A DNA stretch of 33,624 nucleotides from Candidatus Nealsonbacteria bacterium CG11_big_fil_rev_8_21_14_0_20_37_68 (GCA_002787295.1 PCWJ01000024.1:29931-63554); one strand, 5' to 3'. Counted from the first letter of the stretch, positions 1 through 33,624 are shown. The notes: generated from the sequence alone by a model not told the origin. Made by a program: numbers and translations.

Positions 1-2054
1 TTCTTTGAGCATTTGATTTGTTTCCTTTTTGTTTCTACCAGTAAAGAACCGCATTTTGGACAGGTTTCATTAATGGGTTTATCCCATAAAGCAAAATCGC
101 ATTTTGGCCAATTGGAACAGCCATAAAATATTTTTCTCTTTTTAGTTCTTTTCTCCGTGATTTCTCCGCTTTTGCAGTTTGGACACTTAATGCCCAAAGT
201 ATTTTTTTCAAGGGACTCGGTGTATTTACACTTCGGGAATTTAGAACAGGCATAAAATTCTCCAAATTTCCCCAATCTGATTACCAAAGAAGCTTTGCAT
301 TTTGGACAGATTTTTTTAGTTGGTTTTTCGGTAAATTCTTTTTTAGAAACTTCCTCATATTTATGCTTCAGGTTTTCTTCGAAGGGGATATAAAATTCTT
401 GAATTATTGGCGTCCATTTTTTTGAACCTTTGGCAATTTCGTCAAGCGATTCCTCCATCTCGGCCGTAAATTTAATATCAACAATTTTTGGAAAGTGTTC
501 CACCAAAAGATCGTTAACTACGGTTCCAATTTCGGTTGGTTTAAATTTTCTATTTTCGTCTTTTTCAATATAATTTCTTTCCTGAACAGTAGATAATATC
601 GGAGCATAAGTTGAAGGTCTCCCAATTCCATTTTCCTCCAGAGCTTTAATTAGAGTGGCTTCTGAATAGCGAGGAGGGGGTTGAGTAAAATGTTGAGAAG
701 GGATTAATTTTAACAGCTCTAAAATTTCATCGTTTTCAAGCGGAGGCAGCTCGTTTTCTTCAAACTTGATTTGGTAAACCTTTAAAAAGCCATCAAATTT
801 CAAAATCTGTCCCGTTGCACGAAAGCCGTACCCCGCACCAGAACCTTCGGTTCGGTACGGGGCAGGATTTTTTGCCTCGATGTCAACAGTTGTTGAATCA
901 AAAATTGCCTGACCCATCTGGCACGCAATAAATCTTCGCCAAATTAAATCATAAAGTCGAAAACCTTGCTCATCTAATTTGGCTTTTAGTGTTTCTGGAG
1001 TTCCATCGGCAAAAGTCGGTCTTATTGCCTCATGGGCTTCTTGGACTCTACCTTTTGCCTTATATTTTCTCAAAAAGCCTGCCCAATAATTTTTGCCATA
1101 TTTTTCGGTAATAAATTTTTTAGCCGCAAATAAAGATAAATCAGAAAGATTTAGAGAATCTGTTCGGTGATACGTCGTTAGTCCTTTTTCATAAAGTTGT
1201 TGGGCAACCCCCATTGTAAATTTGGCTGGAAAATGAAATCTTTGCCAAGCTTCTTGTTGTAAAGTAGAAGTTGTAAAAGGCGGCAGGGGATTCCTTTTTA
1301 CCTCTTTTTTTTCAACGCTTTGAACTTTATATTCTGCTCCCTCCAGATCTTTTACAATTTCATCTGCCTCTTTTTTAGTTTTGATTCCCAGTTTCGGAAT
1401 AATTTTATCATCCTTTTTGACTAATATAGACTCAAACCAACGAGAAACGTTCTCGTTGGTTTTTTTGAGCTGGGCGATAATAGTCCAGTACTCTTGCGGT
1501 ATGAAATTTTGTATTTCTCGTTCGCGCTCAACAACTAACCTTACTGTCACCGATTGAACTCTTCCAGCAGAAAGACCCCTGGCTATTTTTTTCCATAAAA
1601 ATGGAGATAATTTATAGCCGACAATTCTATCCAAAATCCTTCTTGTTTGTTGAGCATCGACCAGATTCATATCAATTTTCCTTGGATTTTTAAGGGCTTG
1701 GTCAATTGCTGATTTGGTAATTTCATGAAAAACAATTCGCTGGTAAGGTTTTTCTCCGTCTAAATTCAAAATCTGAGCCAAATGCCAAGCAATGGCTTCG
1801 CCTTCCCGATCGGGATCAGTAGCCAAAATAGTGAGTTCGGCTTTTTGACTTTCCTTGGCTAAACTTTGAACAATCTTTTTAGCTTTTTCTGGGATAATAT
1901 ATTTTGGTTTAAAATTCTCTTCAATATCAATTCCAAGTTCATCTTCCGGTAAATCTCTAATGTGACCATAAGAAGAGAGAACCCGATATTTGGGACCCAG
2001 AAAATCCTGGAGAGTTCTTGATTTGGTTGGTGACTCAACGAGTATTAATTGCAT
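1..2054 (-). CDS. topA: DNA topoisomerase I (3' end runs off the window start)
   Basis: Absent from the ORF track because no stop codon lies inside the window. Hand translation of the minus strand from ATG 2054-2052 gives MQLILVESPTKSRTLQDFLGPKYRVLSSYGHIRDLPEDELGIDIE. It continues with TOPRIM DPDREGEAIAWH, the active-site Tyr region GLTTYHRTDS, then three C4 zinc ribbons (CPKCKAS..CSKFPKC, CPNCKSG..CSNWPKC, CPKCGS..). The start overlaps the dprA 3' end by 20 nt. Confidence 0.93.
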   Translation of the reverse strand, partial: MQLILVESPTKSRTLQDFLGPKYRVLSSYGHIRDLPEDELGIDIEENFKPKYIIPEKAKKIVQSLAKESQKAELTILATDPDREGEAIAWHLAQILNLDGEKPYQRIVFHEITKSAIDQALKNPRKIDMNLVDAQQTRRILDRIVGYKLSPFLWKKIARGLSAGRVQSVTVRLVVEREREIQNFIPQEYWTIIAQLKKTNENVSRWFESILVKKDDKIIPKLGIKTKKEADEIVKDLEGAEYKVQSVEKKEVKRNPLPPFTTSTLQQEAWQRFHFPAKFTMGVAQQLYEKGLTTYHRTDSLNLSDLSLFAAKKFITEKYGKNYWAGFLRKYKAKGRVQEAHEAIRPTFADGTPETLKAKLDEQGFRLYDLIWRRFIACQMGQAIFDSTTVDIEAKNPAPYRTEGSGAGYGFRATGQILKFDGFLKVYQIKFEENELPPLENDEILELLKLIPSQHFTQPPPRYSEATLIKALEENGIGRPSTYAPILSTVQERNYIEKDENRKFKPTEIGTVVNDLLVEHFPKIVDIKFTAEMEESLDEIAKGSKKWTPIIQEFYIPFEENLKHKYEEVSKKEFTEKPTKKICPKCKASLVIRLGKFGEFYACSKFPKCKYTESLEKNTLGIKCPNCKSGEITEKRTKKRKIFYGCSNWPKCDFALWDKPINETCPKCGSLLVETKRKQIKCSK
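831..862. repeat. GC-rich hairpin in-frame in topA
   Basis: CCCCGCACCAGAACC-ttc-GGTTCGGTACGGGG. The left end CCCGCACCAGA is identical to 14285-14295. Confidence 0.75.
1434..1462. repeat. 29-nt perfect palindrome in topA
   Basis: AAACCAACGAGAA-acg-TTCTCGTTGGTTT, with 13-bp arms. Confidence 0.85.
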
Positions 2055-2916
2055 AGATATTGTTTCCTAAGTTTCTTATCTTACCTTTTATTTCCAAAAT
2101 AACAAGGCAGCTTACAACTTTTTGTGGGGGTAACTTAGTTTTTTCAATAATTTTGTCGATGTATAATCCCTCCTCTTTTAATGAGTTCAAAATTAAATTT
2201 TCTTCGAGAGTCTCTCCGGTTACTTGCCTGTCGGAACTAGGTTCCGACAGGCCTAAATTTAGTTCTTTTAGAATATCATTAGCGTTTTCAGCCAACCATG
2301 CTCCTTGCTTTATTAAATAATGACAACCCTTAGAGTTTGAAGAATGGATTGGGCCGGGAACAGCAAAAACTTTCCTTCCTTGTTTTTTTGCCCACTCCGC
2401 GGTGATTAAAGCTCCTGACTTTTGCTTGGCTTCTATCACTAAAACCCCCAAAGAAAGACCGGAAATTATTCTATTTCTTTGGGGGAAAGTAAATTTGGAT
2501 CCGCAAGTTCCGGGTGGGTATTCAGAAATTAAACAGCCGCCAGATTCAATAATTTTTTCTGCTAATTTTAAATTGGTTTGAGGGTATATGCTTTTTTCGT
2601 CCAGGCCGGTTCCCAAGACGGCAATTGTTCTTCCTCCGCTTTCCAGGGCAGCCTGATGGGAAAATGTATCAATTCCCGGAGCAAGACCGGAGACAATTGT
2701 TAATCCAGCTTCAGCTAAATCACCGGCAATTTCCAGAGCCACCTGCTTTCCGTAGCTGGAGCACAATCTGGTTCCAACCACGGCAAAACAATTTTCCTCG
2801 GGCAAAATTTTTCCTTTAGCGTAAAGAATTTTTGGCGAGTTTTTTATTTTCTTTAAAATTTTTGGATAAGCTCCGTCTTTTATTGAAATTTCTTTGATTT
2901 CATTTAGCATTTCCAA
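2035..2916 (-). CDS. dprA: DNA processing protein DprA/Smf
   Basis: 293-aa ORF with the Rossmann-like DprA core (VVGTR..SYG, GLAPGIDTFSHQAAL, GGRTIAVLGTGLD, YPPGT, FPQRNRIISGLS, LVIEA..KSGALITA). The dprA-topA gene order is a common arrangement. Confidence 0.9.
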   Translation of the reverse strand: MEMLNEIKEISIKDGAYPKILKKIKNSPKILYAKGKILPEENCFAVVGTRLCSSYGKQVALEIAGDLAEAGLTIVSGLAPGIDTFSHQAALESGGRTIAVLGTGLDEKSIYPQTNLKLAEKIIESGGCLISEYPPGTCGSKFTFPQRNRIISGLSLGVLVIEAKQKSGALITAEWAKKQGRKVFAVPGPIHSSNSKGCHYLIKQGAWLAENANDILKELNLGLSEPSSDRQVTGETLEENLILNSLKEEGLYIDKIIEKTKLPPQKVVSCLVILEIKGKIRNLGNNIYAINTR

Positions 2917-3013
2917 ATCTTAAAACAATTTTTAAAATTCAACAAGTTTCGTATCGAAAATTGCGCCAAAAGTCCAACTTTCACTATGGGGCAAAATGAT
3001 TTAAAATATATTA

Positions 3014-5050
3014 ATGGCTGTGACCAAACAAGAAGTTAAACAGAGAATTGAGAAACTCAAAAAGGTGATTAACCATCATCGGTATTTATATCACGTATTG
3101 AATAAGTCCGAAATTTCTGATGCCGCCTTAGATTCTTTAAAACACGAACTTTATAAATTAGAACAAAAATTTCCAGAGTTTATTACTTCCGATTCTCCAA
3201 CTCAAAGAGTGGCTGGCAAACCCCTGGAAGGATTTGAAAAAGTAAAACATAAAGTTCCGATGCTTTCCATTGAGGATGTTTTCTCTGCTGAGGAACTTAA
3301 AGATTGGGAAGATTATTTAAAAAGATTAATTCCATCTACTGCCTTTGATTATTTTGCCGAACTAAAGATTGATGGATTTGCCATCACTTTAATTTATAAG
3401 AATGGCTTATTTACTACCGGAGCCACCAGGGGAAATGGTCTGGTGGGGGAGGATGTTACCCAAAATTTAAAAACAATCGAGAGCATCCCCCTGAAATTAG
3501 AGGTTCATGGTAAATTGCCAAATACAGAGATTGAGGAAAATCTTAAAAAATTAATCAAAAGAGGAAAAATTGAAATCAGGGGAGAGGTTTTTATGGGAAA
3601 AAAAGACTTTGGAAAGCTGAATGAAGAATTAAAAAAAAGAGGAGAAAAAATCTATGCTAACCCCAGGAATTTAGCCGCGGGTTCCATCCGACAATTAGAC
3701 CCAAAATTAGCTGCTTCTCGGCCCCTTAGATTTTTGGCTTACGATATAGTGACTGATTTTGGTCAAACCCAACACTCTCAAGAACATCAAATTTTGCCGG
3801 TCCTAGGTTTTATTACCGATCTGGGAAAAGAATGTAAAAATTTAAATGAGGTCGTAGATTATCGGAAAGAAATAGCCAAAAAAAGAGAAACTCTTCCTTT
3901 TCAAATTGATGGGGTGGTGGTGAACGTGGACAACAATTCGCTTTTTAAAAAATTGGGAGTGGTAGGGAAAAGCCCTCGGGGAATCAGGGCTTTTAAATTT
4001 TCTCCAAAACAAGCCACTACTAAAGTTTTGGATATAAAACTGCAGATAGGAAGAACGGGAGCTATAACACCGGTTGCTCACTTGGAGCCGGTTGAGGTTG
4101 GGGGGGTAACCATTACTCGAGCCACTTTGCACAATGAAGATGAAATAAAAAGATCGGGAGTAAAAATTGGAGATACGGTTATTGTTGAAAGGGCGGGCGA
4201 TGTGATTCCAGCCGTTGCTAAAGTTTTAAAAGAGCTCAGGACAGGAAAAGAAAAAGAATTTCATTTTCCCGAAAAATGTCCGGTTTGCGGCCGGAACTTA
4301 GTTAAACCATCTGGAGAAGCAGTTTGGCGATGCAAAAATCGAAACTGCGGAGCCATAAAAAGAGAATTTTTATACCATTTTGCTTCAAAAAAAGCTTTTG
4401 ATATCGAAGGATTGGGACCAAAGATTATTGATCAATTAATAGACGAGAATTTAATTTTTAGTACCCCTGATTTGTTTGAACTAAAAGAAGGAGACTTAAT
4501 TCCCTTGAAAAGGTTTGCCGAAAAATCAGCCAAAAATTTAATTGAATCTATTGAAATTGCAAAAAAAATCTCCTTGGCAAGGTTTATCTATGGCTTAGGG
4601 ATTCGTCACGTTGGCGAAGAGATAGCGATTGCAATATCTAATTATTTTGGTTCCCTTGATAAATTAAAAGAAGCTAACTTACAAGATCTTGAGAAAATTC
4701 CAGATATCGGCGAGGTGGTAGCTAAAAGCATATATTTTTGGTTTAGAGATAAGAAAAACTTAAAATTAATCAAAGATTTATTAAAAGCTGGAGTGAAAAT
4801 TATTTTTCCCCAAAAAATAAAAACTCAATTAAAAAGAAAAACTTTTGTTTTTACCGGAGCCTTAAAAACTATGGCTAGAGATGAGGCTGAAAACGAAGTG
4901 AGAGCATTTGGGGGGGCAGTTTCTTCTTCGGTTTCCAAAGAAACAGATTATGTAGTGGTGGGCGAATCCCCCGGTTCAAAAACAGAGAAAGCCAAAAAAT
5001 TAGGAGTAAAAATTATTTCAGAAAAAGAATTTTTAAAAATGATAAAATAA
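3014..5050 (+). CDS. ligA: NAD-dependent DNA ligase
   Basis: 678 aa. Adenylation motif ELKIDGFAI, OB domain, Cys4 zinc finger CPVCGRNL..WRCKNRNC, HhH region and C-terminal BRCT (FVFTGAL..). Confidence 0.95.
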   Translation: MAVTKQEVKQRIEKLKKVINHHRYLYHVLNKSEISDAALDSLKHELYKLEQKFPEFITSDSPTQRVAGKPLEGFEKVKHKVPMLSIEDVFSAEELKDWEDYLKRLIPSTAFDYFAELKIDGFAITLIYKNGLFTTGATRGNGLVGEDVTQNLKTIESIPLKLEVHGKLPNTEIEENLKKLIKRGKIEIRGEVFMGKKDFGKLNEELKKRGEKIYANPRNLAAGSIRQLDPKLAASRPLRFLAYDIVTDFGQTQHSQEHQILPVLGFITDLGKECKNLNEVVDYRKEIAKKRETLPFQIDGVVVNVDNNSLFKKLGVVGKSPRGIRAFKFSPKQATTKVLDIKLQIGRTGAITPVAHLEPVEVGGVTITRATLHNEDEIKRSGVKIGDTVIVERAGDVIPAVAKVLKELRTGKEKEFHFPEKCPVCGRNLVKPSGEAVWRCKNRNCGAIKREFLYHFASKKAFDIEGLGPKIIDQLIDENLIFSTPDLFELKEGDLIPLKRFAEKSAKNLIESIEIAKKISLARFIYGLGIRHVGEEIAIAISNYFGSLDKLKEANLQDLEKIPDIGEVVAKSIYFWFRDKKNLKLIKDLLKAGVKIIFPQKIKTQLKRKTFVFTGALKTMARDEAENEVRAFGGAVSSSVSKETDYVVVGESPGSKTEKAKKLGVKIISEKEFLKMIK

Positions 5051-5056
5051 AACCGA

Positions 5057-5073
5057 CGGAGAACAGTTCTCCG
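5057..5073. terminator. Hairpin between convergent ligA and mfd
   Basis: CGGAGAAC-a-GTTCTCCG. On the minus strand it is followed by tcggTTTTATTTTA, so it fits best as the mfd terminator. Confidence 0.6.
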
Positions 5074-5098
5074 CCGAATTAAAAGAGTTATATTTTTT

Positions 5099-7171
5099 TT
5101 AACTCCTTTTTAATTTCTCAATTGCTTCTGATAATATCTGACAGTATAAATTTAAGCCGACTTGATTTATATTTCCTGATTGCTCTTTGCCTAAAATGTT
5201 TCCGGCGCCGCGGATTTCTAAATCCTTTAAAGCAATTTTATAGCCAGAACCCAGTTCTTCAGCTTCTTTCAAAGCATCTAATCTCATTTCGGCTTTTTCT
5301 GAAAGGTGACTGCCGTTCACCTCCACACCATAACGAGGACTAACTTCGTTAATTTTATCGCCTTCGGCGATTTGTCCTCGTTTGGTGTGGGGGTAAAGAA
5401 AGTAAGCAAAGCTCTGAATGTGAGAACGGCCAATCCTGCCTCTGATTTGATAAGCTTCAGCTAAGCCTAATCTGGTTGAGTCAGCCACGATTAAAGTATT
5501 GACATTTGGCAAATCTAAACCATTTTCAATAATAGTAGTCGCTACTAAAACATCAATTTTTCTATTTTGAAAGTCTGCCATTACTTTTACCAATTCTTTT
5601 TCTTTCAGTCTTCCATGAGCAATCCCCAATTTTACCTCTGGTCTAAAACCCGACGTTAGTCCTTCTAAAAACTTTTTGGCTGTTTCGATTGTCTCTACTC
5701 GATTGTATAAAAAATAAACCTGTCCTCCTCGAGAAATTTCAGCCCAAATTGCTTTTTTAATAACGGTTTCCGACCAGGGCAAAATAAAGGTTTTGATGGC
5801 TAATCTCCCCAGTGGGGGAGTTTGAATTAGACTTATTTCTTTCAGAGAAGATAAGGCTAAATAAAGAGTTCTGGGAATGGGAGTGGCGGATAGAGACAAG
5901 ACATCCAAAGAGGTTCTTAATTTTTTTAATTTTTCTTTTTGGTTTACTCCAAATCTCTGTTCGTCATCAATTACCAAAAGTCCTAAGTTTTTAAATTCAA
6001 CGTCAGAAGATAAAAGCCGATGGGTTCCAATTACCATGTCTATTTGCCCCCGCTTTAAATTTTGAATTATCTTTTTTTGACCCGTTTTTGGCTGCAGACG
6101 ACACAATAACTCAATTCTTATGGGGAATTGCTTTAATCTTTTTTTAAAGTTGTGATAGTGTTGATTGGCTAAAATTGTTGTTGGGCAGATCATTGCTGTC
6201 TGATAACCTGAATTTACTTTTTTAACCATGGTTCTTAGGGCAATTTCAGTCTTTCCAAATCCAACATCGCCGCAAACAATCCTATCCATAGGCTCTAACT
6301 TTTTAAGATCTTGTTCAATTTCTTTCATTGTCTGGACCTGATCCGGAGTTTCTTCAAAGAGAAAAGTGCCGGCGAGTTTGGCATCTATTTCTGAATCGGG
6401 AAAGCAGGGAGGCCTTTGGGCAATTTCTCTTTTGGCGTAAATTTCTAAAAGCTCTTTTGCTAATTTTTCAGCCTCCTCTTTTATTTTTCTTTTAGTTTTT
6501 TGCCAGAAAGGACTGCTTAATCTTGAAATTTTAGGTTCGACAAACCCAATGTAACGTGATAGTTTTCTCTCTAAGCCAAATGGAACATATAATCTATCTC
6601 CTTGGGCATACGCGATCTGGTAGTAAGATAATGTCCGATCGGACATTTTTTGATTAAGGGGTTTTTCTTTTGTAAGGCCAATAAACTTTCCCACGCCGTG
6701 GTCTAGATGGACCAAATAATCTCCGGGTTTTAATCCTTTTAAGTCAGAAAATATTTTTTGAGATTTTAATCTCTTTTTTAAAATTTCTTTAACTGTCTTT
6801 TCGTCTTTGATTTCAATGGGCAATCTTTCAATATTTTCGATTAGGTTTCCGTAAAAATCAAAACGAATTGGATAATTTAAATTAATTGGGAAAACCTCAA
6901 TTATTCCTCCCCGGCGAGAAAATTCTCCGGGCTCTGAAACCCGAATTACTTTTTCATAACCCATTTCATCCAGTTTTCTTAAAAATTGAGAAAAATTACA
7001 GCTTTGATTTTTTTCTAAAAATATGGTGTTATCCTCCCAGAAAGTTTGGGTTTTTTGGGTTTGAAGAATTTTATTTAAATTTTTTTCAAACCAAAAATTA
7101 CTTTTTTCTAAAAAGTAGGGGGTAATACTGACAATCAGAAGTTTTGTGATGATCTGATCTGACATCTCCAT
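5099..7171 (-). CDS. mfd: Transcription-repair coupling factor, shortened architecture
   Basis: 690 aa. RNAP-interaction region GDYLVHLDHGVGKFIGL, SF2 motifs GDVGFGKTEIA and DDEQRFG, and the TRG-like region. Much shorter than the ~1150-aa canonical Mfd. Carries a palindromic insert at 5321-5393. Confidence 0.88.
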   Translation of the reverse strand: MEMSDQIITKLLIVSITPYFLEKSNFWFEKNLNKILQTQKTQTFWEDNTIFLEKNQSCNFSQFLRKLDEMGYEKVIRVSEPGEFSRRGGIIEVFPINLNYPIRFDFYGNLIENIERLPIEIKDEKTVKEILKKRLKSQKIFSDLKGLKPGDYLVHLDHGVGKFIGLTKEKPLNQKMSDRTLSYYQIAYAQGDRLYVPFGLERKLSRYIGFVEPKISRLSSPFWQKTKRKIKEEAEKLAKELLEIYAKREIAQRPPCFPDSEIDAKLAGTFLFEETPDQVQTMKEIEQDLKKLEPMDRIVCGDVGFGKTEIALRTMVKKVNSGYQTAMICPTTILANQHYHNFKKRLKQFPIRIELLCRLQPKTGQKKIIQNLKRGQIDMVIGTHRLLSSDVEFKNLGLLVIDDEQRFGVNQKEKLKKLRTSLDVLSLSATPIPRTLYLALSSLKEISLIQTPPLGRLAIKTFILPWSETVIKKAIWAEISRGGQVYFLYNRVETIETAKKFLEGLTSGFRPEVKLGIAHGRLKEKELVKVMADFQNRKIDVLVATTIIENGLDLPNVNTLIVADSTRLGLAEAYQIRGRIGRSHIQSFAYFLYPHTKRGQIAEGDKINEVSPRYGVEVNGSHLSEKAEMRLDALKEAEELGSGYKIALKDLEIRGAGNILGKEQSGNINQVGLNLYCQILSEAIEKLKRS
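5321..5393 (+). repeat. Family B element inside mfd
   Basis: CCACACCATAACGAGGAC..ATCGCC-ttc-GGCGAT..GTCCTCGTTTGGTGTGG. About 17-bp inverted termini with an inner hairpin. Confidence 0.85.
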
Positions 7172-7180
7172 TCAAGTAAG

Positions 7181-7753
7181 TTATATGTTGTATTTACTCA
7201 TTGTTTTTTCTAAATTGTGTTTCAAAAAAAACTCAATTGCTTTTATCGTTTTTTTAATAACCTCTTTAATGGTTTCTTCTTCTTCTTTTGTAAATTTTTG
7301 AAGAACAAATCTTTCAACGTTTTTAGGTTTACCAGTTTTTGGCTGAATACCAATTCTGAATCTGATAAAGTTTTTTGTTCCTAATTCTTTAATTATTGAC
7401 TCCACGCCTTTGTGGCCGGCTCCACCCCGGCCAATTGCTATTCTAATTTTTCCCAAAGGTAAATCAATGTCATCGTGGACAACCCATAAATTGAAAATTG
7501 AAAATTGAAAATTGAAAATTAATTTCTTTACCGCTTTTCCAGAAAAATTCATAAAAGTTTGAGGTTTGGCTAAGATAATTTCTTTATTATCTATTTTTCC
7601 TTTTGAGATTTCAGCTAATAATCTCTTTTCTTTTTTCCAATTTGTAAAGTTGTCAATTGTCAATTGTAAATTGTCAATTGTTATAAAGCCAACATTATGA
7701 CGAGTATTTTTATATTTTCCGCCGGGATTGCCAAGACCAATTACCAAAATCAT
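7181..7753 (-). CDS. pth: Peptidyl-tRNA hydrolase
   Basis: 190 aa. Motifs GLGNPG, TRHNVGF and VVHDDIDLPLGKIRI. Contains two heptanucleotide tandem arrays. Confidence 0.9.
   Translation of the reverse strand: MILVIGLGNPGGKYKNTRHNVGFITIDNLQLTIDNFTNWKKEKRLLAEISKGKIDNKEIILAKPQTFMNFSGKAVKKLIFNFQFSIFNLWVVHDDIDLPLGKIRIAIGRGGAGHKGVESIIKELGTKNFIRFRIGIQPKTGKPKNVERFVLQKFTKEEEETIKEVIKKTIKAIEFFLKHNLEKTMSKYNI
7491..7518. repeat. Heptanucleotide tandem repeat (TTGAAAA)x4 inside pth
   Basis: Four perfect copies plus partial flanks. On the minus strand it encodes FNFQFSIFN. Confidence 0.9.
7642..7684. repeat. Heptanucleotide tandem repeat TTGT(C/A)AA x ~6 inside pth
   Basis: TTGTAAA g TTGTCAA TTGTCAA TTGTAAA TTGTCAA TTGTTAT. 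Encodes TIDNLQLTIDNF. Confidence 0.88.
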
Positions 7754-7783
7754 AGATTTTTTAGTTTATTATATCATTTTCTC

Positions 7784-7811
7784 TTGCCAAACCGAAAGAT
7801 TTTGATATAAT
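7784..7811 (+). promoter_or_regulatory. sigma70-like promoter of lepB-hisS
   Basis: TTGCCA, 16-nt spacer, TATAAT. The -10 ends 9 nt before the ATG and there is no SD. Confidence 0.6.
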
Positions 7812-7820
7812 GATTAAAGT

Positions 7821-8363
7821 ATGAAAAACTTTCTTTCTTTCATCTGGGAAATTACAAAAATAGTTATCATTGCTCTGCTGATCGTAGTTCCCATTCGCTA
7901 TTTTATTTTTCAGCCCTTTTTGGTGAGGGGTCAATCAATGGAGCCAGATTTTCAAGACGGCAATTATTTAATTATCGATGAAATTTCCTACAGGTTTAAC
8001 GAACCCCAAAGAGGAGAGGTGGTTGTTTTTAAATTTCCAAATTTGCCTTCCCAGCGTTTTATAAAAAGAATAATTGGATTGCCGGGAGAGGTGATAAAGA
8101 TAGAGGATGGAAAAATTATAGTTTCCAAGGAAGGGGAAAGCCAGGTTTTAGATGAATCTAAATATCTTCCTTTAACTGAGACCCTGGGAGACTTTCAAAT
8201 TTCTTTAGCTGAAGGTCAGTATTTTGTGTTGGGGGACAATCGACCCTCTTCTTATGATTCCAGGCGGTGGGGCGTCCTTCCTAAAGAAAATATAATCGGC
8301 AAGGTTTTTATAAAACTCTGGCCACTTACTGCCTTGGCTAAAGTTGAAGTCCCCGAATACTAA
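7821..8363 (+). CDS. lepB: Signal peptidase I
   Basis: 180 aa. N-terminal TM segment, catalytic Ser box GQSMEPDF, Lys box KRIIGLPGE, and GDNRPSSYDSR. Confidence 0.9.
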   Translation: MKNFLSFIWEITKIVIIALLIVVPIRYFIFQPFLVRGQSMEPDFQDGNYLIIDEISYRFNEPQRGEVVVFKFPNLPSQRFIKRIIGLPGEVIKIEDGKIIVSKEGESQVLDESKYLPLTETLGDFQISLAEGQYFVLGDNRPSSYDSRRWGVLPKENIIGKVFIKLWPLTALAKVEVPEY

Positions 8364-8365
8364 AT

Positions 8366-9676
8366 ATGAAAAAACCCAAACTTCGGAGTCCTAGCGGAAT
8401 GCATGACATTTTACCAGAAGATCAGCCCCATTTTCAAAAAATTGAAAAGACCTGTGAAAGCATTGCCGGTTTTTATAATTTTCAAAAAATTGAAACTCCG
8501 ATTTTAGAAGAGGCAGAGCTTTTTTCAAAAGGAGTCGGGGTTTCTACCGATATTGTTGAAAAACAAATGTATACTTTTAGGACTAAGGGAGGAGATTTTT
8601 TGGCCTTAAGACCTGAGGGGACTGCCCCGGTAGTTAGGGCTTATCTTGAACATGGGATGTATAACCTTCCCCAGCCAGTAAAACTATGGTACTTTGGCCC
8701 CTTTTTTCGATACGAACGACCTCAGGCGGGCCGTTTTCGCCAGTTTTGGCAATTTGGATTTGAGATTTTTGGAGAACAGTCTTCGGTTATTGACATTCAA
8801 ATCATTCAAATTTTTTATAATATCTTAAAGGAGTTAAAATTTAAAGATCTAATAATTGAAATAAACAGCATCGGAGACAGACAATGCCGAGCTTACTATA
8901 AAAAATTATTAGTTAGCTATTTTAGATCCAGAGAGAGTTCTCTTTGTTTGGATTGCAGGAGAAGACTTAGAGAAAACCCTTTAAGAATTTTAGATTGCAA
9001 GGAGGAGAAATGCCGGAGGATTATTAGCCAAGCTCCCCAAATCATTGATCATCTTTGCGAAGAATGCAATTCTCACTTTAAGGAGGTGTTAGAATTTTTA
9101 GATGAGTTAGAACTGCCCTATCGTTTGAATCCTTATTTGGTGAGAGGGTTAGATTATTATACCAAGACTGTTTTTGAGATTTTTGACCAATCTTTAGCCT
9201 TGCAGTCTCCGGAAGAAAAAGAGCAGGGGCAAATTTCTCCTGCTTTGGTGGGCGGAGGAAGGTTTGATCTTTTGGTAAAGCTTCTGGGCGGTAGAGACAC
9301 CCCGGCTTGCGGAGGAGCTGGGGGAGTAGATAGGATAGTTCAGTCAATGAAAGCCAGGTCAATAAAATTTACAGCCAAGGTTCCCACTCATCTAATTTTT
9401 TTAGCTCAGCTGGGAGCGCTATCCAAAAAAAAGAGTCTCACTCTTTTTGAAAAATTTAGAAAAGCCGGTCTTCCGATAGCCGAAAGTTTTGGTAAAGACT
9501 CTTTAAAAACCCAACTTGGCCGGGCAGATAAAATCGGAGTAAGGTATTGTCTTATTCTAGGCCAAAGAGAGGCCCTGGAAGGGACGGTAATAGTTAGAGA
9601 TATGAAAACCGGGAAGCAGGAAACGGTGAAAATAGAAAAGATAGTGGAAGAAATGAAAAAGCGATTCAGAAAGTGA
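8366..9676 (+). CDS. hisS: Histidine--tRNA ligase
   Basis: 436 aa. Class II motifs (LRPEGTAPVVR, FRYERPQAGRFRQFWQFG, GGGRFD) and a C-terminal anticodon-binding domain. Confidence 0.93.
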   Translation: MKKPKLRSPSGMHDILPEDQPHFQKIEKTCESIAGFYNFQKIETPILEEAELFSKGVGVSTDIVEKQMYTFRTKGGDFLALRPEGTAPVVRAYLEHGMYNLPQPVKLWYFGPFFRYERPQAGRFRQFWQFGFEIFGEQSSVIDIQIIQIFYNILKELKFKDLIIEINSIGDRQCRAYYKKLLVSYFRSRESSLCLDCRRRLRENPLRILDCKEEKCRRIISQAPQIIDHLCEECNSHFKEVLEFLDELELPYRLNPYLVRGLDYYTKTVFEIFDQSLALQSPEEKEQGQISPALVGGGRFDLLVKLLGGRDTPACGGAGGVDRIVQSMKARSIKFTAKVPTHLIFLAQLGALSKKKSLTLFEKFRKAGLPIAESFGKDSLKTQLGRADKIGVRYCLILGQREALEGTVIVRDMKTGKQETVKIEKIVEEMKKRFRK

Positions 9677-9723
9677 GATTGTTGGATTGTTAGATCGCTC
9701 AATTCTTTCGCTTTGTTAGAATG

Positions 9724-9777
9724 AACATTCTAACACTCCAACATTCTAACCCTCCAACATTCTAACCCTCGAACATG
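9724..9777 (+). repeat. 16-nt direct repeat x3.4 ending in the hit start codon
   Basis: AACATTCTAACACTCC / AACATTCTAACCCTCC / AACATTCTAACCCTCG / AACATG. GTTAGAATG at 9715-9723 is the inverted complement of the CATTCTAAC in the first unit. Confidence 0.9.
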
Positions 9778-10134
9778 CAAGATTGTCTTTTTTGTAAAAT
9801 TATTAATAAAGAGGTGCCGGTAGAAATTGTTTACGAAAACAATAAAGTTGTTGCTTTCAAAGATATTCATCCTAAGGCCCCCATTCATCTTTTAATTGTT
9901 CCCCAAAAACATATTCCTTCCGTTGATCATCTAGAAATCCAAGATAAAGAATTAATTGGAGAATTATTTTTAACTGCTCAAAAAATAGCCAGAGAACAAA
10001 GGATTGCTCAAACGGGTTATAAATTAGTGTTTAATGTCGGAAGAGGTGGGGGACAGGTAATAGATCACTTGCATCTACATTTATTGGGAGGATGGAAGAG
10101 TGAAAAAGAAAGGGATATTCCCGGAATGCCTTAA
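9775..10134 (+). CDS. HIT-family nucleotide hydrolase (HinT-like)
   Basis: 119 aa. N-terminal CLFCKI and the histidine triad HLHLHLLGG. Confidence 0.88.
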   Translation: MQDCLFCKIINKEVPVEIVYENNKVVAFKDIHPKAPIHLLIVPQKHIPSVDHLEIQDKELIGELFLTAQKIAREQRIAQTGYKLVFNVGRGGGQVIDHLHLHLLGGWKSEKERDIPGMP

Positions 10135-10157
10135 AATAATAATTAACATCCCATATC

Positions 10158-10350
10158 GGAGAGGGGTCGGGACGGGTCGCAAGAGTTCTCCGCGAAGCGG
10201 AAACTCCCGACCTAGAACCTTTCGGTTCTCCCGTGTAGGAAAACAGGGAGCGAAGCGACCGCCAGAAACCGAGGGTTTCTGGAGAGCGAGCCCGAACCGA
10301 GCACATAAGTTATGTGCTCGGGCCAGCCGAAGGCTGGGGAGGGCGAGCGA
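10158..10350. repeat. GC-rich mosaic of at least 6 hairpins (hit-rpsU spacer); candidate structured RNA or nested REP cluster
   Basis: Hairpins seen: GGTCGGGA..TCCCGACC (10165-10212), CCGC-gaa-GCGG, AGAACC-tttc-GGTTCT, CCAGAAACC-gag-GGTTTCTGG (10262-10282), GAGCACATA-agt-TATGTGCTC (10299-10319) and CCAGCC-gaa-GGCTGG (10323-10337). Confidence 0.8.
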
Positions 10351-10369
10351 TTAATTTAGCGTTACCACT

Positions 10370-10582
10370 ATGGCCATTGAAGTAAGAAAACAACTAAAAG
10401 AATCTTCTCAAGGTTTGATTCACCGCTTTTCACAAAGAGTTCAGCAAAGCGGAGTTTTGATTCGGGCCAGAGGAAATAGATTTAAAATCAAGCCAAAATC
10501 AAGACAAATGAAGAGGAAAGCTGCCTTAAGAAGAGAGAAATTAAGAAAGGAATACGAAAAACTTAAGAAACTTTCAAGATAG
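10370..10582 (+). CDS. rpsU: 30S ribosomal protein S21
   Basis: 70-aa very basic protein with an S21-like layout (..RFSQRVQQSGVL.., Arg/Lys-rich C-terminus). Confidence 0.75.
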   Translation: MAIEVRKQLKESSQGLIHRFSQRVQQSGVLIRARGNRFKIKPKSRQMKRKAALRREKLRKEYEKLKKLSR

Positions 10583-10594
10583 TCTTGAATTAAA

Positions 10595-11098
10595 ATGCTA
10601 AAGAAAAAAATTCACAAAGATCTTAAAAGTGCCTTAATCGGGGGCAGAGAAATTGAGACCTCTACTTTACGAATGCTTTTGGCCGCCATTTTAAATAAAG
10701 AAAAAGAAAAGAGATACAAATTAAGCAAACAAAAGCCCGAGTTTGAAGAAAAAGATTTAGAAAAAGAAAGTCAATTAGGGGATGAAGAAGTAATTGAGGT
10801 AATATCTTCCGAAATTAAAAAAAGAAAAGAGTCAATTTTAGAGTTTGAGAGAGGGAAAAGGCAAGATTTGGTGGAAAAAGAAACAAAAGAAAAAGAAATT
10901 TTAGAAAAATATTTGCCGGAGCAATTACCCGAAAAAGAGGTTAAAAAGCTGGTTAAAGAAGCAATTGAAAAAACCGGAGCCAAGGAAATAAAAGATATGG
11001 GTAGAGTAATGGGGGAACTTATACCAAAAACAAAAGGCAAGGCTGACGGCAGTTTGGTTTCAAAAATTGTTAAAGAATTATTAAGTCCAAAAAATTAA
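10595..11098 (+). CDS. GatB/YqeY domain protein
   Basis: 167 aa. N-terminal L..DLK.AL..G......LR.L..AI pattern and C-terminal KDMGRVMGEL, both typical of the YqeY family. Commonly found next to rpsU. Confidence 0.75.
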   Translation: MLKKKIHKDLKSALIGGREIETSTLRMLLAAILNKEKEKRYKLSKQKPEFEEKDLEKESQLGDEEVIEVISSEIKKRKESILEFERGKRQDLVEKETKEKEILEKYLPEQLPEKEVKKLVKEAIEKTGAKEIKDMGRVMGELIPKTKGKADGSLVSKIVKELLSPKN

Positions 11099-11106
11099 AA
11101 TTTTTT

Positions 11107-11409
11107 GTGAATCAATCTTTTTCTAAAATTTGGATTATAGTTGTTCTTATTGTTTTAATTACCGGAGGAATTTTAGCTTGGAAACCCCCAATTTTAAAAG
11201 AAGTAATCACCGATTGTGTATTATCTTTGTGTGATTGCAAATGCCATCCAGAAGGTAAAACACCCGAGAAATTAAGAGGGGTGCTTTGCGGCGTTAATTG
11301 CGAAGGTATTTATGGAATCGAAGATTGTAAATTAAAAAGTGTATTTGGAATAAATTTTTGTGTTATAGAAAACTTATATTTCGGTTTTTTTAAGCAAAAA
11401 AGATTATGA
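11107..11409 (+). CDS. Hypothetical small membrane-anchored Cys-rich protein
   Basis: 100-aa ORF with a GTG start, one N-terminal TM helix and eight Cys. Its end overlaps the ybeY start by 4 nt. I recognise no family. Confidence 0.4.
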   Translation: MNQSFSKIWIIVVLIVLITGGILAWKPPILKEVITDCVLSLCDCKCHPEGKTPEKLRGVLCGVNCEGIYGIEDCKLKSVFGINFCVIENLYFGFFKQKRL

Positions 11410-11840
11410 TCGAGATTAATAATCTGACGACAAATCTGGTTGATGAGAAATTTTTGAAAAAGGTTGCTGGAAAAGTTTTAGAAGAAGAATCCGCCAGCTG
11501 GCGGAAAAAAGAGGCAGAGCTATCAATTGCTTTGGTTGGACAAGGAAGGATAAGGGAGTTAAATAAGAGATATAGGGGTAAAAATCGAGCAACCGATGTT
11601 TTGGTTTTTCCGGAACTAAAAGTAGTAAAAGCCCAAGAAGTTCAGGGTTTAGGAGAAATAATAATTTGTTTTAGAGAGGTCAAAAAAAATGCCAAAAAAT
11701 ATAAATCAAGTTTTGAAAAAGAATTAGCTCGAGTTTTGATTCACGGCATTTTACATCTATTAGGATACGACCACGAAAAGTCAAAAGCTACAGCCCTTAA
11801 AATGGAAGAAAAACAAAACTATTATCTTTCAAAAATTTAA
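11406..11840 (+). CDS. ybeY: rRNA maturation endoribonuclease YbeY
   Basis: 144 aa with the metal-binding motif HGILHLLGYDH. Confidence 0.9.
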   Translation: MIEINNLTTNLVDEKFLKKVAGKVLEEESASWRKKEAELSIALVGQGRIRELNKRYRGKNRATDVLVFPELKVVKAQEVQGLGEIIICFREVKKNAKKYKSSFEKELARVLIHGILHLLGYDHEKSKATALKMEEKQNYYLSKI

Positions 11841-11841
11841 A

Positions 11842-11925
11842 TAAGAACCTGCCTCGCTCCGCCAGTCGGCGGAGCTCGGCAGAACCTTGATTCGCTAAGG
11901 TATAGACATATAATCTTGAATTATG
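11842..11925 (+). repeat. Family A module, copy 1 (ybeY-ftsA spacer)
   Basis: TAAGAACCTGCCTCGCTC..GGCAGAACCTTGATTCGCTAAGGTATAGACATATAATCTTGAATTATG. Contains the hairpin CTGCC-TC-GCTCCGCC-agtc-GGCGGAGC-TC-GGCAG and a sigma70-like promoter. Confidence 0.85.
11887..11914 (+). promoter_or_regulatory. sigma70-like promoter of ftsA-ftsZ
   Basis: TTGATT, 16-nt spacer, TATAAT. The -10 ends 8 nt before the ATG and there is no SD. Confidence 0.6.
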
Positions 11926-13188
11926 CCCAAAAGCCACATCGTTACTGGGTTAGATATTGGCACCAGTGCAATTAAAGCCCTGACTGTTTTAAAAAAGAAA
12001 GGAAGCCAAGACCTCGAAGTTTTAAGTAAAGTTTTAAAACCCAATTCCGGAATGAGAAGAGGAGTGATAGTTAAACCGGAAGAGGTTTCACGGAACATAG
12101 CTTCAGTTTTGGATCAAATTCGAACCGAATCCGGGCAAAAAATTGACGGGGTTTATGTAAACATTGGAGGGAGCCATATTTTTTTAACTTCCTCCCGGGG
12201 TTCAGTCGTGGTTTCAAGAGCCGATCAAAGCATTTCCCGAGAAGACATAGAAAGAGCGATTCAGGCTGCTAAAACTTTTTCTTTGCCCCCAAACAGAGAG
12301 ATTATTGATTTCTTTCCAAAACAATTCATCATCGATAAAGAACCCGGGATTAAAGAACCCTTAGGAATGCGGGGGGTGAGACTGGAAGTTGAAATTTTGG
12401 CCATGGGAGCTTTTTCTCCTTATTTTAAAAATTTAACTACGGCAGTATTAAGCGCCGGAACCCAGATTTTAGATATAATCTGTTCTTCAATTTCTTCAGC
12501 AAAAGCCTGTCTGACTCCTCAGCAAAAAGAATTAGGAGTAGTGCTTCTGGATATTGGAGCCGGAACCACGGATTTGGCAATATATGAAGAAGGAGCTTTA
12601 ATCCATCTGGCAGTAATTCCCATAGGTTCTGGACATATCACCAATGACATTGCCATTGGTATTAGGACAGATATGGCGACAGCCGAGAGAATAAAAAAGG
12701 AATTCGTTCACTATCTTAAGGGAAACATTTTAAAAACCAAAAAAAAGGAGAAAATTGGGTCTTCCTTAAATCCTTTAACTTTTTCTCCCAAACTTTTGCG
12801 AAAAATCATTGAAGCAAGGGTTTGTGAGATTTTTGATTTAGTCCAAAAAGAGATCAAAAAAGTTTCTTCGGTGTTATTGCCTGCCGGAATAGTAATTACC
12901 GGAGGAGGAGCAAAATTACCCAATATTGTAGAGCTAGCCAAAAAAGAATTAAAACTTCCCTGTCGAATCGGAACTCCAATCTTCCACCAAATTTTGGCAG
13001 GAAAAGAGGATTCCGGTTTTTCACCGGAACCGGCGGAGGAAGGGGAAGACCCCGTCTTTAGCACGGCTTGGGGTCTGGTTTTATCTGCAATTGAGCAAAT
13101 TGAGCAAGAGCCAGAAAAAGGTTTCCCCGATTTTAGGAAAAGGGTTATAAATAGAATAAAAAGAACGTTGGGGGTATTTATCCCCTAA
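11923..13188 (+). CDS. ftsA: Cell division protein FtsA
   Basis: 421 aa. Actin-fold motifs (GLDIGTSAIK, DIGAGTTD, ITGGGAKL) and a C-terminal amphipathic basic tail FRKRVINRIKRTLGVFIP. Confidence 0.92.
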   Translation: MPKSHIVTGLDIGTSAIKALTVLKKKGSQDLEVLSKVLKPNSGMRRGVIVKPEEVSRNIASVLDQIRTESGQKIDGVYVNIGGSHIFLTSSRGSVVVSRADQSISREDIERAIQAAKTFSLPPNREIIDFFPKQFIIDKEPGIKEPLGMRGVRLEVEILAMGAFSPYFKNLTTAVLSAGTQILDIICSSISSAKACLTPQQKELGVVLLDIGAGTTDLAIYEEGALIHLAVIPIGSGHITNDIAIGIRTDMATAERIKKEFVHYLKGNILKTKKKEKIGSSLNPLTFSPKLLRKIIEARVCEIFDLVQKEIKKVSSVLLPAGIVITGGGAKLPNIVELAKKELKLPCRIGTPIFHQILAGKEDSGFSPEPAEEGEDPVFSTAWGLVLSAIEQIEQEPEKGFPDFRKRVINRIKRTLGVFIP

Positions 13189-13231
13189 ACCTGCCTAAGT
13201 TTTTCTTTGCAAAATTTAGGTAGGTAAACAT

Positions 13232-14164
13232 ATGACTAAAATTAAAGTAATTGGCGTTGGCGGATCGGGATCTAATACCGTTTCAAGGATGACTTCTTGT
13301 AAAATCCAGGGGGTAGATTTAATTGCGGTCAATACCGATCTCCAAGATCTTAAAAAAACTAAGGCGAATTTAAAAATTCAAATCGGAAAAAACTTAACCA
13401 AAGGATTGGGAGCGGGGATGAATCCCGAAATAGGTAAAAAAGCGGTTGAAGAACAAAGCAAAAATATTGAGGAGGTTTTAAGGGGAACAGATATGGTTTT
13501 TATTACCGGAGGTTTTGGAGGAGGAACCTGTACCGGTGCTGCTCCGGTTATAGCCGAAATTGCTAAATCCCTTGGGGTTTTAACTGTTGCCATAGTAACT
13601 AAACCTTTTGGTTTTGAGGGAGTTCCCCGAATGAAAATTGCCAAGGAGGGATTGGAAAACCTAAAAAGCAAAGTTGATACGCTGGTAGTGATACCCAACG
13701 ACAAACTTCTCTCTTTGGTTGATGAAAACACTACTTTGCTTTCAGCTTTTTGGTTAGCAGATGATGTTTTAAGACAGGCAGTGCAAGGGATCTCTGATTT
13801 AATCTTAGTTCCGGGAATTATTAATATTGATTTTGCCGATGTTAAAACCATTTTGGAAAATTCGGGTCGGGCAACTTTCGGTTACGGAAAGGCAAAGGGG
13901 TCAAAAAGAATGGCAGAAGCCGTAAATTTAGCCATCAATTCTCCTTTGGTTGATTTTTCCATCCGAGGGGCTAAAGGAGTTTTGTTTAATGTTTACGGCG
14001 GGGACGATTTGAGTTTGACCGAAATTGACGAGGCAGCAAAAATTATTACCAAAAACATTGAGCCTCAAGCCAAAGTAATTTTTGGGGCAGTTAAAGATTC
14101 GAAACTAAAAAAAGGAGAAGTAAAAATAATGGTAATTGCTACTGGATTTTTAACTTCCACCTAA
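13232..14164 (+). CDS. ftsZ: Cell division GTPase FtsZ (core only, no C-terminal tail)
   Basis: 310 aa. GVGGSGSN, tubulin signature GGFGGGTCTGAAP, and NDKL. It ends right after the last core strand (MVIATGF). Confidence 0.93.
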   Translation: MTKIKVIGVGGSGSNTVSRMTSCKIQGVDLIAVNTDLQDLKKTKANLKIQIGKNLTKGLGAGMNPEIGKKAVEEQSKNIEEVLRGTDMVFITGGFGGGTCTGAAPVIAEIAKSLGVLTVAIVTKPFGFEGVPRMKIAKEGLENLKSKVDTLVVIPNDKLLSLVDENTTLLSAFWLADDVLRQAVQGISDLILVPGIINIDFADVKTILENSGRATFGYGKAKGSKRMAEAVNLAINSPLVDFSIRGAKGVLFNVYGGDDLSLTEIDEAAKIITKNIEPQAKVIFGAVKDSKLKKGEVKIMVIATGFLTST

Positions 14165-14216
14165 TTAAATTTCTACCGGTTGAGTCAAGTCATTTTAATC
14201 CTTATTTATTTTTTGC

Positions 14217-14244
14217 GGAATTGATTAGATTTAATTCCTTTTTT
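14217..14244 (+). terminator. Possible weak intrinsic terminator after ftsZ
   Basis: GGAATT-gattagattt-AATTCC followed by TTTTTT. The stem is AT-rich and short. Confidence 0.35.
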
Positions 14245-14251
14245 ATTGAAG

Positions 14252-14458
14252 TAAGAACCTGCCTCGCTCAGCTCCGGCAGAACTCCCGCACCAGAGCAAA
14301 GCCCAGCACTAGAGCAGAGCTCAGTGCTGGACAGTCCCGAAGTGAGCTTCGCTCTACTTCGGGGCACGGTGCGGGACTAATCCCGAACCGTGTCGCCGAA
14401 GGCGACTCTGGTTCGGGGCTTGATTCGCTAATGTATAAACATGTAATCTTGAATTAAG
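14252..14458 (+). repeat. Family A module, copy 2 (ftsZ-nrdD spacer), split by a nested insert
   Basis: Same 5' end (TAAGAACCTGCCTCGCTC..GGCAGAAC) and 3' end (CTTGATTCGCTAATGTATAAACATGTAATCTTGAATTAAG) as copy 1. About 135 nt of extra GC-rich hairpins lie between them. Confidence 0.85.
14284..14418 (+). repeat. Nested GC-rich hairpin cluster
   Basis: Outer stem TCCCGCACC/GGTGCGGGA (14284-14292 / 14369-14377) encloses hairpins CCAGCACT..AGTGCTGG and CCCGAAGT..ACTTCGGG. A third hairpin follows: CCCGAACC-GTGTCGCC-gaa-GGCGAC-tct-GGTTCGGG (14382-14417). Confidence 0.85.
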
Positions 14459-14501
14459 TCTCCAATCAGAAAGTTTTAGGAAATTTTTTTAGATGTAGTA
14501 T

Positions 14502-14529
14502 TTGACTGGGGATTTTCTAAGGGTAAAAT
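14502..14529 (+). promoter_or_regulatory. sigma70-like promoter of nrdDG
   Basis: TTGACT, 16-nt spacer, TAAAAT. The -10 ends 6 nt before the ATG. Confidence 0.55.
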
Positions 14530-14535
14530 AAAATA

Positions 14536-16662
14536 ATGACCGAAAACAAAATCAAAAAAATCAAAAAAAGAGATGGGAGAATTGTTGATTTCGACCAGAG
14601 CAAAATTACTAATGCTATTTTTAAAGCCATCACTGCTACCGGTCAGGGGAACGGAAAGAGGGCAAAAAAACTTTCCGATAAAGTAGTCCAGATTTTAAAC
14701 CGTCGCTTTAAAAAAGATGAAATTCCTCAGGTGGAACAAACTCAGGACATTGTTGAAGAAGTTTTAATTTTAGCGGGCCTGGTTGAAACTGCCAGGGCCT
14801 ATATTTTATACAGGGAACAAAGAAGAAAAATAAGAGAGGCAGTGAAGGTAGCCGAGGAAGCGGTGGACCGAATTGATCAATATTTAGAAAAATTAGATTG
14901 GGAGGTTCAAGAAAATGCCAATATGGCCTTTTCTTTGCAAGGATTAAATCATTACGGAGTTTCTTATATTGTAAAAAAATACTGGCTAAACAAAATTTAT
15001 CCAAAAGAAATCAGAGAAGCAAATGAATCCGGAGATTTTCATCTTCATAACCTGGACACCCTTGGCGTCTACTGCGCAGGGTGGGATTTATACGACCTTT
15101 TATTAAAAGGTTTTGGCGGAGTTCCTGGAAAAGTGGCCACTGTGCCAGCTAAACACCTGAGAAGCGCCTTAGGACAGGCAATTAATTTTATATACACAAT
15201 TCAAGGAGAGGTGGCAGGTGCGGTCGCTTTTTCAAATTTTGATACATTATTGGCTCCTTTTATCCGCTATGACAATCTGAATTATCAGCAGATAAAACAA
15301 GCACTTCAGGAGTTTATGTTTAATATGTCGGTGCCAACTCGGGTAGGCTTCCAAAATCCATTTTCGAATATTACTTTAGACTTAAGACCCTCGCCGACTT
15401 TTGCTAAACAGCCGGTGATTATTGGTGGTAAACCCCAAAAGGAAACGTATGAAGAATTTCAAGAAGAAATGAAAATATTTGATAAAGCCCTTTATGAAGT
15501 GATGCTGGAAGGTGACAAGAATCAACGCGTCTTTTCTTTTCCTATTCCTACTATTAATATTACTAAGGATTTCCCCTGGGATGAAAGTGCTTTTGATGGT
15601 ATTTTCGAAGCTTCGGCAAAATATGGAACCAATTATTTTGCCAATTACATTAATTCGGAAATGAAGCCCGAGGATGTTCGTTCAATGTGCTGCCGGCTCA
15701 GATTAAATCTTACAGAACTTTACAATCGAGGTGGGGGAGGATTATTTGGCTCGGGAGCTTTAACTGGTTCGGTGGGTGTGGTTACAATTGACCTTCCCCG
15801 CATTGGTTATCTAGCAAAAACTAAAAAAGAATTTTTTGAGAGATTAGGAAAAATGATGGATTTGGCAAAAGAGAGTTTAGAAATAAAAAGAAAAACAATC
15901 GAGAACTTTATTGAAAAAGGTTTGTATCCTTATTCCAGATTCTATTTATCAGGGGTAAAGAAAATGAGGGGGCAATATTATGCTAATCATTTTTCAACGA
16001 TTGGTTTGGTTGGATTGAATGAAGCCCTTTTGAATTTCATTGGAGAAAATATTGGTTCAAAAAGAGGGAGAAGATTTGCTTTGGAAGTTTTAGATTTCAT
16101 GAGAGAGAGATTGGTTAAATATCAAAAAGAAACCGGTAGCATCTATAATTTGGAACAAACTCCGGCAGAGAGTACAAGCTATCGCCTGGCTTTAAAAGAC
16201 AAGGAAAGATTTCCAGATATAATTACTGCCGGAACAAAAAAAGTGCCATATTACACAAATTCAAGTCAATTACCTGTCAACTACACCGATGATATTTTCG
16301 AAGCCTTAAAGCTTCAAGACGAATTAACCTGTAAATATACTGGAGGTAGTGTTTTCCATATATTTTTGGGCGAAAGAATCTCTGACATTCAAACGGTGAA
16401 AAAATTAATTAAGAAAATTTTTGAGAATTTCAAGCTGCCGTATATCACTTTAACTCCGACTTTCTCAATTTGTCCCAGTCATGGCTATCTAGAAGGAGAA
16501 CACTTTTTCTGTCCAAAATGCACAATTAAACAACCTTGCGAGGTTTATTCAAGGGTTGTCGGGTACATTCGATTAGTGTCTCAATGGAATAGCGGAAAAG
16601 TTCAAGAATTCCACGAAAGAAAAGAATTTAAAATTAGAAAAACAGAATTAGCTAAAACTTAA
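14536..16662 (+). CDS. nrdD: Anaerobic ribonucleoside-triphosphate reductase (class III)
   Basis: 708 aa. N-terminal ATP-cone (KRDGRIVDFDQSKI), C-terminal Zn ribbon (CPSHG..CPKC) and glycyl-radical motif SRVVGY. Confidence 0.93.
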   Translation: MTENKIKKIKKRDGRIVDFDQSKITNAIFKAITATGQGNGKRAKKLSDKVVQILNRRFKKDEIPQVEQTQDIVEEVLILAGLVETARAYILYREQRRKIREAVKVAEEAVDRIDQYLEKLDWEVQENANMAFSLQGLNHYGVSYIVKKYWLNKIYPKEIREANESGDFHLHNLDTLGVYCAGWDLYDLLLKGFGGVPGKVATVPAKHLRSALGQAINFIYTIQGEVAGAVAFSNFDTLLAPFIRYDNLNYQQIKQALQEFMFNMSVPTRVGFQNPFSNITLDLRPSPTFAKQPVIIGGKPQKETYEEFQEEMKIFDKALYEVMLEGDKNQRVFSFPIPTINITKDFPWDESAFDGIFEASAKYGTNYFANYINSEMKPEDVRSMCCRLRLNLTELYNRGGGGLFGSGALTGSVGVVTIDLPRIGYLAKTKKEFFERLGKMMDLAKESLEIKRKTIENFIEKGLYPYSRFYLSGVKKMRGQYYANHFSTIGLVGLNEALLNFIGENIGSKRGRRFALEVLDFMRERLVKYQKETGSIYNLEQTPAESTSYRLALKDKERFPDIITAGTKKVPYYTNSSQLPVNYTDDIFEALKLQDELTCKYTGGSVFHIFLGERISDIQTVKKLIKKIFENFKLPYITLTPTFSICPSHGYLEGEHFFCPKCTIKQPCEVYSRVVGYIRLVSQWNSGKVQEFHERKEFKIRKTELAKT

Positions 16663-17394
16663 ATGCGAATTGGCGGACTCCAAAAAGTAACTTTGATTGA
16701 TTTTCCGGGCAAATTAGCCTGTACTGTTTTTTTAATTGGATGTCCATTTCGATGCCCTTTTTGCTATAATAGAGAGCTTGTTTTACCGGAACTAATTGAA
16801 AAACAGCCAAGAATTAAAAAAGAAGATTTTTTTGATTTTTTAAAAGAGAAAAAAGGACTTTTAGAAGGGGTTTGTATTACTGGGGGGGAACCAACGGCAA
16901 ATCTTGATTTGCCAGAATTTTGCCAAAAAATAAAAGAACTCGGATTTTTGGTGAAATTGGATACAAATGCCTATGACCCTGAAATGATGAAAAAATTGAT
17001 TGATGAAAAATTAATCGATTATGTGGCAATGGATGTTAAGGCCCCAAAGGAAAAATATGGAAAATTAATCGGAATTGAAAACGAAGTTTTTGTAAAAAGG
17101 ATAATTGAAAATATTGAAAGAAGTGTTGAAATTTTAAAGGAAGGAAAAATTGACTATGAGTTCCGTACTACGATGGTTCCGACCCTTTTGGAAAAGAAAG
17201 ATATTTTGGAAATTGGAAGATGGCTTTTCTCTCTCTCCCCAGGGCAAAAGCTTCCAAAATATTATTTGCAAAATTTCAGGCCAGAAAAAACAATTGACCC
17301 AAAATTTGAGAAAATTAAACCATATCCAAATGAATATTTATTAGAAATCCAAAAAGCCCTTTCTCCATTTTTTGAGGTTTGCCAGATAAGGTAA
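16663..17394 (+). CDS. nrdG: Class III RNR activating protein (radical SAM)
   Basis: 243 aa. CPFRCPFCYN radical-SAM cluster motif. Abuts the nrdD stop codon directly. Confidence 0.9.
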   Translation: MRIGGLQKVTLIDFPGKLACTVFLIGCPFRCPFCYNRELVLPELIEKQPRIKKEDFFDFLKEKKGLLEGVCITGGEPTANLDLPEFCQKIKELGFLVKLDTNAYDPEMMKKLIDEKLIDYVAMDVKAPKEKYGKLIGIENEVFVKRIIENIERSVEILKEGKIDYEFRTTMVPTLLEKKDILEIGRWLFSLSPGQKLPKYYLQNFRPEKTIDPKFEKIKPYPNEYLLEIQKALSPFFEVCQIR

Positions 17395-17470
17395 CCCCTA
17401 ACCATAACGAGGACTGATTTTGTTAACTGGGGGCGCTAAAGGCGCCTTGTTTTCGTTTGGTGTGTGGGGG
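17395..17470 (+). repeat. Family B element, nrdG-comEC spacer
   Basis: Shares ACCATAACGAGGACT, GTTAA, TTGT, CGTTTGGTGTG and GGGGTAAA in the same order and orientation as 5321-5398. The inner hairpin is replaced by GGCGC-taaag-GCGCC. Confidence 0.85.
17432..17460 (+). terminator. Intrinsic terminator after nrdG (embedded in the family B element)
   Basis: GGCGC-taaag-GCGCC followed by TTGTTTTCGTTT. Confidence 0.55.
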
Positions 17471-17482
17471 TAAAATAGGGGA

Positions 17483-19078
17483 ATGACCAAATCGAAGATT
17501 TTCCTCTATTTTTGTCTTTCTTTTATTGGGGGAATATTTCTGAGTTCTACTATCTTTGTTCCTGCGCTGGGATTCTCGCTAGGTAGTAGAGTTTATCTCT
17601 TACTACCGGGTTTAATTTTGGGGATTTTGCTAATTTCGATACTTTGGCAATATAAAAAAATTGTTGTTATTGGATTTTGTATTCTATTTTTGGTTGCCGG
17701 AATTTACCGTCACCAACAAGCCGAATTAAAAATTATAAATAACGAATTAAAATCCCACAACGATACCGGCAAAGAGATTATTTTAACAGGGGTAATTTCA
17801 AAAGAAGCCGACATAAGGTCAAATAATATAAAACTAATAATAACACCTGAAGAAATTCAAAATGCCGCAAACCTTCAAAATGCCGAGAACCGTTCTCGGC
17901 ATTTTGAAGGTAGGGTTTTGGTTACAACTAATCGATATCCTGAATATCAATATGGGGATAAATTAAAAATTACCGGAGAATTAAAAGCTCCCATCGAATT
18001 CGAAGATTTTAATTATAAAGATTATTTAGCTAAAGATGGAATTTATTCGGTAATGTACTATCCCAAAATTAAGCTATTAGAAAGAGAAAAATCCATAGGT
18101 CCGACCTATGTAATTTACAGCCAAATTTTATCTTTTAAAAATAAGTTGATGGAAAGCATTTATCAAAATCTTTCTCCGCCCCAATCTTCAATTCTGGGAG
18201 CGGTAATTTTGGGAGATAAAAGAAAAATTTCTGATGAGTGGAAACAAAAACTAAACATTGTCGGGGTGAGACACATTACTGCCGTTTCCGGAATGCATGT
18301 AGCAATTTTAACTACTATTTTAATGACTCTGTTGCTTGGTCTTGGTTTTTGGCGGCAGCAGGCTTTTTATTTTTCAATAGTCTTTGTTGCTTTTTTTGTA
18401 ATTATGACCGGTCTTCAGCCTTCGGCAATAAGAGCCGGAATTATGGGAGGATTGTTTTTGCTGGCCCAATATTTGGGAAGGCAGAAATTTGCCACCAATG
18501 CTCTTTTGTTGGCGGCAGTGGTAATGTTGGCAATTAATCCCTTGCTTTTAAAATTAGATGTTGGTTTTCAGTTATCCTTTTTGGCAGTTCTGGGAATCAT
18601 TTATTTAATGCCTATTTTTCAATATTATTTTCGAAAGTGGTTATCACCAGAGTGGTTTCAAAAATGTTGGTGGCTAAGTTGGCTACCGATAAAATCTATC
18701 GGCGACATTTTGGCTATGACCCTATCCGCTCAAGTTTTCACCTTGCCGATTTTAATTTATAATTTTGGCTATATGTCTTTAGTGGCTCCGATAACCAACC
18801 TTTTAATAGTTCCGTTTTTGTCCTACATTATGGGATTGGGTTTTCTTTTTGGAATTTTTGGAATAATCTCCCAGTTTCTGGGTTGGGTTTTTTCCTGGCC
18901 AGCCTGGTTACTTTTAACCTACTTAACAAAAATAGTAGATTTCTTTTCTCAAATTCCTTTGGCTTTTATAACCATAGAAAATTTGCATTGGGCATGGTTA
19001 ATAATTGCCTATTTAATTTTGGGCTATTTTACTTGGCGAATATCGCAAAAGCAAAAATTAAAGTTTTTAAATTATTAA
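17483..19078 (+). CDS. comEC: ComEC/Rec2-family DNA uptake channel (no C-terminal metallo-beta-lactamase domain)
   Basis: 531 aa, polytopic. N-terminal OB-like region (GRVLVTT..YGDKLKITGELK) then the competence domain (GVRHITAVSGMHVAIL). Contains a 39-nt palindrome at 17872-17910. Confidence 0.85.
   Translation: MTKSKIFLYFCLSFIGGIFLSSTIFVPALGFSLGSRVYLLLPGLILGILLISILWQYKKIVVIGFCILFLVAGIYRHQQAELKIINNELKSHNDTGKEIILTGVISKEADIRSNNIKLIITPEEIQNAANLQNAENRSRHFEGRVLVTTNRYPEYQYGDKLKITGELKAPIEFEDFNYKDYLAKDGIYSVMYYPKIKLLEREKSIGPTYVIYSQILSFKNKLMESIYQNLSPPQSSILGAVILGDKRKISDEWKQKLNIVGVRHITAVSGMHVAILTTILMTLLLGLGFWRQQAFYFSIVFVAFFVIMTGLQPSAIRAGIMGGLFLLAQYLGRQKFATNALLLAAVVMLAINPLLLKLDVGFQLSFLAVLGIIYLMPIFQYYFRKWLSPEWFQKCWWLSWLPIKSIGDILAMTLSAQVFTLPILIYNFGYMSLVAPITNLLIVPFLSYIMGLGFLFGIFGIISQFLGWVFSWPAWLLLTYLTKIVDFFSQIPLAFITIENLHWAWLIIAYLILGYFTWRISQKQKLKFLNY
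17872..17910. repeat. 39-nt perfect palindrome in comEC
   Basis: CCTTCAAAATGCCGAGAAC-c-GTTCTCGGCATTTTGAAGG, with 19-bp arms. TTCAAAATGCCG is also present as a direct repeat at 17856-17867. Confidence 0.9.
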
Positions 19079-19080
19079 AA

Positions 19081-19102
19081 AGAACTGACTTTCGTCAGCT
19101 CT
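19081..19102 (-). terminator. Hairpin between convergent comEC and lon
   Basis: On the minus strand: AGAGCTGAC-gaaa-GTCAGTTCT (one G-U pair), followed by TTTTTAATAATTT. Overlaps the lon stop codon. Confidence 0.5.
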
Positions 19103-21467
19103 TTAGTGCTATACTTAAAGCCTCCTTCATTTCAGAAATAAATTTAATTTCAATTTCTTTTCTCTCCAAAGCTTTTTTTACGCTTTCAGGTAAATCCTGA
19201 AGGTCTTTTTCGTTTTCTTTGGGTAAAATTATGGTTTTGATTCCAGCCTCTTTAGCTGCCAGAACTTTTTCTTTTATTCCTCCCACTGGCCGGACCACTC
19301 CTCTTAGAGTAATTTCGCCCGTCATCGCTAAGTCATCTCGAACTCTTTGTTTTCTAAGTAAGGAAACCAGAGCTACAAGCATAGCAATTCCAGCCGAAGG
19401 TCCGTCTTTTGGAACGGCCGCTTCCGGAACATGGATGTGAACTTTATTGCCGACCGGTGATCTATCTGAAGGAATTCCTAACATTTCCAGATTAGCTTCA
19501 ACAAAAGTAAGAGCTGCCATAGCTGACTCTTGCATTATTTTTTCGACATTTCCGGTAATTTCTAAGTTCGGCTCCCTAATTTCCCTTATCATTTCTGCTT
19601 CAATAAATAGAATTTCGCCACCAACCGGGGTCCAGGCTAAACCGATAGCTACTCCCGGCCGAGAAATTCTTTCTTTCAGCTGCGATATATATCTTTTTGG
19701 TCCCAAAGTTTCAAAAAGCTTATCTTCAGTAATTATCTCTTGGGAAATCTCATTTTTGGTAATTCTTGTTGCTATCCTTCGGCAGATTTTGCCAATTTCT
19801 CTTTCTAGATTTCTTACTCCCGCCTCTCTGGTATAGTCTCGAATTATAGATTGAAGACCTTTGTCCTTAAATTGAAGCTGTTCATTGGTAAGCCCGTTGG
19901 CTTCAACTTGCTTTGGCACTAAATACTTCTTAGCTATCATTAACTTCTCTTCCCGAGTATATCCTGGAAAATCAATAATTTCCATTCTATCCTGGAGGGC
20001 GGGCTGAATGGGATCGGCTAAGTTTCCGGTGCAAATAAACATTACTTTTGATAGATCAAAAGGAACATTTAGATAATGATCGGTGAATGCATAATTTTGT
20101 TCTGGGTCCAAAACTTCCAGTAAAGCTGACGAAGGATCTCCCTGAAGGCGCTGCGTTCCAATTTTATCAATTTCATCAATCATAAATACTGGGTTCATAG
20201 AGCCGGCTCGTTTGAGCTCCTGGATAATGATTCCCGGAAGGGCTCCGACGTAAGTACGTCTGTGCCCCCTGATTTGAGCCTCGTCATAGACTCCTCCAAG
20301 GGAGATTCTAATGAATTTTCTGCCCATAGCTCTAGCAATTGACTTTCCTACCGAGGTTTTTCCTGTTCCGGGAGGGCCAATGAAACAAAGCAGCGGTCCT
20401 CTTCCTTGCGGTTTTAATTTTCTTACCGCTAAGAATTCTATGATTCTCTTTTTAACATTTTCTAAGCCGTAATGATCTTCTTCTAAAATTTTCTCTGCCT
20501 CTGATATATCCAATCTATCCTCAGTACTTACACTCCAGGGTAGAGAAACCATCCAGTCCAGCCAACTGTCAATGTATTGGCGAGTTGGATCACGAGGGTC
20601 CATTCGAGAAAATTTTTCCAAATCTTCATCAAATGCTTTTCTTGCTTCCTCAGAAAGTTTAGCTAATTCAGCTGCTTTCCTGTATTTTTTTACTTCCTCC
20701 TGTTCTTCGCCTAATTCATCTTTGAGCTTTTTTATTTGTTCTCTGATTATAAATTTTCTCTGTTCTTCTCCTAATTCTTCCCCAATCTTCTTTTGGGTTT
20801 TTATTTTCAAGACCTCTCGATATAAAGTGGTAAGAACTTTCTCTAACCTCTCTCCAACATCGAGTGTTTCTAAAATTTCTTGTTTCTCTTCTATTGAAAT
20901 GAGTTCAGTGGGAATGGTGAATATAGCCAGATCTGCTATGTATCCCGGGTCTTGAGCATTTATCATCTCGGTTTTGAGCATGCCCATTTCACTACGCTTA
21001 AAAAGCTCCAAAAATTCTAAATAGGCCGCTCTTACTGCTCCAATACGGGCTTCGACTTGGTTTGGAGCCGCCTTAGATTGGTCTGACAGCAACTCTATTT
21101 CGGCTTTGTAATAAGGAGTATCTTGAACAATTCTTTTAATTCTAAATCGGCGAATTCCGTGAACATGAATCTGAAGTATAGCCTCTTTCTCCAGATAAAA
21201 TTCGGGAATAACCTGGATTGTTCTTTGAATTTCTGCTACCGTACCTACGCTATAAAACTCTTCTGAATCTTTCTTATAAATTACAATTCCTATTAATCTC
21301 TCTCTTTTTTTTGAGATCTCCCGTAATAATATTATGCTTTCTGCTTTAGAAATAAAGATATTATTAGGCAATTCAGGAAAAACGATTCCATCAAGGACTA
21401 TTAGAATAGGTATAATTTCAGGAATTTGAATGTTTCGATCTTTGTGTTTTCTCAATTCTTTTTCCAT
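19095..21467 (-). CDS. lon: ATP-dependent Lon protease
   Basis: Walker A GPPGTGKTS and the proteolytic Ser in PKDGPSAG. The track ORF extends to 21524. I place the start at ATG 21467-21465 (MEKELRKHK..), which is preceded by the strong SD AAGGGGGA and a TTGACA-16-TAAAAT promoter. Confidence 0.92.
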   Translation of the reverse strand: MEKELRKHKDRNIQIPEIIPILIVLDGIVFPELPNNIFISKAESIILLREISKKRERLIGIVIYKKDSEEFYSVGTVAEIQRTIQVIPEFYLEKEAILQIHVHGIRRFRIKRIVQDTPYYKAEIELLSDQSKAAPNQVEARIGAVRAAYLEFLELFKRSEMGMLKTEMINAQDPGYIADLAIFTIPTELISIEEKQEILETLDVGERLEKVLTTLYREVLKIKTQKKIGEELGEEQRKFIIREQIKKLKDELGEEQEEVKKYRKAAELAKLSEEARKAFDEDLEKFSRMDPRDPTRQYIDSWLDWMVSLPWSVSTEDRLDISEAEKILEEDHYGLENVKKRIIEFLAVRKLKPQGRGPLLCFIGPPGTGKTSVGKSIARAMGRKFIRISLGGVYDEAQIRGHRRTYVGALPGIIIQELKRAGSMNPVFMIDEIDKIGTQRLQGDPSSALLEVLDPEQNYAFTDHYLNVPFDLSKVMFICTGNLADPIQPALQDRMEIIDFPGYTREEKLMIAKKYLVPKQVEANGLTNEQLQFKDKGLQSIIRDYTREAGVRNLEREIGKICRRIATRITKNEISQEIITEDKLFETLGPKRYISQLKERISRPGVAIGLAWTPVGGEILFIEAEMIREIREPNLEITGNVEKIMQESAMAALTFVEANLEMLGIPSDRSPVGNKVHIHVPEAAVPKDGPSAGIAMLVALVSLLRKQRVRDDLAMTGEITLRGVVRPVGGIKEKVLAAKEAGIKTIILPKENEKDLQDLPESVKKALERKEIEIKFISEMKEALSIALKS

Positions 21468-21504
21468 CTCTTTCCCCCTTATTTTTAATGTGCTTAATCT
21501 TTTT

Positions 21505-21532
21505 ATTTTAAATAAAATACGCAAAATGTCAA
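21505..21532 (-). promoter_or_regulatory. sigma70-like promoter of lon
   Basis: On the minus strand: TTGACA, 16-nt spacer, TAAAAT. A ~35-40 nt leader follows with the SD AAGGGGGA before ATG 21467. Confidence 0.55.
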
Positions 21533-21560
21533 GAAGAAAAAAGTATGTTAAACTAAAACA

Positions 21561-22901
21561 ATGGAAAAGATAAATTCAATCAATCAAAAAGCTTGGGTAG
21601 TGGCAGTAAGTATGGGTTATGGTCACCAAAGAACCGCTTATCCTCTAAAATATTTAGCCACCGGGCAGAAGATTATTAATGCTAATGATTATGAAGGAAT
21701 TCCCAAAAAAGATTGGCTTTTATGGGAAAGAATTCGCAAATTTTACGAATTTATTTCAAGATTTAAAAGGGTTTCGATAATTGGCCAAGCCTCTTTTTTT
21801 ATCTTCGATCAATTCCAAAAAATTCTTAGCTTTTATCCCAAAAGAGATTTATCTAAACCTAATTTTTCCTTAAAACAGATATTTTCTCTGATTAAGAAGG
21901 GCTGGGGCAAAGACCTGATTAAGAAATTAGAACAAAAGCCCCTGCCCTTTATTACTACTTTTTTTACGCCGGCCTTTATGGCTGAAGTTTTTAATTACCC
22001 TGGAGAAATTTTTTGCGTTGTTTGCGATGCAGACATCTCAAGAAGCTGGGTTTTCTTGGAGCCCCAAAAAAGCAAAATTAAATATTTTGCTCCAACATCC
22101 TGGGCAGCCCATCGGTTAAAGCTTTATGGGGTAAAAGAAGAAAATATTTTTTTAACTGGCTACCCTTTACCTCAAGAAAATCTTGGCCACCCACCCTACG
22201 GGCGGGTACCCGATTTAGAAATTTTAAAATCTGATTTAAGTTACCGGCTTTTAAATCTTGATCCAGATAAAATTTATTTTCGGCGATACAAAGTGTTAAT
22301 CGAAGAATATCTTGGAAGTTTGCCCAAAAACTCAAATCACCCTTTAACAATAATGTTTTCGGTTGGGGGAGCTGGGGTTCAGAAAGAAATTGGAATTCAG
22401 ATTGTAAAATCCTTAGCCAGAACCATTGGGGAAAGAAAAATCAAATTAATTTTGGTCGCCGGCACCAGAGAAAAAGTTAAAGAATATTTTCTAAAAAATA
22501 TAAAAAAACTGGGCCTTGAGGACACTTTAGGGAAAGGCGTTGAAATAATTTTTGCCCAAAAAATCGACGACTATTTTCAAAGATTCAATCAGGCCCTGAG
22601 AACAACCGATATTTTATGGACAAAACCAAGCGAACTTTCTTTTTATACTGCTTTAGGATTGCCAATTATTATTGCTCCTTCGATTGGCTCTCAGGAAGAT
22701 TTTAACCGAAGGTGGCTCTTACATCTGGGTTCGGGAATAGCTCAGGAGAATCCAAAATATGTTCATCAGTGGCTTTTTGATTTTTTAGAATCGGGTCGTT
22801 TTGCCGAGGCTGCTATGCAGGGATTTATTGAAGGAGAAAAACTGGGAACATTTAAGATCAAAAAAATAATTTTTAATAAAAATTCGGTTTCCCCCGTGTA
22901 G
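21561..22901 (+). CDS. GT-B glycosyltransferase, MGDG-synthase/UgtP-like
   Basis: 446 aa. N-terminal SMGYGHQRTAYPL resembles the xGxGHxxxAxAL motif of the MGDG_synth/GT28 family, and a C-terminal GT-B half is present. The last residues and the stop codon lie inside a GC-rich repeat. Confidence 0.6.
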   Translation: MEKINSINQKAWVVAVSMGYGHQRTAYPLKYLATGQKIINANDYEGIPKKDWLLWERIRKFYEFISRFKRVSIIGQASFFIFDQFQKILSFYPKRDLSKPNFSLKQIFSLIKKGWGKDLIKKLEQKPLPFITTFFTPAFMAEVFNYPGEIFCVVCDADISRSWVFLEPQKSKIKYFAPTSWAAHRLKLYGVKEENIFLTGYPLPQENLGHPPYGRVPDLEILKSDLSYRLLNLDPDKIYFRRYKVLIEEYLGSLPKNSNHPLTIMFSVGGAGVQKEIGIQIVKSLARTIGERKIKLILVAGTREKVKEYFLKNIKKLGLEDTLGKGVEIIFAQKIDDYFQRFNQALRTTDILWTKPSELSFYTALGLPIIIAPSIGSQEDFNRRWLLHLGSGIAQENPKYVHQWLFDFLESGRFAEAAMQGFIEGEKLGTFKIKKIIFNKNSVSPV

Positions 22902-22952
22902 GAAATTATTCAAAACCGAGGGTTGTGAAAAGAGGGGGGTCGGGGGAAACCG
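22885..22952. repeat. Family C element (GT - DMT spacer)
   Basis: 12-bp perfect stem CGGTTTCCCCCG/CGGGGGAAACCG encloses 44 nt. Shares TTCGGTTyCyCCCGTGTAGGAAA, AAACCGAGGGTT and GAGGGGTCGGG with 10161-10282. Confidence 0.8.
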
Positions 22953-22961
22953 TGTGATCGT

Positions 22962-23903
22962 ATGCTGTGGTTAATCGTTGCCATTTCGGCTTATTTAATT
23001 TTAGCCATTGTTCAGTTGGTTGATAAATATCTTTTGGCAGGTCCCATTCCCAGCCCAAAGGTTTATTCTTTTTATGTGGGAGCATTGGGGATTTTAATTT
23101 TAATCCTTGCTCCTTTTGTTAATTTTTATGTCCCGGAAATTAAGCAAATTATTTTAAGTTTAGTGGCAGGCGCCATTTTTATTTATGCCCTTTTTTGGTT
23201 TTATAAAGCTCTTCAAAAATATGAAGCATCTCGGGTAGTGTCGGCTGTCGGCGGAATTTTACCAATCTTTACTTTCGGATTAGTTTATGTCTTTTCTGGC
23301 GGGAAAGAAATCCTTAAACCTTGGGAATTTTTATCCCTTATTTTGCTAATTTTAGGAGGCGTTTTAATTACGTATGAAAAATCCAAAAAAATTTCTTTAA
23401 AAAGTTTCCAGATTTCTGCCATAGCCGCTTTTTTCTTAGCCCTATCATTTGTTCTTTCTAAATATGTTTATATGGTTTTACCCTTCTGGTCGGGCTACAT
23501 CTGGATAAAAATTGGTGGATTTTTAATGGCAATAGGTTTTCTTTTAACCCGGGAAGTAAGAAGTAAATTATTTAAGGTAAAAATAGCTAGGGTGGTGGGC
23601 GGGTGGCGTCCAAAAAAGACGGCCGGTATTTTTCTTTCAAATCAAGCTGCCGGAGCCGGAGCTAATATCCTGCAGAATTGGGCAATCGCCTTGGCTCCAT
23701 TAATTTGTGTACCCTTAATAAATGCTCTCCAGGGAGTTCAGTATGTTGCTTTATTAATTTTCGTCACCTTACTTTCTTTAACCCGGCCCTTTTGGGCAAA
23801 AAAGGTTGGGCTAAAAGAAGAGATTTCCAAAGAAGTAATTTTTCAGAAGCTTTTTGCCATTTTGCTTATCGGGACAGGGCTTGCTTTATTGGTTCTAAAG
23901 TGA
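22962..23903 (+). CDS. Polytopic membrane protein, DMT/EamA-like
   Basis: 313 aa with ~10 predicted TM helices in two halves. Family assignment is tentative. Confidence 0.5.
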   Translation: MLWLIVAISAYLILAIVQLVDKYLLAGPIPSPKVYSFYVGALGILILILAPFVNFYVPEIKQIILSLVAGAIFIYALFWFYKALQKYEASRVVSAVGGILPIFTFGLVYVFSGGKEILKPWEFLSLILLILGGVLITYEKSKKISLKSFQISAIAAFFLALSFVLSKYVYMVLPFWSGYIWIKIGGFLMAIGFLLTREVRSKLFKVKIARVVGGWRPKKTAGIFLSNQAAGAGANILQNWAIALAPLICVPLINALQGVQYVALLIFVTLLSLTRPFWAKKVGLKEEISKEVIFQKLFAILLIGTGLALLVLK

Positions 23904-23939
23904 AAAACGGCAAAAAACCTTTCTCCACCTCTACTTTTT

Positions 23940-24929
23940 ATGAAAAAGATTTTAAAGCGAATTTTATTTGCTCTTTTGATTCTTTTTTTGGTTCTTTGCG
24001 GTTATTTTTTTATTGGTTCGGCTCCTCAGGCAGAAAAAATTAGCTGGGGAGTTAATTTTTCCCAAAAGCATGCTGAAAATTTGGGGATTTCGTGGCAGGA
24101 AACCTATTTGGCTCTGCTTGATGATTTGAAGGTAAAAAATGTAAAATTAATTACTTATTGGGATTTAATTGAGCCGGAGGAGGGACAGTATAATTTTAAA
24201 GATTTACACTGGCAGCTTAAAGAGGCCCAAAAACGAGATGTAAAAATTCTCTTAGTCATTGGTATGAAAACCGGTCGCTGGCCGGAATGTCATATTCCTG
24301 ACTGGGCAAAAAATTTATCAGAAGAAGAACAACAAGAAAAAGTTTTAAATTTGATTAAAAAAATCGTTCCAAGATTTCGCGAATACTCCTTTGTAAATAT
24401 GTGGCAAGTGGAAAACGAACCCTTCTTTCCTTTCGGAGAGTGTCCTAAAGTTGATAAAGATTTTCTAAGAAGGGAAATAAATTTGGTAAAATCCCTGGAT
24501 TCCAGCCGGCCGATTGTTATTTCAGACAGCGGTGAGTTTTCTTCCTGGTTTAATGCTGCCAGAACCGGAGATATAGTTGGCACAACCTTACATCGAAAAG
24601 TCTGGTTCAAAGAGCTTAAAATGTATGTTTCTTATCCATTCCGACCAATCTATTACTGGCGAAAAGCCCAAATTATAAAAAAATTATTTCAAAAAGAAGT
24701 AATCTGCGTCGAGCTTCAGGCTGAACCCTGGTGCCCGACGCTTCTTTACGATTGCTCGCTCGAAGAACAGAAAAAAACTATGAATTTGGAACAGTTTCAA
24801 AAAAACATTGAATTTGCCAAAAAGACCGGCCTGGATACATTTTACCTCTGGGGAGCTGAATGGTGGCAGTGGCTACGAATTAACCAAGGTGATTCTGCTA
24901 TTTGGGATGAGGCCAAAAAACTTTTCTAA
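23940..24929 (+). CDS. Membrane-anchored TIM-barrel glycoside hydrolase (GH5/GH42-like)
   Basis: 329 aa. N-terminal TM/signal anchor and WQVENEPFF (NEP acid/base Glu motif of clan GH-A). Confidence 0.6.
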   Translation: MKKILKRILFALLILFLVLCGYFFIGSAPQAEKISWGVNFSQKHAENLGISWQETYLALLDDLKVKNVKLITYWDLIEPEEGQYNFKDLHWQLKEAQKRDVKILLVIGMKTGRWPECHIPDWAKNLSEEEQQEKVLNLIKKIVPRFREYSFVNMWQVENEPFFPFGECPKVDKDFLRREINLVKSLDSSRPIVISDSGEFSSWFNAARTGDIVGTTLHRKVWFKELKMYVSYPFRPIYYWRKAQIIKKLFQKEVICVELQAEPWCPTLLYDCSLEEQKKTMNLEQFQKNIEFAKKTGLDTFYLWGAEWWQWLRINQGDSAIWDEAKKLF

Positions 24930-24930
24930 A

Positions 24931-26493
24931 ATGAACTTACCTTATTATTTAAAAATTGGTCGAGCCGTCGATCTTGCAGATCCTAAAGAAAGGAAAATTT
25001 ATCGGTTTTTTGAAATCTTGCCGGGAGCTATCTCCTGGTTAACTTTATTCTTAGTTATTTTTTTATCTTGGTTAAAACCGGTTTGGATGGCTTTCTTTAT
25101 TATCGGTTTTGTAATTTACTGGCTATGTCGGACAATCTATTTTTCTTTTCATCTCAGCGCTTGTTATCGCCAAATGCGAAAAAACGAAAAAACTGATTGG
25201 CTGGAAAAACTAAAGAAATTTGACGAAAATTGGCCCAAAATCTATCATTTGATTGTTTTGCCAATGCATAAAGAGTCATTAGAGATTATCAGAGAAGGCT
25301 TTATTTCTTTATTAAATTCTGATTGGCCAAAAGAGAAAATGATTGTGGTTCTAACCTGTGAGGAAAAAGGAAATAAAAAAGCCGCAGAGATGATTAAAAA
25401 TGAATTCAGTTCTAAATTTTTTAAATTTTTATTAACTTTCCATCCGGCGAATTTGCCTGGCGAAATTGCCGGCAAGGGCGCAAACGAAACCTGGGGAGCA
25501 AAAAGAACCAAAGAATTAATTATCGATCCGCTAAAAATTCCTTACGAGAAAATAATTTATTCTTCTTTAGACGCCGATGCCTGCGTTTTTCCAAAATATT
25601 TTAGTTGTTTGACCTATTATTATTTGACTCAAAAAAATCCAACCCTTTGTAGTTTTCAACCCGTTCCTCTTTTTATTAATAATATTTGGCAGACCCCTCC
25701 TATTTCTCGAATTTTTGCCTTTTCAGCAAGTTTTTGGCAGATGATGAGTCAGGAAAGGCCCGAAAAATTAATTACTTTTTCTTCCCATTCTATGTCCTTT
25801 AAATCTTTAGTTGAGGTAGGATTTAGGCAAACTAATGTAGTTTCTGATGACTCTCGAATTTTCTGGCAATGTTTTTTAAGGTATAATGGAGATTATCACG
25901 TTGTTCCTTTATATTATCCCATAGCCATGGATGCCAATTGTGCCCCAACTTTTTTAAAAACAATGAAAAATGTCTATAAACAACAGAGAAGATGGGCTTA
26001 TGGAGTAGGGGATGTTCCCTACTTTCTGTTTGGGTTTTATAAAGATTGGCAAAGATTTAGTTTTAGGAAGAGGGCGGAGAATAAAAGAATTCCCATTTCT
26101 AAAAAATTTTCTTTAGGATTTATCCTTATTGAAGGACATTGGTCTTGGGCAACTAATTCCATTATTATTTTTTTATTAGGCTGGTTACCATTAACGTTAG
26201 GAGGTCATGAATTTGGCCAGAGTCTTTTGGCTCATAGTTTGCCAGTTTTTGTTCGCAATGTCTTAACCTGTGCAATGTTGGGCTTAGTTGGTTCAGCCTA
26301 TTTTAATATTCTTTTACTTCCTCCCAAACCCCCGAATTACGGTAGTAAAAAATATTTTCTTTTTATTTTAGAATGGTTTTTGCTTCCGTTAATTATGATA
26401 TTCTTTACTGCTTTTCCTGCCCTGGATGCCCAAACCAGATGGATGCTGGGGAAATATATGGGTTTTTGGCCAACAGAGAAATTTCGAAGATAA
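24931..26493 (+). CDS. Processive family-2 glycosyltransferase (cellulose/chitin-synthase-like)
   Basis: The track ORF starts at 24808 inside the upstream gene. I start it at ATG 24931 (MNLPYYLK), 2 nt after the upstream stop. It has flanking TM helices, SLDADAC (DxD) and the QxxRW hallmark as QQRRWAYG. Confidence 0.7.
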   Translation: MNLPYYLKIGRAVDLADPKERKIYRFFEILPGAISWLTLFLVIFLSWLKPVWMAFFIIGFVIYWLCRTIYFSFHLSACYRQMRKNEKTDWLEKLKKFDENWPKIYHLIVLPMHKESLEIIREGFISLLNSDWPKEKMIVVLTCEEKGNKKAAEMIKNEFSSKFFKFLLTFHPANLPGEIAGKGANETWGAKRTKELIIDPLKIPYEKIIYSSLDADACVFPKYFSCLTYYYLTQKNPTLCSFQPVPLFINNIWQTPPISRIFAFSASFWQMMSQERPEKLITFSSHSMSFKSLVEVGFRQTNVVSDDSRIFWQCFLRYNGDYHVVPLYYPIAMDANCAPTFLKTMKNVYKQQRRWAYGVGDVPYFLFGFYKDWQRFSFRKRAENKRIPISKKFSLGFILIEGHWSWATNSIIIFLLGWLPLTLGGHEFGQSLLAHSLPVFVRNVLTCAMLGLVGSAYFNILLLPPKPPNYGSKKYFLFILEWFLLPLIMIFFTAFPALDAQTRWMLGKYMGFWPTEKFRR

Positions 26494-26497
26494 CGCT

Positions 26498-26657
26498 CGG
26501 GCATCTTGCCTCAGGGAGCACGGCATCAGCCAAGTGGTAATAAAGATTTTATCTTCGGCTGTGCCTATTACTCGCCAGTCTTCAGTGACTTTTATTAAAA
26601 GTGCAATACTTTCTCTGGCGACTGGCTGCGTAATGCTCCCTTCGGCAAGAATGCCCT
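26498..26657. repeat. ~160-nt element closed by ~23-nt imperfect inverted termini (MITE-like or structured ncRNA)
   Basis: GGGCATCTTGCC-tca-GGGAGCA (26498-26520) pairs with TGCTCCC-ttc-GGCAAGAATGCCC (26634-26657). Internal hairpins are GGCATCAGCC..GGCTGTGCC, AAGAT-ttt-ATCTT and ACTTTTA-t-TAAAAGT. Confidence 0.7.
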
Positions 26658-26690
26658 CGCTTATCTATTCCTATATTCGTATTAATTCGT

Positions 26691-26725
26691 CCTAGACCCG
26701 TTCGTCCCGAACGGGACGGACTAGG
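26691..26725. repeat. GC-rich hairpin with overlapping perfect palindromes
   Basis: CCTAG..CTAGG encloses CCCGTTCG-tcc-CGAACGGG and GTCCCGAACGGGAC. Ends 17 nt upstream of the GT2 start. Confidence 0.8.
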
Positions 26726-26741
26726 GTAATTCGTAGGGTTT

Positions 26742-27449
26742 ATGCTTTCAATCATTATTCCCACCCTAAACGAAGAGGTTTATCTTCCTCTACTGCTCAA
26801 ATCAATAAAAGAACAAAGCTTTAATGATTATGAGATTATTGTTGCTGATGGTGGCTCAGAAGATAAAACAGTAGAAATTGCTAAAGCTTACGGTTGTAAA
26901 ATTGTTTCCGGGGGTTTACCGGCCAAAGGGAGAAACGAGGGAGCTAAAGCTGCCGGAGGAGAGATATTTTTATTTATGGATGCTGACAATATTTATCTTC
27001 CTCCGAATTTTTTTGAAAAACTTTTAGAAGAATTTAATCAAAGGAATTTGAAAGTGGCTACTTTCCCAATTTATCCCGATGGAAATAGATTTGATAGGAT
27101 TGCTTACGGAGTCTATAATTGGTTTGTAAAATTAACTCAAAAATTTTTGGCTTTTGCTACCAATGCAGTTTTAGTCAGCCGAGAAATTTATGAAAAAATA
27201 GGCGGTTTTGATGAAGAAATAAAAATAGCCGAAGACCACGATTTTGCCAGACGAGCCTCAAAAGTTGGTAAATTTGGATTTATTAAAACCGAACCGGTCT
27301 TAACTTCTGCCAGAAGATTTAAACGAGACGGAAGATTTAAAACTTATTTAAAATATATTTTAGCCGGGATTTATATGATTTTTTTTGGCCCGGTAAAATC
27401 TAATATTTTCAAGTATCGTTTCAATCGCTTGAAAAACAAAGAAAATTAA
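26742..27449 (+). CDS. Glycosyltransferase family 2
   Basis: 235 aa. MLSIIIPTLNEE start and DAD in FMDADN. Confidence 0.85.
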   Translation: MLSIIIPTLNEEVYLPLLLKSIKEQSFNDYEIIVADGGSEDKTVEIAKAYGCKIVSGGLPAKGRNEGAKAAGGEIFLFMDADNIYLPPNFFEKLLEEFNQRNLKVATFPIYPDGNRFDRIAYGVYNWFVKLTQKFLAFATNAVLVSREIYEKIGGFDEEIKIAEDHDFARRASKVGKFGFIKTEPVLTSARRFKRDGRFKTYLKYILAGIYMIFFGPVKSNIFKYRFNRLKNKEN

Positions 27450-27457
27450 TATATAAT
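27429..27457 (+). promoter_or_regulatory. sigma70-like promoter of htrA
   Basis: TTGAAA, 17-nt spacer, TATAAT. Overlaps the 3' end of the GT2 gene. The -10 ends 10 nt before the ATG. Confidence 0.55.
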
Positions 27458-27467
27458 TTTTTAAGCT

Positions 27468-28955
27468 ATGTCAATATACGATTTGCCAAAATTTGACCCC
27501 GTTAGAAATTTTTTTAAAAAATTCAAAAAAGTAAAACTAACGGGAATTTCTAACGGGGTTGAATTACCCAAATTAAACCCTCCTAAGTTTTTTTTCAAAA
27601 AATTTGGGAGGGTAAAAGTCCCAAAACCCAGCACCAGAGCAGGGCTCGGTGCTGGACAGTCCCGAAGTGAGCTTAGCTCTAGTTCGGGGCTCGGTTCTGG
27701 ACCTTGGGGGAATAAAGCCGTTATTATTTTTTTGATAATTTTAATTTCTTTTATTTTTGGAGGCATAGGTGGAATCTTTACCGGCAGTTATTTTTATTCC
27801 CGGGTAGAAGATTACCTTAAAAAATTAAACATCCAGATTCCCCAGGTTGAAAAAGAAACAATAATCGAAAAAGAGTACGTTCCCGAGACCTCTCAAGAAG
27901 AAAAAACAATTAATGTGGTGAAAGAGGCATCCCCTTCGGTGGTAAGTATTATTATTACTAAAGACCTTCCAGTTGTTGAGCAATTCTACTATAACCCCCT
28001 TAAGGAATTTGAAGAATTTTTTGGGCCCCTTGGCCTTGAGTTTGAAGTTCCTCAGTATCAAGAAAAAGGAACCGAGAAAAAGGAAATTGGAGGAGGAACC
28101 GGTTTTATTATTTCTGAAGACGGAATGATTTTGACCAACCGCCATGTGGTCTTAGATAAAGAAGCAGATTACACTGTTTTAACCAACGAGGGTCAAAAAT
28201 ACCCGGCTAAAGTTTTAGCTCGAGACCCAATCAAAGATTTGGCTGTAATTAAGGTTGAAAGCGAAAAGAAATTTGAGCCCTTAAAATTGGGAGATTCCGA
28301 CAAACTTCAGCCGGGCCAGACCGTGATTGCGATTGGCAATGCTCTTGGAGAATTTCGAAATACGGTTTCTGCCGGCGTAGTTTCCGGGCTAAAGAGAACC
28401 GTTGCTGCTTCCGGCGGAGGCCAAACCGAAGTTTTAGAAAATGTAATTCAGACCGATGCCGCTATTAATCTAGGGAATTCCGGCGGTCCTTTGTTAAATT
28501 TACAAGGGGAGGTGATTGGAGTTAATGTAGCTGTGGCTCAGGTAGCGGAAAATATTGGTTTTGCTATTCCCATCAATGAAGCCAAAAAAGACATTGAGCA
28601 GGTTAAAACCTTGGGCAAAATTGTCTATCCCTTTTTGGGAATTTATTACATTGTGATTACCCCCGAACTTAAAGAAAAATTTAACTTGCCGGTTGATTAC
28701 GGAGCCTGGATTGGCAGAAATGAAAAAGGAGAATACACTGAAGAAGCAATTTTTTCCAATTCGGCCGCCGAGAAAATCGGTTTAAAAAGAGATGATATTA
28801 TTCTGGAGTTTGACGGCAAAAAAATTACTTCAGAAAATCCTTTAGCTAAAATTATTCTGGGATATAACCCGGGGGACAAAATTTCGTTAAAGGTTTTAAG
28901 AGACAACAAAGAGGAAATTTTTCCGGTTATTCTTGGCGAGAGAAGCGAAGATTAA
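27468..28955 (+). CDS. htrA: HtrA/DegP-type serine protease with PDZ domain
   Basis: 495 aa. Intact triad contexts (LTNRHVV, KDLAVIKV, GNSGGPL), a C-terminal PDZ domain and one TM helix. The N-terminal ~80 aa are encoded by repeats and palindromes. Confidence 0.88.
   Translation: MSIYDLPKFDPVRNFFKKFKKVKLTGISNGVELPKLNPPKFFFKKFGRVKVPKPSTRAGLGAGQSRSELSSSSGLGSGPWGNKAVIIFLIILISFIFGGIGGIFTGSYFYSRVEDYLKKLNIQIPQVEKETIIEKEYVPETSQEEKTINVVKEASPSVVSIIITKDLPVVEQFYYNPLKEFEEFFGPLGLEFEVPQYQEKGTEKKEIGGGTGFIISEDGMILTNRHVVLDKEADYTVLTNEGQKYPAKVLARDPIKDLAVIKVESEKKFEPLKLGDSDKLQPGQTVIAIGNALGEFRNTVSAGVVSGLKRTVAASGGGQTEVLENVIQTDAAINLGNSGGPLLNLQGEVIGVNVAVAQVAENIGFAIPINEAKKDIEQVKTLGKIVYPFLGIYYIVITPELKEKFNLPVDYGAWIGRNEKGEYTEEAIFSNSAAEKIGLKRDDIILEFDGKKITSENPLAKIILGYNPGDKISLKVLRDNKEEIFPVILGERSED
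27497..27558. repeat. 14-bp perfect inverted repeat in the htrA 5' coding region
   Basis: CCCCGTTAGAAATT (27497-27510) and AATTTCTAACGGGG (27545-27558), plus an extra CTAACGGG at 27537-27544. Confidence 0.85.
27625..27703 (+). repeat. Family A two-hairpin core, in-frame in htrA
   Basis: By hand alignment, 27627-27690 differs from 14302-14365 at about 5 of 64 positions. Confidence 0.85.
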
Positions 28956-29004
28956 AAATTTTTGAGTTGACTTTTTTGAAATTTATGACAAAATATAAAC
29001 AAAT

Positions 29005-31707
29005 ATGAATGGAGCTAATTTTACCCAAAAATCCCAAGAGGCAATATTAACTGCGCAAGACATTGCCGGACAAAAAGGGCAGCAGCAAATTGATGCCCTG
29101 CATTTGCTTTTGGCTCTAATTTCTCAGGAGGGAAGCGTGGTTTTAACCCTGCTTTTGAAGCTGGGAGTAGATATAGAAAACTTGAAAAAGAAAACCGAGT
29201 CTGCTCTCGGGAAAATTCCGGTTATTTTAAATCCCCAGAGTTTCGGCCAGTTTTATTTAACCCAGGATATGGCTAAAGTTTTGGATAGAGCCAGACAGGA
29301 AGCGCAGAAATTTGGAGACGAGTTTATTTCGGTAGAGCATTTGTTTTTAGCCCTCCTGGATACCGAGACCAGGAGTAAAGAAATTTTAAACACAGCTTCC
29401 TTTATAGAAGGCGGTGGTGCTGATTTAAAATTCGGGAAATTAAGTTACGAAAAAGCCTTAAAAATTTTAGTTCAACTCAGGGGAGGTCAAAAAATTACCG
29501 ATCCTCATCCCGAGTCAAAATATCAGGTATTAGAAAAGTATGCCAGGAATTTAACCCAGTTGGCAATTCAGGGAAAATTAGACCCGGTCATTGGCAGAGA
29601 AAACGAAATTAGGAGATTAATGCAGGTGCTTTCGCGGAGAACAAAAAATAATCCGGTGCTTATAGGAGAAGCCGGAGTGGGTAAAACGGCAATTGTTGAA
29701 GGTCTGGCTCAAAAAATCGTTAAAGGAGATGTTCCTGAATCATTGAAGGAAAAAGAAATTATTGGTTTAGATTTGGGGGCAATGGTAGCCGGAACTAAAT
29801 ATCGGGGAGAATTTGAAGACAGGGTTAAGGCTTTTTTGAAAGAAGTTAATCGGGCCGGCGGAAGATATATTTTGTTTATTGACGAACTTCATACCTTGGT
29901 GGGAGCCGGAGCTGCCGAGGGAGCAATTGATGCTTCAAATCTTTTAAAGCCTGCCTTGGCTCGGGGTGAGTTAAGGGCAATTGGAGCTACTACCTTGAGA
30001 GAATACCAGAAATATATTGAAAGAGATCCGGCTCTTGAAAGAAGGTTCCAGCCGATTTATGTCTCGGAACCCTCCATTGAAGACACCATTACCATTTTGA
30101 GGGGAATTAAAGAAAAATACGAACTCTATCACGGAGTAAAAATTAAAGACGTCGCCTTGATGGCAGCAGCCGAGCTCGGCGCTCGCTATATCACCGATAG
30201 ATTTTTGCCCGACAAAGCAGTTGATTTAATTGATGAGGCGGCTTCCGCTCTAAGATTAGAGATTGAATCTGAACCGGCCGAGTTCGACGAATTCAAAAAA
30301 GAAATTCAGAAACTGAAAATCGAAAAAGAAGCGATGATTGCCGAAAAGTCAACATCTGCAAAAAAGAGGTTAACGGCAATTAACCGAGCCTTGGCTGATC
30401 TGGGGGAAAAAGCAAAAAACATTGAGTTAAAATGGAAAACCGAAAAGGATTTAATTCAGGAAATAAGGAGCCTTAAAAAAGAAATTGATAATCTTAATTT
30501 TCAGGTTGAGGTTGCTCAAAGAGAGGCTGATTTACAAAAAATAGCCGAGATTAAATATGGTAAAATTCCCGAAATTTTAAAAAAAATTAGAAAAAAAGAA
30601 AAAGAATTAGCCAGATTTCAAAAAAAGCACCATATTTTAAAAGAGGAGATTTCGGGAGAAGATGTGGCTCAGGTGGTTTCAAAATGGACCGGAATTCCGG
30701 TTACAAGGTTGATGGAAGAAGAAGCTAAAAAATTAGAAAAAATGGAAGAAATTTTAGAAAAGCGGGTGATTGGTCAAAAAGAAGCAATTACATCTATTTC
30801 CAATGCTATTCGTCGCTCCCGGGCCGGAATTTCTGAAGAAAACAGGCCGGTTGGCTCTTTTATCTTCCTGGGTCCGACCGGTGTGGGAAAGACCGAAACC
30901 GCCCGGGCTCTTGCCCAATTCTTGTTCAACGATGAGAATGCCTTAGTCAGATTGGATATGTCAGAATATATGGAAAAATACAGCGTTTCTAAAATGATAG
31001 GTAGCCCTCCCGGCTATGTCGGCTACGAAGAAGGCGGTCAGTTGACCGAGAAAATTAGAAGAAGACCTTACGCGGTAATTTTGCTGGACGAAATAGAAAA
31101 AGCTCATCCGGAAGTATTTAATATCCTGCTCCAAATTTTAGAAGACGGTCGGCTAACCGATGCCAAGGGAAGAGTAACTTCTTTTAAAAATTCGATTTTG
31201 ATTATGACTTCCAACATTGGTTCCGAGTATATTTCCCAAATGGGTTCTCTGGGTTTTGTTGCCAGAGACGATCAAAAAAAAGAAAATTTAAAAGATAAAG
31301 TGAAAGATTCTTTAAAAGAGCATTTTCGACCTGAATTTCTAAACAGAATTGACGAAATTGTTATTTTCAATTACTTGGGAAAACCGGAAATTAAAAAAAT
31401 AGTGGAATTGGAGTTGGATAAGATTAAATCCCGACTTGAAAAGAAAAAAATCAAAATGGAAGTTACCTTACTGGCAAAAGAAATTTTCACCGAAAAAGGG
31501 TTTGACCAAAGTTTAGGAGCAAGGCCCCTAAAAAGGGTGATTCAAAAACTGATATTAGACCCGATATCTCTAAAAATTGTTTCCGGAGAGCTAAAAGAAG
31601 GAGAAAGAGTAGTAGTCGACGGCAAAAACGGTCAGATTATATTTAAAACCCCCCAGGATTTAATTAAAGCTGCTCTTCCCCAAAAAGAAGAAATTTTGGT
31701 TAAGTAA
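29005..31707 (+). CDS. clpB: Chaperone disaggregase ClpB
   Basis: 900 aa. Clp N-domain, two AAA+ modules ([18 protein letters not shown]) and a long coiled-coil middle domain. Confidence 0.95.
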
Positions 31708-31716
31708 GTTTTTGTC

Positions 31717-31748
31717 TTTGGCGGTATCATACCGCCAAATTTAAATTT
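31717..31748 (+). terminator. Intrinsic terminator after clpB
   Basis: TTTGGCGGTAT-c-ATACCGCCAAA (11-bp perfect arms) followed by TTTAAATTT. Confidence 0.6.
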
Positions 31749-32480
31749 GTGTTAAAAAATGTTTTTAAAATTTTAGCAGTGTTTATTGTTGGGATGGTTG
31801 GCGGAATTTTTGCTGACCAAATTTTATGGCCCTACTTTATAGAAAGGCCTCTTTTTTATGAATATAGATTAGAGCAGACCCCGGTTAATGTTATCGAAAA
31901 AAAAGAAATTTTTATTCAAGAAAACGTTGCTCTTCAGGAAGCAGTAAAAAAAGTAGAAAAAGCAGTGGTATGGGTAAGGACCGAAACTAAAACTGGAAAA
32001 ATTTTAGAGGGTTCGGGCTTGGTAATGACTTCGGACGGTTTAATTGTCACTCTGGCTGATTTAGTTCCGGCAGGTTCCGATTTTACTTTTTTAATTGAGG
32101 GGAAGCCGATGAGTTATCAAATTTTAGCTCGAGATTTTCAAAACAATCTGGCTTTAATTAAAGTTGAGGGAGCCAACTTATCTACGGCTAGCTTTGGTAG
32201 TTTGGATAAAATCAATACTGGAGAAAGAGTATTTTTGGTGGGGACGATTTCTCAGCAAAAGCCCGGTGGAGAAAAAGAGATTATAAAAATAGTAAACGAG
32301 GGGGTAATTAAATACTTTGACCAGAATTTAATTCATACCAATATCTTTGAGAAATATACATTAGCAGGTTCTCCTCTGTTTAACATCGAAGGAAATGTTT
32401 TGGGACTAAACGAAGTAGATAAAGAAGGGAAAATTATCGCCATTCCCATTTCCATCATCCGCGAATTCATCAAACTCTAA
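31749..32480 (+). CDS. Membrane-anchored trypsin-fold protein with all three catalytic residues replaced (pseudoprotease)
   Basis: 243 aa with a GTG start. Aligns by eye to the protease domain of the htrA-like gene. It has TLADLV for TNRHVV, NNLALIKV for KDLAVIKV and LAGSPL for GNSGGPL, and lacks a PDZ domain. Confidence 0.7.
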   Translation: MLKNVFKILAVFIVGMVGGIFADQILWPYFIERPLFYEYRLEQTPVNVIEKKEIFIQENVALQEAVKKVEKAVVWVRTETKTGKILEGSGLVMTSDGLIVTLADLVPAGSDFTFLIEGKPMSYQILARDFQNNLALIKVEGANLSTASFGSLDKINTGERVFLVGTISQQKPGGEKEIIKIVNEGVIKYFDQNLIHTNIFEKYTLAGSPLFNIEGNVLGLNEVDKEGKIIAIPISIIREFIKL

Positions 32481-32487
32481 TTTCCCG

Positions 32488-32504
32488 CCGGGAAGTCTTC
32501 CCGG
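32488..32504. repeat. REP-like palindrome, left of the RAYT gene
   Basis: 8-bp arms CCGGGAAG/CTTCCCGG around one central t. Lies 8 nt after the stop of the upstream gene. Confidence 0.85.
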
Positions 32505-32646
32505 TAGCAGTAGGCAGCATATATCTAAATCTAATATAGAAAATAATTTTTTACTTTTGGGCTTGACAGCTCTTTTTAATTCCCCAAGATAACAACTGTT
32601 GATTATTTTTTAGAAGTTAGCTAAATTGCTAATTGAGATAGTTTCC

Positions 32647-32682
32647 GGGATGGCTCCCCGGCACGTGCCGGGGAGCCATCCC
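32647..32682. repeat. Perfect 36-bp palindrome
   Basis: GGGATGGCTCCCCGGCAC|GTGCCGGGGAGCCATCCC, ending 33 nt upstream of the RAYT ATG. Confidence 0.9.
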
Positions 32683-32714
32683 AACTCTAGAGAAGCCATC
32701 TCTGTAATAAACCT

Positions 32715-33452
32715 ATGCCAATAAAACATCCACAATTTGTTAATGGAGAAATCTATCACATTATAGTTAGGGGAATTGCCGGTCAAAAAACTTTTTTAGA
32801 CGATAAAGATCGTCTGAGATATCTTTTTAATTTGTATAAATTTAATAATAAAAATATAGTTATTCGTAATCCCTCTTACCGGGAAGCCATCCCGGTAGTC
32901 TACCGGGATGGCTTCCCGGTGCTGTTGGAGACAGAAAGGGAAAAGCCAAGAGATTTATTAATTGAACTTTTAGCCGTTTGTTTAGTGCCCAATCATATTC
33001 ATTTATTAGTTCGTCAGGCTGACGACGGCGGTGTTTCTTTATTTTTCCAAAAAATGGGCGGTTATGCCAGTTATTTTAATAAAAAATACCAAAGATTTGG
33101 TTCTTTATTTCAGCGACCATTTAAAGCTATTCATATCAAAACTAATGACCAATTATTAATTGTCACTACCTATATTCATTTAAATTTAATTGATTTAATT
33201 GAGCCAAACTGGAAAATTAAGGGTATTTCCGATCCTCAAAAGATTATGGATTTTTTAGAAACTTATCCTTGGTCAAGCTATCCTTATTATTTGGGAAAAT
33301 CAAATCTTTCTTGGCTAATTAATTCTGATTTTCTAAATAAAATTTTAAAAAGGCCCGAGGATTTTCGGAATTTTGTTAAGGCTCGGATTTTTCAGAAAAC
33401 TGAACTAAAAAATTTTTTAAAGAAGACCAAAGAAATTGAGAAGTTTTTCTGA
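32715..33452 (+). CDS. REP-associated tyrosine transposase-like protein (HUH / Y1, IS200-like fold)
   Basis: 245 aa. N-terminal YHIIVRG, HUH motif in PNHIHLLV, and a Tyr ~57 aa downstream in TTYIHLN. No TnpB partner. Flanked and interrupted by related palindromes. Confidence 0.8.
   Translation: MPIKHPQFVNGEIYHIIVRGIAGQKTFLDDKDRLRYLFNLYKFNNKNIVIRNPSYREAIPVVYRDGFPVLLETEREKPRDLLIELLAVCLVPNHIHLLVRQADDGGVSLFFQKMGGYASYFNKKYQRFGSLFQRPFKAIHIKTNDQLLIVTTYIHLNLIDLIEPNWKIKGISDPQKIMDFLETYPWSSYPYYLGKSNLSWLINSDFLNKILKRPEDFRNFVKARIFQKTELKNFLKKTKEIEKFF
32878..32920. repeat. 43-nt palindrome inside the RAYT CDS
   Basis: ACCGGGAAGCCATCCCGGTA-gtc-TACCGGGATGGCTTCCCGGT, with 20-bp perfect arms. Each arm is itself a small hairpin. 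Confidence 0.9.
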
Positions 33453-33455
33453 TAG

Positions 33456-33480
33456 TCTACCGGGAAGACTTCCCGGTAGA
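33456..33480. repeat. REP-like palindrome, right of the RAYT gene
   Basis: 12-bp perfect arms TCTACCGGGAAG/CTTCCCGGTAGA around a central a. Starts 4 nt after the RAYT stop. Confidence 0.88.
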
Positions 33481-33624
33481 ATTTGTCAACAGGTTATCCA
33501 CAGCTAATGTACTTTTGGACTGTTTCTATTTGAAAATTAAGTGAATTTAAGTTGATTTGACAAATTTCTTTGAACCATTAATATCAAAATTGTCTGATTT
33601 TAAACTCTTAAAACCTAAAAAAAA

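Follow-up and report, generated by a model that had tools for sequence, protein, structure and literature searches.

The gene that forms the subject of this analysis occupies positions 32715-33452 (+ strand) of the 33.6-kb window, a term used here for the whole stretch of DNA that was analysed, and encodes a 245-aa Y1 HUH protein. A Trypsin_2-like gene (31749-32480) precedes it, and the closest relatives of the neighbouring ClpB-like AAA, Trypsin_2 and ComEC genes were found in Candidatus Nealsonbacteria and other Parcubacteria MAGs. In many homologous loci, distant paralogue types included, the gene was located after the same conserved ClpB-like/Trypsin_2 pair. A DnaA-box 9-mer downstream was considered as a replication origin and rejected, near-matches being present in the window at chance level. 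As a separate observation, a perfect DnaA box was clearly associated with this locus family.

The protein matched the Pfam Y1_Tnp family (PF01797) at 29.9 bits, above the cut-off of 23. The alignment covered only aa 74-155, corresponding to profile positions 32-119, because a long linker interrupts the N-terminal part. The HUH motif (H94-I-H96) and Y153 (TYIHxN, here TYIHLN) were invariant in an alignment of 31 homologues, and the window protein retained all of the residues that were invariant in that alignment. Y153 lies on helix 144-161 of the AlphaFold model and, by its position, is the putative catalytic tyrosine.

The AlphaFold model of the 245-aa protein had a mean pLDDT of 75.9. Its best Foldseek match was 4ER8 (E 6.4e-6, TM 0.63 on target), the E. 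coli TnpA-REP (REP-associated tyrosine transposase, RAYT) bound to a REP hairpin, followed by 2A6O, 2XO6, 2VJV and others, among them IS608 and ISDra2 TnpA structures. These results agree with the assignment of the gene to the RAYT kind of Y1 HUH enzyme in the initial annotation. The NCBIfam RAYT equivalog model (NF047646) gave 27.1 bits, far under its cut-off of 80, and the protein is therefore named RAYT-like here and not a member of the equivalog; it is a distant relative of the proteobacterial RAYTs.

The initial annotation had also reported a 43-nt in-frame palindrome within this gene, with 20-bp arms around a GTC centre. The palindrome (32878-32920, + strand) is real and consists of ACCGGGAAGCCATCCCGGTAG-T-CTACCGGGATGGCTTCCCGGT, with arms slightly longer than described: 21 nt each (32878-32898 and 32900-32920), 100% complementary and separated by a 1-nt centre. 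An inverted-repeat search identified it as the longest inverted repeat of the window. It is in register with the codons (TAC CGG GAA GCC ATC CCG GTA / GTC / TAC CGG GAT GGC TTC CCG GTG), and each left-arm codon is the reverse complement of a right-arm codon. As had been described, the reading frame is uninterrupted across the palindrome, leaving an intact gene, and the encoded peptide YREAIPV-V-YRDGFPV (residues 55-69) is placed after the N-terminal strand EIYHIIV (aa 12-18) and ahead of the HUH motif. The segment is GC-rich, with CGG and CCG codons, inside an AT-rich gene.

The earlier description of the palindrome as a REP-like doublet was likewise upheld. Two hairpin units on the + strand make up this inverted doublet, unit 1 at 32877-32897 (TACCGGGA-AGCCA-TCCCGGTA) and unit 2 at 32901-32921 (TACCGGGA-TGGCT-TCCCGGTg), and the stem TACCGGGA/TCCCGGTA is shared with the hairpins that flank the gene. 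In an alignment of 10 clade members, pairing as two small hairpins was retained in 81% of cells, with a covariation score that was reached by 0/500 shuffles, and pairing as one long hairpin included nine pairs with double changes (2/500 shuffles). Covariation in these sequences therefore supports both pairings. The predicted folding of the segment was highly stable both as RNA (-46.7 kcal/mol, z -8.5) and as DNA (-27 kcal/mol, z -9.0), with 0/200 shuffles as good. The unit motif CCGGGAWGNCWTCCCGG occurred five times in the 33.6-kb window, all of them inside 32488-33476, compared to 0.01 expected, and this count was reached in 0/100 shuffles. Given the clustering of these motifs and the folding energies, the in-gene palindrome is not a product of chance. 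It carries no T-run, which rules it out as an intrinsic terminator. An Rfam scan of the whole window returned no family at gathering score, and low-score microRNA-like matches over the palindromes were dismissed as generic hairpin matches.

The gene has REP-type palindromes of its own on either side (all + strand), and all five class-A units within the 33.6 kb sit at this gene. Upstream, a singlet hairpin, CCGGGAAG-T-CTTCCCGG followed by GTAG (32488-32504), begins 8 nt past the stop of the Trypsin_2-like gene. The same inverted-repeat search located a perfect 36-nt doublet palindrome with 18-nt arms (32647-32682), which ends approximately 32 nt ahead of the ATG; its units (CCGGGA-TGGCT-CCCCGG and CCGGGG-AGCCA-TCCC) are in the opposite order to those of the in-gene doublet. 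Downstream, a singlet hairpin with a 12-bp stem, TCTACCGGGAAG-A-CTTCCCGGTAGA (33456-33480), begins 3 nt past the stop codon. It is preceded by TAGTC and therefore shares a 13-mer, TAGTCTACCGGGA, with the in-gene palindrome; as had been noted initially, this 13-mer is present at the palindrome centre (32896-32908) and at the downstream hairpin (33453-33465). GTAG or CTAC is present at the stem ends of the window hairpins (CCCGGTAG / CTACCGGG).

Other genes and intergenic positions in the window carry further hairpins. Three belong to a GAGAAC class: a terminator-like hairpin (1434-1462), one located 7 nt past a stop codon (5057-5073) and one that is in-frame in the ComEC gene (17871-17911). A palindrome with a 12-bp stem (2226-2252) is in-frame in a DprA-like gene. 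When ComEC orthologues were aligned, the segment at 17871-17911 was either absent or replaced by ENxSR peptides, at precisely this loop. In 931 kb of locus sequence, 271 strong GC-rich perfect hairpins were counted; 56 of them were in RAYT-like linkers, a fraction of about 2% of the total length, and 32 were inside other long ORFs. In-frame hairpins are tolerated elsewhere in these genomes.

The position of the palindrome within the protein was examined on the AlphaFold model. Residues 51-75, except residue 65, had pLDDT values below 50 and form the stretch between helix 30-42 and strand 83-90; two short strands were drawn at 61-64 and 67-70. Consistent with the expectation of the initial annotation that the palindrome-encoded segment might be a surface loop, residues 55-69 are predicted to lie in a low-confidence loop or linker outside the catalytic core.

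Homologues were then compared at the corresponding position. The protein search gave 373 homologues, mostly of 230-250 aa; DNA was analysed for 166 homologous loci, and hairpin statistics were obtained for 129 unique genes of approximately 40-98% identity. The linker was taken to run from the 'FN' that ends helix alpha1 to the HUH strand, and varied in length between 114 and 195 nt. In 62% of the unique genes it contained a perfect stem of 8 bp or more, and in 41% one of 10 bp or more, with a maximum of 23 bp. The corresponding values for same-size windows elsewhere in the same genes were 1.7% and 0%, and 1.7% of codon-shuffled linkers had a perfect stem of at least 8 bp. A hairpin at the alpha1-to-HUH linker is the rule in this family and no peculiarity of the window copy.

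The sequence of the linker hairpin varied from gene to gene, with 51 distinct arm types. Examples in homologues include GTCCGAGA-TGGCT-TCTCGGAC, ACTACTCGGGA-TGGCT-TCCCGAGTAGT, TGGTCGGGGTG-T-CACCCCGACCA and CCGCGGAGAAC-A-GTTCTCCGCGG, and window-like doublets in relatives had arms of 20-23 nt. The doublet of the window gene was common to relatives at 70-78% identity, and only the TGGCT unit was found in relatives at 53-67%; one or other of the two units had decayed in L164, L165, L166 and L084. The closest clade keeps the peptide YRExIPV-xLRDGFPV, and in the protein alignment more distant members had other peptides of similar length at the same point. The position of the hairpin peptide relative to a basic linker segment differed among subfamilies, which, together with the use of three reading frames, suggests that the linker hairpin may have been acquired more than once. 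In approximately 40% of the genes a strong perfect in-gene hairpin was absent or decayed, and the in-gene copy is therefore dispensable; most of these genes retained their flanking hairpins. Loss of the in-gene hairpin was weakly, and not significantly, associated with loss of the flanking hairpins (odds ratio 2.3, p = 0.14).

The relationship between the in-gene and flanking hairpins was determined for the 90 genes whose linker hairpin measured 7 bp or more. A matching upstream hairpin was present in 62/90 genes, its 3' end at a median of 15 nt ahead of the ATG, and a matching downstream hairpin in 61/90, starting at a median of 5 nt past the stop codon; both were present in 52/90. In 70/80 genes, the flanks contained the 8-nt inner arm of the gene's own linker hairpin, compared to 2.0/80 when arms were swapped. 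The density of matching hairpins was 4.2/kb upstream and 7.1/kb downstream, versus 0.04/kb in 426 kb of distal flanks of homologous loci. Loci of the window gene's own clade showed the same co-variation: in L162 the stem (CAGGGA/TCCCTG) and the loop (AGTTA/TAACT) had changed together in the gene and its flanks, L163 and L164 had the stem GCGGGA/TCCCGC in gene and flanks, and in L166 the loop AGTTA was present at all three sites. Paralogues of one genome, which were 46-76% identical, carried different hairpins. Three matched copies of a gene-specific hairpin (ahead of the ATG, in the linker and past the stop codon) are the standard layout of this Patescibacteria family. No fixed orientation of the upstream or downstream hairpins relative to the in-gene copy was found; loop orientation was approximately 50:50 on both sides, a value to be read with the qualification that many loops are 1 nt and their orientation is nearly meaningless. 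The GTAG tag was present at 18/84 in-gene hairpins family-wide, compared to about 10% of random segments.

Base changes within the linker indicated that it is the DNA, and not the peptide, that is conserved. The commonest core, GAGAAC-N-GTTCTC, was read in all three codon phases, giving REQFS in 16 genes, ENSSRS in five and TRTVLV in four. In L002 and L087 a CGG-to-CGA change was compensated by CCG-to-TCG (Pro to Ser), and in L001 Ala/Gly had become Val/Asn through base-pair compensated GTT/AAC codons. The initial annotation had proposed that conservation of these residues in homologues lacking palindromic DNA would speak against an inserted element; the opposite was observed, since palindromic DNA was kept while peptide and frame changed. 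'Peptide motifs' in these proteins such as RDGFP, REQFS and ENSSRS are by-products of DNA structure.

The character of the in-gene stems was also assessed. Only seven internal mismatches were present in 93 hairpins, with no excess of G.T over A.C, and no RNA-type signature (an excess of G.U in the sense strand) was detected in these stems. In the close clade, synonymous sites were no more strongly conserved within the palindrome than in the rest of the gene (0.66, compared to 0.66); the in-gene element is evolving and not frozen. Near-perfect stems and random loop orientation fit a DNA palindrome that is regenerated or corrected, and do not fit an RNA helix that is under selection alone.

The nearest known counterpart is the REP/RAYT system (TnpA-REP; 'REPtrons') of Proteobacteria, in which a Y1 HUH gene is flanked by gene-specific short GC-rich palindromic hairpins (PMC2817692, PMC8266576). 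As in that system, the hairpins of the present family are gene-specific and co-varying, each paralogue of a genome having its own type, GTAG/CTAC is present at the stem ends in the window, and the best structural match is 4ER8. In contrast to the RAYTs of the literature searched, most family members carry a copy in-frame inside the gene of the enzyme itself. The window protein, of 245 aa, also has an alpha1-HUH linker extended by approximately 30 aa, and scores under the RAYT equivalog cut-off; the stems of its family are perfect and lack bulges, the GTAG tag is confined to a minority of in-gene hairpins, no fixed orientation of the flanking hairpins was evident, and the distal flanks of homologous loci contain few dispersed copies. 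In the RAYT/REP literature searched, no in-gene REP was found in RAYT or IS200 genes, REPs being described there only as extragenic, flanking elements, and the literature searched contained no such elements in Patescibacteria. The new feature relative to known REP/RAYT systems is therefore a copy of the flanking hairpin within the enzyme's own reading frame, present in most of approximately 130 related Patescibacteria genes, for which no description was found in that literature. The doublet in the window gene also resembles REPINs, which are REP doublets that form hairpins (Bertels & Rainey, PMC3116915). In both, two inverted REP units form one long hairpin. Each in-gene unit has an imperfection, A.A in unit 1 and its mirror image T.T in unit 2, which is the pattern that an inverted duplication would produce. 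Unlike a REPIN, the in-gene doublet has a 3-nt spacer and a total length of 43 nt, which is much smaller than is typical, and is located in coding sequence.

With IS200/IS605 elements the family shares a Y1 HUH TnpA, hairpins near both gene ends and a compact unit of approximately 0.8-1 kb. It differs from them in its conserved synteny with ClpB/Trypsin_2, in a protein that is about 100 aa longer, in hairpins that do not have the same-strand orientation of LE and RE, and in having no near-identical copies within genomes; the paralogues, several per genome, are divergent.

Rickettsia palindromic elements (RPEs) are found in-frame in protein genes at permissive loops, are kept in orthologues and show presence/absence polymorphism. 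The ComEC insert, being present or absent among orthologues, behaves in the same way, as do those in other ORFs and probably that in DprA, and the palindrome of the window gene similarly leaves its host ORF open and sits in a low-pLDDT loop. RPEs are roughly 100-150 bp in length and presumably unrelated in sequence, and no cognate transposase is known for them; by that description the window-type elements differ, at 17-47 nt and with the putative mobiliser itself as their commonest host gene. The rolling-circle initiators pT181 RepC and phiX174 gene A have their nick site or origin inside their own nuclease gene, and likewise combine an HUH-type nuclease with a cognate hairpin embedded in its own coding sequence. 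Those sites are plasmid and phage replication origins; the window gene, in contrast, lies on a chromosome, is associated with three copies of its hairpin and gives no sign of a replication function.

The explanation that is best supported, and moderately probable, is a system of the REP/RAYT type whose cognate hairpin has become embedded in a permissive linker of the enzyme's gene and is matched to the flanking copies. According to this explanation, the in-gene palindrome would be an in-frame copy, in the form of a miniature REPIN-like inverted doublet, of the hairpin that is recognised by the encoded enzyme, a putative single-strand DNA nuclease/transferase. The linker would be a disordered, length-variable surface loop that tolerates a hairpin-encoded peptide in any frame. 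The enzyme may act mainly in cis, on hairpins that are extruded where DNA close to its gene is single-stranded, and may repeatedly re-copy or convert them, by cleavage and strand transfer or by fold-back copying; such re-copying would account for the perfection of the arms and for loops that flip/flop at random. Expression might also be self-limited, by the -47 kcal/mol mRNA hairpin and by a binding or cleavage site for the product within the gene. That the protein binds these hairpins is suggested by the co-variation and by analogy with REP/RAYT, and the copying mechanism that would keep them matched, like any regulatory effect of the in-gene copy, is a proposal within this model.

A stronger form of the same explanation, which we regard as possible and advance tentatively, is that the in-gene hairpin is a selected cis-site at which the enzyme, by binding or nicking the sequence that encodes it (or its mRNA), limits its own dose, and that the enzyme also continually rewrites all three copies. 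With the in-gene copy absent or decayed in approximately 40% of homologues, the data fit either a tolerated cis-insertion or a selected function. If the stronger form were true, enzyme and hairpin would constitute a self-referential unit, and the recognition code could be read from the 51 arm types paired with their protein variants.

The main rival is an autoregulatory element under selection, in which the three hairpins serve as operator-like sites, either on the transcript or on DNA that is transiently single-stranded. A dangerous nuclease would be throttled either by binding of the enzyme or by the mRNA hairpin alone, through ribosome stalling or RNA processing. This rival differs from the embedded-hairpin explanation mainly in that the copies would be matched by selection and not by copying. 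It is consistent with a linker position that is the same in most members despite their 40-98% identity, with co-variation with the 5' and 3' copies, with the very stable RNA fold and with a frame that was kept at all loci examined; the upstream copy also lies at the expected ribosome-binding region, with the downstream copy close behind the stop codon. However, the stems are perfect Watson-Crick helices with no G.U enrichment, unlike selected RNA helices, and loop orientation is random. The subfamily-variable position relative to the basic segment and the three frames suggest several independent acquisitions, flanking hairpins are kept in genes that lack the in-gene copy, and a T-run was present at only 12/63 downstream hairpins. 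On balance this reading is rather unlikely.

It is improbable that the in-gene hairpin acts as an internal transposon end or recombination site, at which crossover with the flanking hairpins would generate deletions or inversions that silence the gene or make part of it mobile. Such a role would recall pT181 repC and phiX174 gene A, with their internal nick site or origin. The in-gene hairpin is identical in kind to those at the gene borders, and in L092 and L107 the whole RAYT-like gene was inverted relative to its ClpB/Trypsin_2 neighbours. Furthermore, a replaced 3' end distinguishes the window from L161, a locus of the same species that is 99.9% identical to it (one difference in approximately 950 nt) and diverges abruptly from window position 33419: L161 has the family-consensus C-terminus and two tandem TGGCT hairpins, and the window has another tail and a singlet. 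The breakpoint is nevertheless not at the hairpin, lying approximately 35 nt upstream of it. No split, frameshifted or partly inverted gene was present among 21 loci that had failed a first motif filter and were mapped part by part; in all of these, the two terminal parts were collinear and shared one frame through the linker; each of 140 further loci had a single open ORF spanning all motifs. No near-identical multi-copy elements were seen among the paralogues compared.

The L161 comparison does suggest ongoing change in the window lineage, as does the codon for Tyr63. Where nine aligned DNA relatives encode Leu or Met (CTC/CTG/CTT/TTG/TTA/ATG), the window has TAC, and this two-base change made the palindrome centre perfect and recreated the 13-mer of the downstream hairpin. 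These are signs that hairpin and gene end may still be changing, in keeping with the embedded-hairpin explanation.

The initial annotation had offered two readings of its own, a REP doublet inserted into this one copy of its putative mobiliser or a decaying gene copy, and both are very improbable. The GC-rich segment in an AT-rich gene would suit a recent accident, and the last ~10 codons of the window copy, and hence its C-terminal ~10 residues, depart from the family consensus. The linker hairpin is, however, family-wide, with the doublet itself shared by relatives down to approximately 70% identity and single units at still lower identity; a 43-nt insertion alone would not preserve the frame, and the gene has kept every invariant residue, with no split genes in the loci surveyed. 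That the peptide YREAIPVVYRDGFPV was selected, for example as a beta-hairpin, with the DNA palindrome incidental, is scarcely credible: RDGFP-like peptides do recur in relatives and the model draws two short strands there, but pLDDT is below 50, one DNA core is read in three frames as unrelated peptides, residue changes track base-pair compensation (L001; L002/L087) and the same DNA is present in the non-coding flanks.

The present family bears on the recognition and copying of REPs by RAYT-type enzymes and on the restraint of enzyme and REP together, for which the proteobacterial model systems have only extragenic REPs. It offers a natural data set for the hairpin-protein recognition code, across dozens of specificities, and a simple test bed for autoregulation or cis-action of HUH enzymes. 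The hairpins in ComEC and DprA indicate, in addition, that small REP-like palindromes colonise coding sequences in the streamlined genomes of Patescibacteria, which matters for gene annotation and for the definition of protein-domain boundaries in these organisms.

A perfect palindrome of 41 nt, ACCTTCAAAATGCCGAGAAC-C-GTTCTCGGCATTTTGAAGGT, was located in-frame within a ComEC-like ORF (17483-19078, + strand) at positions 17871-17911, where it encodes LQNAENRSRHFEG. Directly upstream of the palindrome was a 12-nt direct repeat, TTCAAAATGCCG. Comparison with ComEC orthologues revealed that, at the same loop, the segment either was missing or was represented by ENxSR peptides; this palindrome therefore is an in-frame hairpin that shows presence/absence polymorphism.

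The coding sequence of a DprA-like ORF (2035-2916, - strand) also contained a palindrome, GCCTGTCGGAAC-TAG-GTTCCGACAGGC, which has a 12-bp stem and is located at 2226-2252, apparently between two domains. This site is a candidate for another in-frame hairpin insertion. Strong perfect palindromes with arms of 13-24 bp were also present within long ORFs of non-RAYT genes in related genomes (L003, 6824-6862; L151, 1463-1511; L017, 6381-6406; L035, 777-1437), and the L003 example was identical in sequence to the RAYT hairpin of that same locus.

Within the RAYT-like gene itself, a terminator scan flagged a further stem-loop, AGACGAT-AAAG-ATCGTCT (32794-32819), which reaches 11 pairs when G.T pairs are counted and has a T-rich run on its downstream side. 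It encodes the residues DDKDRLRY of helix alpha1, and its conservation among the homologues was not evident.

Two hairpins of the GAGAAC-N-GTTCTC class, the commonest core in the linkers of RAYT-like genes, were found at gene ends in the window. The first (1434-1462) is terminator-like and is followed by a T-run; the second (5057-5073) lies 7 nt past the stop codon of the ORF at 3014-5050 and is flanked by convergent genes. The window contains no cognate RAYT-like paralogue for this class. Hardly any ORF of at least 50 aa was present on either strand across the approximately 1.6 kb at 265-1859, which is unusual for a genome this gene-dense, and an Rfam search of this stretch gave no match.

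Downstream of the RAYT-like gene, a perfect DnaA-box 9-mer, TTATCCACA, was present at 33494-33502. Such a 9-mer, mostly in the form AGTTATCCACAG, was found in 17 of the 132 homologous loci (including L002, L019, L062, L084, L085, L099, L120, L149, L162, L164 and L165), 25-97 nt past the stop codon and always on the strand of the gene. The usual order was the downstream hairpin, the 9-mer immediately after it, and then a TTGACA-type promoter, which belongs to a conserved gene of approximately 200 aa with no Pfam family. At some loci the 9-mer was present upstream of the RAYT-like gene as well.

When the window was compared with L161, a contig from another strain of the same species, a single base differed across approximately 950 nt, after which the sequences diverged abruptly in the last 30 nt or so of the gene (window 33419-33624; L161 10700-10804). 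Beyond this point L161 encodes the family-consensus C-terminus, followed by two TGGCT hairpins in tandem, where the contig stops. The divergence is a recombination or replacement junction that adjoins the hairpins.
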